Source of the DNA: an uncultured delta proteobacterium
Lineage (GTDB): Bacteria; Desulfobacterota; Binatia; UBA9968
Direction of reading: 5' to 3'
Length of the DNA: 64,000 bases
Assembly (NCBI GenBank): GCA_963771465.1
Contig: CAVYTU010000015.1
Coordinates: 416,001 to 480,000 of the forward strand
The notes beneath the pieces are model-generated. The model ran no database searches. It worked only from the letters and a program-made list of their open reading frames with translations, and had not been told where the DNA came from. Made by a program: the position numbers and the translations under genes. Within the stretch, counting starts at the first letter, position 1, and each line of letters begins with the position of its first letter. Shown here one piece after another: positions 1-64,000 of this stretch.

Positions 1-51
1 CTCGCCGGTTCCGCTTAACGCAATCGTCACGGAACTCAATGCTCGACTAAA

Positions 52-1834
52 CTATGCGTTCTTTGGTATGGCGGTGCCGTAACCCAGACTCTTTTCAGCC
101 TCAGGCATATCGGTATAGCCCGGGACCCCAACTTCAGCCATGTCGAGACCTTCGATTTCGATTTCTTTGCTTACACGGATCGGCGTGATCAAGTCGCTGA
201 CTTTGAACCACACGTAGGCCATGACAAAACCGAAGGCGAGCACAACGCTAGCGTTGATCGCCTGCATGACCAACTGGGAAGGATCGCCATAGAGCAAACC
301 ACGCACACCGTCTGAACCGTAGGTTTTCACAAACTCATCTCGAACAACACCATTCCAGCCGGCGCCGTAAGCACCGTTGGCAAAAATTCCGACGGACAAC
401 ACACCCCAAGTCCCGTTCACGCCATGGACCGAAATGGCGCCGACTGGATCGTCGATGCCACGCGCTTCCCAGAAAAAGACGCTATAAACAACTACCAAAC
501 CGCCGATCGTGCCGATAAGCGCAGCCGCCCAAGGGTCAACGAAAGCGCAAGGCGCGGTGATTGCGACTAAGCCAGCGAGCATGCCGTTACATAACATTGT
601 CGGATCGGGCTTCAGTCCTTTGATCGCGAGCGCAACATATGCCCCGAGTGCTCCCATAACGCCGGCGAGCATGGTGTTGACCACGACAAAGCTAATCCGC
701 AGATCGGTGCCGGAAAGCGTCGAGCCGGGATTGAAACCAAACCAACCAAAGGCAAGAATGAATGTACCGAGAACGACCATGGGAACATTATGACAAGGAA
801 TAGCCCGCGGCCGGCCTTGCGAATCATATTTTCCGATGCGTGGACCGAGAATCATCGCACCGGCTAGCGCAATAATCCCACCCATCGCGTGAACCACACC
901 GGAACCGGCGAAATCCACCGCTCCATGTCCGAGTCCCCAGTTGATGCCACCTTGGGCCAAGAATCCACCGCCCCAAACCCAGTTCGCGTAGATGCAATAA
1001 GGCAGCGCCACCCACAAGCCAAAAAGGACGAAATTTTTCCACGCCCAGCGTTCAGCCATGGCGCCGGTAGGGATCGTCGCCGTGGTGTCCATGAATACCA
1101 TCATGAAGAAAAACAGCGCCATCACGCCGACGTCGCCCACTGCGCTGCCGAGAAAAAATCCTTTGGTGCCGAGCAAGCCATAGGTGAATACACCCGTGGC
1201 TTTCCCCGCGGCATCGACCGCTGCGCCGAGACCCCAACCATCGTTTAACACCGCCAGACCAGGACCTAGCGACGCATACCATCCCGGTGGCACCGGACCG
1301 TTGAACCAATTGCCCCAACCGATGGCGAAGCCATATACCCAGAACGCAAAGCAGCCGAGGGGATAGACCAAAAAATTCATCGCCGAAGTATGGGCTGCAT
1401 TCTTGGCCCGGCACAGACCGGTTTCGACCAACATAAATCCCGCCTGCATGAACATGACCAGGAAGCCGGCGATCAGGACCCAAACGTAATTGATCGAATA
1501 AAGATTGTGCGCGATGCGGTCGTAGAGATCATTGGCTTTGAGCTGATCCGGAACGTCGCCCTTGCCATCGCCTGCCGGTGTCGCCCAGACACCGGTCGCG
1601 GCGCCAGTGGCGTCAGGCCATGCCGGCTTTATTCGGATCTTCGCTGCTGCCGGAAAAATAAGCCGGCAATTTTGGCGCCGGCGCAGCTGCGGGTGCGGCC
1701 GCCGCCGGAGCTTCCACTTTGGCCGGCGCTTCGGGCGCCTTGGTTTCTTGGCCGTAGGCGAATCCTCCGAGCAAGCACAAACTCAGCGCCGCGCCGGCGC
1801 CGAGCAAGCGTACTTTCGAATCGATGCTTTCCAT
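52..1834 (-). CDS. amtB: Ammonium transporter Amt with N-terminal signal peptide and extension; one frameshift near 1630
   Basis: MFMQAGF, DFAGSGVVH, GWFGFNPGS and DDPVGAISVH motifs. ORF 1613..1846 (signal peptide plus Ala/Pro linker) joins the 52..1455 frame via ...PAWPDATG...YVWVLIAGFLV if one extra A in AATAAAGCCG is removed. Confidence 0.93.
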
Positions 1835-1862
1835 ATTCTCCTCCAATTATTTTTTTTGATGA

Positions 1863-2210
<348 letters not shown>

Positions 2211-2265
2211 TTATGGTTATCTGCCGATAAAAAGGTCCCGAACGTTTGGGTTCGTAAACGCTCGG

Positions 2266-2281
2266 AGCAACTGCGATGCCA
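2266..2281 (-). promoter_or_regulatory. sigma54 -24/-12 promoter of glnK-amtB
   Basis: Minus strand TGGCATCGCAGTTGCT fits TGGC-N-TTGC with exact GG-N10-GC spacing, about 65 bp upstream of glnK. Confidence 0.85.
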
Positions 2282-2378
2282 GCGCCAATCGACGCTACTG
2301 TACGATCGGATAATCAGCGGAAAGGTTGGACAAAAAGGAATGTCAGCGAGTGAGATGGATTTGCAACCAAGCTGCGAT

Positions 2379-2415
2379 TGCCTAGCAATTAATCGCGGCG
2401 CTCAATTTCTAAGCA
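2379..2415. promoter_or_regulatory. Pair of putative NtrC-type enhancer boxes
   Basis: Two 17-bp imperfect dyads, TGCCTAGCAATTAATCG (2379-2395) and CGCTCAATTTCTAAGCA (2399-2415), 100-135 bp upstream of the sigma54 site. Confidence 0.5.
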
Positions 2416-2445
2416 GAGGAGAATTGAATGAGAGAACCGAATCAA

Positions 2446-3249
2446 CTACAGCCGACGATGCGTTAATGCCGGCAGCTCGGCGCGCACTTTGGCGAGGTAT
2501 TCGAGATCGACTTCGGCACTTATCACACCCGGGCCGTCGGCGAGTTCGGCGAGAATCTTGCCCCAGGGATCGACGATCATCGAATGGCCGTGGGTTTCGA
2601 AACTCTTAGCGCTCTTGCCGAATTGATCGGGAGCAATGATGTAAACTTGGTTCTCGATGGCGCGCGCGCGCAGCAGCGTTTCCCAGTGCGCAGCGCCGGT
2701 AAAAGCCGTAAACGCCGAAGGGACAAAGATCAACTGCGCGGCTTGATCGGCGAGGCCACGATAAAGTTCAGGAAAACGGAGATCGTAGCAAACCGATAGC
2801 GCCATCGTCGCTAATTCCGTCTGCGCCACGACAACATCGGCGCCATGGGCACGGGTATCGGACTCCCGCAAGGAAACGCCGTTGGCGAGGTCGACATCAA
2901 ACAAATGTATCTTGCGATAACTCGCGATGAGTTTGCCGTTGGGATCGATGAGCAAACTGGTGTTGTAGGCTTTCGCGCTGCCGGGAATCTCCTCGAGAAT
3001 CGAGCCCGCCAGTAGATAAATTCCAAGTTCGCGCGCCAGCCCGGCCATCGCCGTCGAAGTCGGACCGGGAATCGGCTCAGCAGATTCCCGTTCAAGTTTC
3101 TTCGTGCCGCGCCAGATAAAAACTTCCGGCAGAGCAATGACCCGCGCGCCGTTTGTCGCAGCTTGGCGAATCCAATGTTCTGCCTCTTTAAAATTGGCCG
3201 CCTTGTCATCCGAGGCGAGCATCTGCACGGCGGCGGCGAGAAACTTCAT
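2446..3249 (-). CDS. Carbon-nitrogen hydrolase (Nit1/deaminated-glutathione amidase-like)
   Basis: Glu-Lys-Cys triad motifs LPE, YRKIHLFD and VCYDLRFPE; also RARAIENQ and GHSMIVDPWG. Confidence 0.92.
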   Translation of the reverse strand: MKFLAAAVQMLASDDKAANFKEAEHWIRQAATNGARVIALPEVFIWRGTKKLERESAEPIPGPTSTAMAGLARELGIYLLAGSILEEIPGSAKAYNTSLLIDPNGKLIASYRKIHLFDVDLANGVSLRESDTRAHGADVVVAQTELATMALSVCYDLRFPELYRGLADQAAQLIFVPSAFTAFTGAAHWETLLRARAIENQVYIIAPDQFGKSAKSFETHGHSMIVDPWGKILAELADGPGVISAEVDLEYLAKVRAELPALTHRRL

Positions 3250-3289
3250 GACCGTGAACCTGTGAACGGCGGGAGCTTGATCAATGCCT

Positions 3290-4126
3290 TCAGCGATTCA
3301 TCAATAGCGGACAAGGTGCGTTGCGCAGCACATATTCGGTGGTGCTGCCGAGAACCATCTCGATGATGCGGCGGTGGCCGTAGGCGCCGATGAACAAGAG
3401 ATCGTGATTCAAGTTGACTAAATACTCGATGATTTTTTGCTCGGGAAAACCGCGCGCGGTTTCATAGGTCGCCTCAATGGCATAGGAGCCGAGATAGCCC
3501 TTCGCCCGTTGCAATACGGTTTGCGCCTGAGCTTCTTCCTTGGCAATGGTCAGCACCGTTAATGGCAGCTTGAGCACAGAGCAAAACTCCGCCGCCGATT
3601 CCATCGCCGAGCTCGCCCGCTGACTGCCGTCGTATGCCAACAGCGGCCGTGTAACCGGCTTGAACAGTTTGGTTGAAACCAAGATCGGTCTGGGACATTT
3701 GCGCGCGATGCTTTCCGCGGTGGTGCCGAGCAAACCGGTGGAAAACTCCTCGTTGACGCCGCGATGACCGATCACCACCAAGTCAGCGACTTTGGCGCGC
3801 TCGCAGATTTCGTTGGCGATCAGTCCCATATCCAAGAAGGTTTGATAGCGGATGCTTTTCTTGGCGCAAACTTCAGCGAAATCGGCGAGAATAATTTTGC
3901 CGCGCTCGTCGAGAATTTCCCGCATCTTCGAGGAAAAATCGAGATAGGGCTCGAAACCGAGCGAGCCGGAGATATCGTGAAAGAACGTTCCTTCGATGGA
4001 TATCGTGTCGATGACGTGCTGGCCGAACAGCGTGCCGTCGAGTCCTTGAGCGAGCCAGACGGCGTAGTCGAGCGCAGCCTTGCAATGATCCGAGCCATCG
4101 AGAGGAATGAGAATGTTTTTGATCAT
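3290..4126 (-). CDS. Tandem-domain universal stress protein
   Basis: ILIPLDGS, DLVVIG..G..LLGTTAE, LLAYDGS and GAYGH...LGSTTEYVLR motifs. Confidence 0.92.
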   Translation of the reverse strand: MIKNILIPLDGSDHCKAALDYAVWLAQGLDGTLFGQHVIDTISIEGTFFHDISGSLGFEPYLDFSSKMREILDERGKIILADFAEVCAKKSIRYQTFLDMGLIANEICERAKVADLVVIGHRGVNEEFSTGLLGTTAESIARKCPRPILVSTKLFKPVTRPLLAYDGSQRASSAMESAAEFCSVLKLPLTVLTIAKEEAQAQTVLQRAKGYLGSYAIEATYETARGFPEQKIIEYLVNLNHDLLFIGAYGHRRIIEMVLGSTTEYVLRNAPCPLLMNR

Positions 4127-4313
4127 GCGTCCCTCCAGATGGGTGGGTTTACCGGCTCTATGCTGCGAGCCACTTCGACTCCATATCGGACTGATTTAAC
4201 ACGCGGTTCGGATTACACTTAAACAGGCCGCGGACTTTTTGCAAGGCGAAATTCGCCGGGACCGTTTACAATGCGACGACTTTGCGCGATACTCACGACT
4301 CTAAGTTGAAGCT

Positions 4314-4589
4314 ATGGCACAATCGAAGAACCGACAGGAAGCCCGCCTGCAAGATCTGATCGTCAACGCGAAACGGATGAATATCGAAGTGCGTACGGAA
4401 AAGCTGCTGCGCGAAGCGGGTTACCGTGCTCACAGCGGCCGCTGCCGCATCAAAGGACAGGATGTCATCTTGATCGACCGCGACGCACCGATCGCCGACC
4501 AGATCGAATTTTTAGGCAACGAGTTGGCTGAGCGACAAAAACAAATCGTCGAGACCAGTGAGTCGGCACGACAAGCCACAAGTACCTAA
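4314..4589 (+). CDS. Small hypothetical protein
   Basis: Clean 91-aa ORF filling the gap between the USP and DtxR genes. Confidence 0.65.
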   Translation: MAQSKNRQEARLQDLIVNAKRMNIEVRTEKLLREAGYRAHSGRCRIKGQDVILIDRDAPIADQIEFLGNELAERQKQIVETSESARQATST

Positions 4590-4613
4590 CCTTGGGCTAA
4601 CTATTTCCCAACC

Positions 4614-5279
4614 TCAGTGAACGCGAATTTTCTTCGCCGCCTCGATTCCCAAAGAAAATTGATCGTTAGCGACCTTCAAGGTCATCATGCCGAGCGACGG
4701 CGCGACGTCGACGACATGAACCTTCGCGCCCGGCACCAGTCCATGATCCTGCAAGTAGGCTAACAAGCGCACATCGCGCTCGCCGCCTTCAGTGATCGAA
4801 TCGAGTTCAACGGTTTGATCGTCAGTTGCCTCATCCAATGGAATAGTCTTGGTCGGCGAAGCCTGACTTGCGCCAGGGATCCGATTGCCATGGGGGCAGG
4901 TTAAGGGATGTTTCAGCAGCGTCGCCAAGCGTTCTTCAACTTCTTGCGAGATCGCATGCTCCAAGCGATGCGCTTCTTGATGGGCTTTGACCCAATCGAG
5001 TCCCAACAAATCGGTCAAAAAACGTTCGGTGAGAAAGTGGCGCCGAATAATTCTTTCGGCGATGTTCTTACCTTCACTGGTTAGGTGAATCTCCTTGCGC
5101 CGGTTAATCGTTACGTAGCCATCTTTTTCCAAACGTCGCAAAGTTGCGAAGATGGTTGATGCTGAAACACCGGCCTCGGCGGCCATGCGGGCCGCAATCA
5201 CTGGCTGTGATTCTTCCCCAAGTACGTAAATCGCCTTGAGATAATCCTCTAACGCGTGGGTTACCTTGGGCTCTTCCAT
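4614..5279 (-). CDS. DtxR/MntR-family metal-dependent repressor with C-terminal FeoA/SH3-like domain
   Basis: EDYLKAIY, wHTH, RRHFLTERFL, EAHRLEH and TCPHGNRIP motifs; LQDHGLVPGAKV FeoA-like tail. Confidence 0.93.
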   Translation of the reverse strand: MEEPKVTHALEDYLKAIYVLGEESQPVIAARMAAEAGVSASTIFATLRRLEKDGYVTINRRKEIHLTSEGKNIAERIIRRHFLTERFLTDLLGLDWVKAHQEAHRLEHAISQEVEERLATLLKHPLTCPHGNRIPGASQASPTKTIPLDEATDDQTVELDSITEGGERDVRLLAYLQDHGLVPGAKVHVVDVAPSLGMMTLKVANDQFSLGIEAAKKIRVH

Positions 5280-5283
5280 GGAT

Positions 5284-5315
5284 TTGACAAACTTTTAAGT
5301 TTCGATTATACGAAC
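5284..5315 (+). promoter_or_regulatory. sigma70-type promoter P1 with overlapping palindromic operator; divergent promoter for the repressor gene
   Basis: TTGACA(5284)-N17-TATACG(5307). The dyad TTCG-ATTATA-CGAA (5301-5314) covers the -10 and reads TATAAT on the minus strand. A second dyad GTTTA-AGGTC-TAAAC lies at 5348-5362. Confidence 0.7.
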
Positions 5316-5425
5316 AATTAGTCTTGTGGCACACTAATGATAAATATGTTTAAGGTCTAAACTATTCCCTGCTGGACACCTTATAGTAAATTTGTCGTAG
5401 CAGATCAACCAAGAAAAGAGGTGTT

Positions 5426-6367
5426 ATGAAATCAAAGTTTCAACGGTCACTAACGGGCGCAGTTATGGTTGCAGTCGCGCTGTGGATAACTTCTTACAAG
5501 CAGGCGCTGGCGCAAGAAAAAGTCGTTATCGCAATCCAACCCACGGTGGCCAGCGATGAAATGTTGAGTAAAGCGAAACCGCTGCAAAATTTTCTCGAAA
5601 AAAGCCTTGGCGCTCGCACCAAGGTCGAAATTTACGTCCCAACCAGTTACGCAGCCGTGGTCGAGTCGCTGCGCTTCGGTCACGCTCAGGTCGCTTTCAT
5701 GTCAGCCTGGCCGTCTCAATTGGCGGTACGGCTCGGTGGCGCCGAAGTCGCATTGGCTGAGATTCGCCAAGTGCTGCACGGCAAGGAAAAAGTCGAGGCG
5801 CCTTACTACTATTCCAATTGGGTCGTAGCGCCGGACTCGCCGTACAAGGATCTTCAATCGCTCAAAGGTAAGAGCGCCTGCTTTCCCAGCCCAATCTCTA
5901 CTTCCGGTTTCGTTGCGCCGATGGGACGCATGGTCGAGCTAAACCTGCTCCCGGCGGCGGACGGCAAGGAAGCGGATCCTAAAGCATTTTTCAAAGAGGT
6001 GTTGTTCGGCGGCGGCTACGGCCAATGCTGGCAAGCGCTCAAACAAGGCCAAGTCGATACCACCATAATCGCCGGAGACGTCCCGGAGAAACTCTATAAT
6101 GAAGTCCTCGGCGCCACCCGTACCATCGAAACCCAAGGCCCGATCCCGTCTCATGCAGTGGTGCTCAGCAAGGAACTGAAAGACCCGCTACGCTCTCGGG
6201 TGATTCAAAGCATCGGTAAACTGAGCGCGCCTGAGCAGCGCGACCTGATGAAGACTTTTATATCGAGTCTGTTTGTCGGCTTTAAGCCGACCAATGCCAA
6301 CGAGCATCTCGGTGCGTTACAGAAATACTTAAAGCTCGCCAACCTCAAATTCACGGAGCGCTTGTGA
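5426..6367 (+). CDS. phnD: Phosphate/phosphite/phosphonate-family ABC substrate-binding protein
   Basis: Signal peptide (ALA-Q), SYAAVVESLRFG and STSG oxyanion motif; followed by ATPase and permease. Confidence 0.85.
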   Translation: MKSKFQRSLTGAVMVAVALWITSYKQALAQEKVVIAIQPTVASDEMLSKAKPLQNFLEKSLGARTKVEIYVPTSYAAVVESLRFGHAQVAFMSAWPSQLAVRLGGAEVALAEIRQVLHGKEKVEAPYYYSNWVVAPDSPYKDLQSLKGKSACFPSPISTSGFVAPMGRMVELNLLPAADGKEADPKAFFKEVLFGGGYGQCWQALKQGQVDTTIIAGDVPEKLYNEVLGATRTIETQGPIPSHAVVLSKELKDPLRSRVIQSIGKLSAPEQRDLMKTFISSLFVGFKPTNANEHLGALQKYLKLANLKFTERL

Positions 6368-7113
6368 CCGCTAACGGCGATGCGCCGATTGCGCTCAGCG
6401 CCGAGCAAGTCTGGTATTCCTATCCGCATCACGACGCGGTGTTACGAAACGTTTCGCTGTCCATTCCGGCGGGAAAACACACCGTCATCATGGGGCCCTC
6501 GGGCACCGGCAAAACCACCTTGCTGCGGGTTCTCGCGGGCATCTTAAAACCAAGCCGCGGCCGCATCACGGTATTCGACCAGCCGGTTGACGGTCGCGGC
6601 CAGCGCCAGCTGAGTCCGTTGATTGGCTACATTCCACAACAGCTGGGATTGGTGCGTAACCTTTCCGCCCTCGATAACGTTCTAATGGGCGCGTTGGGCC
6701 GGCTCGGCGATACCAAATCGCTTTTGGGTCTGTTCCCTCGGGCTGAAATCGACGCCGCCCACGCGGCGCTGGATATGATGGGCATCGACCACAAGAGCGA
6801 GGCGCAAGTCTTTCACCTAAGCGGCGGCGAACGGCAGCGGGTCGCGATCGCGCGCACGCTGTTGCAACGGCCGCGCATCGTCATCGCCGACGAGTTCGCC
6901 TCCGACCTCGATTTAGCGATGGCCTATGAGATCCTCGACCGCATCCGCAACGCCGCTGAAAGAGAAAACATCACCTTCATCATGAGCATGCACCGTTTCG
7001 GTCTGGCGCGAAGATTCGGCGACGATGTCCTCGCCCTGGAAGATGGCGCCATCGTCCGCGGCTTCATCGGCAACGAAATACTCGAGACCGCCCAAGAGGC
7101 CGCACCTTTGTGA
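6364..7113 (+). CDS. phnC: PhnC-like ABC ATPase
   Basis: Walker A GPSGTGKT, LSGGERQRVAIAR, IADE..SDLD and NVLMGALG motifs. Confidence 0.88.
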   Translation: MTANGDAPIALSAEQVWYSYPHHDAVLRNVSLSIPAGKHTVIMGPSGTGKTTLLRVLAGILKPSRGRITVFDQPVDGRGQRQLSPLIGYIPQQLGLVRNLSALDNVLMGALGRLGDTKSLLGLFPRAEIDAAHAALDMMGIDHKSEAQVFHLSGGERQRVAIARTLLQRPRIVIADEFASDLDLAMAYEILDRIRNAAERENITFIMSMHRFGLARRFGDDVLALEDGAIVRGFIGNEILETAQEAAPL

Positions 7114-7877
7114 TATCCAAGCTTTTCTTGCCGATAACCACAGCGTTATTTTTGCTCGCGGTGCTCGCCCACTTGGGGTTTTTCGAGTGGGACCGGTTGG
7201 CGCGCGGGTTTCGCAATTTAAGAATTCTCGGCGCCGAGATGGTGCCGCCGGATGTCTCGATCTTGCCAACGGCGGGGGCGGCGCTGTGGGAAACCGTCGA
7301 GATGTCTTTCGCCGGAACGCTGCTCGGCTTCATGGCGTCGCTGCCGCTCAGCATTCTCGCCACCCGTCGCTTATTTTCCGACTGGGTGTCGCGGCTAGCG
7401 CGCTTCGTCGCCGCCGGCATTCGCACCATCCCGGTGCTGCTGTGGGCAATCGTCTTTGTCATTCTCGTCGGCCTCGGCCCATTGGCCGGCACCTTCGGTA
7501 TTGCCGCCTACACGGTCGGTTACTTGGCGAAAATCTACGCCGATCTCTTCGAAGGCACCGACCCCGAAATCATGGAAGCCGTACAAAGCACCGGCGCTTC
7601 GAAGTTGCAGTTGGTGCGTTACGTGATCGTTCCTGAAACCGCCAATGCGATACTGGCGCAAGTGCTATTTATGCTCGAATACAACATCCGCGCCTCATCG
7701 ATTCTCGGCTTCGTCGGCGCCGGCGGCCTCGGCTTGGTCATTCAAATCTATTTGCAGAATCTGAATTATCGCCGTTTGGCCACGGTGCTGTTACTGGTTT
7801 TGGTGATCGTTCTGCTCATGGACGGCATGAGCGCGTGGCTGCGAAAAAGGTTTCTGTTGTCAAGCCAGGGAACCTAA
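7110..7877 (+). CDS. phnE: PhnE-like ABC permease
   Basis: RTIPVLLWAIVFV...GLGPLAG and EYNIRASSILGFVGAGGLG motifs. Confidence 0.88.
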   Translation: MISKLFLPITTALFLLAVLAHLGFFEWDRLARGFRNLRILGAEMVPPDVSILPTAGAALWETVEMSFAGTLLGFMASLPLSILATRRLFSDWVSRLARFVAAGIRTIPVLLWAIVFVILVGLGPLAGTFGIAAYTVGYLAKIYADLFEGTDPEIMEAVQSTGASKLQLVRYVIVPETANAILAQVLFMLEYNIRASSILGFVGAGGLGLVIQIYLQNLNYRRLATVLLLVLVIVLLMDGMSAWLRKRFLLSSQGT

Positions 7878-7885
7878 TCAGCGTC

Positions 7886-9868
7886 ATGAGTCGACAATTT
7901 TCCCTGCCGTTCATTGGCAAAAACCGCTTCGGCAATTTTCTCTGTTTGCCGATACTTCTATTCGTCTTCATCGCCAGCCCGGCCTTCGGCCAAGAGCAAG
8001 CCAAGAAACTCATCGCCCTGCTCGATTATCTCGGCAGCGACTACAAGAACGCCGTCATGGACGGCAAGGTCCTAAGCCAAGACGAATACACCGAGATGCA
8101 GGAATTTTCCAAACGCATCTCAGAGCTATCCGCGCAGTTAAAAGAACTGGACAAGGGTGACAAGGCCGGTATCGACGCCGAGATAAAATCGCTGACGGCC
8201 CAGGTCGATCAGAAAGCCGATCCGAAGGTCATCGCCGACCTGGCCAAAAGCATCAAAGATAAACTGCTCGCGGCATACCAAATCGTACCCTATCCGCGCC
8301 GGCTGCCGACGCTGGCAGACGGCAAGAAACTGTACGATGACAATTGTGCCCAGTGTCACGGCGCCACGGGTAAAGGCGACGGTCCCGGGCGCCAATCGAT
8401 GAATCCGAAAACCCCACTGCCGGCAAACTTTACCGACCCAGAACGGATCGGAGGCCTGTCGCCGTTCAAGGCTTTCAATACCACCAGCTTCGGCATCGAA
8501 GGCACAGCGATGGCTTCCTTCGCGGCTCTTAGTGAAGAACAGCGCTGGCAGGTATCTTTTTATGTTCTTACTCTGCGGTTTTCGCCCGACGCCGCAAAAG
8601 ATGGAGCAGCGCTATTTCGATCGAAGAAGGTGGCCGGAGAATTCACCACGGTTGCGCTGTTAGCGACCCATTCCGACGAGCAGTTGCTCGAAAAACTCAA
8701 ACCCTACGCGAGCCAAGAAGCCGAGGCGTTAAAGCTTTTGGCCTATCTACGCCGCGGTGTTCTGGAAACGAAGACCCAAGACCCGCTCTTGATTGCGCGC
8801 GGGCTGATCCGCGAGGCGGTGGAACTCTACGGCAAAGGCGACAAAGAGAAAGCTTATCAGAAAGCGGTGGAAGCTTATCTCGATGGATTCGAGCTCGCCG
8901 AGCCGGCGCTGTTCGCCAAGGATGCGTCGTTCGGCCGTGCGCTGGAGGGGCAATTCACCCAACTGCGCAACGCCATCAAACAGGGCGAAGCTGCCGACGC
9001 GATCGGGAAACGCCAGCGCGAGATCGAAGCGAAGCTCGACGAGGCGACGCAAATGCTTGCCCGTGAGGACAACTTCTCCACCTATTATGCGTTTATCAAT
9101 TCAGCGCTGATTATTCTTCGAGAAGGCCTCGAGGCAACGCTCATCTTAGCGGCAATACTAGCGATGCTGAAAGTGATGGACGCCCGCGCCGCCATTCGCT
9201 ACATCCATTTGGGCTGGATTTTGGCCCTAGTGATGGGTGGGCTGACGTGGCTAGCAACCCAGACTATTTTGACGCTGAGCGGTCAGCACCGCGAGAGCAT
9301 GGAAGGATTCATTTCGATTTTCGCGGCGGTGGCGCTGTTCTACGTCGGCTATTGGCTACATACCCGCTCTGAGGCCAAAAGATGGCAGGCATTCATACAA
9401 GACAAGGTCAAGAACAGTCTTTCGAGCAAAAGCATTTTCGGTTTGATGGGGATTTCGTTTTTCGCCGTCTATCGTGAGGCTTTTGAAGTCGTGCTCTTTT
9501 ACCAAGCGCTCTGGCTCCAGAACGAGAACAGCCATCAGGCGGTTTTGTGGGGTTTCGTAGCCGGGCTCGCGACCCTAGTCGCCGCGACCTTCGGCATCTT
9601 GAAACTAGGGCTCAAGGTTCCGCTGAAATATTTCTTCGGCGCCACCGGGACGTTGCTCTACATCGTCGCGTTCGTTTTTGCCGGCAACGGCATCAAGGAA
9701 CTCCAAGCGGCGGGTTGGGTACCGACGACGCCGCTCAATTTTCCGCTGCAAGCGCCGCTGTTGGGTATCCATCCGACGGTAGAAAGCCTGGCCGCCCAAG
9801 GAATCATGCTCGGCGCATTCATTATTACGTCCATCTGGATGGTGCGTGAACGGAGGAAGGCGGGATAA
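7886..9868 (+). CDS. Cytochrome c / FTR1 iron permease fusion (PbrT-like)
   Basis: LLDYLGSDY N-terminal domain, CAQCH heme motif, REGLE and REAFE FTR1 motifs, multiple TM helices. Confidence 0.92.
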   Translation: MSRQFSLPFIGKNRFGNFLCLPILLFVFIASPAFGQEQAKKLIALLDYLGSDYKNAVMDGKVLSQDEYTEMQEFSKRISELSAQLKELDKGDKAGIDAEIKSLTAQVDQKADPKVIADLAKSIKDKLLAAYQIVPYPRRLPTLADGKKLYDDNCAQCHGATGKGDGPGRQSMNPKTPLPANFTDPERIGGLSPFKAFNTTSFGIEGTAMASFAALSEEQRWQVSFYVLTLRFSPDAAKDGAALFRSKKVAGEFTTVALLATHSDEQLLEKLKPYASQEAEALKLLAYLRRGVLETKTQDPLLIARGLIREAVELYGKGDKEKAYQKAVEAYLDGFELAEPALFAKDASFGRALEGQFTQLRNAIKQGEAADAIGKRQREIEAKLDEATQMLAREDNFSTYYAFINSALIILREGLEATLILAAILAMLKVMDARAAIRYIHLGWILALVMGGLTWLATQTILTLSGQHRESMEGFISIFAAVALFYVGYWLHTRSEAKRWQAFIQDKVKNSLSSKSIFGLMGISFFAVYREAFEVVLFYQALWLQNENSHQAVLWGFVAGLATLVAATFGILKLGLKVPLKYFFGATGTLLYIVAFVFAGNGIKELQAAGWVPTTPLNFPLQAPLLGIHPTVESLAAQGIMLGAFIITSIWMVRERRKAG

Positions 9869-10096
9869 ATGCCAAAGCGCGAGCAACGGACGGAAGGCGA
9901 GCCCGTTACAACGGTGATTCGCGACAAGAATTCGCTTCGCTGCGACTGCGGTAATCTTTTAGCCCGTCTCGTTCCTGGCGGTGTGGAGCTTAAATGTCGC
10001 CGCTGTAAACGCCAGGTCGTGATTCCGCTATCGGGCGGCAGCAACTTCGCAGAAAACCATCTCAACCGTTGGGAAAGGGCGACTGATAAATCTTAA
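9869..10096 (+). CDS. Mu Com-like zinc-ribbon small protein
   Basis: LRCDCGNLLAR...VELKCRRCKR (CxC-x15-CxxC) follows the RC..C..LL...EI.C.RCKR pattern of phage Mu Com; its ATG abuts the FTR1 stop codon. Confidence 0.75.
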   Translation: MPKREQRTEGEPVTTVIRDKNSLRCDCGNLLARLVPGGVELKCRRCKRQVVIPLSGGSNFAENHLNRWERATDKS

Positions 10097-10158
10097 TTGG
10101 TCATCATTCTAGCATCTTAGACTCTTAAATTCGTATGTGATAATTTATTTTGTTAGTG

Positions 10159-10190
10159 TTGACAAATATTCAATATTTAAATATACGAAC
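10159..10190 (+). promoter_or_regulatory. sigma70-type promoter P2 of the exbB operon
   Basis: TTGACA(10159)-N17-TATACG(10182)AAC in an AT-rich island; same architecture as P1. An inverted half-site TTCGTAT lies at 10130. Confidence 0.72.
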
Positions 10191-10193
10191 TTA

Positions 10194-10268
10194 GTCAGCG
10201 GCCAGCGGTCTTGAATCCAGAGCCCGGCGCACCGTCCATAGTGGGCGGCGCTCAGGGCTCTTTATTTT
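10194..10268 (+). promoter_or_regulatory. Structured 5' leader: tandem degenerate repeats plus terminator-like hairpin (putative attenuator)
   Basis: Repeats AGCGGCC-AGCGGTC-TTGAATCC-AGAGCCC; stem AGAGCCC/GGGCTCT, GGCG/CGCT, CCGTCCA/TGGGCGG, followed by TTATTTT; lies between P2 and exbB. Confidence 0.68.
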
Positions 10269-10319
10269 ATGGAGGTTCAGAATGTCCGCAGAGTTCAAGA
10301 AAGGTTTGGTTCTATAGTC

Positions 10320-10928
10320 ATGACCCAGGTTGTTTCCATCATTATCAAAGGCGGGATCGTCATGATCCCGCTGCTCGCTTGCTCCTTGATCTCCCTGGCG
10401 CTCACCATCGAGCGCATCATGTTTTGGACCAAACTGAAGTCCAAAGAGGTGCTCAGTCAAATTCTAACACTAGTAGAAAACGGTGAATTCGAGCAGGCGC
10501 TAAAGTTAGGAAAATCATCCGGACAGCCCATCGCGCGAGTTTTGTCTGCCGGCATCGCCCACCGCAATCCCGCGCCGGCCAAGGCGATGGAAGCCGCCGC
10601 CCAGGCAGAGATCCCCGTGCTCAAAAGCCGCCTCGGCATTCTCGATACCATCGTTACGCTTGCCCCTCTGCTCGGATTGCTCGGCACGGTAGTAGGCATG
10701 ATCGGTTCCTTCGACGTGATGTCCGAAGCGGGCCTGGGGCAACCGCATGCCGTTACCGGCGGTGTTGCCGAAGCGCTCATCGCAACCGCCACCGGATTGC
10801 TGATCGCGATTCTGACCTTAATCGCCTACAACTTTTTCACGGCTCGGGCCGAACGGGAGATGGATCAAATGGAACACTTCAGCTCATCGCTGGAGCTGCT
10901 GCTGCAGGAACATGTGGGGAAACATTGA
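10320..10928 (+). CDS. exbB: MotA/TolQ/ExbB proton channel
   Basis: KGGIVMIPL, APLLGLLGTVVGMI and GGVAEALIATATGL motifs. Confidence 0.93.
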   Translation: MTQVVSIIIKGGIVMIPLLACSLISLALTIERIMFWTKLKSKEVLSQILTLVENGEFEQALKLGKSSGQPIARVLSAGIAHRNPAPAKAMEAAAQAEIPVLKSRLGILDTIVTLAPLLGLLGTVVGMIGSFDVMSEAGLGQPHAVTGGVAEALIATATGLLIAILTLIAYNFFTARAEREMDQMEHFSSSLELLLQEHVGKH

Positions 10929-11340
10929 TGCGCATCCAACGCCGCAGCTCGAAGAAGGCGCGCATCGAGATCATCCCGATGATCGACACGATTTTTTTCT
11001 TTGGTCTTTTTTATGATTTCGACTTTATCGATGTCTCAATTCAAAGGCGTGCCGGTTAATCTGCCCAAAGCGGCATCCGGCCAACAAGCCCCAGCCGAAA
11101 GCGCCGCGGTATCGATCACCAGAGAAGCGCAGATTTTTCTCGACAAACAGGCGGTCGATAAATCGGCATTGAACGATTTGCTGCGCCAAAAAATTGCCAA
11201 GAACCCCGATCTCCTAGTGGTCATCAACGCCGACGACGGCGTCGAGCACGGGCGCGTTGTTGAAATCATGGATGTCGCCCGCAGACGCCAACGTGGCCAA
11301 ACTTGCGATTGCCGTAAAGCCAAGGGAGCCAAAGCGATGA
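10928..11340 (+). CDS. exbD: ExbD (two apparent frameshifts, near 11000 and 11285)
   Basis: ARIEIIPMIDTIFF / LVFFMIST..VNLPKA..INADDGVEHGRVVEIMD / ANVAKLAIAVKP are spread over three frames; the first break is in a T-run. Confidence 0.87.
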
Positions 11341-12170
11341 ACCATCAGTGGCTCGTGTCGTCATTTACCGTCTCATCGTTGATTCACTTGAGCCTGATTC
11401 CACTGGCAGCGCTGATCATGCACACAAAGCCGCTCAAGCCGATCACAGTTCCCATCGAACTGGTTGACGTTCCTAACATCGAGCAACCCGAGAAAGTCGT
11501 GGTCGCGCCGCTGCCTTCGGCGCCAAATCCCCAGCGGAAAAATATTTCCGCGCCCAAATTACTATCCAAGCCGGTATTGGAAAAAAGTTTCGTAGCGCCG
11601 ACGGGCAACACTAAGGACGAAGTTAAACCAGAGAAACCGCGCGAAGAAACCCCGCAGCTTGCATCATTGCCGGACAAGGCCGGCGACAGCAACGCCGGCT
11701 GGAATGCCGGCAGTCGTGTCGCAGAGGCTGAAGGCAGCGCCGCCGGCGCAGGCAGTCTCTTCGGTAACGGCGATGTCGGGGTCGTTGGCGGCAGCGGCGT
11801 CGAAGGCGGTGGCGGCGGAAAAGGGTCAGCTGGATTGGGTAGAGGTATTAAAGGTGACGGCACCGGCGGAGGCGTTGGCGGCGGAGAAGCACTCTCGGGC
11901 ATGGCTCGGCCACTCGGTGGCTATCAAGTCAAGCCGCGCTATCCGGAGTCGGCCAAGCGAGCTGGTGCTCAAGGCGTAACAACGCTACGCGTGCGCGTGC
12001 TTGAGAACGGTCGGGTTGGCGATGTGCTTGTCGAACAGTCCGCCGGTTTTCGCGATCTTGATTTCGCCGCAGTGGATGCGGTCAAGAAGTGGCTCTTCGA
12101 ACCGGCGCGGCGCGGTAAGGACGCAGTGTCGGTCTGGGTGATGCTGCCGGTGAAGTTCGAGCTACACTAG
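11337..12170 (+). CDS. tonB: Energy transducer TonB
   Basis: TM anchor SSLIH, Pro/Lys then Gly-rich linker, C-terminal PRYPESAKR...SAGFRDLD...KWLFEPA; ATGA overlap with the exbD stop. Confidence 0.9.
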   Translation: MNHQWLVSSFTVSSLIHLSLIPLAALIMHTKPLKPITVPIELVDVPNIEQPEKVVVAPLPSAPNPQRKNISAPKLLSKPVLEKSFVAPTGNTKDEVKPEKPREETPQLASLPDKAGDSNAGWNAGSRVAEAEGSAAGAGSLFGNGDVGVVGGSGVEGGGGGKGSAGLGRGIKGDGTGGGVGGGEALSGMARPLGGYQVKPRYPESAKRAGAQGVTTLRVRVLENGRVGDVLVEQSAGFRDLDFAAVDAVKKWLFEPARRGKDAVSVWVMLPVKFELH

Positions 12171-12178
12171 GAAATCCA

Positions 12179-12370
12179 ATGGGACAAACGCTTGTGAATC
12201 ACACGGCTAAACGATCGACCACTGCGGCTGTAGCCGCATCCAACGGAAAAAAGCCGCGCATCGAAAGCAATCATCTTTTTCAAGGCGGTAGCGAGATCGT
12301 CATCGTGCACCAAAACGAGGAGTACAACTTGCGCATCACCAGAAACGGCAAACTAATCTTGACGAAATAA
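12179..12370 (+). CDS. hemP: Hemin uptake protein HemP/HmuP
   Basis: SNHLFQGGSEIVIVHQNEEYNLRITRNGKLILTK C-terminal signature. Confidence 0.93.
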   Translation: MGQTLVNHTAKRSTTAAVAASNGKKPRIESNHLFQGGSEIVIVHQNEEYNLRITRNGKLILTK

Positions 12371-12381
12371 TTTTAATCAAA

Positions 12382-12456
12382 CCAGCCAGCCAGCATATGA
12401 GCCGACTCATGCCAGCCAGCGAAAACATTAGCTCCCTTGGAGGAACGCATGAGTCG
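12382..12456 (+). promoter_or_regulatory. CCAG-repeat RNA element with alternative hairpins over the receptor's RBS and start codon
   Basis: CCAGCCAGCCAGC - ATGAG.CCGA.CTCAT - CCAGCCAGC; CGACTCATGC (12403-12412) is the exact reverse complement of GCATGAGTCG (12447-12456), which contains the ATG. Confidence 0.72.
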
Positions 12457-14596
12457 ACAACAGAAACGCGCGGATGAAAGAAAACGGCACAAGACAGCTT
12501 TGCAAAAAATCTGTCTTGCGGCGGGCGAAGGCGTCGGCCGGGCGGTAGCTTTTTCTTTCGCACTAGCCAGCAACGCTTTCGCCGCGGAGCCGAAGAAAGA
12601 AGAGACGTTCGACCTGCCGCCGGTGGTGGTGGAAGACCAGGGCAACTCCTACGTTGTGCCCGAATCCTCTCTATCCAAGTTCCCGGTACCGCTGAAAGAC
12701 ACCCCGCAATCGATCACTATCGTGCCGGAGAAACTCATCCAAGAACAAGCCGGCACAACATTACGCGATGCGCTGCGCAACGTGCCTGGAATTACCGCCA
12801 CAGCCGGCGAAGGCGGCGGTGCTCAAGGTGATGTTTTCATCCTGCGCGGGTTCAACGCACGCAACGATATGTTCATCGATGGCGTGCGTGATTCCGGCTC
12901 CTATTTTCGTGATTCTTTTAACTTCGATGCAGTCGAAGTATTAAAGGGACCTTCGTCGACTTTCTTTGGCCGCGGCTCTACCGGCGGCATTATCAACCAG
13001 GTCAGCAAAGGTCTCCGCCTCGACCCCAGTTACAACGGTATTTTCAGCGGCGGAGCCGGCCCGCTCTTCCGCGGCACTGTCGATGTCAACCAACCGCTCT
13101 CGCAAGTGCTGCCCAACGCCGCCCTCCGTATCAATCTCATGGCGCACGGTGATGATGTCGTGGGACGTGACAAGATCGAACTCAGAAGGCAGGGTTTTGC
13201 GCCGTCGATCGCCTTCGGTCTCGGAACGCCGACACAGATTACTTTGAGCTACCTGCTCCAACACGAAGACAATATTCCGGATTACGGTTTTCCTTACATA
13301 AATGGCGCGCCACTGCGCACCGATCGCGACACCTTTTATGGGTTGACCAAAGAGGATCATGAAAAGACGTTGGTAAACGTCGGTACGCTCCGGTTGGATC
13401 ACCGCTTCAATGACATATTCAACCTGCGGAACACGCTGCGGTACAGCCACGTTGACCGGGATTCGGCGGTAACTAACGCTACCGTCGTTCTTCCCAACAC
13501 GATTACCCGAAGCCGGCCTCAACGCGACACTCAGGAAAGCATTCTCAGCAACCAAACGGATCTAACCGCCAAGTTTGACACGTTTGGCTTCAAACATACT
13601 GCTACCACGGGCCTCGAAGTATCTCGCGAAACTTTCGATCTCGTACGCTGGGCGAGTACCGGACCTAATACAACCATAAACCATCCCAACAACAACGCAT
13701 TACCGAACCCGAAGGTGCTAGCTGCAGATTCCGACACGCGCGCTATCGGCTTTGGCTACTTTGCCGCGGATCAGATCAAGTTGAATCAATATTTTGACAT
13801 CGTCGGCGGCGTCCGCTGGGACTACTTCGATACCGACGTCAAGGATGACTTCCTTGATGACAGGCGAAAACAGGTCGACAAGGCGTGGAGTTATCGAGGC
13901 GGATTGGTTTTCCATCCTACGCCATCCCAAAGTTATTATTTCTCCTACGGCACTTCGTTCAACCCTTCCGCCGAAGGCATTGCGCTGAGCCCCGCCACCA
14001 ACGGCACGCCCCCGGAAAAGAATCGGATTTTTGAAGTCGGCGCAAAGATCGAATTCTTCGAAGGCGCGCTCAATCTTCAGAGTGCGGTATTCCGAATCGA
14101 TAAGACCAACGCACGCACGCCAAACCCGCTTGACGATACCTTGCCGAACGTAGTGACGGGTAAACAGCGTTCGCAGGGCTTCGAAATTGGCGCAACGGGC
14201 CGTGTGCTTCCCGGATTGAATGTATTCGGCGGATATACGTTCCTCGATACAGAAATTCTCAAAGATACCGTCACCGCTAATATTGGAAACGAAATCCAAA
14301 ACGTTCCCAAACACAGCGCGACCCTTTGGACCACCTACGACTTCCTCGAGAAATGGCAGGTCGGCGGTGGCCCGACATACGTCGGCAGTCGCTACTCGAA
14401 CAATGCCAACGCCAACCGAGTGCCTGGTTTCGTCCGTTGGGATTCGACGGTCGCCTATCAGATCACAAAAAATATTCAGCTGCGGGTCAACGCGATCAAT
14501 CTCACGAACCAGCTCTATTTCGATAGCATCTCTGGATCGAAAGCCGTGCCGGCTGCCGGGCGCACGATTCTCGGCAGCGCGAGTTTCAACTTCTAG
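12449..14596 (+). CDS. TonB-dependent siderophore receptor (Fiu/PiuA-like)
   Basis: SD GGAGG at 12439; TonB box [43 protein letters not shown], terminal Phe. Confidence 0.94.
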
Positions 14597-14610
14597 GGAT
14601 TTTTACAAGA

Positions 14611-15291
14611 ATGATCGTCCAGGTTCCCAATGTGCTTAACTCTGACCAGATCGCGCGCTGCCGCGAAGTGATGAATCGCGCGAGCTGGGTCGACGGCCGG
14701 GTCACCGCTGGGTATCAGTCGGCCGTGGTAAAGGACAATCGCCAGTTGTCGGAGAATAGTCCGGAGGCGCGGGAGCTCGGCGACATCGTTGTGGCGGCCC
14801 TCGAGCGCAGCCCACTGTTTATTACAGCGGCCTTGCCGCTGCGGGTCTTTCCGCCGCTGTTCAATCGCTATGAAGGCGGCGAAAAGTTCGGCGCGCATCT
14901 GGATAATTCGATTCGGCAGATCCCCGGCACGTCCTATCGCATTCGTACCGACATCTCGGCGACGCTGTTTCTCAGCGCGCCGGAAGACTACGACGGTGGC
15001 GAGTTGGTGATCGACGACGTTTACGGCGCCCACGCCGCAAAGCTTCCCGCCGGCGACATGGTCGTCTACCCGGCGAGCAGCCTGCACCATGTGAACCCGG
15101 TGACCCGCGGCGTACGCCTCGCATCGTTTTTCTGGGCACAGAGCATGGTGCGCGACGACGGTCAAAGAACATTGCTCTTCGATCTCGATATGGCGATCAA
15201 TAAGGTCAATCAGACGATACCTCATCACGGCGCCGTCGTGGAGCTGACGAACTGTTATCACAATTTGCTGCGGCGTTTTGCCGAGGTGTGA
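14611..15291 (+). CDS. piuC: PKHD-type Fe(II)/2-oxoglutarate dioxygenase (PiuC/YbiX)
   Basis: [35 protein letters not shown] and [12 protein letters not shown] motifs. Confidence 0.93.
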
Positions 15292-15823
15292 CCTGAATCT
15301 GCGATTGAAAATAATCTCGGTAGTTGGCCCCTTGCTGGTTGCCGGCTGCACCACCACCGCGCCGTTGGATCAATCGCCTTCGCGCGTTTCCGTCGCCTTC
15401 ATCGAACCGGAGAAGTTCACCGACGCGCGCCGCGCTGAATTGGAGCCGACTTCTTCGGGAGTTCTGCGCGAGCTGGAAAAATTTCTGATCGAGGCCGGCG
15501 CGCGCTACGTGCCCGAAAACATGCAACTGAACATCCGGATTACCAACGTCGATCTGGCCGGCGACTTCGAATTGTTTCGCGGTCCACAAGCGGAACAAGT
15601 GCGCATAAACAAAGGTCTCTACCCGCCACGCATCGCGCTTGAGTTCGAGGTCGTCGATAGCGCGATGAAGGTGATTAAAACCGGCAAACGCGACATCACC
15701 GACATCAATTACCAATTACGCAGCGTTTACCCGAGAGAAGACTACGTGAGATACGAAAAAGACATCTTGCGCGACTGGCTGCGCGCGGAATTTGGCGAGC
15801 TTAAGAGCCGCATCGCAGGTTAA
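15278..15823 (+). CDS. DUF3016-like lipoprotein
   Basis: Lipobox LVAGC; [19 protein letters not shown] and RYEK..LRDW motifs. Confidence 0.75.
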
Positions 15824-15845
15824 ACCGAGACGGAGAATGCCGACC

Positions 15846-17674
15846 ATGAAACTGCTGCACAAAATAATCTTCTGGAGCCACCTGCTCGCCGGCGTGGTCG
15901 GCGGTTTGGTGATTTTCATCATGTCGTTCACCGGCGTAATCCTGATGTACGAAGCGCAGATCACGGAATTTATCGAGCGCGACACGCGGCGAGTGATTCC
16001 GTCCACCGACGGCAAGCGTTTGGGTTACGACGAGTTGATCGCTAAAGTGCGCGCCGCGAATCCTAAGGCGCGCCCGGCAATGATCATGGTGAAGGCCGAT
16101 CCAGCTGCCTCGGTGGCGGTCAATCTGGGCCGCGAGAATACTGTTTTCGTAAATCCCTACAACGGCGAGTTTTTGGGAGGTCAGTCAGCCACTTACAATT
16201 TCATGCGCGGCGTCGTCGATTGGCACCGCTGGCTTGGCACCGAAGGAGAAGGCCGCGCCACCGCTCGTGCGATTACCGGCGCATGCAATTTGGCGTTTTT
16301 CTGGCTCGCCGTTACCGGAGTCTACCTTTGGTGGCCGCGCAGCTGGCAATGGCGCGGATTGAAAATGAGCCTGCTGTTCAGCCCTCGCTTGCGCGGCAAA
16401 GCGCGCGACTGGAACTGGCACAACGTCATCGGATTTTGGTCTTCATCGGTGCTGGTCGTGCTCACGCTGACGGCCGCAGTCATGTCTTATCCGTGGGCAA
16501 ATGATTTGTTGTATACGCTTACGGGCAGCGAACCGCCGCGCCGGTCCGAAGGGCCCGGCGGGCTCTCGTTGCTCAGGAAGCGCGGGCACGCGATCAACGC
16601 GGCGAAGCGCGCGCGGCCGCCTCAGCCGCGAGCTTCGATGTTTTATTGACGCGCGCACAAGAGCAGGTCCCCGGTTGGGAGATGATCATGTTGCGCTTAC
16701 CACCGCGCGGCGATGGACCGGTCACCGTTTCGATCCAGGGGCCCGATGCCTTTCATCGTTTCGAGCGCTCACAACTCACGCTCAATCGCACCACCGGAGA
16801 CGTGGTGAAATGGGAACCCTATGCCAACAACAGCACAGGGCGAAAATTGCGCACTTGGGTGCGCGCGCTTCATACCGGCGAAGCGTTTGGATTTATCGGC
16901 CAGACCGTCGCCGGACTCGCTTCTCTCGGCGGTTGTTTTCTCGTCTGGACCGGGTTGGCCATGGCCTGGCGCCGCTTTCGTTCTTGGCGCCGCACACCGA
17001 AAGAATTTACTGTTGAGGAGTCAGTGATGAATGCAAATACCGATCAAATCAATTTTCCCAATCCACATCAGCCCGAGACCGAAAGCGTTGATGGCGGACT
17101 CGCATACTCATTGAGCGAAGCCCAAACCGTCGCGCCCAACGGTGCCAACGGTCACGCCCGCGCGGTGCAGGATCTCGCGCGCGAGCGAGCGACGGCGCCG
17201 TTCAACGGCGAGTCGGTGTTGATTCTTTACGGCACCGTCACCGGCAACTCCGAGGCGCTCGCCAAGAAATTGGCCAACGCACTGCGCCCGACCGGACTCA
17301 CTGCACGTGTTAGCGATATGGCTCACTGTCAACCGGACGTACTCAAGCAAGCGAACTGCGTCCTGGTCGTGGCGAGCACCTACGGCGACGGCGAACCGCC
17401 CGACGACGCAGCGCCGTTTTGGCAAGCCATCGTGCAAGGCAACGGCCTAGATTTGACCGGCGTAAAATATTCCGTACTGGCACTCGGCAACACCACCTAT
17501 GATCACTTCTGCAAGTGCGGCCGTGACTTCGATGCCGCCCTTGAGCGCCACGGCGCCATCCGAATCTATCCGCGCGTCGATTGCGACGTGGATTACGATG
17601 ACCAAGCCGGACGCTGGATCGAGGGCGTGCTCGCCACGTTGCGGCAGGAGCAGAACCATTCCGCATCGGCGTAA
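15846..17674 (+). CDS. PepSY-associated TM-helix protein (PiuB-like) with C-terminal flavodoxin domain; frameshift(s) near 16560-16650
   Basis: FWSHLLAG, SFTG, WHRWL, TGVYLWWP, WHNVIG in the first frame; LHTGE, WTG, then YGTVTGNSE, STYGDGEPPD, ALGNTTYDHFC in the second. Confidence 0.85.
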
Positions 17675-17687
17675 AAGGAGAACTACA

Positions 17688-18363
17688 ATGGTGCAATTGA
17701 TTGTCATCGCGGTTTTACTCATGGCGTTGAGCGAAACCGCTCACGCGCATTTTCTCTGGCTCGAACGCGACGGCAACGGCCCGGCGCGCGCCTATTTCGG
17801 CGAATGGATCGACGACATCCGCGAAAAAACCGGCGGCCTGCTCGACCGCTTCAAAGCGCCGCGCGTGTTTCTCGGCACAAGCAACGAACCGCTGCAGGTA
17901 AAGCGAAACGAAAATAATCTCGAAGATCAACAGCAAAAGGCCGCGGCGACGTGCGCTTCGTGGAAAGTGGCATTCCGCCGCGCGAAGACAAAGAAAAAGG
18001 CGGCGCAACGAAAACGATTATTATGCCAAAGCCGGGCGATCGGAAACCGCCGCGAGGCTCGATTTAGAGCTGGTGCCGACGGCAGCGAACAGCAATACTA
18101 TTGTTCTAGTTTTTCTCGGCGCGCCTCTGCCAAAGGCCGAGATCACGATCATCGGCCCTTCCAAATGGGAAAAACCTTTAGTCACCGACGAGCAAGGGCG
18201 GGTGACTATGCCGACGCCCTGGGCCGGACGGTATGTATTGGAAGTCACTCACTTCCACGAGAAGCCCGGCGGCAGCGGCGAGGAAAAGTTCAATCGCACG
18301 CGTCACATCTCGTCGCTGTCGTTCGTGCAACAAAGCGGCATTCGTTGGACCGACAAACGCTGA
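17688..18363 (+). CDS. Secreted DUF4198-like protein (frameshifted)
   Basis: SD AGGAG; signal peptide AHA-HFLWLE, YFGEW; C-terminal LELVP...TDEQGRV..PWAGRYVLEVTH in another frame. Confidence 0.75.
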
Positions 18364-18541
18364 CTATTTTGATCGATAGGTGAGCGATGAATACCCTTGT
18401 CAACATCCAAGCGAATCTCAATCTCGATGCCGACGGCAAGATCGTCGCGCGCGAGGTGGGCGTAATTGCCACCGTGAAAGTCAAAGCGCCGGCAAGCGAA
18501 GCAAAGCCGTGATCGCGCCAACAATGCTCCGATGAAATCGG

Positions 18542-18892
18542 ATCACGCCATTCTACGCGTCTCTTATCCTCGAAATTAAATGGGCCTTGTGGCCACGCTG
18601 AGCATCGCCGGCGTCGTCTTCTGGTGGAAAAACACGGACGATGAGAACGAGAGGAAGCGCGCTGCGTGAGGATTGTGGCGTGAGCCACGAGGATTGAGGA
18701 TTAAGACGCGAGGAAGGAATTCTGACGCTTCGTCTTCCTCATTCGTCATGGCCGGACTTGATCCGGCCATCCATCCTCGGAATAAATCCGAGGACAGACT
18801 CTTGTGCTATCAGTTATGCGCGGAATCGTTCCGCTTATCCACGCTATTCATAACCCGTGGATGCCCAGATCCCGGGATCAAATCCTGGGAAG
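18542..18892. repeat. Cluster of palindromes / REP-like elements between convergent genes
   Basis: GTCATGGCCGGACTTGATCCGGCCATCCA (18745-18773), TCCTCGGA-ATAAA-TCCGAGGA (18774-18794), TCCCGGGATCAAATCCTGGGA (18870-18890) and GAGGATT heptamers (18668-18702). Confidence 0.7.
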
Positions 18893-18930
18893 CGCGGGAA
18901 TGGTGGAAGAGAAAGTAAGAATTAGCGTAG

Positions 18931-19408
18931 CTAACTTTTCTTAAAAATCTGCTGCGCCAGGTAGTTCTCGTAGCCGACTTCTTTAATCTGGTGTTCTGGG
19001 TTTCAATCCAGTCGATGTGGCGCTCTTCGTCGACCACAATGTGTTCGAGCAGCTCCCGGGTCGCGTCGTCGTGAGCGTCGAGGCAGGCTTTTATTCCCGG
19101 CTTGAGAACCGTCAAAGCCGCTTGTTCAAGTCCCAGATCGTTATCCAATTGCTGCTTGACGGTCGACCCGACGGAGATTTTGTCGTAAGCTGAGAGATTG
19201 GGCACGCCCTCTAGAAAAAGAATCCGTTCAATGAGTTGATCAGCATGTTTCATTTCGTCAATCGATTCATTCCAGGCGTGCTCCGCGAGCACAGTGTAGC
19301 CCCAGTTTTTGCACATCTTGGAGTGAATGAAGTATTGATTGATGCCGGTGAGCTCTTTGCGCAGCACTTCGTTCAAGACTTTGATAATTTCAGGTGCTTA
19401 CCCTTCAT
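18931..19408 (-). CDS. bfr: Bacterioferritin (frameshifts near both ends)
   Basis: MKG start with AGGAG SD; ELTGINQYFIH, ESIDEMKHA, ERILFLEG, DEERHIDW; the true C-terminus IKEVGYENYLAQQI is in a shifted frame. Confidence 0.93.
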
Positions 19409-19482
19409 GATAATACTCCTTAACGAGCTTTTTGCGCGTGGTCAACTTTACTCGGTGAGCATACGACCGTTAGATCGACTGG

Positions 19483-20255
19483 TCAAATACGAAAAAGATC
19501 TTTGACGTTCTCTGAGGTCACTCGCGCCACCTCCTCCAATTCAAGGCCTTTCACTTTAGCGATGGTCTCGGCAACGAAGCGCACGTAGGCGGGCTCGTTG
19601 CGTTTGCCGCGATGGGGAACTGGCGTAAGATAAGGCGAGTCAGTTTCAACGAAGATTCTTTCCAGCGGCACTTTGCGCACAACCTCGCGCAAGGGTTCGG
19701 CATTTTTGAAAGTAATGATGCCGGTGAAAGAAAGATAAAATCCCAGGTCAAGATAAGCCGACGCCGCTTCGTAGTTGCCGGTGAAGCAATGAATGACACC
19801 GCGCAGTTTCCCCGCTCCTTCGCTGCGTAGCAAGTCCTCGGCTTGCTTGGCCGCGTCGCGCTCGTGGACGACGATCGGCAACTCCGTTTCGCGCGCCATG
19901 TGGATGAATTGAGCGAAAACCCGCCGCTGCACTTCATGCGGCGAGTGATTGTAATAATAGTCCAGGCCGGTCTCGCCGACCGCAACAACTTTCGGGCTCG
20001 AAGCCAATTCCCTGAGCGACTTCAGTTCGTCCACGCCGACATCTTTGGCGTCATGGGGATGCATGCCGACGGTGGCATATACATTTTCGAACTGAGCCGC
20101 CAAAGCCACCGCTTCGGTTGTTGCTCGACATATCGCCGGCGCCGCCGACGGCGATGATCGTCTCGACGCCGGCTTCGCGCTGCGCGCGCAATCACGGCCT
20201 CGGTTTCACCGGCGTATTCTTTGCCCTGGATATGAGCGTGGCTGTCGATCAGCAT
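19483..20255 (-). CDS. tatD: TatD-family hydrolase (frameshifted)
   Basis: LIDSHAH, GMHPH, GETGLDY, VHER, IHCF and ETDSPY motifs. Confidence 0.92.
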
Positions 20256-20329
20256 GCTAACTGGAGTAGCTGGTTCTTGGGTCGGTCTCAGTGCGTCACA
20301 AAACTTTAGGTGAATTAGTTCCAACTTTA

Positions 20330-22852
<2,523 letters not shown>

Positions 22853-22853
<1 letters not shown>

Positions 22854-23488
22854 TAAAAGACTTCCTCGTCGACGATTTTTTGAATATCACGGGTTACTGG
22901 TTCAACCGCTTGCGCGCCGTCAATGACTCGGAAGCGCGCCGGCTCGGCGCGCGCCATGGTGAGAAAGCCGGCGCGTATTTTTTCGTGAAACTCGATTTTC
23001 TCACGCTCAAAGCGGTCTTGGCGCGGCTGTCCGGCCACGCTTCCCCGCTGATTCGTACGCGCCAGCCCGAGCGCCACCGGACAATCCAGTAAGAACGTCA
23101 AATCAGGTCTTACACCATCATCCGCGATCTCGTTAAACTGGCGCAAGATTTTGACATCGAAGCCGCGGCCATATCCCTGATAAGCCACCGTCGAATCGGT
23201 AAAGCGATCGCAGAGAACGATCTTGCCAGCGTCAACCGCGGGTTTAATGACTTCGCGCACGTGCTGCGCCCGGTCAGCCAGATAAAGAAACAGTTCGGTA
23301 GACGGCGCGATCTCATGGTCGCCGACTTCCAAGAGCACTTGGCGAATCAGTTTGCCCAGCGACGTTCCGCCCGGCTCGCAGGTGACCACGCACGAGCGCC
23401 CGCGGCGGATCAGGTAATTTTCCAGGGCGCGAATCTGCGTGCTCTTGCCGGTGCCGTCGCCGCCTTCAAAGCTAACGAACCGAATCAT
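22853..23488 (-). CDS. tmk: Thymidylate kinase
   Basis: FEGGDGTGKST, EPGG, ADRAQH and CDRFTDSTVAYQG motifs. Confidence 0.96.
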
Positions 23489-23588
23489 TATAAATGAGAA
23501 TGAAGAAAACCGAGGGAAGATGCAAATCGCGAAAACCAACCGGCGGCGAACTCAGGCAAGCTACGGAGAAGAACCTGTGGCGACCCGA

Positions 23589-23972
23589 TTAGGCTTTGGC
23601 CTCGCCGAGTAGCAAATTGATACCGTTAACCAGCTGGGTGCTGGTAAAAGGTTTGGTGATGTAATAGTCGGCGCCTAGCTTATAGCCGCCTAACACATCT
23701 TCGTACTGTACCTTCGCGGTGAGCAGGATCACGGGAATGGTCGCGGTTTCGGTTTTACCTTTGAGCCGGGTGAGCACTTCGAGACCGTCCATCTCAGGCA
23801 TCATAATGTCCAAGATGATCAAGTCGGATTTATGGTCGGGCAGCATGTTGAGGAGCTCGGGACCACTTGAAGCGCTGAAGACCGTGTAACCGCGCCCTTC
23901 CAAAATGGTTTTGACGATGGTGATGATGTCCGGGTTATCGTCAACGACCATTATGGTTTTCTTTGTATCCAT
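23589..23972 (-). CDS. Single-domain response regulator
   Basis: VVDD, LDIMMP, LLTA and YITKPF motifs. Confidence 0.92.
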   Translation of the reverse strand: MDTKKTIMVVDDNPDIITIVKTILEGRGYTVFSASSGPELLNMLPDHKSDLIILDIMMPEMDGLEVLTRLKGKTETATIPVILLTAKVQYEDVLGGYKLGADYYITKPFTSTQLVNGINLLLGEAKA

Positions 23973-24129
23973 GCTCACTCCCTCTCGCGCCACGATCACC
24001 TGGTCACAACCTGTCTAATCTCTCAAGTCCTAATAGCCAAAACTTAATCGATTTCGCTCATCTCAACGGCAGTTGCCAAATTTACCATCTTAGTCGCGCA
24101 ATGTAAATTACGGATTTCGCTGAAAATAC

Positions 24130-25305
24130 TCAAGGAGTGACGCTTCGCCAGTAATTCTGGGTAATTAGCGCGGGCAACGCGTCGTAAGTTTGATTGAGAA
24201 TGGACGTTGGGATTAGCGTCGCGGCTTGAGATAGAGATTGTCGGCTAAAAAGTAACTGGAAGGTGCCTTGAATATCCAAAATCGCCTTATTAATGCCTGG
24301 AGTGCCGCTTTCGTTCAGAATCACACCGCCAAGGATCTCTTTGGAACTCGAACCCGTCACCTTGAGACTGATCTCGTTGCCGGTAACAATTACCATCCCC
24401 TCCCAGCGTAAACTGCCAGTCAGAATTAAGTCAGCATTTTTAACGATGAGAATGCCCGCTCCGCTCATGGTTCCCGCCAGCGTTACGCTATCGCCAGTCG
24501 ATGCCAATCCATCGATACAGCGAAGCTGCGGCAGGCTTGCGCTCCCCCAGGTTTGATTTTCATAAATTAACGATCCGGTCAGCGGCACTGCGCTTTGAAT
24601 TGCCGAAGCCTGGCTACAAAGATCGTTGGCGAGCTGGGCCACAACACTCGCTGGCAGATGTTCGCTCTGAGTGATCGCCGGTTCACTGCTTGCGCTATCA
24701 ATAGACTGAGGCGATATCGTGACCGCTGCTTGATTGACTAAATCAATCATCGATTGACCCACAGCCGAAATCCCCGCCCGTGGGCTTGCACCAGCCACGC
24801 CCAGCCCGGTTGACGGATCACGGTCGACGCCTGAGATGAAAATCCCACTACCACTGAGATTCACTCCAGCGGGATTGCCACGCAGAGCGATAGCGCTATC
24901 GGCAAGATCGTAGCTTTTAGTTAGCTGCGCCTGGAGAGTGTGCGAAGATGATCCGAGTGTGCCGACGGAACGAACCACAATTTGCGCTTTCAGCGGGCTT
25001 GTGACCACCGAAGGCAAAAACGAAACCGCGAAGTCTCCTGCGGCAAAACTTTCCGTCCGGTTGGCCGGCGCCGGAGGAAATGCCACAGTGCGGGCAATTT
25101 CATGCTTGCTCCATTCCAAGCCGGCCGCCGCGATATAAAAAGTTTCAGTGCCGCTGCGCAGGTTGGTCAAAATGCGATAGTCGTTGCGCACCATGACCCG
25201 GCTGGCGATACCCACCGTTAGCAGAATCGAAAGGATCGCCAGGGAGGTGAAAAGGATTATGCCCTGCTCACCAAGCCGACGGTTAAAGCCAGGATGCATC
25301 GCCAC
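24130..25305 (-). CDS. PilX-like minor pilin / pilus assembly protein
   Basis: EQG-IILFTSL class III signal, FYIAAAGLE, VRSVG; last gene of the pilin cluster. Confidence 0.7.
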   Translation of the reverse strand: MAMHPGFNRRLGEQGIILFTSLAILSILLTVGIASRVMVRNDYRILTNLRSGTETFYIAAAGLEWSKHEIARTVAFPPAPANRTESFAAGDFAVSFLPSVVTSPLKAQIVVRSVGTLGSSSHTLQAQLTKSYDLADSAIALRGNPAGVNLSGSGIFISGVDRDPSTGLGVAGASPRAGISAVGQSMIDLVNQAAVTISPQSIDSASSEPAITQSEHLPASVVAQLANDLCSQASAIQSAVPLTGSLIYENQTWGSASLPQLRCIDGLASTGDSVTLAGTMSGAGILIVKNADLILTGSLRWEGMVIVTGNEISLKVTGSSSKEILGGVILNESGTPGINKAILDIQGTFQLLFSRQSLSQAATLIPTSILNQTYDALPALITQNYWRSVTP

Positions 25306-25310
25306 GCTCG

Positions 25311-25964
25311 CTAGTTACGAAACTCTACGCTACTCGACAACATCGAGGTCAAGTTGCCGCCGAATCGTGGGTCAGGATTTTTGACTTGAACGGCGAAGGC
25401 GATCCGAACAAGCTTAATCGCCGCAGCTGGCGGCGCGTTGCCGAGGTCGTTACCGTCAGCATCGTAGTAACTGAACAGCTTCCCCGCGCTCGATGGTACC
25501 ACGTTCGCCACCAAGCAATCGCCATTGCGCCGAATGATCTGTGCGCCGGGGCAAGTCGACGTCGGACCGGTAAGCTCGTAGCGAATACTCTCGCGCGGTT
25601 CGAGGTCGGCGCAATTGCCATTGCCGTTGAGATCCATTTGCACGTGAATCAAGCCGGCCCCAGCCGCGTAAACCCGATTGCAGACGCTATCGGCGTCTTG
25701 ATCCGGATCGTCGACGCCGCCGGCTTCGACTGGCGCGCTGCCGCCTTCCCACGAACCGGCGTTTTTGAGTTCGCGCAGCATGATGTCCAACGCGCCGCGA
25801 GCATCCTCCAAAGTCCCGGTCTTGGTTTCAACAGCCATGAGTTGATAGAGATTGCTACGAAAATAGCCGTACAAAGATGTAATCATCACCGAGCCGAGCA
25901 ACAACGCGACCAGCTGTTCGATGAGCGTCACGCCGGCGTTCGCGCGAAATCGTCGGCTCATCAT
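25311..25964 (-). CDS. PilW-like minor pilin
   Basis: AG-VTLIEQLVAL prepilin motif; ARGALDIMLRELKNAG. Confidence 0.8.
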   Translation of the reverse strand: MMSRRFRANAGVTLIEQLVALLLGSVMITSLYGYFRSNLYQLMAVETKTGTLEDARGALDIMLRELKNAGSWEGGSAPVEAGGVDDPDQDADSVCNRVYAAGAGLIHVQMDLNGNGNCADLEPRESIRYELTGPTSTCPGAQIIRRNGDCLVANVVPSSAGKLFSYYDADGNDLGNAPPAAAIKLVRIAFAVQVKNPDPRFGGNLTSMLSSSVEFRN

Positions 25965-26374
25965 TACTCGCCGCTATACCTTAACGATGATAGCGTCACT
26001 TGATGAGCGCTGTGATCGCGCCACGATACCGTAACATCGAGCTGTTTGAGGTCACCTCCGAGTGCCGATGGCATCACTCGCCAGCAGCGATCGAAAATTC
26101 CCGGAGCTTTGCCCGTCGGCGAGATACCGTGGTCGCCGCCGCTCGGGCAAAGATCGCCATCCGGTAAATTTTTACGCGCCAGTAATTCTTCAATCTTGTC
26201 CTGAGCTAAGTGGATGGCGACCGTCGAGTGGTCGCCGACGGTTTGGCGTCGTAGCACGTCGAAGCTGCTGAGCGAGTATCCAAACACCGCGACGACGACG
26301 ATATTCATCGCCACTAAAAGTTCGTTGAACGTAAAGCCGGCTTGTCCTCCGCAGAATCTTCTTTGCAATGTCAT
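25964..26374 (-). CDS. PilV-like minor pilin
   Basis: AG-FTFNELLVAM; AIHLAQDKIEEL; VTVSW. Confidence 0.8.
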   Translation of the reverse strand: MTLQRRFCGGQAGFTFNELLVAMNIVVVAVFGYSLSSFDVLRRQTVGDHSTVAIHLAQDKIEELLARKNLPDGDLCPSGGDHGISPTGKAPGIFDRCWRVMPSALGGDLKQLDVTVSWRDHSAHQVTLSSLRYSGE

Positions 26375-26376
26375 GG

Positions 26377-26865
26377 CTAACAATCCAGTGCGCAGTTGTT
26401 AGGCGTGCAAACCCGCACCCGGCCAGTGGCGCTGACAACGATCTGCCGGCACTTGCCATCGGCGCTACCTAGCCGCACCCGATTGGCGCTCGCCGTACCG
26501 CGCGGTGAGAACGAAATCGTTCCCGCTTTTGCAATCGTGGTTCCGTCGGCTAATGGCTTGCTCACCAGCGTCTTGCCATCGCGTTGAATCGTATAGGCAT
26601 TGGCGCTCTGCAAATAGGCGAATTGATAACCGATGTTTTCGGCGGCCGCACGCATCTTGATCTCGTGCAGTTCAGACTGCACCTGGCGGGTCGAATTGTT
26701 TAGCGAGTAATACGAAAACCAGCCGCGCCAGTTGGGTAGAGCCATGGCGACCACCATCCCCATGATGGCCACGCCGGTAAGCAGTTCGATGGCCGAAAAC
26801 CCATCTTTTGTGTGCGCACTCCACAAGGGCCCCTCCGAGAGAAGGGGCGAACATACTGCCGCCAA
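26377..26865 (-). CDS. FimT/GspH-like minor pilin
   Basis: DG-FSAIELL; ISFSPRG; IVVSATGRVR. Confidence 0.8.
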   Translation of the reverse strand: MAAVCSPLLSEGPLWSAHTKDGFSAIELLTGVAIMGMVVAMALPNWRGWFSYYSLNNSTRQVQSELHEIKMRAAAENIGYQFAYLQSANAYTIQRDGKTLVSKPLADGTTIAKAGTISFSPRGTASANRVRLGSADGKCRQIVVSATGRVRVCTPNNCALDC

Positions 26866-26937
26866 GAACCACGTGTCAAGGGCAATGAGAAAAAGTCAGT
26901 GCAGCAGAAATGGCAACAGATTTTTACGGCAATCCTC

Positions 26938-26977
26938 AAAAAAAATGCCCCGCACGGTGCGAGACCGTGCAGGGCGT
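26938..26977 (-). terminator. Intrinsic terminator of the cupin gene
   Basis: GCCC.GCACGGT / ACCGTGC.GGGC hairpin with a T8 tail on the minus strand. Confidence 0.85.
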
Positions 26978-27001
26978 TGAAGAAATAAACTTTGATTAGG
27001 C

Positions 27002-28096
27002 TTAGGCTGGCCGCTTGTAAAAATCCGGATTCATCTTAGTCGTCGTGCCGGACTTGGCCAGCTCTTCTTCGAACATCTTGCGGATATTTGGATTCTCGTC
27101 GAAATACTCGATCTGATTGCCGCCCGCCTTTACGTCCTTGTCGACCTTGGTGATATCGCCAAAGCCCTCGCCCAAACTGTACTTGATGCCGCCCAGTCTT
27201 GGCGGCAGATAGCGCGCCCCAGTAGCGCCAGTATTAAAGTGCTGGTGCCACATCATTGCCGGCGGAGTAAAAACGCTACCGTCCTGCCAATCATAACGTT
27301 TGGGCTCTTCGCCCTGGCGCCAAAACATCGAAAAGCCTTTGCCTTTGATGATGATGACGTTGAAACCGGGTCCGTGGCGGTGCGCTTTCTTGTAAGTGCC
27401 GACGGGAAATTCCGAGATATGCGCCGCCATCGAGCCGTTGGCCATCTCCAACATGACGTTTTTTCCCCCGCCACCACGCTCAACCCAATCTTCGAGCGCA
27501 AAACTGCGCGCGTCGGCGATGAAATTGGTATCCCAAACCCGGCCCGGATAGGCTTTGCCCTTGCCGCTAAAATATTCCGGATCGCCGTCGAAGCGGTCGG
27601 AGAAATCGCGCGGCGTGTGGAAAACAAAATCCTCGTTGTGAAACAAGTTGAAGACAATCGGCGCGCTGTTGACGGAGAAAAATCGTGCCGGCTCGTCGCC
27701 GGAACCGTTAAAGTGCTGATAGGTACAATTAAGCGGCAAAGCGAAGAGACTGCCGTCATGCCATTCAAACGTTTGCTTGGCACCCTTATCGTTCCAAATC
27801 GTCGTTGCGCCGCGTCCTTTGAGCACGAAGTGCAAATCCTCATAGAGATGCTTCATCGGATTGAGCTGCTTACCAGCAGGAATCTCGCTGACGTAAGCGC
27901 CCGTGGCGCCTTCCGCGCCTTCCATATTGATAAACGCGCCGCTACCACCGATGCGCGCCCAAGGTTTGAGTTCGACCTTTTTTAAGTCCTGGACGAAAAA
28001 GGTTTTCAGGATGGGAATCCCTTCACCCAGCTGCCACTTGTCATAGTAGGGGATATTATCCATCACCTCATCTAACTGCGTTGCCGGTTTAGACAT
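27002..28096 (-). CDS. Bicupin protein (gentisate-dioxygenase-like fold), function unknown
   Basis: Two cupin motifs: KHLYED...G.G.T / YQHFN and KAHRHGPG / WHQHFNTG. Confidence 0.8.
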   Translation of the reverse strand: MSKPATQLDEVMDNIPYYDKWQLGEGIPILKTFFVQDLKKVELKPWARIGGSGAFINMEGAEGATGAYVSEIPAGKQLNPMKHLYEDLHFVLKGRGATTIWNDKGAKQTFEWHDGSLFALPLNCTYQHFNGSGDEPARFFSVNSAPIVFNLFHNEDFVFHTPRDFSDRFDGDPEYFSGKGKAYPGRVWDTNFIADARSFALEDWVERGGGGKNVMLEMANGSMAAHISEFPVGTYKKAHRHGPGFNVIIIKGKGFSMFWRQGEEPKRYDWQDGSVFTPPAMMWHQHFNTGATGARYLPPRLGGIKYSLGEGFGDITKVDKDVKAGGNQIEYFDENPNIRKMFEEELAKSGTTTKMNPDFYKRPA

Positions 28097-28295
28097 AATT
28101 TTCCTCCGAAATATCTATCACGTACTTATCGTATACCTTGGGTAAACGCAAGATTACGACCGCCGGCTCGATCGCATTCGAAGCCCCGAGAGGGTCGTCA
28201 AAAATTCTGACAGGGATCGCATAGTGCATTGACTTTGAAGGGGAAACTCTTCTAAATGGCGGCTAAGTAACATTCTGGCCGAAGGAGTAACCGTC

Positions 28296-28511
28296 TTGGC
28301 GACAACCGTTGAAGCCCCCATGGTAGGCAAGATTTTGAAAATTGAAAAAAACGTTGGCGATCACGTGGACGAGGACGACGTCGTGATCGTCATGGAAGCG
28401 ATGAAGATGGAGATCCCGATCGTTGCACCGGCAAGTGGCACTGTCAAAGAAATCAAAGTGTCTGCCGGTCAAGCCGTGGAAGCCGAACAAGCGCTCGCGA
28501 TTATCGAATAG
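28296..28511 (+). CDS. Biotin carboxyl carrier subunit
   Basis: APMVGKI and EAMKME biotinylation motif; SD AGGAG before a TTG start. Confidence 0.92.
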   Translation: MATTVEAPMVGKILKIEKNVGDHVDEDDVVIVMEAMKMEIPIVAPASGTVKEIKVSAGQAVEAEQALAIIE

Positions 28512-28560
28512 GCCCGCAAGCCGTCTCACCCGTTCGCTGCTACATACTCGAGGAAAACCG

Positions 28561-28707
28561 ATGGACACATGGACGTTCGGCTGGACGCTGGCGTTGATCG
28601 GCATGGGCGGAACCATGCTGGTCCTTTGGCTGCTGAGCCTGCTCATTTTATTAATTAAGAAAATCTTCCCGCACCAGCCCGAACCCGCGGCAGCTAAGAA
28701 AGGCTAG
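28561..28707 (+). CDS. oadG: OadG-like small membrane subunit
   Basis: Single TM ALIGMGGTMLVLWLL between the BCCP and beta-subunit genes. Confidence 0.75.
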   Translation: MDTWTFGWTLALIGMGGTMLVLWLLSLLILLIKKIFPHQPEPAAAKKG

Positions 28708-28716
28708 CGTCACCGC

Positions 28717-29865
28717 ATGGAGTCTGCTCTCGTTAATGGCATCCAGGGTCTGTTTCTCGGCGTCATGAACATCGGCATCGGCCAAGTGATCATGATCGCA
28801 GCCGCTTGTGTGCTGCTTTATCTCGGCATTAAGAAAGGCTACGAACCGCTCCTTTTGGTGCCCATCGGATTCGGCGCGATCTTGGTCAATATCCCAGAGG
28901 CGAACATGATGGCCGAAGGAGGCTTTCTGCGCTTCTTTTACGACGCCGGCGTGCGCACTGAAATATTTCCACTGTTGATCTTCATCGGCATAGGCGCCAT
29001 GACCGACTTTCAACCGCTCTTGCAGAACCCGAAAATAATTCTGCTCGGCGCGGCCGGGCAGTTCGGCATCTTTATTACTCTGCTGCTCGCCTTGGCTCTG
29101 GGCTTCGACAAACTCGACGCCGTCGCAGTCGCGGTGATCGGCGCATGCGATGGGCCGACGGCGATCTATGTCAGTTCGAAATTTGCTCCCCACATGCTCG
29201 GCGCCGTCTCGGTTGCCGCCTACTCTTACATGTCCTTGGTGCCGCTGATTCAACCGCCGATCATGCGCGTCCTGACCACCGAGAAGGAACGACAAATCGT
29301 CATGGGCGCGGCGAAACTGGATCCGATCTCGAAAACCACCAGAATTGTCTTCCCCATCGCGGTGACGATCTTCGCGTCGATCCTCGCGCCCAAAGGCGCG
29401 CCCTTGATCGGCACGGTCATGCTCGGCAACTTGCTGCGCGAATGCGGCGTGGTGGAACGCTTAAAGAGCGCTTCGGAAAATGAGATCGCCAATATCGTCA
29501 CCTTGCTGCTCGGTTTGTGCATCGGCGCGACCATGGAAGCGGATAAATTTCTCAAAGCGCAGACCCTGCTGGTTCTACTGCTCGGCTTCATCGCCATCAG
29601 CCTCGACACCGCGGTCGGAATTCTGTTCGGCAAAGCCATGTGTGCCCTCACCGGCGGTAAAATCAATCCGTTGATCGGCGCCGCCGGCATTTCAGCGTTT
29701 CCCATGTCGGCCCGCGTGGTCCAAGCCGAGGGGCAAAAATACAACAAAAAAAGTTATCTGCTCATGCACGCCATGAGCGCCAACGCCGGTGGTCAGATCG
29801 GCTCGGTCATCGCCGCCGCCGTGATGCTCTCAGTGTTGCAAGGCATGGGTATCGTCGGCGGATAA
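28717..29865 (+). CDS. oadB: Na+-translocating decarboxylase beta subunit
   Basis: EPLLLVPIGFG, GAMTDF, GAAGQFGIF, IGACDGPT, AAYSYM, GAAGISAFPMSAR and HAMSAN.GGQIGS motifs. Confidence 0.95.
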   Translation: MESALVNGIQGLFLGVMNIGIGQVIMIAAACVLLYLGIKKGYEPLLLVPIGFGAILVNIPEANMMAEGGFLRFFYDAGVRTEIFPLLIFIGIGAMTDFQPLLQNPKIILLGAAGQFGIFITLLLALALGFDKLDAVAVAVIGACDGPTAIYVSSKFAPHMLGAVSVAAYSYMSLVPLIQPPIMRVLTTEKERQIVMGAAKLDPISKTTRIVFPIAVTIFASILAPKGAPLIGTVMLGNLLRECGVVERLKSASENEIANIVTLLLGLCIGATMEADKFLKAQTLLVLLLGFIAISLDTAVGILFGKAMCALTGGKINPLIGAAGISAFPMSARVVQAEGQKYNKKSYLLMHAMSANAGGQIGSVIAAAVMLSVLQGMGIVGG

Positions 29866-29878
29866 GGCAGGTGCGACC

Positions 29879-31432
29879 ATGGCGCAATCACGCGAAGAAT
29901 TAGCAAAAAAACTCTCCGGCCAAGAACAAAAGGTCATCGCCGGCGATCCCAAAACCGTCGCCAAGCTGCACGACCAAGGTAACTTAACAGCGCGCGAACG
30001 GGTCGACAAACTTTTAGACGACGGGAGTTTCGTCGAAGAGTTCATGTTGGCGGAAACCCAGTCGACCGACTTCGGCATGGCGGAAAGACGACAGCCGTCG
30101 GACGGCGTGGTCACCGGCTTCGGCAAAATCGACGGCCGGCCGGTCTATGTCTACTCGCAGGACCGCTCGGTGCTCGCCGGTAGCGTCGGCAGCGCCCACG
30201 CGGAAAAAATCGCCTACGTGATTCAGACCGCGCGCAAGCTCGGCGTGCCGGTGATCGGCCTCAACGACTCCGCCGGCGCGCGCATTCAAGAGGGCCTGAC
30301 CGTCACCTCAGCCATCGGCAAAATATTTTTTGAGAATAGCATCGCCTCGGGTTGCGTCCCGCAGATCTCGGCGATCATGGGCCCCTGCATCGGCGTCGGC
30401 TCCTACTCGCCGGCGCTGACCGATTTCATTCTGCAAGTACAAAATACCAGTCAGATGTTCATCACCGGTCCGGCGGTGATCAAAGAAGTGCTGGGCGAAA
30501 CGGTGACCATGGAAGAATTGGGCGGCGCCAAGATTCACTCCGAAGTTTCCGGCGTCACCGATCTGGTCGCCAAGAACGACGACGAGTGTCTGGCTGCGAT
30601 TCGCAAGCTCATGGGCTTTCTGCCAGCGAACTTCGAGCAACTTCCGCCGCGCAAAGAAACTAAAGACGATCCGGCACGCGCGCTCGAAACACTGGAAAAA
30701 ATCGTTCCCGAAGACACCAAGCGCGCCTATAACATTGTCCAAGTGATCAAAGCCATCGTCGACGACGGCGATTTTTTTGAGCTGAAAGCGAAGTTCGCGC
30801 GCAATCTGGTGATCGGCTTTGGCCGCCTCGACGGCTATCCGGTGGGCTTCGTCGCCAACCAGCCAATGTTTCTCGCCGGCAGCTTGGATGTCGACGCGTC
30901 GGACAAAGCGGCACGCTTTATTCGTTTCTGCGATGCCTTCAACATTCCGATCATCACGCTGATGGATGTGCCGGGCTTTTTCCCCGGCAAACAGCAAGAA
31001 GAAAAAGGCATCATCCGCCACGGCGCCAAAATGCTTTATGCCTACGCCGAGGCGACCGTGCCCAAGATCACCGTGGTACTGCGCAAAGGTTACGGCGGCG
31101 CCAAGCAGGCGCTTTGTACTCGTGAAATGGGCGCTGACCAGCTATTGGTTTGGCCGGGCGTGGAACTGGCGGTGATGGGCGGCGGTGGCGCGGTCAACGT
31201 TCTCTACAAGCGCGAAATCGAGCAGTCGGCGGACCCAGCCAAGACTAGAGCCGAAAAGATCGCGGAGTATCAGGAGCGCTTCAACGGTCCGTTTGAAGCA
31301 TTAGCAAAACAATTTGCCCAGGCCGCAATCCGTCCGGCGGAAACCCGCAAGCGGCTAATTCAGTGCTTGGAAGTTTTGCGCTTTAAGAAAGAAGAGCGGC
31401 CGCGCAAAAAACATGGCCTCATGCCGGTATGA
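29879..31432 (+). CDS. Acyl-CoA carboxyltransferase (methylmalonyl-CoA decarboxylase alpha-like)
   Basis: TARER, DGVVTG, DSAGARIQEG, DVPGF, GIIRHGAK, RKGYGG and KKHGLMP motifs. Confidence 0.92.
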   Translation: MAQSREELAKKLSGQEQKVIAGDPKTVAKLHDQGNLTARERVDKLLDDGSFVEEFMLAETQSTDFGMAERRQPSDGVVTGFGKIDGRPVYVYSQDRSVLAGSVGSAHAEKIAYVIQTARKLGVPVIGLNDSAGARIQEGLTVTSAIGKIFFENSIASGCVPQISAIMGPCIGVGSYSPALTDFILQVQNTSQMFITGPAVIKEVLGETVTMEELGGAKIHSEVSGVTDLVAKNDDECLAAIRKLMGFLPANFEQLPPRKETKDDPARALETLEKIVPEDTKRAYNIVQVIKAIVDDGDFFELKAKFARNLVIGFGRLDGYPVGFVANQPMFLAGSLDVDASDKAARFIRFCDAFNIPIITLMDVPGFFPGKQQEEKGIIRHGAKMLYAYAEATVPKITVVLRKGYGGAKQALCTREMGADQLLVWPGVELAVMGGGGAVNVLYKREIEQSADPAKTRAEKIAEYQERFNGPFEALAKQFAQAAIRPAETRKRLIQCLEVLRFKKEERPRKKHGLMPV

Positions 31433-31471
31433 TCGAGTCTTGGCCGATGATACTGCTTCGATCCAGTACGA

Positions 31472-34132
31472 TCATGGCTGTATTTGCCTCGAGGTCGTCG
31501 CCGATTGCTCGTCGCGCTCGTCGGCTCTTCCAGGTAATGAAAAGTAAAAGGTGCTTCCTTTCCCCAATTCACTCTCGACCCAGATGCGTCCACCGTGCGC
31601 TTCGACGATTTTCTTGCAGATCGCCAGGCCCAAGCCGGTCCCCTTGCGACTGAATTTTGCACCGCCTTCAACTTGGCCGTAGAGTTCGAACATGTGCGCC
31701 AAGCCGTTTTGCGGAATACCCATGCCGGTATCCTTAACGGCAATCATCACCCCTGACGATTCGTCGCCGCGCGCGTTAACCTCGATGGCATCCCCAGCTT
31801 CGGTAAATTTAAAAGCGTTGCTCAGGAGATTTTCCAACACCTGGTCAATGCGCTGGTAGTCGAGGACCGTGGTCGGTAAGTTTTCCTCGATCGTAATGTT
31901 AAACCTAATGCCGCGTTTATCGGCTTCGAGCGCATAGGCCTGCAAGCTCTTGTGCAGCAGTGCTGCAAAATCCACCGGCGCTTTGAGCAGGTGGAGCTTA
32001 CCGGCATCGATTTTCGAGAGATCGAGAAAATCGCTGACATGATGAATTAAGTTGTGGCAGTTGGCATGAATCTTTGACAGCCATTTTTGTTGCAGCTCGG
32101 TCACCGGTCCGAATAAGCCGTCGCGCAACGATTCACCGATGGAAATAACGCTCGCCAGCGGCGAGCGCACGTCATGAACAACCATAGCGGTAAAATCCGC
32201 TAAGGCCCGCTCCGCCCGTTTGCGCTCGTCGATCTCCCGGCGTAGTTCGCCATTGGCCTGCACGGTTGCGCCATAAAGCCGGCTATTCTCGATCGCCAGC
32301 CCGATTTGGCGCGAAAGCGCGTGAAGATACTGCGAGTCCTCGGCACTGAACGTTCGGACTTGGGCACCGAACAGTGTCAACGCAGCGTGATCTTGACTGC
32401 CGCAGTCGAGCGGTAAGACGGTCATCGAACGGAGCGCGTCGGCATGGCCAGGCGAAGTGAATTCCGGCACCGCCGCCAAATTTTCCACGAACCAGGGGTT
32501 GCGACACTGCGCAACGCACTGGCCGAAATCCTCGCCGAGCCATTGCCATAGCTGATCCAGTTCGGCCATCGATCGGGGCTCGGCGCTGGCAGCGAAAAAA
32601 TGGCGACCCGCAACGGGTTGCGAAAAATGCACGAAGGCGTAGTTGAAGCCGCCGACGGACACAAGGCGTTCTAATGCGCGCGGCAGGATTTCGTCCATGG
32701 AGAGCGTACCGGCCAAATCTTGCGCTACGAGATGAAGTGTTTCTAAGCGAACGGCGTGCGCTTGCAACTGGTCTTCACCCGTACGCAACAGCGTGATGTC
32801 TCTGGCAATGGTCGACGCGCCGACCACACAACCATAAGCGTCATGGATCGGCGACAAGGAGGCTGAAACATAGAGGCGTCGGCCATCCTTGCGTACGCGT
32901 TCCGTTTCATATCGGTTGAGTCCGTTGCCGAGCTTGACGATCTCGAGCAGTTCGGGAATCTCGCTTTGCCGATCCGGCAGACTCAACAGTTCCAGCGACC
33001 GGCCTTTGACCTCATCAGCTTGGTAACCGAACATGGTCTCGGCGCCGTCGTTCCAACTGGTGATGATTCCATCCAGCGACATACCGATGATCGCGTCCTC
33101 CGACGATTGCACGATGGCGGCGAGCTGGCCGCGCGCCTCTTCCGCTTCGGCGCGTAACCTAACAAAACCGATGACCGACTGAGTGCCAATTAACCAAGCG
33201 ATAATTGTGGCTGACAGCGCGACAAAAAGTACTAGTAGCAAATTACGCGCTAAGCGCTGATGGATCTCGCCAAACGCGACGTCCTTCGGCACGCCGACCA
33301 TCACGTAGATATGTCCGAACGCGTTTGGCAGCGAGAGCGGTTTGAAAGCATAGAAGCGTTCCACGCCGTCGAGTCCAACCAAATCCTTCGCCGTTTGACT
33401 GCGCAATTGCAACATTTCAAACAGCGCCGCATCGGGAAAATGCTTGCCGCGCCATTTTTCCGGTTCGGGAAAACGCGCCAACACCGTACCTTTGCTATCG
33501 AGAATTGAGAGCGCGACTCCTGGCTGGAGTTTATTGTCCTGGGCCAACTGGCTTATCCATTGCACGTCCAACGCGGCCAAGATCACCGACTCAACTCGCC
33601 CTTCGGGGTCTACCATCGGATACGCGAAGTTGAGACTCTTGCGGTTCAGTTTTTGATGTTCTTGATAGTCACCGATGGCAAAAGTCTGCGACTCCAAGGC
33701 GGCATTAAAGTAGTTTTTCTTCCTTAGGTTCAAATCGGTTTCAGCGCTATCGTTTAAGCGGCAAATGACATCACCGTTAGTGTCGGCGACGCCCAGATCG
33801 ACATACATATTGTTGTGTGCCGCGACCTGCTTGAGAAAAACCCGGCAGCGCGTGGCGTCGCCGTCGATGAGCTCAACTGTATCCGCCAGCAAGGTTAAAA
33901 CCTGTTTTGCCGCATCGATGAAACGGGCCTCGCGGATAGCAACGTTTTCCACCGTTGTCCAAGCGTCTTCGAGAACCTCGCCGACCTGGACGTCGCGCGC
34001 CAACCTGGCTTGATAAAGAAGCATGCAGAAGATAGGCAAGACCGCCAGCAAGATCATAATCAGCAAGCGGCGGCGCAGTTGAAGTAGAAACGAGCCGGTT
34101 GTAATAAATTTAAATTTATCGGGTTTTCGCAT
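31472..34132 (-). CDS. Sensor histidine kinase (Cache-PAS-GAF-HisKA-HATPase)
   Basis: Two TM helices flanking a Cache-like region; [11 protein letters not shown]; GAF ending IENSRLY; [21 protein letters not shown] and GTGLGL boxes. Confidence 0.93.
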
Positions 34133-34211
34133 TGCTAATCGATGCTGGCGAAACCTTCGTCTAACGAAATCGCCGCATTGCCCAGTTGCGGCGACAATAG
34201 GACTAGCATCC

Positions 34212-34430
34212 TCATTCGGTCTGGCTGGGCTTCACTTGGATTGCCTGTGCGCCGCGGCGCTCGATCCATTCAATTAGCAGGGTTTCACGCAAGCGCCATT
34301 GGCCGCCGACTTTGCGCGCCGGCAGATCGTGGTTACGAATCATGCGCTGTAACGTTCGCGTCGAGACATGCAGCACACTCGCCGCCTCTGCTAGAGTTAG
34401 CAATCGAATCTGATTAAGGCTCGGATCCAT
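34212..34430 (-). CDS. Excisionase-like (HTH_17) small DNA-binding protein
   Basis: [22 protein letters not shown]...[12 protein letters not shown]. Confidence 0.87.
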
Positions 34431-34460
34431 GATTAGGGGTCGCTCCGACAAGTTGCCTTC

Positions 34461-34476
34461 CGCAATGCCGATGCCA
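34461..34476 (-). promoter_or_regulatory. sigma54 -24/-12 promoter
   Basis: Minus strand TGGCATCGGCATTGCG, GG-N10-GC, 30 bp upstream of the HTH gene ATG. Confidence 0.75.
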
Positions 34477-34919
34477 ACCCAGACGAATAGGTAAGTATTC
34501 GATTTAGCTGGGAATGCGATGATGCGTAAAGGATACCGTAAGTACAAAATTGGACAGATCGAGACGACGCAGGCGTTATCGGAGTGCCACTCAGAACCAC
34601 GACTGCGTGCTGAAAAGTAAATATCAGGCGCGTGCAGGAGAAGTTGGCAGACGAGAGCGGATGTCGCAGTTGAAGTGGCGGCGTTGGCCAGGTATGCCGC
34701 GAGCGTGGAATAGTGTAGACATCCGGTGCTTTGGCAAACTCATTTTGCGTGGATGGCAAACGGTTCCAATGTCTACGTGGAAATGCCTGTGCGACGCTGT
34801 CGCTTGGCCGCGCAGCGCCAGAAAACGATTGACTCCACTACCGGAGGATCGCGCTGCGCTGATTCAAATTCAGCCGCGCAATCCGGGATGAAGTCGGCTC
34901 GGATCAGAAAAACAATTTG

Positions 34920-36851
34920 CTATTGACGATAGAGAATCATGCCGGCCTGGGCGGTGTCGTAGCCGCCAAGTGCGCCAACCGCTTGTTTGAAGCTGGCGGC
35001 GGAAATAGTCTTGACCAGCTCTGCGCCGCGCGCCGAGTCGAAGAACGTGCGGCTTATGAGCAAATCGTATTCTTCGTTGGCGACCGGAATAAATTCTAAG
35101 CCTAAAGCGATGGCCGCCGCGCGCACCGCTAACCCTGCGTCGGCAAGTCCACTAGCGATGGCGACGCCGACAGCCATATGCGTGAACTCTTCGCGCTCAT
35201 ATCCGGCGATCGCCGCCGCATCGATGCGCAATTTTTTGAGCTGGTAGTCGAGCAACACGCGCGTGCCGGAGCCGGGTTGCCGATTGACGTAGCGAACGCC
35301 GTTGCGAGCGAGATCACGCAGACTTTGAATCGACTTGGGATTGCCGGCGGCGACAAGAATCCCCTGCTCCCGTTGGGCGACGTGAACCAGCACCACGGGA
35401 ATCATAGGCATCGTCCGCTGGATATCGGGAATATTGTAAGTGCCAGTTTCCGGATCAAGCAGATGCGTTCCCGCCATATGCGTTTCGCCGCGCTGCAGCG
35501 CGAGCAAGCCGCCGAGACTGCCGACGTTGGTCGCGGCGATCTTCAATTCTGGATGGCTGCGCCTAATTTGGTCTTCGAGCACGCCGATGGCGAGATCGTG
35601 GCTGCCGGTACAGAGAATCGTGTTCTCTATATCGGTGATCGGTCGGAGCAGTTCCACTTCAGCCTCATCGCCGGCGTTGAGTCCTTCGACGAGACTGGGA
35701 ATCCGCATCAGTCCGTCGGCATGAACCATCGTGGTGATCACGCCGGCGCCGCGCGCTAACGGGATCGCTACCACCTTCTCGCCGATTCGACCTAAAGTCA
35801 CCCGGATAAATTCTTCTAGGCCAAGATGAGAAGCAATTTTCTTCGGCACGACGGCGCGTACCGTCGGATAGGACAGCGCCCGAATGCTTAAAAACTTTTC
35901 TAAAGCCGGCCGGAGAATTTCCCGCGCGATGACAATCGCCGACACCGGATATCCCGGCACACCGAGCACCGGCTTGCTCGCGGCGTAACCCAGCACCGCG
36001 GGCTTGCCCGGCATGACGTCGATGCCGTGGGCGAGCAATTCGCCGGCATCCGCGACAACGTCGGCCGTCAGATCATGTTCGCCCGCCGACGAGCCGGCGA
36101 TGATCGTCACCAGATCGCACTCTGCGGCGGCCCGCAGTAGCGCGGCCTTGAGCAAATTTGCCTCGTCCTTCGCCCGCGGATATCTTACCGGCCTGCCGCC
36201 CCACTCAAGGACAAAGGCTGCGAGAACAGTGGAATTGAAATCGATCACCGCACCGGGCTTCGCTTCCTCACCAGGCTGAATCAGTTCGTCGCCGGTTGGA
36301 ATAATCCCAACTCTTGGTCGCGCTTTCACGCGCACGCTCGTATGGCCAGCCGCCTGCAATGCGCCAAGATCGTAAGGCCGCAAACGGTGCGCGCGCGGCA
36401 CTAACAGTTCAGTGGCCACGACATCCTCGCCGACCAAGCGCACATGATTCCACGGCGCGACGGATTCGAAAATCTCGATGGTTTGAGAATCGATCTGGTG
36501 CACTTTTTCGATCATGATGACTGCGTTAGCCCAACCGGGCAGCGCATTGCCGGTGTCGACGTATTTAAATGTGTCGGCGGCGGGCGAGTCGGAATCCGCC
36601 AAGCCGAGCTTTTTGCCGACAAATTCGGTGGCGCCAAAAGTATCCTCCGCGCGCACTGAGATGCCGTCCATGGCCGAGGCATGATAGTGCGGCGAGGAAA
36701 TCTTGGCGAAGACTGGCTCTGCGGTGATACGGTCAAGGGCGTCGTCGATGGCAATCTCCTCGGCGGCGAGACGCGACGGATCGACAACCGACAAAAATAA
36801 TTCGCGCGCTTCAGTGAGCGCAGTTTTTTTAAGATAACGTTTGCGTGCCAT
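34920..36851 (-). CDS. moeA: Molybdopterin metal insertase MoeA fused to a C-terminal PBP-like domain
   Basis: SAMDG, VDTG, PTGDEL, AGSSAG.HD and MPGKP; then GSHD, VGSLGGL, HLLD, REQG and NRQPGSGTR of the PBP domain. Confidence 0.93.
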   Translation of the reverse strand: MARKRYLKKTALTEARELFLSVVDPSRLAAEEIAIDDALDRITAEPVFAKISSPHYHASAMDGISVRAEDTFGATEFVGKKLGLADSDSPAADTFKYVDTGNALPGWANAVIMIEKVHQIDSQTIEIFESVAPWNHVRLVGEDVVATELLVPRAHRLRPYDLGALQAAGHTSVRVKARPRVGIIPTGDELIQPGEEAKPGAVIDFNSTVLAAFVLEWGGRPVRYPRAKDEANLLKAALLRAAAECDLVTIIAGSSAGEHDLTADVVADAGELLAHGIDVMPGKPAVLGYAASKPVLGVPGYPVSAIVIAREILRPALEKFLSIRALSYPTVRAVVPKKIASHLGLEEFIRVTLGRIGEKVVAIPLARGAGVITTMVHADGLMRIPSLVEGLNAGDEAEVELLRPITDIENTILCTGSHDLAIGVLEDQIRRSHPELKIAATNVGSLGGLLALQRGETHMAGTHLLDPETGTYNIPDIQRTMPMIPVVLVHVAQREQGILVAAGNPKSIQSLRDLARNGVRYVNRQPGSGTRVLLDYQLKKLRIDAAAIAGYEREEFTHMAVGVAIASGLADAGLAVRAAAIALGLEFIPVANEEYDLLISRTFFDSARGAELVKTISAASFKQAVGALGGYDTAQAGMILYRQ

Positions 36852-36910
36852 GATGCTTGTACATACCAAATATTGGAGTTTTATGTCTGGCGTTCCGAAA
36901 CAACGCTAGA

Positions 36911-38149
36911 CTAGAACAAGATCACATCCACCTCTTCGCCCGGTTCCAACCCGTCCTGATTCATCTCGATACGCACCATGCCATCGGCCTTCACAAGTGT
37001 GAATATCGCGCCCGACTTGCTCGGCAATGGCGTCGCAATCAAACCGGCATCCTCAGTTTCCAAAGTCACGCGCACGTAATCTTCGCGCCCAAGCTGCGAC
37101 GCGATGTTGGTCTTCAAGCGCGCGCGCGCCGTTCGAGTAAAACGTTGCAACGCCGTTACGCTCTCGCCGCCCAAGCGCTTTAACAACGGCGCGCCGAACA
37201 GATCGAAGATGACGAGCGCGGAAACAGGGTAGCCGGGCAATCCAAGAATCGGCTTGCCGCACGCCTGGGCGAAGATCGTCGGCTTGCCCGGCGCAACCGA
37301 AATGCCGTGAAAAACAAATTTCGCATCCGGGAAGGATAAAATTGTTTCCAGCGCGATATCCTTGGCACCCATGGAGCTGCCGCCGGAGAGCAGCACAACA
37401 TCGGCCCACTCCAACGCTGCGCCAATCGCTTGAGTGAGTTGAGCGCGGTCGTCGCCGATCACGCCCCAGTCTTTAAGCTCGCCGCCGACCTCCTCGATCA
37501 AACCCGCCAGTGAATGTTGATTGATGTTGCGCACCTGTCCCGGCCGCGGTTCGGTTTCCGCATCGACGATTTCATCGCCGGTGGAAATCAGCGCGACGCG
37601 CGGTTTTTTATAAACCACGATTGCAGAGATACCGACGCCGGTGAGCGCGCCGAGATCATGGGCACGCAAGCGCCGGCCGCGCCGAAAAACCGGCTCGCCT
37701 TTTTTGATGTCGTCGCCGATCTGAATCACATTCTGCCACGGCGCGACACCGCGGTGGATTTCAACCAAGCCGCCGTCGGTTTCATCGGTGTACTCGACCA
37801 TTACCACCGCGTCTGCATCCGGTGGCATCATACCGCCGGTGGAGATACGGATGGCGTCGCCGGTGTTGAGCGTCTGGAGCGCTTCTTTGCCCATTTCCAC
37901 AACACCGGCGAGTTTCAAATAAGCGGGCAGACTTTGACTCGCGCCAAAGGTATCCTTCGCTTTCACCGCATAGCCGTCCATGGCGGCGCGATGGAAATGC
38001 GGCAGATCGACGGCTGAATGGAGATCTTCGGCCAGCACACGGCCGCGCGCCCGTATCGAGGGAACTCTCTCGGTCCCCACCGGTTCCACCGCCAGCAGCG
38101 AACGCAACGCTTCCTGTGGCGCCAATACTTTGAAGAATGTCTGTGCCAT
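36911..38149 (-). CDS. moeA: Molybdopterin metal insertase MoeA (second paralog)
   Basis: AAMDGYAV, ISTGG, STGDE, SGGSSMG.KD, PGKPT and LPGYPVS motifs. Confidence 0.94.
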   Translation of the reverse strand: MAQTFFKVLAPQEALRSLLAVEPVGTERVPSIRARGRVLAEDLHSAVDLPHFHRAAMDGYAVKAKDTFGASQSLPAYLKLAGVVEMGKEALQTLNTGDAIRISTGGMMPPDADAVVMVEYTDETDGGLVEIHRGVAPWQNVIQIGDDIKKGEPVFRRGRRLRAHDLGALTGVGISAIVVYKKPRVALISTGDEIVDAETEPRPGQVRNINQHSLAGLIEEVGGELKDWGVIGDDRAQLTQAIGAALEWADVVLLSGGSSMGAKDIALETILSFPDAKFVFHGISVAPGKPTIFAQACGKPILGLPGYPVSALVIFDLFGAPLLKRLGGESVTALQRFTRTARARLKTNIASQLGREDYVRVTLETEDAGLIATPLPSKSGAIFTLVKADGMVRIEMNQDGLEPGEEVDVILF

Positions 38150-38289
38150 CTCGTGCGGATCATAAGCAGAAGAATTTCCCGGAATCAATCGCGCAACTGA
38201 GCGCGCTACCAACCGAGCGCGATACGCTTGACAGATTTACCGCTTAGGAAGAGAATCACGCCCGCAAACCTAGAGAGAGGAGTGTCACA

Positions 38290-38724
38290 ATGAAATTACA
38301 GAAAGTTTATCACATGGGTATCCCAGTCGATAATTTGGATCGCGCCAAGGCATTCTACACCGAGGTTCTCGGCATGGATTACCTCGGGCGTGTTGGCGGC
38401 AATCCGAACAATCCCGATTCATTTCCAGTGCACGGCGTGGCGCAGAAGCTCGACCGCTATCGCTGCGGCGACGATGACGTCGTGCTGTTCGAACGGCCGC
38501 GCGCAATCGATCGCGACGCCATCGATCAGGACGGTATCTTCCATCAAGCCTTCAGCATGAACTGGGACGACTACGAAGACGCGCTAAAAACGGCCCAAGA
38601 CCTCGGCAGGTTTCACCGCAAGGTCGAACGCGACAGTGGCAACACCATTTATATGTTCGACACGGAAGGCAATTACTTAGAACTCCACTTCGCCCGTCCC
38701 GGCGGCCGGCGCCAGCGACAATAA
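38290..38724 (+). CDS. VOC/glyoxalase-family protein
   Basis: HMGIPV.NLDRAKAFYTEVLG, HQAF and YMFDTEGNYLE motifs. Confidence 0.88.
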   Translation: MKLQKVYHMGIPVDNLDRAKAFYTEVLGMDYLGRVGGNPNNPDSFPVHGVAQKLDRYRCGDDDVVLFERPRAIDRDAIDQDGIFHQAFSMNWDDYEDALKTAQDLGRFHRKVERDSGNTIYMFDTEGNYLELHFARPGGRRQRQ

Positions 38725-38754
38725 GAATTCAAACTCCACGGTGAAATAACGACT

Positions 38755-39705
38755 ATGAACCAACCGATCAAGCTCTCCATTGCAGCGACATCGAAGCGGG
38801 TCGACATCGCCAACATCGTCGGCTTCACGTTTTTCAATCATGCGGAATTGCCGCGCCAATCCCAGCTCGATATCGCCATGGGCTGGCGCGATTCCGAATT
38901 GGGCGGTACCGGCCCGGCCATTCTCGTGGGCAGAAAGCAATACTCTTTCGGTTTCGGCAATCCGGTCGGTCTCGCGGCGATGGCCTATCTCGGCCGCGGC
39001 TTTTATAAAAAGAAAATTCCCTTGCGCGCCATCGGCGTCTTTCCCACTTGGGATCGACTGATTTTCGCCGTGCGCAGAGACATCGGCATACAATCGCTCG
39101 AAGACATAAGAAAGCAGAAATATCCCTTGCGCATCTCGACCCGCCGACGCGGCAAACTGGCCACCACCATCTACGCCATCGAAGAAGTGCTCAAGGCTTA
39201 CGGCATGAGCTACCGCGACATTGAGAAATGGGGCGGCAAGATCATCGAAGCGCCCAATCCCAGCGGCCCGGAACGGCGCGACGCGATTTTATCCGGCAAA
39301 GCCGACGCGGTGTTCGACGAAGGCGTGAAAAGCTGGGGACCGACGGCATTGAAGGCCGGCATGCGCTTCTTGCCGATCAACGACGCCGCGGCAAAGCATA
39401 TGGCGCAGCTCGGATTTCCCAGTGCCATGCTAACACGCACGCACTACGCGAATTTGGCACAAGACATTCGTTGTGTCGACTTCAGCGGCTGGACGTTTTT
39501 CTGCCATGCCGATTTACCCAACGCCATCGCTTACAACATGGCCCAATCCGTCGACCTTTGCCACAAACATATCCCCGTCGATCATTTCGACAAACGGCCA
39601 ATGACGATCCGCGAATTCTGTCGCGGCGGCGAAGCCGGACAGTTAAATATTCCTCTCCATCCGGGCGCTAAGAAATATTTTCGTGATAAGGGATATATCA
39701 AGTAG
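38755..39705 (+). CDS. TAXI-family solute-binding-fold protein without signal peptide
   Basis: GIQSLEDI, G.ADAVFD and IPLHPGAKKYFRDKG motifs. Confidence 0.72.
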   Translation: MNQPIKLSIAATSKRVDIANIVGFTFFNHAELPRQSQLDIAMGWRDSELGGTGPAILVGRKQYSFGFGNPVGLAAMAYLGRGFYKKKIPLRAIGVFPTWDRLIFAVRRDIGIQSLEDIRKQKYPLRISTRRRGKLATTIYAIEEVLKAYGMSYRDIEKWGGKIIEAPNPSGPERRDAILSGKADAVFDEGVKSWGPTALKAGMRFLPINDAAAKHMAQLGFPSAMLTRTHYANLAQDIRCVDFSGWTFFCHADLPNAIAYNMAQSVDLCHKHIPVDHFDKRPMTIREFCRGGEAGQLNIPLHPGAKKYFRDKGYIK

Positions 39706-39706
39706 G

Positions 39707-40693
39707 ATGTCCGGAGAGCTTCGACGATTCGCCCTGGCCGCTTTCCTAGCAATTTTCTCGATTGGCCAGCCGATCGCAGCCGGCGCTGAACTGTTCCGCG
39801 TCGCGCTCTCGACCAAAGACTTCGGCTATCTGCCGCTGTTCGTCGGCATGCGCGCCGGTCTTTTTGCCCAGGAAAACTTGGAAATTCAATGGATCGTAGT
39901 GAATAGCAACGTCGTCGTCACGGCGCTTCTCGCCGGGGAAATCGACGTTGCTGGCATCGCTGGTTCTTCCATGCGCGCGGCGGCGCGCGGCGCGCCGTTG
40001 AAAGCGAATTTTTTTCCCTACGATAAATCGCTGTTCGTTTTGATGGGCGCGCCTAACATCAAGCGCGTGCAAGACTTGAAAGGCAAGGTGATCGGCACCA
40101 CCGGGCCGGGCGCCACTACCGAAGTCGCCGCGTCCATGGTCTTACAACATCACGGCATGGACCCTAAAAAAGACGTCACGTTCATGACCATTGGCGGCGC
40201 GGAGACTTCCATCGTCGCTATGCGTAACGGCATCATCCACGCCCGCGCGTTCAATCCCGACGCGGCATACATCATGAAAAAACAAGGCTTCACCGAGCTC
40301 GGCGTTCTCGCCGACATGGGTCCTTGGCCTTGGGCCGGCTACTCGACCAGCGACGCGCATCTAGCGAACCGGCGCGACAAGCTCAAACGCTGGACTCGCG
40401 CCATGGTAAAAAGCCTGCAACTCATGCTCACGCGCAAAGAGGAGACTTATAAATTCGCCCAGGCCGATTTCACCCACCCGCGCGACGTCATCGAAGGCGC
40501 GGCAAACGTCTGCATCAAAGCCATCGACCCGAAAAATCCCGGCGGCGCCACCGACGACGCCATGCGCAAAAATATCGATCTGACGATCACCCAGCCGCTC
40601 AAGCTTCCCGCGAGTCCGCCGTTGGCGCAACTGGTCGACTTTTCCTTGCTGCGGGAAATTCACACCGAGCTGTCGATTGCGGGACGAAAATAA
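39707..40693 (+). CDS. NMT1/SsuA-like ABC substrate-binding protein
   Basis: Signal peptide; YLPLFVG...GLFAQENL, ALLAGEID and DLKGKVIG motifs. Confidence 0.85.
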   Translation: MSGELRRFALAAFLAIFSIGQPIAAGAELFRVALSTKDFGYLPLFVGMRAGLFAQENLEIQWIVVNSNVVVTALLAGEIDVAGIAGSSMRAAARGAPLKANFFPYDKSLFVLMGAPNIKRVQDLKGKVIGTTGPGATTEVAASMVLQHHGMDPKKDVTFMTIGGAETSIVAMRNGIIHARAFNPDAAYIMKKQGFTELGVLADMGPWPWAGYSTSDAHLANRRDKLKRWTRAMVKSLQLMLTRKEETYKFAQADFTHPRDVIEGAANVCIKAIDPKNPGGATDDAMRKNIDLTITQPLKLPASPPLAQLVDFSLLREIHTELSIAGRK

Positions 40694-40745
40694 TGCGGCA
40701 ATTCATCATCTCCATCGACACGGCGGCGTGAAGCGGCTAGGAGTA

Positions 40746-40817
40746 ATTCCAGATTACAAATTCCAAATTGCAGATTCAAAAAGCGGTCGGCCCATTTTGG
40801 AATTTGTAATTTGGAAT
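40746..40817. repeat. Inverted array of 7-bp repeats
   Basis: ATTCCAG-ATTACAA-ATTCCAA-ATTGCAG-ATTCAAA ... TTGGAAT-TTGTAAT-TTGGAAT; the 22-bp arms match at 21 of 22 positions. Confidence 0.85.
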
Positions 40818-40847
40818 CCTTAAATTGAAATAATGAAAGGAAACTTC

Positions 40848-41828
40848 ATGACAATTAAACCGCGCATCACACTTGGCCTCCCCGATCACCCGCGCTGTCA
40901 AGCGATCATCGACGGCACAGTCGGCATCGACGGCTATGAGCTCGCCGTCGATCCACACTTCGTCTCTTCCGGCGAGCGTCATTACAAATATCTCCACGGC
41001 GAGTGGGACGTCGGCGAAGTCTCAGCGGCGAGCTTGCTGCGCGCCATCGAGAAAGGTCAGCCATTGGTCGCCATTCCGGTTTTTTTCGAGCGCGGCCCGC
41101 GCCAGCGCAATATTTATCACTGTGAAAAACATCTGACGCATCCATCGGAGCTCAAAGGCAAAAAGTTCGGCTGCTTCCGCTACGGCGCCACTGCCGTGGT
41201 TTGGGCGCGCGGTTATTTGCTCGACGCCCACGGCATCAAGACCACTGACATGCAATGGTTCGTTTCCGGCCGCGAAGTCTTCATCGGCCACGAGCTGCCG
41301 GTCAAAGTGCAGCGCATCGATCCGCCGCCGCCCTTCGGCGGCGAGAAGCTCGTGCTGTCGAAAATGCTCAGCGAGGCAGAATTGCACGGCGCAGTCGTTC
41401 CGGGCGATAACGGCTACACCGGTTTTTTCGGCGGCGGCGAAACCCCGCCGATGATGGCCGCCTATCCGGGCGTGAAGCCGCTCTTCGCAGACAATCAAGA
41501 AATCGTCGACTACGTGAAGAAAACCGGCATCAACCCGATCATGCACGTGCTATCGATCCGCAAAGAAGTCGTCGAGCGCCATCCCGACTTGCCAGCAAAG
41601 CTCACTCGCGCTTTCATGGAAGCGCGCGATGTCGCGACCCGGTACATGCCGGCGGAAGAGATCGCCGGCTACCAAAAAGAACGGGACGTGCTCGGCGAAG
41701 ATCCTTACGACTATGTGATGGGTGAGAACGAAAAGCGCACGCTGGCGGCGATGAACCGTTACCAGATCGAGCAAGGCTTGATGAAAACCACGCTGCCGAT
41801 GGACGATTTGTTCATTGGCCATGTGTGA
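40848..41828 (+). CDS. 4,5-dihydroxyphthalate decarboxylase-like protein
   Basis: DGTVGIDG, DVGEVS, AIPVF, LKGKK.G..RY..TA.VWARG, PIMH, DPYDY and EQGL motifs. Confidence 0.75.
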   Translation: MTIKPRITLGLPDHPRCQAIIDGTVGIDGYELAVDPHFVSSGERHYKYLHGEWDVGEVSAASLLRAIEKGQPLVAIPVFFERGPRQRNIYHCEKHLTHPSELKGKKFGCFRYGATAVVWARGYLLDAHGIKTTDMQWFVSGREVFIGHELPVKVQRIDPPPPFGGEKLVLSKMLSEAELHGAVVPGDNGYTGFFGGGETPPMMAAYPGVKPLFADNQEIVDYVKKTGINPIMHVLSIRKEVVERHPDLPAKLTRAFMEARDVATRYMPAEEIAGYQKERDVLGEDPYDYVMGENEKRTLAAMNRYQIEQGLMKTTLPMDDLFIGHV

Positions 41829-41843
41829 GCCGCGAGGAAATCT

Positions 41844-42837
41844 GTGATCGCTCGAATTGCATTCGTCCTGTCGGTCCTGTCCGTCCTATATTCCTCCGCC
41901 CACGGCGCCACCCCCGAAGAGGACGCGCGCGCCGAAGGCGAAGTCGTCTTCTACAGCTCGCTCAACAATGAGCAGATCGTCACGCTGGTCGACGCTTTCA
42001 AGAAAAAATATCCGTTCATCAAGCCGTCTTTTTATCGCGGCACCAGCGAGCGCGTGTTGCAACGGGCGAACACGGAAGCGAAAGCCGGCCGCTTCGCGGT
42101 CGACGTCATGACGTCCGCCGGGTTTCAGGTGCAACTGATGAAGGATTCCGGACTCACCCAGCGCTTCGTGCCACCAGAAGGCGCGGCCTACGATGAAGGC
42201 TTCAAAGACGCCGATGGCCATTGGGTCAACGTCCACTCGCTGCTCAACTCCATGGCCTACAACACACAGCTGGTGAAACCGAATGACGCACCGAAGAAGT
42301 ACGAAGACCTGCTGGCGCCCCGTTGGAAAGGGCGCATCGGCGTCAATCTCCAAGACCCGGAGTGGTACGTCAGCCTGCAGCGCCGTTGGGGCAAGGACAA
42401 GGCGCGTAATTATCTAAAAACTCTCGCGGCCCAACAACCGGCCATACGCGATGGTCACAATATCACCGCGCAACTTTTGGCCGCCGGTGAATTTCACGCC
42501 GTTAGCAATACCTACGCGCACATCGCTGCGCGCATCAAGTCCCAAGGCGGGCCGGTGCAATTTGTTTTCGACGAACCGGTGATCACCTACGTTCATCCCA
42601 TCGTTTTGGCGAAAGGCGCGCCGCATCCCAATGCCGGCAAACTGCTGATCAGCTTTATTTTATCCGTTGAAGGCCAACGCATGCTGCGCGATCAAGGCCG
42701 AATCCCCGGTCATCGCGAAGTCGAGCCGCAAGTCTTTTCCTTGCGCAATGTGAAACTGCAGGCCAGCGATCCGCGATCAGGCGAAGGATTACGGGCCGGC
42801 GGGCGAAGAGATGCGTGCGATTTTCGGAACACGGTGA
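41844..42837 (+). CDS. ABC substrate-binding protein, Fe3+/thiamine-type fold (frameshift near 42775)
   Basis: Signal peptide; AEGEVVFYSS, YNTQLV, DLLAPRWKG and APHPNAGKL...LS.EGQ motifs; the tail EEMRAIFGTR* is in the +1 frame. Confidence 0.83.
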
Positions 42838-42842
42838 TCCGC

Positions 42843-42875
42843 AACGGCTTGAACATTTTGCACGATTGGAACGAA
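42843..42875. repeat. 9-bp-period TTGAACnnn repeats
   Basis: ACGGC-TTGAACATT-TTGCACGAT-TGGAACGAA upstream of the first AOR-like gene. Confidence 0.6.
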
Positions 42876-42901
42876 TTAATCAGCGCGAGGTTGCAACGAC
42901 G

Positions 42902-44790
42902 ATGAACTTATTTCCGAGCCAGCGAATCACCCCTCTTCCCGGCGGCTACATGGGCAAGATTTTGCGCGTCGATCTGACCACCGGCGAGTTGAAAGATGAA
43001 AATCTCCCCGAAGAACCGATCCTGAAAAAATTCATCGGCGGTCAAGCGCTCGCGCTTTACATTTTAATGAACGAGTTGCCACTCGACGCCACGCCTTTTG
43101 GTGCGGAAAACAAAGTGGTCATGATGACCGGCCCGTTGACCGGCAACGGCTTCACGCCCGGCGGCACTAAAATGACCGCGGTCTATTTGAGTCCACTCAC
43201 TAACAGGACACTCGGACGCGGCGCCACCAGCGGCTACTGGGGAACTTATCTCAAAGCCGCGGGCTACGACGGCATCATCGTTCAAGGCGCGTCGTTAAAA
43301 CCCGTCTACCTTTACATCAAGGACGGTAAGCCGGAGTTGCGCGACGGCGGCACAAAGTCTGGGGCCTCGGCACGCGCGACAGCGAAGATCGCTTGCGCGA
43401 AATCGTCGGCAACCGCGACGCCAGAGTTCTCTGCATCGGTCCGGCGGGTGAGAATTTAAATCGCGCCGCCATGCTCGCCAACGACTACAACCATTTCGCC
43501 GCCCACAGCGGCGGTGCCGTGCTCGGTTCGAAGAAATTGAAAGCCATCGTCGTCAGCGGCAGCCTGCGGCCGAGCTATCGCGATAAAACCAAGCTCGCCG
43601 ACGCCGGCCTGCGCTGGCGCAATGTCTTGCAGCAACACGACGTCAAGAAAAAGCAAACCAAATACGGCCACGGCGACGCCTGGGGCGCGCTGAATAATCT
43701 AAATTGGCGCAGCACCGACATTCAACCGGCGCATATCAAAGGCTTCGATCAAAACGACGTCGTGCTCCGTCCCTGTTTTCAATGCGCCCGCATGTGTCCC
43801 TGGGACGCCAAGCTTGGCGAGGGCGAGTTCAAAGGCACCGTGGTTCACTTCAACGCCGGCGGCGAATGGCTCGATACTTTTTTTAACCTCGGCATCAAAG
43901 GCAACGCCGTGCTTTACCTCGCCGAGAAGATCAATAATCTTGGCATCGAGTGCAGCCACTTTTCCTGCGGCGCCGGCGTGGCATTTGAAGCGTGGGAGAA
44001 AGGCCTGCTCGGACCGGACCGTACTAACGGCTTGAAGCTCGAATGGGGCAACGTCGAAGCTGTAGAAAAATTGCTCGACATGGCTGCTCACCGCGAAGGT
44101 TGGCTCGGCAACTTGCTCGCCGAAGGGCCCAAGCAATTGGCCGAAGCGCTCGGCGGCGACGCGCCCAACTGGGCGGTACACACCAAAGGCGGCACGCCGG
44201 CAATGCACGAGTGGCGCCCGCTGCTCGGCCAAATGCTGCGGGAACTGGTCGCCAGCGGCGGCATGAAGCCACAAGGCGGCGGTTCGAAAAATCCGCCGCC
44301 GGATTTACGCGGCAACGAAAAATGGGGACCGCTCGAAATGGACAGCCCCGAAGGCTGGGTGTGGTCCCATGTGTTGTCGGAGCAATACCGGCAATTCACC
44401 GGCATCTTCGGCGGCTGCTGGTTCGCCCAGGAAGCACACAAAAAGGACGGTTTGAATTCCATCGTCGACGCCTTCAACGCCATCACCGGTTGGAATTTTT
44501 CCATGGACGAAGCGCTCGCGGCCGGCCATCGTAGCATGATCCTGCAAAGCCTTTTTGGCACCCAGCGCGGCTGGATCGCCGACTTCGACTGGCAAGACGT
44601 CGGCCCCAGATTTTTAGAACCGATCCCCGACGGCAAGTACAAAGGATTTACCATCGCCAAGTGGCTGCCGGATATGATCTGGGAATATTACAAACTGTCC
44701 GGCCGGCACGAGCGCACGGGAAGGCCGTTCAAGGACACATTGGAGAAACTCGATTTGCTAGAATTCGCCGAGTGGAGCCAGCTGGACTAG
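42902..44790 (+). CDS. Aldehyde:ferredoxin oxidoreductase-family protein 1 (frameshift near 43350)
   Basis: GYMGKILRVDL, TGPLTG, SPLT, LKAAGYDG, IGPAGE, GAVLGSKKLKA, CFQCARMC, LAEG and GGCWF motifs. Confidence 0.88.
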
Positions 44791-44810
44791 AACTGTAACC
44801 GTAGGGTTGA

Positions 44811-45539
44811 CTAAGGTAATTCTTCCAACAACCGGCTCGCGCCCTTCAACGGATTCTTCACTCGCAGCAGCTTCTGCACGTACCAGATTCTTGCGGCGAC
44901 GGGATGAACTACGGGAATCCCGAGATCGTTTTCCGCCGTGAGGATGTCTTTCACTCCCCAAGCGCCGGAACCGAGCAAATAAATTCCCTGTGCGGTCGGG
45001 TGTTTGTTGAACGAGGCTTTCAAATGCTGATAGATCGTTTCCGCGGAGATCTTGCCGGCTTCGTCCGGCGAGGTGTCCATGCCTTCCATGCCAAGCACTT
45101 CAAAGCCGGCGTCGGTGAAATAGCGGGTAAAAATATCGTTCATCTTCTGATCACGATAGTAGGTACAGCCGACAAATTTCTTGATACCCAGCGCGCGCAA
45201 CGCTTCGGCCTGTGACATGCCGGAAGTGAAGATAGGAATTTTGTACTTCGCTTCCCAAGCATTGACGATTTCCTGCTCGGCCTTGTGACCGCGCACCATG
45301 AACGGCGGCCCGCCTTCCGGATGCATGAGATCGACGCCGATCTCCGCCAACTCCGCGACCTTGGCATGATAGGTTTCCATCGCGCCGAGATAGCCGCGCT
45401 CCGAATGTTCCTTGATCCCTGCGTACATCGGAATGCAACCGACGCCTTCAGGCAAAAGCCGAATGAACTCCACCAACGATCCCGAGCCATACGTCGGTTT
45501 AATCACGCCAACAATTCCTCGCCAGGTTCCGGAAGCCAT
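44811..45539 (-). CDS. Maleate isomerase / arylmalonate decarboxylase / Asp-Glu racemase family protein
   Basis: GVIKP, ALRALG.KK, F..AGFEV and E.DLGIPVV motifs; lacks the catalytic Cys pair. Confidence 0.75.
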   Translation of the reverse strand: MASGTWRGIVGVIKPTYGSGSLVEFIRLLPEGVGCIPMYAGIKEHSERGYLGAMETYHAKVAELAEIGVDLMHPEGGPPFMVRGHKAEQEIVNAWEAKYKIPIFTSGMSQAEALRALGIKKFVGCTYYRDQKMNDIFTRYFTDAGFEVLGMEGMDTSPDEAGKISAETIYQHLKASFNKHPTAQGIYLLGSGAWGVKDILTAENDLGIPVVHPVAARIWYVQKLLRVKNPLKGASRLLEELP

Positions 45540-45734
45540 ATGATCGCTCCTTTCCTGCCCGTTTATTGAATTGATTTATGCTAGTCGGAACACGCAATAA
45601 AAAACAAGAGCTCATCGTCCGACGCGATCATCCATCGTCAACCTCGATCCTCGATCCAAATATCGCGCCATTTAGTTGACGTCGGTAAAAGTTAAGTGGT
45701 ACACCCACGCTGAAAGTTCCTCGAAAGGACCGGC

Positions 45735-46541
45735 ATGGCCAACAACCCAACGGACACATTGACACGAGAATACGGCAATCTGGTTCCCATCGCTCGGCTG
45801 CTCGACGGCAAGCCGCGCAGCATTCTGTTCGACGCGACCAAGTGCATCGGCTGCCGCCATTGCGTGCAAGCCTGCAAAGACTGGAATGACCACGACCGCA
45901 CCAGCCTCTATGAACTCTCCAGCACCAACTGGATCACCATGGAGCCGCCGGTGCTCGAAGGCATGGCGCCGCTATGGGCGAGAAATAGTTGCATGCATTG
46001 TAACTTCGCCGCCTGCGCCGCGGTCTGTCCAGTGGAAGCGATCACCAAATACGAAGAAGGCCCCGTGGTCATTAACAAAGAGGTTTGCATCGGTTGCGAG
46101 TACTGTATCCACGCCTGCCCCTGGGAAGTGATCACCAAAGACCACATCACCGGCAAGGCGAGCAAATGCACCATGTGCAGCGACCGCATCAGTGAGGACA
46201 AGCAGCCCTTCTGCGTCCAGGCCTGTCCGGTGAACGCCCTGGACTTCGGACTGTCGGAAGAAATTTTCGACAAAGCCCAAAAGCAGGCCGAAGCGGTCGG
46301 CGGTTATATCTACGGCGACAAGGAAGCGGGCGGCGGCAGCGTCGTCTACGTGCTTAAAGACAGCAAAGAGAAATACGGTATCCGCAATATCAGCGGCGAA
46401 AAGTTTCCCAAGCATAAAATCCCGCTCGGCCTGATGCTCAAAGATCTTTTCACGCCGCGCTGCGGCATCGCCGGCAAAATGCGCGCACTCTGGCTCGCGG
46501 TCACCCATCCGAAGCGGCTGATCTACCGCTACTTCTCGTAA
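45735..46541 (+). CDS. Four-cluster 4Fe-4S electron-transfer subunit (DmsB/FdnH/HybA type)
   Basis: CIGCRHCVQAC, CMHC....C...CP, CIGCEYCIHACP and CTMC...CVQACP motifs. Confidence 0.92.
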   Translation: MANNPTDTLTREYGNLVPIARLLDGKPRSILFDATKCIGCRHCVQACKDWNDHDRTSLYELSSTNWITMEPPVLEGMAPLWARNSCMHCNFAACAAVCPVEAITKYEEGPVVINKEVCIGCEYCIHACPWEVITKDHITGKASKCTMCSDRISEDKQPFCVQACPVNALDFGLSEEIFDKAQKQAEAVGGYIYGDKEAGGGSVVYVLKDSKEKYGIRNISGEKFPKHKIPLGLMLKDLFTPRCGIAGKMRALWLAVTHPKRLIYRYFS

Positions 46542-46558
46542 TCCGCGACGATTCATCG

Positions 46559-47619
46559 ATGCCCAGCCTGTGTTACTACAATTTTCCTAATCCGTCATTG
46601 CGGCGAAAGCCGGAATCCAGGCGCAGCTCGATCTGGATCGCCCCCGTCAGTTGCGGTGCTAACGCTTGCGTTCAGCAATGTCGCCCACGCCGAAAAAATC
46701 CGTACCTCGATCCCGCAGGCCAATTTAAATTATCTTTCCATCCACGTCGCCGACGCCCGCGGCTTCTTCAAAGACGAAGGACTCGACAACGAAACGGTGG
46801 TCATCTCCGGACCGTTGTCGATCGCCGCTTTGCTCAGCGGCGACGTTGATTTCAGCGGCGCCGGCGGCAGCGGCATGCGCGCCGCGCTCAAGGGCGCACC
46901 GCTGAAAGGTATCTATTTTCAGTCGGAAAAAGTTACGTTCTACTTGGTCGACCGATCCGAGCATCAAAACCGCCGCCGATCTGAAAGGCAAGAAAGTCGC
47001 CATCGGCAGTGCCGGCGATACCCAAGACCGCATGATCACCATGTTCGCCGAGCGCGGCGGCGTGAGCAGCCGGGATATTGTTCGCATCGCCGTCGGCGCC
47101 GATACAGCGACGAGAATTCTCGCGATCAAATCCGGCAACGTCCACGCCACCACGGTGGATCCTGGCGGGCTGGTCTTCGCGCAGAAAGAAGGTCTGGTAT
47201 CGCTCGGATTTCTCGGTGACTTGTTTCCTATGCCGTTTCAAGGTTTCGTCACCACAGACAGAAAAATTCGTGACAATCCGGCGCAGATCAAGCGATGGCT
47301 TAAAGCGGCGATTCGCGGTTTGATGTTTGTCCGCGAGCGACCCGAAGACGCGGTCGATCTCGGTATCAAGAAACTTCAGCTCGGCAAAGCCTCCCGGGCG
47401 ATGATCGTCGAGGGCACGAAGAACTACGTGCGCGCATTGCCGCAGGGAGTGCCGGGACTGCCGACACCCGAAGGCGTGAAAAATTTCCTCGAATACGATA
47501 TTAAGATTCCTCTGCAAATAAAAGACGACATCCCGTCCGACCGTTTGCTAAACTTGCAACTGGTCGAAGAGGTGAAGAAAGAGCTGGAAGCCACACAACA
47601 AAGGAGAAACACGAAATGA
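46559..47619 (+). CDS. NMT1/SsuA-like ABC substrate-binding protein (frameshifts; start uncertain)
   Basis: AHA-EKIR, GFFKDEGLD, ALLSGDVDF; continues in another frame as ADLKGKKVAIG...MPFQGF. Confidence 0.8.
46594..46620 (+). repeat. REP-like palindrome
   Basis: GTCATTGCGGC-GAAA-GCCGGAATCCAG; same GTCAT...ATCCA framework as the element at 18745. Confidence 0.6.
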
Positions 47620-48344
47620 CGTCGGAACAAGATTTACGCGATCAACTGGCAACCTGCACGCGCATTTTTGCCATGCAGGGGATGATCGGCGTATTCGGCC
47701 ATGTGAGCGTATATCAGCCCGAAAGGAAGACGGTCTTGATCACACCGGGCATGGGCTCCCACAAAGGCAAACTTCAAGGCAAAGACATGGTCGCTACGGA
47801 CCTTGACGGCAAACAGCGCCGCGGCACGGAAGGCCCGCCGGTGGAGTGGCCGATCCACACCGCGCTGCACGGCGCGCGCGCTGACGCGCTCGCTGTGGCC
47901 CACTTGCATACACCCTATGCGACGCTGTTCTCCATCGCCAAAAGAGAATTCAAGCCGGTAACGCTCCAAGGCGCGATTTTTAGCGACGGCGTGCCGCTTT
48001 ATCCAGAAGCGCAATTAATCACCAATCCAGAACGCGGCGATGCACTGTTGAAGTCGATCGGCGACAAACGCGCCGTGCTGCTGCGCGGCCATGGCATCGT
48101 CGTCGTTGGCCAAACTCTACCGGAAGTTCTCTTTGCATCGTTGGTCTTGGAGGACGACGCGAAGAAGACCTTGCAAGCCGCGACCCTCGGCGAAGTCGGC
48201 ACCATCAGCCCGGATGAATGTAAAGCCTTCGGTGCCGAGATCGCCCTAGAGCGCCGCGCCCAGCGCGCCTGGAACTATTTTTGTGGCCTGGAATCCCAGT
48301 GGGATAAGCAAGCCTCCACCGGGCGGAGCGAACTGTTTCCATGA
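47616..48344 (+). CDS. Class II aldolase/adducin-family protein
   Basis: GHVS, EWPIH, HLH and LLRGHG motifs. Confidence 0.9.
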   Translation: MTSEQDLRDQLATCTRIFAMQGMIGVFGHVSVYQPERKTVLITPGMGSHKGKLQGKDMVATDLDGKQRRGTEGPPVEWPIHTALHGARADALAVAHLHTPYATLFSIAKREFKPVTLQGAIFSDGVPLYPEAQLITNPERGDALLKSIGDKRAVLLRGHGIVVVGQTLPEVLFASLVLEDDAKKTLQAATLGEVGTISPDECKAFGAEIALERRAQRAWNYFCGLESQWDKQASTGRSELFP

Positions 48345-48359
48345 ACCGGAGAAATTCCG

Positions 48360-48425
48360 TACAAAACATTCAAAACGTTGGAACCTCCGAAAACGGTTGA
48401 ACGATTTGAACGGCTTGAACGAACG
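48360..48425. repeat. Inverted array of 9-bp repeats
   Basis: TACAAAACA-TTCAAAACG ... TTGAACGAT-TTGAACGGC-TTGAACGAA, directly before an RBS. Confidence 0.75.
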
Positions 48426-48434
48426 GGAGGTTTT

Positions 48435-49490
48435 ATGAGCGAAGGAGTAAGACTCTACGCCGGCACCCAACATGGATTGATCACCTGGCGCTCGACCAAT
48501 AGCGGTTGGCAAGAAGTCGCGCGTCATTTTGACGACGGCATCATCGATTCGATCCACGGCTGCAAGCAGTCGCCGGAAATAGTTTTCATCGGCGTTACTC
48601 ACGACGGACTTTATCGAACGGCTGATGGCGGCAAGAGCTGGATAAAAGTATTCGACGGCGATATTCGCTCGGTGACTGTCGATCCGACGGACGACAAAGT
48701 CATTTACACCGGCATCGAACCGGTGGGATTGTTTCGCAGTGATGATGGCGGCGACAGCTGGCAGGAAATTGCCGCATTGAAAAAGCTGCCGCAATCGGTG
48801 CGCAAAAACTGGTGGTATCCGCAGGCACCGCATCATGGCCACGTGCGTAACATTCATATCCATCCCGATGACCCGCAAACGATTTACTTATGCCTCGAAC
48901 ATGGCGGCATCGTGCGCAGCTTCGACCGCGGCACGAGTTGGGAAGATGTCAGTAAAGGCATCGACTATCTCGACATCCACGTGATCGCAAACTTTCCCGC
49001 TCGCACCGATCGCTACTACGTCGCCAGCGCCCGCGGCTTCTTCACCAGCGACCAACCCGAAGACGGCTGGGTGCGCGCCGAGAACGGCATGACGCGGGAC
49101 TATTTTCACGATTTTCTCTTTCTCGATCCGCGGCGCGACGGCGACCAAGCGACCATGCTGATCGCCACGGCCGACGGCTCGCCGGGCTTCTGGCGCAGAG
49201 AAAATCGCGGCGCACGGGGGGCGATCTTCAAGAGCACCGACGGCGCCGAATCGTGGAAAAGAATCACCAACGGCCTCGCCGACGATCTCGACTCGATGAT
49301 CTGGGCGCTGGTGCATCATCCGACCGATCACGAGTCGGTTTTCGCAGGCTTCGGCAACGTCGCCCGCGGCCACGCCTCAGGCGCCGGCGGCGCCGGCGAT
49401 CTAATGATCAGCCGCGACATGGGTGATAGCTGGGAGCGTTTGGATATCGAGCTACCAGCCGATCGAGTGTTGTGGGCAGCGGCGGAGTGA
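48435..49490 (+). CDS. BNR/Asp-box beta-propeller protein, no signal peptide
   Basis: Repeated S/T-x-D-x-G-x-S-W motifs (TADGGKSW, SDDGGDSW, SFDRGTSW, STDGAESW, SRDMGDSW). Confidence 0.85.
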   Translation: MSEGVRLYAGTQHGLITWRSTNSGWQEVARHFDDGIIDSIHGCKQSPEIVFIGVTHDGLYRTADGGKSWIKVFDGDIRSVTVDPTDDKVIYTGIEPVGLFRSDDGGDSWQEIAALKKLPQSVRKNWWYPQAPHHGHVRNIHIHPDDPQTIYLCLEHGGIVRSFDRGTSWEDVSKGIDYLDIHVIANFPARTDRYYVASARGFFTSDQPEDGWVRAENGMTRDYFHDFLFLDPRRDGDQATMLIATADGSPGFWRRENRGARGAIFKSTDGAESWKRITNGLADDLDSMIWALVHHPTDHESVFAGFGNVARGHASGAGGAGDLMISRDMGDSWERLDIELPADRVLWAAAE

Positions 49491-49508
49491 GCGAACCCCT
49501 GGCGTTGG

Positions 49509-49580
49509 CGTTCAAAACGTTCAAGTCGTTCAAATAGTTCAAAACGTTTTGAACTGAAGGTATTGAACGGCTTGAACGAA
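49509..49580. repeat. Inverted array of 9-bp repeats
   Basis: GTTCAAAAC-GTTCAAGTC-GTTCAAATA-GTTCAAAAC ... TTGAAC..TTGAACGGC-TTGAACGAA. Confidence 0.85.
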
Positions 49581-49599
49581 AAATGATTGAGGCTCGGTG

Positions 49600-51516
49600 A
49601 TGTCAAATAATTCAAATCCGGACTACAAGAATTTCTTTCCAAGCGCGCGCACAACGCGTTTGCCCGGCGGTTACATGGGGAAAATCCTGCGCGTCGACAT
49701 GACGACGGGAAAATTCACCGATTTGAATCTCCCTGAAGAGCCGCTGCTGCGAAAATATTGGGGCGGCCAGCTTTTCGCCGAATACGTGCTGCTGAACGAA
49801 TTACCATTCGACATCGATCCCTACGATGCCAAAAACGTGATCGTCGGCATGACCGGGCCGATCACCGGCACCGGCTTCACTCCCGGCGGCACGAAAATGT
49901 GTTTCGTTTACTTAAGCCCGGCGACGAAATACACCCTCGGTCGCGGCGCCACCAGCGGCTATTTCGGTACGTCGCTCAAAGCCGCCGGCTACGACGGCGT
50001 GATCGTCACCGGCGCGGCGCAATCGCCCAAGTATCTTTATATCGGCGAAGACAAAGTCGAGTTGCGCGACGCCAGCATAGTTTGGGGCAAAGGCATCCGC
50101 GATACGGAGGATACACTGCGCAAAGAATCCGGCCATCTCGATGCGCGCGTCGGCGCCATCGGTCCGGCAGGTGAAAATCTGATTCGCGCCGCGATGCTCG
50201 TGAACGACTACAACCACACCGCGGCACATGGTTTGGGCGCCGTGATGGGCTCGAAAAAACTCAAAGCCTTCGTCACCTGGGGCACTAGGCGGCCGCGCTT
50301 GCACGACAAGCATCGCTTGATCGACGCCGGCGCGCGCTGGGCCAAAGCGATTTCGTCGCGTAAAACCACGGTCAAAAAGAGATTGACCAGCGTCGGCCAT
50401 GGCGAAGACTGGGGCGCGATTACCAAATTGAATTGGCGCAGCACGATCATCACCGACGAGGCCAAAGGGTTGGATCAAAACCGCGTCACGCTGCGTCCCT
50501 GCTTCCAATGCCCGCGCATGTGTCCCTGGGATGTCGAGATCGGCGAAGGCCGCTTCAAAGGCAAGGTCGGCCACTTCAACGCCGGCAGCGAGTGGATGGA
50601 CACTTTTTACAATCTCGGTTTCAAAGGCAACGACGTGCTTTATTTGTCCGAGCGTATCAACGATCTCGGCATCGAGTGCAGCCACTTCGCCTGCGGCGCC
50701 GGGCTCGCGTTCGAAGCCTGGGAGAAAGGTGTGCTCGGCCCCGACAGGACGGACGGATTAAAATTGGAATGGGGCAATATGGAAGCCGTCGAAGCTTTAT
50801 TGGAACGCTGCGCCCGGCGCGAAACCTGGCTCGGCAATATTCTTGCCGACGGCCCCAAAGAATTGGCGGAAGAATTGGGCGGTGAAGCAAAAAAATGGGT
50901 CGTACACACCAAGGGCGGCACGCCGGCGCAGCACGAGTGGCGGCCAATGCTCAGTCAAATGCTCCGCGAGCTGGTCGCCAGCGGCGGCATGAAGCCGCAA
51001 GGCGCCGGCGGCACCGAACCGCCCGCAGATTTGCGTTACCGTGAAAAATGGGGCCCGCTCGATCCGAATCAGCCCGATGGTTGGACTAGCTCGCATTTAA
51101 TCACCGAGCAGGTTCGTCAAGCGTGCGGCGTCATGGGCGGCTGCTGGTTCGCGCTCAACGACAAACCGCCCGACGGCGTGCAGAGCATGCTCGACGCGCT
51201 CAATGCGACGACGGGTTGGGACGTCACACTAGACGAATTAGTCGACACCGGCCACCGCGCGATTATTTTGCAAAGCGTCTTCGGCACCCAACGCGGCTGG
51301 ATCGCCGAACATGACTGGCAAGATGTTGGCCCGCGTTTCTTGGAACCGATTCCCGACGGCAAATACCAAGGTTTTACCATCGCCAAGTGGCTGCCGGAAC
51401 TTGTTTACGAATATTATAAAATCTCCGGCCGCCACGAACACAGCGGCCGACCGTTCATGGACACGCTACAAAAGTTGGGACTCGAAGAATTCAAAGAGTG
51501 GGGCCAGTTGGATTGA
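49600..51516 (+). CDS. Aldehyde:ferredoxin oxidoreductase-family protein 2
   Basis: Intact close paralog of 42902..44790; GAVMGSKKLKA, CFQCPRMC and GGCWF motifs. Confidence 0.9.
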   Translation: MSNNSNPDYKNFFPSARTTRLPGGYMGKILRVDMTTGKFTDLNLPEEPLLRKYWGGQLFAEYVLLNELPFDIDPYDAKNVIVGMTGPITGTGFTPGGTKMCFVYLSPATKYTLGRGATSGYFGTSLKAAGYDGVIVTGAAQSPKYLYIGEDKVELRDASIVWGKGIRDTEDTLRKESGHLDARVGAIGPAGENLIRAAMLVNDYNHTAAHGLGAVMGSKKLKAFVTWGTRRPRLHDKHRLIDAGARWAKAISSRKTTVKKRLTSVGHGEDWGAITKLNWRSTIITDEAKGLDQNRVTLRPCFQCPRMCPWDVEIGEGRFKGKVGHFNAGSEWMDTFYNLGFKGNDVLYLSERINDLGIECSHFACGAGLAFEAWEKGVLGPDRTDGLKLEWGNMEAVEALLERCARRETWLGNILADGPKELAEELGGEAKKWVVHTKGGTPAQHEWRPMLSQMLRELVASGGMKPQGAGGTEPPADLRYREKWGPLDPNQPDGWTSSHLITEQVRQACGVMGGCWFALNDKPPDGVQSMLDALNATTGWDVTLDELVDTGHRAIILQSVFGTQRGWIAEHDWQDVGPRFLEPIPDGKYQGFTIAKWLPELVYEYYKISGRHEHSGRPFMDTLQKLGLEEFKEWGQLD

Positions 51517-51532
51517 TGTGATTTACGAGGTT

Positions 51533-52528
51533 ATGAAAATGAGAACAATGAAACTAACAGCCCTCTCGCTGTTCACGCTGGTTTTTGTTGCGTTACTCGA
51601 ACCACGCGCGCAAGCCCAAGCGTTAAAAAAAATCCGCCTGGCCAGCTCGTCGACCAACGTCTCCTTCCTGGCGCTTTACACCGCGCTCCATCGTGGCTTT
51701 TTCAAGGATGAAGGCATCGACCTGGAAATCATCTTCATGCCGGCAAATCTCGCCAGCACGGCGGTGCTCAATGGCGACGCCGATTTCAATGGCGCCGTCA
51801 CCGGCACCATCGGCGCGGCCGTCCAAGGGCGGCCGATGAAGGTCTTGCTCTTCACGGTGTCAAAGCCTCTGCTGTTTCTGATGAGCCAGAAAAATATCAA
51901 AGACCTCAAGCAACTCAAAGGTAAAAAAATCGCCGGTAGCTCGCCTGGCGGCTCGGCGACGCTGCTGGCCAATCAAGCGCTCAAACAGATCGGTCTCGAA
52001 CCGGGCAAAGATGTTTCCGTGCTGCAGATGTCCGGCAGTGCTGCCAGCCGGTACGCCGTCTTAGAGTCGGGCGTGGTGGAAGCGTCGCTGTTGTCGGTGC
52101 CGGAGAATATCATCGCCGTTGAAAAAGGTTACAACGAATTGCTTTTTCTCGGCGACGTCATAGAATTTCCCCAGAACGGCTTCGGCACTTCGGACAAACG
52201 CATTCGCGAACATCCCGATGACGTCTATCGCATGGTCCGCGCCACGCTGCGCGGATTGCAATTTGTCTGGGATAAAAACAACAACGAAGCGGTCACCCAT
52301 ATTTTGATGAAGCAGTGGAAAGTAAACGACCGCAAGATGGCCGCTGAAATGTCCCGCCAAGTCGGTCGAGTCTTGACCCGCGACGCCTACGTCAAGCCGG
52401 AATCCGTCCAAGTGCTCATCGACCTCGCCCGCGACAGCGCCAAGGTGACCCGGCCCGTGTCGGTATCGGAAGTCGTCGATTACAGTTTCTTGGACAAAGC
52501 GCGCAAGGAGTTGGGAATCGTAAAATAA
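51533..52528 (+). CDS. NMT1/SsuA-like ABC substrate-binding protein
   Basis: Signal peptide AQA; GFFKDEGIDLE, LKGKKIA and FPQNGF motifs. Confidence 0.85.
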   Translation: MKMRTMKLTALSLFTLVFVALLEPRAQAQALKKIRLASSSTNVSFLALYTALHRGFFKDEGIDLEIIFMPANLASTAVLNGDADFNGAVTGTIGAAVQGRPMKVLLFTVSKPLLFLMSQKNIKDLKQLKGKKIAGSSPGGSATLLANQALKQIGLEPGKDVSVLQMSGSAASRYAVLESGVVEASLLSVPENIIAVEKGYNELLFLGDVIEFPQNGFGTSDKRIREHPDDVYRMVRATLRGLQFVWDKNNNEAVTHILMKQWKVNDRKMAAEMSRQVGRVLTRDAYVKPESVQVLIDLARDSAKVTRPVSVSEVVDYSFLDKARKELGIVK

Positions 52529-52575
52529 CTTGTAGCAGGAGGTGCAGCAGGCTGCGCCCTTTTCTAAAGGAGAAG

Positions 52576-53601
52576 TTAAAGCATTGGATCGATGATCACC
52601 TTGATCGAATCCTGCCCGCTCGCCGTCAACTGAAATCCCCAGCCGGTCTCGGCCAAAGGCAAACGGTGCGTCACCATGTCGGCGACTCGCACTTTGTGGT
52701 CGCGGATCAGCTCCAATGACTCTTTTAAATCATCGCCGCTGCCGGCGTAGGAAGTCACTACATTAATCTCGTCGCGCCAATAATCGAAGAGCGGAATCGC
52801 CACGTCGACACCAGCCGCCGTCGGCGCAAAGAACAGCAACGTGCCACCGCGATCGACGGATTTCACCGCCTGCTCAATCGCCGGCATCGCTCCGGTGCAA
52901 ACGATGACGAGATCGGCCAGTCGGCCGCCATTCAGTTCTAAGAGCTTTGCAGGCACATTCTCTGAACCATGAATCGTCGCATCGGCACCAAACTGCTTCG
53001 CAGCATTCAAGCGAAAGTCACTGATGTCGGTGGCAATGATGCGCTCAGCCCCGCATGCACGAGCGAGTTGAATATGAAGCAGCCCCGAAATGCCACTGCC
53101 AATCACCAAAACCGATTGGCCAGCATTCAGTCTCGCAAACCGCTGCGCACGCACGACGCACGCCAAGGGTTCGATAAACGATCCCTCATCGAAGGTCGTG
53201 GAGTCCGGGATTCGCAAGGTACCAAGCTCGACGTTGATCTTTGGTACGCGAATGTACTCGGCAAAGCCGCCAGGATCGAAGTGCGTCGAGCGCAGCAGAT
53301 CGCAAACCGACTGATGGCCCGACAGGCAATAGCGACATTGGCCGCACGGCACATGATGCGACGAAAAAACCCGATCCCCAACTTTGAAATTCGTGACTCC
53401 CTCACCTACTTCCTCAACCTCTGCGGTAATTTCGTGCCCCAACACGAGGGGCGCTTTTTTGACGCGATACCACTCCATTAAGTCGCTGCCGCAAATCCCG
53501 CTCGCGCGCATACGCAACAGCAGCTCGCCAGGACCAATCTTTGGAACGGGCAGCTCTTCGAGACGAACATCCCGATTGTTGTAATACATGGCGACGCGCA
53601 T
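52576..53601 (-). CDS. Zinc-dependent (MDR) alcohol/polyol dehydrogenase
   Basis: GICGSD, GHE, CGQCRYC...C, EPLAC and GSGISG motifs. Confidence 0.92.
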   Translation of the reverse strand: MRVAMYYNNRDVRLEELPVPKIGPGELLLRMRASGICGSDLMEWYRVKKAPLVLGHEITAEVEEVGEGVTNFKVGDRVFSSHHVPCGQCRYCLSGHQSVCDLLRSTHFDPGGFAEYIRVPKINVELGTLRIPDSTTFDEGSFIEPLACVVRAQRFARLNAGQSVLVIGSGISGLLHIQLARACGAERIIATDISDFRLNAAKQFGADATIHGSENVPAKLLELNGGRLADLVIVCTGAMPAIEQAVKSVDRGGTLLFFAPTAAGVDVAIPLFDYWRDEINVVTSYAGSGDDLKESLELIRDHKVRVADMVTHRLPLAETGWGFQLTASGQDSIKVIIDPML

Positions 53602-53629
53602 TTTAGAATTTCGAGGGATTAAGGACTGT

Positions 53630-53656
53630 GTAGGGGACGGTCGCGACTGTTCCGTA
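53630..53656 (+). repeat. GTAG-type REP-like palindrome (a degenerate relative lies at 52532-52560)
   Basis: GTAG-GGGACGGTCGCGACTGTTCC imperfect dyad. Confidence 0.5.
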
Positions 53657-53680
53657 GCCGGTAATTGTCACAATGATGTT

Positions 53681-54485
53681 TCATGACGCCTTCCTGCGGT
53701 TGCGTTTCTTTTCGCTCTCATAAATCTTAAACGCTTCTTTCACCGAGACATTCTCATGCACGATCGCGCGCACGGCTTTGATCATGCCCACAGGGCGAAT
53801 CGGATTGAAAAATATTTCGCCCCATGTCGACTCCGACCGCGCCGCCTTTGACCGCGTTGTACGCCAACTCCAAGGCTTCCATCTCGGGAGTTTTTTTGCC
53901 GCCGGCGACGATGACGGGAATCGGACAGCTGCCGATCAGCTCTTCGAAATTGTCGCAGTAATAAGTCTTGACGATATGCGCGCCCATTTCCGCGGCGATA
54001 CGGCAGGATAGGCCGAGATAGCGCACGTCGCGTGCCATATCTTTGCCGACCGCGGTAACGGCGAGCACCGGGATGCCGTACTTCTCGCCTTCGTCGACGA
54101 GCTTGGCGAGACTGACCAATGTTTCCTTCTCGAAGTCTGAGCCGACAAAGATCGACAGTGCCATCGCGGAGACGTTCAAGCGAATGCAATCGTCGATCGA
54201 TACGGTGATGTCTTCGTTGGACAATTCTTTGAGAATACTCGTGCCGCCGGAGACTCTGAGCACGATCGGCTTGTCTGCCTTGGCGTCCACGGAGGTGCGC
54301 AACACGCCGCGCGTCAACATGATCGAGTCGGCGTGCGCCATCAAGGGTTCGATGGTCTTTCGTGGCTCTTCGAGTCCGCTGGTCGGTCCGAGAAAATAGC
54401 CGTGATCGACCGCGAGCATGACCGCTCGGCCGTCCGCTTTGATGATCCTCGCTAAACGATTCGCCATTCCCCAATTCATCGACAT
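53681..54485 (-). CDS. lsrF: LsrF-like class I aldolase/thiolase (frameshift near 53795)
   Basis: WGMANRL, AVDHGYFLG, AEMGAHIVKTYY, AGGKK and GVDMGRNIFQ motifs; the tail MIKAVRAIVHE is in a shifted frame. Confidence 0.88.
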
Positions 54486-54623
54486 GATTTCCTCCCAGGA
54501 AATAATTTAATTGGCCCAAAAGTTATCACAAAATCGCCGTAAATGTGAATCGGCAGCACCGCGCCATTTGACTCTTCGCCGCGCCAGTATTAGGTTGACG
54601 CCGAATCATCAATGGGAGGAACT

Positions 54624-55047
54624 ATGCCGATCGAAGTCATTCGATATGATCAAGATGGCCAAGGAAGAGGGCAAGCGCAAGAAGATTTTCAACACCAACC
54701 GCTTTCACTCTTGGCTGCACGTGTACCCCAAGCCCGGCGACAAAGACGACATGCACTGCCACAACGCCGATCAAACCTTTTATGTCATCGACGGTGAATG
54801 CACCATGCATTTCCCTGATGGCGGCAAAGCCGTCATGAAACCGGGCATGGCGGCTACGATCACCGGTGGGTCGTTCTACCAGCTGGAGAATACCGGACCG
54901 GATGCCATGGTCTTGATGGGCAATCGATCCGGCGCGTCGGAAGCGATCCAGCATATCAATTACGAGCTGCGTAAAGACCTAAAGTCCCTGGCACCCGAAG
55001 AGGCGGATCGCATCCGCCATCAAGGCGGTTCGCGCAGTTCGGCTTAA
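54624..55047 (+). CDS. Cupin-domain protein (probable +1 indel after codon 5)
   Basis: SD GGAGG plus ATG at 54624; MHCHNADQTFYVIDG cupin motif. Confidence 0.75.
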
Positions 55048-55057
55048 CGCCGGCCGA

Positions 55058-55945
55058 TCACGTTCGCGATGCCCTTTGCGCCGCTGCCGCGGACTTGTCG
55101 AACGTCGGCCAGAGGTAGCGCACTCCGAGGCCAAATAGAATGACGGCGCCGCCGACCAGCGTTGCTGCGGACGGTATCTCGCCCACGACCAGCGCCACCC
55201 AAAGCGGATTGAGCACCGGCTCGACCAACGCGATCAGCGACGCTTCCTGGAGCGAGACGGTTTCAAGCCCCTTGGAGAAGAGAAAATAGGGCATGCCCAG
55301 TTGCACCGCGCCCATTACCGCGAGAGCCAGTGCCTGATCGAGCGATAGCCCAAGTTGAGAGCGCACCACCATCAAGAGCAGCAGGGCGCAGACCAGATTG
55401 TTCAACCATGTGAGATAAACCGGCTGCACATGTTTGGTGCGCTGCAAGTTGATCATGTAAACGGCGAACAGCACGCCGCTCAGGAGCGCCAGCAACACAC
55501 CGGCCATTTCCGGCTCGCCGGCGCTGTCGAGGGAAATGATCGCGACGCCGATCATCGCCACAGTCAGAGCAAAACTATTGAGCCGAGAGATCTTCTCGCC
55601 CCACACCCATCGCGTGAACAGAAAAACAAACACCGGCGCGGTGTACTGGAGCACGATCGCGTTAGCCGCCGTCGTCAATTTGTTCGCCGCGACAAAGGCG
55701 CTGATCGCCGCCGTATAGCTGAGCACCGACAACAGGATCGCGCGGTTGAATTGAAATTGCTGCCGCCGCAAAAACGGCACGAACACCAACGACGCGAACA
55801 AGCTGCGATAAAAGACAATCGTTAGCGGATGAAGGTCGAGGAACTTAATAAAAACACCGGCCAAGCTCCAAAGCAAAGCGGCCGAGAGAATCAGCCAGCG
55901 GCCGCGATCAAAATCGCGTTTGGTCGGAGAGCTTGAATGGTCCAT
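55058..55945 (-). CDS. DMT/EamA-family transporter
   Basis: About 10 TM helices; ANAIVLQYTAP and EPVLNPLWV...GE.P motifs. Confidence 0.9.
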   Translation of the reverse strand: MDHSSSPTKRDFDRGRWLILSAALLWSLAGVFIKFLDLHPLTIVFYRSLFASLVFVPFLRRQQFQFNRAILLSVLSYTAAISAFVAANKLTTAANAIVLQYTAPVFVFLFTRWVWGEKISRLNSFALTVAMIGVAIISLDSAGEPEMAGVLLALLSGVLFAVYMINLQRTKHVQPVYLTWLNNLVCALLLLMVVRSQLGLSLDQALALAVMGAVQLGMPYFLFSKGLETVSLQEASLIALVEPVLNPLWVALVVGEIPSAATLVGGAVILFGLGVRYLWPTFDKSAAAAQRASRT

Positions 55946-56017
55946 CGCCGGGTCGCAACGGTAGCAACAGTGAACTGACGGCGCAGCGCCGCGGCACAAG
56001 GGCGCCGATCGGCGCTC

Positions 56018-56054
56018 AAAAAAATGGGATGAGACGCCGCAGCGTATCATCCCA
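56018..56054 (-). terminator. Intrinsic terminator after rplI
   Basis: TGGGATGA...TCATCCCA hairpin plus T7 on the minus strand. Confidence 0.85.
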
Positions 56055-56094
56055 GTCGCACATTACCGACGGAAATCTCAGTAAATGAAATTTA

Positions 56095-56541
56095 TCAAGC
56101 GTCGGAAACCACCGAGACTTTGAGTGGCACGGTGATATCCCCCGACAAGCGCACCGGCACATCGTAGTCGCCGGCGCTTTTGATCGGCTCGGCGAGCTGA
56201 ATCTTGCGCCGGTCGACGTTTAAACCTTTAGCCTTGAGCGCCTTTTCGATGTGGATGTTGGTCACCGAGCCGAAAAGCTTGCCTTCCTCGCCGACTTTCA
56301 TCGGAATCACCAACGACACGCCGTTGAGCTGGTCGCCCACCGACTGGGCTTGGCGCACGATCTTTTGCTTCTGATCGCCGACGATTTTCTTGTGGTGCTC
56401 GAAGGTTTTCAGATTCTTCTTATTCGCCTCCAGCACCAAGCCGCGTGGCAACAAGTAATTGCGCGCATAGCCGTCGCGCACTCTGACGATCTCGCCGATC
56501 TTACCGAGATTGTCGATATCTTCTTTTAGAATAACTTCCAT
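56095..56541 (-). CDS. rplI: 50S ribosomal protein L9
   Basis: MEVILKEDI..LG..G..V.VRDGYARNYLLP and GKLFGSV motifs. Confidence 0.97.
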   Translation of the reverse strand: MEVILKEDIDNLGKIGEIVRVRDGYARNYLLPRGLVLEANKKNLKTFEHHKKIVGDQKQKIVRQAQSVGDQLNGVSLVIPMKVGEEGKLFGSVTNIHIEKALKAKGLNVDRRKIQLAEPIKSAGDYDVPVRLSGDITVPLKVSVVSDA

Positions 56542-56551
56542 GACTCCTCCA

Positions 56552-57505
56552 CTAAGCTGTTTGGCTTGGCGCGGCCTTGTTCTTGCCCAAACGGCGAAAA
56601 TCTCCCCATAGGTCGAACAAGCCAAGCCCAACGACCAACAGCGTAAAGATTTGTTGAAACACAATCAGCACGTAGGTCAAACCGCGCAAAAAGCGCGGCA
56701 CGTTGTTCTTGTGAAAAAAAAAGCCGATCACGGCCAAGCCCTGAGCGAAGTAAAACGCGCCGATCACCAGCAATAAATTCAACGCGACCATTCGAAGCAG
56801 GCCGAGATCGGGAACGAACAAGGCAAAGCCGCAGGCGATAAACCCCCAAACCAGGACCTCCGGCCCTTTCCATTCGCGTAGATGCTCGAGGGTGAACCAC
56901 TGGGCGCGCCGATCTGGGAAGCGCCGGCCGAGATATAAAATATTGATCAACACGATAAAGGCAAAACTCAACAGCAGCAGCGCCGGCAGGATTTGTAGCA
57001 TGACGTCGACAATCTGCGGCGCCCGCTCTTTGAGCATCGCCAAACTTTCTTGCGAGAAACCGAATTTTTCTTGCATACGCATGGCGGAATCGAGCTGTTG
57101 GGTCATGCCCTGGCGAAAATCGCGAAACATCGCGGCCCAGGAGCCGAAAAAATACAGCGATAAACCCGCCGTGAGCGCCAACATCGCAGCGGCGACTCCG
57201 GAAACCAAAAACTCGATGACGCGAATCCGGCCTAACAAACCCAACAGCATCCCGGCCATGAGCGCGAAAATGCCGTAAAGAAATGCCGCCTCTTCGCCCG
57301 CGAGAACAGCCAACAACAAGAGCGCGACACACAACACGCCGATGCCGCCGGCGACGCCAAACTTGAAACCGAACATGAGCACGGGCTGGGCAACCAAGGG
57401 CAGCACGATCACGCCCAGCGGCGGCATGGCGATGCCGCTCATAAACAAAAACACAGTGGCGGTCAAAGCCAATAGAAACTTACTGATGACTTCGAGCCGC
57501 TGCAT
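56552..57505 (-). CDS. DUF2232/YybS membrane protein
   Basis: Multi-TM; YFAQGL and GLFDLWGDFRR motifs; typical position between rpsR and rplI. Confidence 0.88.
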   Translation of the reverse strand: MQRLEVISKFLLALTATVFLFMSGIAMPPLGVIVLPLVAQPVLMFGFKFGVAGGIGVLCVALLLLAVLAGEEAAFLYGIFALMAGMLLGLLGRIRVIEFLVSGVAAAMLALTAGLSLYFFGSWAAMFRDFRQGMTQQLDSAMRMQEKFGFSQESLAMLKERAPQIVDVMLQILPALLLLSFAFIVLINILYLGRRFPDRRAQWFTLEHLREWKGPEVLVWGFIACGFALFVPDLGLLRMVALNLLLVIGAFYFAQGLAVIGFFFHKNNVPRFLRGLTYVLIVFQQIFTLLVVGLGLFDLWGDFRRLGKNKAAPSQTA

Positions 57506-57527
57506 AAGATTGGACCGAAACAGAATC

Positions 57528-57821
57528 TTAGTTGTTAGCGGTCGTGAAGGGCAGCAGCGCCACGCTGCGCGCGCGCTTCACCGCGGTCGTGAGCAAGCGC
57601 TGATGACGGGCGCAGTTTCCCGTGATCCGACTGGGCGTCATCTTGCCGCGCTCAGTAACGAACTGCGTAAGGGTGCGGAGATCCTTGTAATCGATCTTGA
57701 GCGATTTATCAGCGCAAAACCGACACACCTTGCGTCGGAACATCGGCCGTCGGCGCTGTCCGCCTTTGTCTTCGTCCGATCGTTCCCGGCTTGGTCTCGC
57801 GCTCCGTTCGTACTGTGCCAT
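57528..57821 (-). CDS. rpsR: 30S ribosomal protein S18 (Zn-binding form)
   Basis: [29 protein letters not shown] motifs. Confidence 0.97.
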
Positions 57822-57977
57822 AGATTAAACTACCTCTTTCTCCGAATTCACTGCGCATCCCGGCTCATCCAATTCACGCGGATAATGCAAACTCATATTT
57901 CGCTCGGCAAATCGAGCCACTGCTGAGAATGCGACTTCGATTCGATGCTCGGCGGCCGTTGCCCGATCGTTTGGTAA

Positions 57978-58400
57978 CTAGGCGGAAGGCTCGACCTTTG
58001 GGGCGCTCTCTTCAGTGTGACGCCGCGGCTCATCGGGACGCCGTCCCCGGTCATCGGGATACCGCCGCTGGTCATCAGAATATGGCCGAGGCGCCGAAGG
58101 ACTTATGGTCGGTGTGCTGGCGTCTGCGCGCACGGTCAAATAGCGCAAAATGCCGTCGGTCATCCTGAGATTTCGCTCCAGTTCATCGACGGCGCGGCCG
58201 GACGCATTATAGCGGATCAAAGTGTAATAACCGCGCGCCTGCTTTTCGATTCGATAGGCGAGATCTCGAGCGCCCCACTCATCGATATCGGTGACGCTGC
58301 CATCCTGACCTTCGATCACCTTTTTGAATCTCTCGATGAATTCCTTCATCCTCGGCCCTTTTTCGGGATGAACCACGAAAAGGGTTTCATATAGAGTCAC
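57978..58400 (-). CDS. rpsF: 30S ribosomal protein S6
   Basis: YETLFVVHP, WG.RDLAYRI, GYY and ILRYL motifs. Confidence 0.96.
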   Translation of the reverse strand: MTLYETLFVVHPEKGPRMKEFIERFKKVIEGQDGSVTDIDEWGARDLAYRIEKQARGYYTLIRYNASGRAVDELERNLRMTDGILRYLTVRADASTPTISPSAPRPYSDDQRRYPDDRGRRPDEPRRHTEESAPKVEPSA

Positions 58401-58470
58401 GATATGTTTATCCTCCGCAATAAGTCGTTTTATCTAACATAGCGATGGGCCGTTTACAATGTGACGGCGG

Positions 58471-59037
58471 TCACTGTGCCCGGTTAAAAACCTCCATGGC
58501 GCGCTGTGTACCTTCGCGCAACAGGCAATCCACTGCGGCCGCGGTGCGATCGATGACATCGCTCAGATGACTAATCTCGTCGGGACTAAACGGTTCAAGC
58601 ACATAGTCGACGGCGTCTTTCCCCTCAGGCGGCCTGCCGATGCCAACTCGTACGCGGCAAAAAGGCGCGCCGGCCAAACTTTCCATGATTGAAAGAATGC
58701 CGCGGTGACCAGCCGCGCCACCTTGGGGTCGAATGCGCATCCGGCCAAAAGGCAAATCCAAGTCATCGTAGACAATGACGAGATCGTTGGCCGTGCCACC
58801 ATACTCATGCAGTAAGCTTTCGACCGCCGCGCCGCTACGGTTCATGAAGGTTTTCGGTTTGGCTACGATTACCTTCTCGCCGTTCGTAAATCCTGCACCA
58901 ACCCATGCGTCGCAAAGATTTCGCTCTACTGCGATGTCATACCGCTTGGCGAGCTGGTCGATGACTAAGAATCCGAGATTGTGCCGCGTGTTCTGGTATT
59001 TTATTCCCGGATTGCCGAGACCGACGACGAATTTCAC
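58471..59037 (-). CDS. pth: Peptidyl-tRNA hydrolase
   Basis: VGLGNPG, TRHNLGF, KPKTFMNRSG, DDLDL and RVGIGRP motifs. Confidence 0.97.
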   Translation of the reverse strand: MKFVVGLGNPGIKYQNTRHNLGFLVIDQLAKRYDIAVERNLCDAWVGAGFTNGEKVIVAKPKTFMNRSGAAVESLLHEYGGTANDLVIVYDDLDLPFGRMRIRPQGGAAGHRGILSIMESLAGAPFCRVRVGIGRPPEGKDAVDYVLEPFSPDEISHLSDVIDRTAAAVDCLLREGTQRAMEVFNRAQ

Positions 59038-59075
59038 CGATCACAACTCGCGTGCCGGGAGAATACCAAGAACGA

Positions 59076-59723
59076 CTATTCGTCTTCCTTTTTCGCTTCC
59101 GCTGCCACCGGTGCCACAACTGCGCCCTCTTCCGGCGCTGTCGCTGGCGTCGGCTCTTCTTCAACGGTTGGCGTGACCACGGAAACCAATGCTAGATCCG
59201 ATTCGGAAACTGCCGTTACACCATTCGGCATCTGCAGTTCCTCAACATGCACGGAGTCGCCGATATCCAACGCGCTTACATCGACGTCAAAAAACTGTGG
59301 GATGTCCAGTGGCAAGCATTCGACTTCAATTTCACGGACGTTCGGTTGCAGAATGCCGCCGCGAGTCACGCCGAAAGCTTTACCGATAAAATGGAGCGGC
59401 ACATGGACCTGAATCTTCGCGGTCAAATCGACCTCGTAAAGGTCGGCGTGAATCACATCGCCGCTGATCGGATGGTATTGCATGTCCTTGACCAGCGCGA
59501 CTTTTTCCGCCAGTGAGGTCGCGGACGACTTCAAGCGCACTAGATGAGAGCCTTCTAGGCCAGCGACGCGGCTGGTGAACTCGCGTTTGTCGAACTCCAG
59601 CGCCACCGCTTGGGTTTTCGGTCCGTACAGCACGCCGGGAATTTTGCCGCCGCGCAGTAAGCGCCTGGCATCGCGTTTATGTTTTTTGTCACGGGCGTCG
59701 ACTTTTATTTCAAGAGTTTCCAA
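59076..59723 (-). CDS. rplY: 50S ribosomal protein L25/Ctc
   Basis: IPGVLYG, QYHP, HAD and GVTRGG motifs. Confidence 0.95.
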   Translation of the reverse strand: METLEIKVDARDKKHKRDARRLLRGGKIPGVLYGPKTQAVALEFDKREFTSRVAGLEGSHLVRLKSSATSLAEKVALVKDMQYHPISGDVIHADLYEVDLTAKIQVHVPLHFIGKAFGVTRGGILQPNVREIEVECLPLDIPQFFDVDVSALDIGDSVHVEELQMPNGVTAVSESDLALVSVVTPTVEEEPTPATAPEEGAVVAPVAAEAKKEDE

Positions 59724-59741
59724 AGAACTTTCCTCCTATCG

Positions 59742-60695
59742 CTATACGAATAGCGAACTGATCGATTCTTCTTCGTGGGTGCGTCGGATCGCTTCGCCAA
59801 TTAAATGAGCTACCGATAAAGTTTTAATCTTGCCACAGCCCTGCGCCTGCGCGCTTAGCGGGATCGTATTGGTAACGATCAATTCCTCCAACGGGCTTTC
59901 CTCGATACGTTTGATCGCTGGGCCGGACAACACCGGATGGGTACAGCAGCCGATAATTTTCTTTGCGCCTTCTTTCTTGAGCGCTGCGGCGGCCATGGTC
60001 AATGTCCCTGCGGTGTCGATCATATCGTCGACTAGAATCGCCACACGGTCGGCGACTTCGCCGATGATATGCATCTCGGCGACGACGTTGGGTCCAACCC
60101 GCCGTTTATCGATGATCGCGAGCGCCGCATCCAAGCGGGTCGCAATGGCGCGCGCCCGCTCGACGCCACCGGCATCGGGCGACACGATCGTCACTTCATT
60201 ATGATTCAGCTGTTTTCTCAAATGTTCGAGCAGCACCGGCGTCGCATAGACGTTATCGACGGGAATGTCGAAAAAGCCTTGGATCTGCCCGGAGTGAAGA
60301 TCCATCGTCAACATGCGCGACGCACCCGCCGTGGTAATGAGGTCGGCGACCAGCTTGGCGCTGATCGGCACTCGAGGAACGACTTTGCGGTCTTGGCGCG
60401 CGTAACCATAGTACGGCATGACCGCCGTTATCCGCATCGCCGAAGCGCGCTTGAAAGCATCGAGCATGAGCAACAACTCCATCAAGTTGTTGTTGCCGGG
60501 CGCCGAGGTCGACTGCAGCACAAAGACGTCGGCGCCGCGAACATTCTCCTTGATCTCAACCTTGCTCTCGCCATCACTAAACGTGTCAACGGTCGCTTTT
60601 CCCATCGGCACCTTAAGATACTGGCTGATCTCCGCGGCCAATGGCGGATTGGAATTGCCGGCGAAAATTTTTAGTTCAGTTGTGTGCTGTGCCAT
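59742..60695 (-). CDS. prs: Ribose-phosphate pyrophosphokinase
   Basis: [33 protein letters not shown] and DDMIDTAGT motifs. Confidence 0.98.
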
Positions 60696-60865
60696 GGTTG
60701 GGATTTGCCCTGATAACACCATTTATTACCCGATTCGAGCTCGCCGGTGTTCCCGCATTCACCGGCCACGATCTGTACCCGACCAAAATAATGAGCGCCG
60801 TTCCTCCGTGAACGGCGCCCAGTAGAACCAGATAACTTTGGACGACCAGCTAAAGCGCTTTAAAC

Positions 60866-60939
60866 TGGCTGGGCGGGAAGGATTCGAACCTTCGATACCG
60901 GCTCCAAAGGCCGGGGCCTTACCGCTTGGCGACCGCCCA
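60866..60939 (-). tRNA. tRNA-Gln(TTG)
   Basis: TGGGCGG/CCGCCCA acceptor stem, anticodon arm CCGGC-CTTTGGA-GCCGG, GGTTCGAATCC, encoded CCA. Confidence 0.96.
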
Positions 60940-60985
60940 TCCCCGAACCTCTTTGTGAGAAGTTCACCGGCCCACGTAGAATACT

Positions 60986-61276
60986 TTATCTGTCGTCATC
61001 GACGGCTTTTGGGCTCCCACCTTCGGTGAGCACTTTATGATATTCTGCGATTATTTTCTCTTCGATCATCCGGCGCGTCTCGTTATTGATCGGATGCGCG
61101 ATATCCTTATAGGTGCCGTCTTTGCGTTTCTTACTGGGCATGGAGACAAAGAACCCAGTGGCGCTGTGAATGATTTTCAAGTCGCGAATCACGAAACAGT
61201 GATCGAATGTGATCGTGACATAAGCCTTAAGTTTATCTTCATCGACAGGAAAGACCCTAACTTCGGTAACCTGCAT
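60986..61276 (-). CDS. spoVG: SpoVG-family nucleic-acid-binding protein
   Basis: TEVRV, LKAYVTITFD.CFVI, FVSMPS and DIAHPIN motifs. Confidence 0.95.
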   Translation of the reverse strand: MQVTEVRVFPVDEDKLKAYVTITFDHCFVIRDLKIIHSATGFFVSMPSKKRKDGTYKDIAHPINNETRRMIEEKIIAEYHKVLTEGGSPKAVDDDR

Positions 61277-61344
61277 AGGGACCCCCAATTGAGACGAGCC
61301 AGATGTTTAGCTGGCGGCTACTATAGGCTTTCTTAATCTATCGA

Positions 61345-62214
61345 CTAATTCAACACCCGCACAAGAAACGCTTGAGCCTCCTCCTCTTGCCGCAACCGCT
61401 GAAAGGCCTCCTCTGCCCTCCGTTTGGAACGAAACAGACCGAACACAGACGAACCGCTCCCCACCATTAAACTCCCGACGGCCCCGAGACGCAATAGTCT
61501 TTGCTTTATGGCGACAATTTTTCGATAGCGCTTGATGGTCACACTTTCCAGATCATTGACCAGCAGCGTAGCGAGATCGTCCAAGGCCGTCGGCGAAGCC
61601 GGAATGCTAGTATTTACGCTATGTTTTGTCAACTTTCTTGGCAGATTTCCATACACCCAAGCGGTCGATACCGCGAAACCGGGATAAACGATCACGATCC
61701 ATGGGCGAAATATTCGGCCGAGGGGCGTTAGGTGCTCACCGATGCCGCGCGCCCGCGCGGGCCGGCCACGAATGAAGAACGGCACATCTGCACCAAGCCG
61801 CAGCGCGATCCGCTCAAGTTGCTTCTCTGACAAACGCAGCTTGAGTAAACGATTTAGACCAACCAAGGTCGCTGCGGCATCCGTACTGCCGCCGCCTAAA
61901 CCGGCGCCCACCGGAATCCGCTTACGAATCCGAATTTCGATCGGCTGATCGCTTTTCGCCCGGGCGAGCAACAGACGCGCAGCCCGATGTGCGAGATTGT
62001 TTTCATCCTCCGGCACCGATGGATAATGACAGACCAATTTGATTTCGGGCCGCGCGAGTTTTTTGGTCTTTGGCGCGCGGCGCAGCTTGCGGATATCGAG
62101 GTCGTCGTAAAGCGACACCGGCAGCATAATCGTATCGAGCAGATGATAACCGTCGGCGCGCCGGCCGACTACTCGCAAGCTTAAATTGATCTTTGCCGGC
62201 GCTCGAATCTTCAC
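61345..62214 (-). CDS. ispE: 4-diphosphocytidyl-2C-methyl-D-erythritol kinase
   Basis: APAKINL, DGYH, KRIPVGAGLGGGS and LGADVPFF motifs. Confidence 0.97.
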   Translation of the reverse strand: MKIRAPAKINLSLRVVGRRADGYHLLDTIMLPVSLYDDLDIRKLRRAPKTKKLARPEIKLVCHYPSVPEDENNLAHRAARLLLARAKSDQPIEIRIRKRIPVGAGLGGGSTDAAATLVGLNRLLKLRLSEKQLERIALRLGADVPFFIRGRPARARGIGEHLTPLGRIFRPWIVIVYPGFAVSTAWVYGNLPRKLTKHSVNTSIPASPTALDDLATLLVNDLESVTIKRYRKIVAIKQRLLRLGAVGSLMVGSGSSVFGLFRSKRRAEEAFQRLRQEEEAQAFLVRVLN

Positions 62215-62264
62215 GCGCCATTAGGTAACATAGCCGTGGTTGAATTGCCAAGAAACGCGCCGAG

Positions 62265-63071
62265 ATGAGTAACGAATGGGTCGATTATTTAAGGGCGGCA
62301 TGGCAAGCCGCGAACGCAGCGGGCGAAATCATCCGCGCTAACTGGCAACAACCGAAAAATATCGACTACAAAGGCGCCATCGACTTGGTCACTTCGGTGG
62401 ACCGTGAGTGCGAGCGAAAAATCGTCCGCATCATACAGGAAAACTTTCCCGGCCATTCGATCTTGGCCGAAGAAGAGACGAATGTTGAAGCTCCCCAGAG
62501 CCCCTACCGCTGGATCATCGATCCGCTCGACGGCACAACCAATTTTGCCCACGGCTACCCGCAGTTGTGCGTCTCCATTGCGCTGGAGCAAAACAGCGAA
62601 ATCATCGTCGGCCTCGTTTACGATCCACTGCGCCGCGAGTGTTTCAGAGCGGTTCGAGGTCAAGGTGCCACACTCAACGGCCAGCCTATACAAACTTCGC
62701 CGGTCAAAGAATTAGACAAAGCTCTGCTCGCCACCGGTTTTCCGTACGATCATCGCGAGCACGCCGATTTTTACCTGAGTTATTTCAAAGCGTTCATGAC
62801 CCGCTGCCAGGGCATCCGTCGTAACGGCGCGGCAGCGCTCGATCTGTGCTACGTCGCCTGCGGCCGCCTCGATGGTTTTTGGGAGTTAAAGCTAAAACCC
62901 TGGGATATCGCCGCCGGCGCGCTTATCGTCGGCGAAGCCGGTGGCAAGCTCAGCAACTTTTCCGGCGCGCCGTTGCTACTTTCGGGCAACGAATCGCTGG
63001 CCGCCAACGCCCAACTTCACGAGGAAATGGTGCGGGTTGCGAGCGCAGTAACGCGATCGCACGTTGACTGA
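62265..63071 (+). CDS. suhB: Inositol monophosphatase
   Basis: DLVT.VD, AEE, WIIDPLDGTTNF, LCYVACGRLDG and PWDIAAG motifs. Confidence 0.95.
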   Translation: MSNEWVDYLRAAWQAANAAGEIIRANWQQPKNIDYKGAIDLVTSVDRECERKIVRIIQENFPGHSILAEEETNVEAPQSPYRWIIDPLDGTTNFAHGYPQLCVSIALEQNSEIIVGLVYDPLRRECFRAVRGQGATLNGQPIQTSPVKELDKALLATGFPYDHREHADFYLSYFKAFMTRCQGIRRNGAAALDLCYVACGRLDGFWELKLKPWDIAAGALIVGEAGGKLSNFSGAPLLLSGNESLAANAQLHEEMVRVASAVTRSHVD

Positions 63072-63102
63072 TGTGCCACCCGATGATAGAAAACTTCACC
63101 GC

Positions 63103-63177
63103 GCGCCCGTAGTGAAAAGGATATCACGAAGGCCTCCGAAGCCTTAAGTCCGAGTTCGAGTCTCGGCGGGCGCACCA
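63103..63177 (+). tRNA. tRNA-Arg(CCG)
   Basis: GCGCCCG/CGGGCGC acceptor stem, D-stem GTGA/TCAC, anticodon arm AAGGC-CTCCGAA-GCCTT, GTTCGAGT T-loop, ACCA end. Confidence 0.93.
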
Positions 63178-63201
63178 CCTAATTCCCAAGTAAATTTTTC
63201 G

Positions 63202-63441
63202 CTACGCATTTAAGTCGAGCCTACTGGTGCCGCTAATCGTGTCGCCGAGATCGTCGTTACGGCGATAACGCAATTGATGGATATGCCGCACCACCTGGCC
63301 TTCCGGCTCCGTTCGGCTGGCCACGGCGGTTGTGGAATCGATCTCTTGATGAACAGCCGCCACCGTTTCGGCAATGGATCGTCCGGCACTCGCGGACTCG
63401 TTGGCCGCTACGCTCGTGGCCGTGACGGGATCATTAGCCAT
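63202..63441 (-). CDS. Small protein, weakly FlaG-like
   Basis: EGQVVRHI and terminal LDLNA loosely resemble the FlaG C-terminus; start uncertain. Confidence 0.3.
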   Translation of the reverse strand: MANDPVTATSVAANESASAGRSIAETVAAVHQEIDSTTAVASRTEPEGQVVRHIHQLRYRRNDDLGDTISGTSRLDLNA

Positions 63442-63639
63442 GACGGATGTGGAAAGAAACCGGCGTGCAGCGAAACTTAACTTGCGCGCTCGCAACGGCG
63501 CGGGACTGCGAAGTATCGATGGCACTCAGCCAATGATGGAAGTAAGAAAGTTCAGCGCGGCGAAAAATGGACAGGCGACCGTGGAATCCAGGCGGCCATG
63601 CCAGAGCGAGCGCGGATCGCACAAGACGCAATACGAACG

Positions 63640-63975
63640 CTAAAGCGATCGCTGGAGAAACCCTGGCAAGCCGGGGCTGGCATTGTTGGCGAGAAATTTT
63701 CTAAGACGCCGCGCCGTGGCGATCTCGCCGCCAAGAAGCGTCAATCGCGCATCGAGTCGGGAAAGAATTGTGGCGTCGAGTCCAAGGATCTCGTCGATCA
63801 GGGACTTCACCAAGCGCTGTTCGCTGTCGTCGAGCGGCGCGCTATCAAGCTCACGAAATATTTGGTCGCGTTGGCCGAGCCAATCTTGCAGCCACGATGG
63901 TTCCAACTCGACGTTGGCGACCATCTCGACGCCACCGGCGATGACTCGTTCAAGATCTTCAATGATTGTACGCAT
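63640..63975 (-). CDS. Small helical protein, possibly a FliT-like flagellar chaperone
   Basis: QRDQIF...LIDEILGLDATI pattern; about 110 aa and probably all-alpha. Confidence 0.4.
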   Translation of the reverse strand: MRTIIEDLERVIAGGVEMVANVELEPSWLQDWLGQRDQIFRELDSAPLDDSEQRLVKSLIDEILGLDATILSRLDARLTLLGGEIATARRLRKFLANNASPGLPGFLQRSL

Positions 63976-64000
63976 CAAGCACCCCGAGAGCGATTTTCTT

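What the first reader, a model, noticed from the sequence alone, without database searches (positions are those of the whole stretch)
9869..10320. Com-like zinc-ribbon protein plus repeat/terminator leader: candidate antitermination switch gating the TonB iron-uptake operon
Seen: a 75-aa CxC-x15-CxxC protein ends the phnDCE-FTR1 operon, and 60 bp later comes a clear TTGACA-N17-TATACG promoter. Its transcript starts with four degenerate 7-8 nt units: AGCGGCC (10197), AGCGGTC (10204), TTGAATCC (10211) and AGAGCCC (10219). The last unit is also the 5' arm of an 18-bp GC-rich hairpin (10219-10261) followed by TTATTTT, so a terminator sits before the first gene. Established: phage Mu Com is a C4 zinc-finger RNA-binding protein that activates mom translation by binding just 5' of an inhibitory stem-loop. 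Inference: a non-phage Com homologue binds these repeats, blocks the hairpin and permits read-through into exbB-exbD-tonB-hemP-receptor. Its Cys4 knuckle could itself sense Zn or Fe. No phage genes are nearby, and I know of no characterised chromosomal iron regulator of this type.
Basis: partly seen in the sequence, partly recalled or inferred. Interest (0 to 1): 0.85.

Follow-up and report, generated by a model that had tools for sequence, protein, structure and literature searches.

The report
Com-like protein with cognate RNA leader
A small zinc-ribbon protein distantly related to phage Mu's RNA-binding activator Com sits next to a conserved RNA leader in front of iron-uptake genes, and the pair recurs in several bacterial phyla, which points to an undescribed RNA-level control of metal uptake.

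Summary

- **The protein.** The 75-aa CxC-x15-CxxC ORF (9869-10096) is a distant Com relative. BLASTP against Mu Com gives E 5e-7, hhalign gives 86%, and PHROG gpCom gives E 9e-4. It misses Pfam PF10122.
- **The RNA element.** The four "units" plus hairpin form a conserved element that is not in Rfam: AGCGGCCAGMGRUCnnGAAYCCAGAGCCC, then a covarying hairpin, then a U-run.
- **Distribution in the window's order.** It is in 53 of 123 genomes, all in one family. Motif and com co-occur: both 51, motif only 2, com only 4, neither 66.
- **Adjacency.** In 31 of 43 motif copies a com gene ends 6-158 nt upstream on the same strand.
- **Other phyla.** 57 of 80 com loci (Binatia, Myxococcota, Acidobacteriota and others) carry the bipartite core just downstream. 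In 5 of 5 Myxococcota genomes the pattern occurs once, beside com.
- **Neighbours.** FTR1 or Fur lie upstream. TonB-dependent receptors, ExbB, porin-like proteins, DUF6662 and cupredoxin lie downstream. Extra copies precede ferritin.
- **Published parallel.** The core contains CC-N-GAG repeats like the published Com recognition motif.

Most likely Com binds the leader and opens the terminator (or, elsewhere, a hairpin masking the ribosome-binding site). The direction of control and any metal sensing are untested.

The parts
4614..5279 (-). DtxR/IdeR-type metal-dependent repressor with a FeoA domain, divergent from the uptake operon
   Evidence: Pfam Fe_dep_repr_C 5.9e-29, FeoA, Fe_dep_repress
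5426..7877 (+). ABC uptake genes: phosphonate-type binding protein, ATPase, permease
   Evidence: Pfam Phosphonate-bd 1.5e-38, ABC_tran 9.9e-33, BPD_transp_1 1.1e-19
7835..9868 (+). Cytochrome c / FTR1 iron permease fusion. Its stop abuts the com-like start.
   Evidence: Pfam FTR1 2.8e-28, Cytochrom_C 3.1e-13. An FTR1 homologue lies directly upstream of com in 21 of 80 loci.
9869..10096 (+). Com-like Cys4 zinc-ribbon protein, 75 aa (C25, C27, C43, C46), the putative RNA-binding regulator
10159..10187 (+). Sigma-70-like promoter, TTGACA-N17-TATACG. A 7-1-7 AT-rich palindrome (AAATATT C AATATTT, 10164-10178) lies between the hexamers and may be a repressor site.
   Evidence: Sequence. The block is conserved in class-A relatives. 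It is not listed by the scanner. Reading the palindrome as an operator is inference.
10197..10225 (+). Bipartite conserved RNA core. Half-site 1 is GGCCAGCGGUC (10200-10210). Half-site 2 is GAAUCCAGAGCCC (10213-10225).
   Evidence: Invariant columns in A1 and A2. CM R1 scores 77.6 bits here. The core is found beside com in 57 of 80 loci.
10219..10268 (+). Terminator-like hairpin (10219-10261, 17 bp, -28.6 kcal/mol) plus U-run UUAUUUU (10262-10268). Its 5' arm is the end of half-site 2.
10272..10318 (+). Shine-Dalgarno GGAGG (10272-10276) and an 11-codon ORF (10283-10318, MSAEFKKGLVL*). The ORF is a remnant of a 70-aa gene conserved in relatives. Its stop lies 1 nt before the exbB ATG.
10320..10928 (+). 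exbB, the first full gene behind the leader
   Evidence: Pfam MotA_ExbB 1.5e-32
10925..14596 (+). exbD (split), tonB, hemP and a TonB-dependent receptor
   Evidence: Pfam ExbD, TonB_C, hemP, Plug and TonB_dep_Rec_b-barrel

Best explanation
The 75-aa protein is a chromosomal, non-phage relative of the Mu Com RNA-binding zinc finger. The start of the exbB transcript carries its cognate RNA site.

That site is a bipartite single-stranded core with two CC-N-G(A/C)G half-sites. The second half-site is also the 5' base of an intrinsic-terminator hairpin.

Most likely mechanism (inferred):
1. Transcription starts at about 10193 from the repressor-controlled promoter, or reads in from the FTR1-com operon.
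2. Without Com, transcription ends at the U-run (10262-10268).
3. Com is made from the upstream iron-uptake operon. It binds the core and holds the AGAGCCC arm single-stranded.
4. The stem can then no longer form next to the U-run, and RNA polymerase reads through into the remnant ORF, exbB, exbD, tonB, hemP and the receptor.

In other phyla the same protein-site pair sits before hairpins that mask the ribosome-binding site, which is the phage Mu com/mom logic. What is shown here is the pairing of gene and RNA element, its anatomy and its gene neighbourhood. Binding, direction of control and metal dependence are inferred.
For: **Homology.**
- BLASTP against Mu Com: 32% identity over 53 aa, E 5e-7.
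- hhalign of the 33-member family alignment against Mu Com: probability 86%, E 4.8e-6.
- PHROG 'gpCom control of modification' E 8.9e-4 and 'translational regulator' E 8.6e-3.
- Many of the 179 homologues are named 'phage FluMu protein Com' by their source.

**RNA element.**
- The covariance model built from 18 copies hits 20 of 31 genus genomes.
- It hits 53 of 123 order genomes: 52 of 89 in family f1, 0 of 5 in f2 and 0 of 28 in f3.
- No Rfam family matches.

**Linkage with com.**
- In 31 of 43 full-length copies a com ORF ends 6-158 nt upstream on the same strand. Most of the rest are extra copies in the same cluster.
- Phyletic pattern over 123 genomes: both 51, motif only 2, com only 4, neither 66.
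- In 80 named com loci from several phyla, the model built only from the window's genus finds the element just after com in 31 loci at E <= 0.01. These include Myxococcaceae, at 53-55 bits.
- A post-hoc regex finds the core in 57 of 80 loci, against 27 matches in 880 kb elsewhere.
- In 5 of 5 Myxococcota genomes of 6.5-10 Mb the pattern occurs exactly once, at com. The reversed control pattern gives 0.

**Anatomy.**
- 43 of 43 copies fold into a hairpin: median 16 bp, -25.8 kcal/mol.
- 37 of 43 have at least 6 U in the next 9 nt.
- Covariation score is 0.236 against 0.139 in shuffles (0 of 500 reach it), and 95% of cells pair against 11-58% when partners are slid.
- The next start codon follows within about 12-99 nt on the same strand, often directly after the U-run, so no promoter fits.
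- In both promoter classes the core begins at about +1 to +5 of the predicted transcript.

**Published Com specificity** (PMC6483171; passages and Introduction read).
- SELEX core GAG(N)2CC, usually bipartite.
- Com binds CC(N)2-3GAG and needs a single-stranded GA.
- The Mu site is GAAUGCCUGCGAGCAUCCC, close to the window's GAAUCCAGAGCCC.
- 46 of 48 unique cores hold at least one CC(N)1-3GAG, against 11.6% of control 36-mers.

**Known arrangement.** Known com genes lie directly upstream of the gene they control (PMC3299994, passages), as here.

**Read-through.** An RNA-library contig of 505 nt spans 10046-10550 without a mismatch, so molecules crossing the hairpin exist in that library.
Against: - The protein gives no hit to Pfam PF10122 or any NCBIfam model even at E <= 1 to 10. 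Mu Com itself does hit PF10122.
- The first zinc knuckle is CxC, not CxxC.
- tblastn against 50,697 phage records finds no Com.
- The window's first half-site reads GCG, not GAG, so it holds only one CC(N)1-3GAG.
- The spacing is N=1, not the published 2-3.
- The enrichment count is partly circular, because the regex that chose the cores already demands C-N-G-N-G.
- 12 of 43 copies have no intact com directly upstream.
- 2 genomes have the motif without com, and 4 have com without the motif.
- 23 of 80 com loci lack the regex core.
- Kin are not independent, so the counts overstate the support.
- The RNA contig may be contaminating DNA, and contigs show no transcript ends.
- Nothing here shows binding or the sign of regulation.
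- Four ferritin-linked copies lack a U-run, so termination cannot be the only output.
Confidence: 0.6

Rival explanations
1. The protein-RNA pair is the same, but the sign is opposite. Metal-loaded Com binds the folded base of the hairpin and stabilises termination (or masking of the ribosome-binding site). It would then act as an RNA-level co-repressor that shuts uptake genes off when metal is plentiful.
For: - The base of the stem (AGAGCCC / GGGCUCU) never varies, while the interior varies freely. A protein that reads the folded stem would produce this pattern.
- A Cys4 fold needs metal.
- The loci are metal-uptake loci with Fur, DtxR or FTR1 next door.
Against: - Published Com prefers a single-stranded GA and binds duplex RNA weakly (PMC6483171).
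- In the hairpin the GA of half-site 2 is paired.
- com is co-transcribed with uptake genes, so it would be made exactly when uptake is wanted.
Confidence: 0.15
2. The element is a small RNA of about 75 nt, or a 3'-UTR-derived one. It ends at the terminator and acts in trans through its conserved 5' seed. Com would be its partner or chaperone, and downstream genes would be expressed only by leak-through.
For: - In class A there is an own promoter about 4 nt upstream, a conserved unstructured 5' region and a strong terminator. This is the layout of Fur-controlled small RNAs.
- There is a weak sub-threshold Rfam hit to Pseudomon-1/ErsA, 19.2 bits, E 1.8.
Against: - A ribosome-binding site and a same-strand gene follow the U-run at once.
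- Myxococcota and ferritin-linked copies have no terminator.
- In 5 of 5 Myxococcota genomes the element is single-copy, beside com.
- No target search was done.
Confidence: 0.12
3. The conserved repeats are a DNA operator, and the Com-like protein is a DNA-binding transcription factor. One source names a homologue that way. It would bind just downstream of the start site as a roadblock or activator.
For: - UniRef names a homologue 'Com family DNA-binding transcriptional regulator'.
- The core lies at about +5 to +33 of the predicted promoter.
Against: - The element always has one orientation relative to com and the next gene.
- It is fused to an RNA hairpin with G-U pairs and compensatory changes.
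- In class B it lies inside the com transcript with no promoter nearby.
- The characterised relative binds RNA.
Confidence: 0.06
4. It is only the intrinsic terminator of the FTR1-com operon. The upstream sequence would be conserved by descent, with no link to the small protein.
For: - Hairpin plus U-run sits after the last gene of an operon.
Against: - A 29-nt sequence 5' of a terminator stays invariant while the stem interior and the com coding DNA diverge.
- It recurs in other phyla without the terminator.
- It is gained and lost together with com.
- Extra copies sit behind other promoters.
Confidence: 0.04

Closest known systems
Bacteriophage Mu Com / mom translational activation (Pfam PF10122 Zn_ribbon_Com). 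Homologues are known in Mu-like prophages: FluMu, Pnm1 and B3.
   Same: - A small protein with an N-terminal Cys4 zinc ribbon and a disordered tail (PMC6483171).
- The conserved h-E-h-K/R-C-x-R-C-K-R segment aligns with Mu Com.
- The gene lies directly upstream of the controlled gene.
- The RNA site has repeated CC..GAG units next to an inhibitory hairpin.
   Different: - Chromosomal, in metal-uptake loci, not in a phage.
- Misses the Pfam model.
- First knuckle is CxC.
- The site is a fixed bipartite core of about 29 nt.
- In the window's family the inhibitory hairpin is a terminator with a U-run rather than a translation-inhibition structure.
- Up to 4 sites per genome, a small regulon.
Protein-mediated attenuation and antitermination leaders (TRAP/trp, PyrR, HutP, BglG/SacY-RAT). 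Named from general knowledge, not from a call.
   Same: - An RNA-binding protein reads repeated short units in a leader.
- It decides whether a terminator hairpin forms before the first gene.
   Different: - A different protein fold, a 35-residue zinc ribbon.
- No alternative antiterminator helix was found.
- The regulator gene sits immediately upstream in cis.
Fur-controlled small RNAs (RyhB, PrrF) and the eukaryotic IRP/IRE system. Named from general knowledge, not from a call.
   Same: - A post-transcriptional layer on iron uptake and storage.
- Copies lie before uptake genes and before ferritin genes.
- A Fur-box-like palindrome lies in the promoter.
   Different: - The effector would be a protein with a cis site, not a base-pairing RNA.
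- No homology to IRP or IRE.
- Iron sensing by the protein is unproven.

Membership tests
Mu Com family (Pfam PF10122 Zn_ribbon_Com) | Scores above the Pfam gathering threshold | tested here: not met
   No Pfam family at E <= 1. Mu Com itself scores 36.8 bits, E 2.7e-9.
Mu Com family (Pfam PF10122 Zn_ribbon_Com) | Detectable sequence homology to Mu Com | tested here: met
   BLASTP E 5e-7, 32% identity over 53 aa. hhalign probability 86%, E 4.8e-6. PHROG gpCom E 8.9e-4.
Mu Com family (Pfam PF10122 Zn_ribbon_Com) | Four zinc-binding Cys in two knuckles (Mu: C6, C9, C26, C29) | tested here: inconclusive
   C25, C27, C43 and C46 are invariant in 33 homologues and align with the Mu cysteines with a 1-residue gap. 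The first knuckle is CxC, not CxxC. Metal binding was not tested.
Mu Com family (Pfam PF10122 Zn_ribbon_Com) | Gene directly upstream of the gene it controls, with the RNA site in between | tested here: met
   Com stop lies 6-158 nt before the element in 31 of 43 copies. The core lies just downstream in 57 of 80 loci. The known arrangement is described.
Mu Com family (Pfam PF10122 Zn_ribbon_Com) | Binds RNA with CC(N)2-3GAG / GAG(N)2CC near an inhibitory hairpin | not testable with these tools
   Sequence resemblance only. 46 of 48 unique cores have CC(N)1-3GAG against 11.6% of controls, a partly circular count.
Mu Com family (Pfam PF10122 Zn_ribbon_Com) | Phage or prophage context | tested here: not met
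   The 15 neighbouring ORFs (4614-17671) are metal-uptake genes. No phage hit by tblastn.
Intrinsic terminator / attenuator | GC-rich stem directly followed by a U-run | tested here: met
   Window hairpin has 17 bp, -28.6 kcal/mol, then UUAUUUU. 37 of 43 copies have at least 6 U of 9.
Intrinsic terminator / attenuator | Transcripts end there, conditionally | not testable with these tools
   Only contigs were available. One RNA-library contig bridges the site.
Any Rfam 15 RNA family | Reaches a family's gathering score | tested here: not met
   Best hit in the window is Pseudomon-1 at 19.2 bits against a gathering score of 50. There is no hit at the element in 8 other loci.
Fur-regulated trans-acting small RNA | Stand-alone gene with its own promoter and terminator and no gene fused behind it | tested here: not met
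   The promoter and terminator are present, but a ribosome-binding site and a same-strand ORF follow within 12-99 nt.

The most novel reading that the evidence does not exclude
The Com-like protein may be a metal-sensing RNA regulator whose Cys4 site loads or loses Zn or Fe according to supply. It would then run a post-transcriptional metal regulon, a bacterial counterpart of IRP/IRE.

One RNA element would be used in two ways:
- as a conditional terminator before uptake genes (TonB system, receptors, porin-like proteins, cupredoxin/FTR1 partners);
- as a non-terminating 5' leader behind sigma-54-type promoters of ferritin genes.

Uptake and storage would thus be switched in opposite directions by one 75-aa protein.
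Probability: 0.15. Interest if true: 0.9.

Novelty: new variant of a known kind. Interest (0 to 1): 0.8.

Why it matters
Com has been treated as a phage curiosity with one target, mom or a methyltransferase.

Here a sister family is chromosomal. It occurs in Binatia, Myxococcota, Acidobacteriota and other soil phyla. It is tied to a fixed RNA site and embedded in Fur, DtxR, FTR1 and TonB loci.

If the model holds, three things follow:
- It adds a protein-based RNA switch to bacterial metal homeostasis, a field dominated by Fur-type repressors and small RNAs.
- It shows a zinc ribbon of about 35 residues gating an intrinsic terminator.
- It supplies a compact, sequence-defined protein-RNA pair for structural work and for synthetic control.

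It also yields a new RNA family for Rfam and a name for hundreds of "hypothetical" small proteins. The Corallococcus and Myxococcus copies make it testable in culturable bacteria.

Tried and rejected
- **Protein family libraries.** Pfam and NCBIfam gave nothing for the 75-aa protein.
- **Solved structures.** A sequence search of the PDB gave only weak zinc-ribbon look-alikes: TRIM56 at E 0.067 and ribosomal S27e. No Com structure was found by sequence.
- **Phage records.** tblastn against phage records gave no Com, with best E 0.05 in Flavobacterium phages.
- **Structure model.** The AlphaFold model is of modest quality (mean pLDDT 63, core 66-84, three strands at 30-52). I did not run a fold search because a 30-residue ribbon would match non-specifically.
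- **Extra copies in the window's genome.** None were found.
- **Internal helix in the core.** I looked for a helix between GRUC and GAAY, where A with C never co-occurs, and for a GGCC-triloop-GGYC mini-hairpin. The variation is one-sided and follows orthologous groups, so I claim neither.
- **Antiterminator helix.** No alternative antiterminator helix was found.
- **First genome-wide pattern.** It was mis-designed, missed the known sites and gave 2 unrelated matches. I corrected it.
- **Sequencing runs.** Only assembled contigs were on hand. They show neither ends, nor strand, nor level. Stretches without cover in X7, X17 and X20 say nothing.
- **Literature.** Searches found no paper on chromosomal Com-like regulators or on this RNA motif. 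Subscription journals are not covered. I saw only listings and abstracts for all papers except PMC6483171 (passages and Introduction) and PMC3299994 (passages).
- **Interaction prediction.** Complex prediction was not used, because I claim no protein-protein contact.
- **Unpublished genomes.** G005, G082 and G085 are included in the counts. G005 also supplied one row of alignments A1 and A2 and so of model R1 (loci L010 and L036). Removing them would change each count by at most 3 and no conclusion.
Full report
**1. What is in the window**

- A 75-aa ORF (9869-10096, +) has Cys at 25, 27, 43 and 46. It starts right after the stop of a cytochrome c/FTR1 gene.
- Upstream lie a phosphonate-type binding protein, an ABC ATPase and a permease. 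A divergent DtxR-type repressor is also present.
- The promoter starts 62 nt after the stop: TTGACA (10159-10164), N17, TATACG (10182-10187). A 7-1-7 AT-rich palindrome lies between the hexamers. The consensus scanner skipped it because the last -10 base is G.
- The predicted transcript starts at about 10193. It opens with AGCGGCC, AGCGGTC, TTGAATCC and AGAGCCC (10197-10225).
- AGAGCCC is the 5' arm of a 17-bp hairpin (10219-10261, -28.6 kcal/mol). UUAUUUU follows.
- Next come GGAGG (10272-10276), an 11-codon ORF (10283-10318) and exbB (10320), then exbD/tonB, hemP and a TonB-dependent receptor.

**2. The protein is a distant Com relative**

Evidence against a simple Com assignment:
- Pfam and NCBIfam find nothing.
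- A PDB sequence search finds nothing useful.
- tblastn against phage records finds no Com.

Evidence for a distant relationship:
- PHROGs gives 'gpCom control of modification' at E 8.9e-4 and 'translational regulator' at E 8.6e-3.
- A direct BLASTP against Mu Com, taken from record AF083977, gives 32% identity over 53 residues, E 5e-7.
- The profile of 33 homologues aligns to Mu Com with hhalign probability 86%, E 4.8e-6, over the zinc ribbon.

The family has 179 members at E <= 0.01, and many are named 'phage FluMu protein Com' by their source. It has an almost invariant core, LRCxCGxLLARLVxGGVELKCRRCKR. The first knuckle is CxC, one residue shorter than in Mu. The AlphaFold model shows three short strands at 30-52 (pLDDT 66-84) and disordered ends. 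This matches the published description of Com as a zinc finger with a disordered tail (PMC6483171, Introduction).

**3. The repeats plus hairpin are a conserved RNA element**

- A DNA search of 40 relatives showed that the leader is better conserved than the com coding DNA: 85-94% over 10195-10229, against about 73-75%.
- Eighteen copies were aligned. The sequence AG(C/A)GGCCAG(A/C)G(G/A)UC-nn-GAA(U/C)CCAGAGCCC is nearly invariant. The hairpin interior differs in every copy, and a U-run follows.
- A covariance model found the element in 20 of 31 genomes of the genus, with up to 4 copies clustered within about 12 kb.
- It found the element in 53 of 123 genomes of the order. All are in one family: 52 of 89 there, 0 of 5 and 0 of 28 in the two sister families.
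- The window's own genome has one copy.
- All 43 full-length copies I held fold into a hairpin (11-20 bp, median 16, median -25.8 kcal/mol). 37 of 43 have at least 6 U in the next 9 nt.
- On the model-fitted alignment, 95.3% of cells pair against 90.1% in shuffles. 28 cells change on both sides against 6.2. The covariation score is 0.236 against 0.139 (0 of 500 shuffles). Slid partners pair in 11-58% of cells.
- Two caveats apply to that alignment. It is fitted to the model, and 6 of its 49 rows are antisense partial hits on the same hairpins.
- No Rfam family matches.

**4. The element and com travel together**

- In 31 of 43 copies a com ORF ends 6-158 nt upstream on the same strand.
- Two more copies have decayed com remnants.
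- The other copies are mostly second or third copies a few kb from a com gene.
- Over the 123 genomes the pattern is both 51, motif only 2, com only 4, neither 66. Kin are not independent, so this is descriptive.

Evidence from outside the order:
- A scan of species-representative genomes returned 156 com relatives and 80 loci. Their record titles name Candidatus Binatia, 'delta proteobacterium' MAGs, Sorangium, Corallococcus, Myxococcus, Haliangium, Acidobacteriota, Rokubacteria, Syntrophobacteraceae and others.
- The model built only from the window's genus found the element just after com in 31 of these loci at E <= 0.01. These include Myxococcaceae at 53-55 bits. Weaker hits fell at the same position.
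- Reading the sequences shows a shared bipartite core, GGCC-M-GMG-RYC ... GA-N-YCC-M-GMG-CC.
- A regex written after seeing the sequences matches 57 of 80 loci within -30 to +300 of com. It matches 27 times in 880 kb elsewhere on both strands.
- In 5 of 5 Myxococcota genomes (6.5-10 Mb) the pattern occurs exactly once, beside com, with 0 hits for the reversed control.

**5. What the element precedes**

- Same-strand genes follow within about 12-99 nt, often with the ribosome-binding site touching the U-run. No promoter fits there, so downstream expression must come from read-through.
- In the window's family the followers are:
  - a conserved 70-aa ORF plus exbB;
  - DUF6662;
  - a porin-like protein with a coiled-coil N-terminus;
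  - a cupredoxin-domain protein;
  - DUF4198;
  - a di-haem peroxidase.
- In four loci the follower is a ferritin. Those four copies lack a proper U-run and sit just after a sigma-54-type TGGCACG-N4-TGCT box.
- Across the 80 named loci, FTR1 lies directly upstream of com in 21 and a Fur-family gene in 9.
- Downstream lie a TonB-dependent receptor (16), a porin-like protein (16), ExbB (9), DUF6662 (5), two unknown small-protein families (5 and 3) and cupredoxin (3).
- In Myxococcota the core is followed mostly by hairpins that include or abut the ribosome-binding site. An example is L083, CAGAGCCCUUC...GAAGGAGCUCUG-C-AUG. A few Myxococcota copies (L093, L129) are terminator-like.

**6. Link to published Com biochemistry**

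From PMC6483171 (passages and Introduction read):
- SELEX with a Com zinc finger gave the core GAG(N)2CC, mostly as a bipartite motif.
- Com binds CC(N)2-3GAG in a hairpin loop and needs an accessible GA.
- It binds duplex RNA weakly.
- The Mu site GAAUGCCUGCGAGCAUCCCACGGAG lies next to the translation-inhibition structure of mom. In Mu it lies 14-32 nt before the mom start.

Comparison with this element:
- The window's half-site 2, GAAUCCAGAGCCC, resembles the start of the Mu site.
- 46 of 48 unique cores contain CC(N)1-3GAG, and 40 contain two. Control 36-mers give 11.6% and 2.4%.
- This count is partly circular, since the regex already demands C-N-G-N-G.
- The window's first half-site has GCG.

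Known com homologues all lie in Mu-like prophages, directly upstream of the gene they control (PMC3299994, passages).

**7. Mechanism**

Shown: a Com-like gene and a fixed RNA element are linked by position, phyletic pattern and orientation. The element's second half-site is the base of a terminator, or pairs with the ribosome-binding site region.

Inferred: Com binds the core, keeps the GA-containing arm single-stranded, and so prevents termination or unmasks the ribosome-binding site. In the window this would add a second gate behind a repressor-type promoter. It would couple the TonB operon to expression of the FTR1-com operon.

The opposite sign, an sRNA role and DNA binding remain as rivals. 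Metal sensing by the Cys4 site is possible but unsupported.

An RNA-library contig crosses the hairpin (10046-10550, no mismatch). This is compatible with read-through but could be DNA.

**8. Novelty**

Four literature searches found no description of chromosomal Com-like regulators in metal loci or of this RNA motif. Rfam has no such family.

I rate it a new variant of a known kind: Com-type protein-RNA control moved to cellular metal uptake, with a terminator as the likely output in this lineage.

Claims that include unpublished genomes G005, G082 and G085 are the counts and one row of A1, A2 and R1.

Noticed in passing
window 10269-10320; L033:1594-1803, L035, L046: Relatives carry a conserved 70-aa ORF (M-Y-G-I-K-S..GRWSVSLCNCSQDTAHFHYGNVVLHI..LKKGLVQ*) between the leader and exbB. 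It has no Pfam family. The window has lost about 180 nt of it. Only the ribosome-binding site, the start and the last codons remain, as an 11-codon ORF that still ends 1 nt before the exbB ATG.
   Followed up: partly
window 10925-12170: exbD is split: 10925-11059 in one frame and 11001 onwards in another. The second piece runs on into tonB as one 389-aa ORF (Pfam ExbD plus TonB_C). Contigs from other samples show 1-nt insertions after 10991 and 11000 and a 1-nt deletion at 11283. These are either assembly indels or real frameshifts in this genome.
   Followed up: partly
L055, L056, L057, L061 (about 30 nt before the motif): Ferritin-linked motif copies lack a U-run. They sit just downstream of a sigma-54-type box, TGGCACG-N4-TGCT, with a conserved TTTTCAACAATGACAATTT block further upstream.
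   Followed up: partly
L083, L089, L093, L115, L116, L117, L119, L141, L151 (upstream of com): A Fur-family regulator gene lies directly upstream of com on the same strand in 9 of 80 loci from Acidobacteriota, Myxococcota and Binatia. Four of them were checked by Pfam.
   Followed up: partly
L078:3249-3548, L110:3247-3519 and their relatives: Two further small-protein families without any Pfam match, of about 100 aa and about 91 aa, lie directly behind the motif in 5 and 3 of the 80 loci.
   Followed up: no
window 10164-10178; class-A loci such as L007: A perfect 7-1-7 AT-rich palindrome lies between the -35 and -10 hexamers: AAATATT C AATATTT in the window and AAATAAT T ATTATTT in L007. It looks like a Fur-type operator. 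It was not tested against any matrix.
   Followed up: no
window 15792-17674: A PepSY_TM protein appears split at 16646. Profile positions 1-220 fall in one ORF. Positions 239-295 plus a flavodoxin domain fall in the next, overlapping ORF. This may be another frameshift.
   Followed up: no
L054 (G043:C103:602-700), L058: Decayed com remnants, with a stop or frameshift, lie next to secondary motif copies. This suggests the module has been duplicated as a unit.
   Followed up: no
G045:C30:77376-77558; G008:C9:72076-72143; G118:C350: These are the exceptions to co-occurrence. One genus genome has com without a detected motif, and two genomes have a weak motif hit without com. I did not inspect them.
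   Followed up: no
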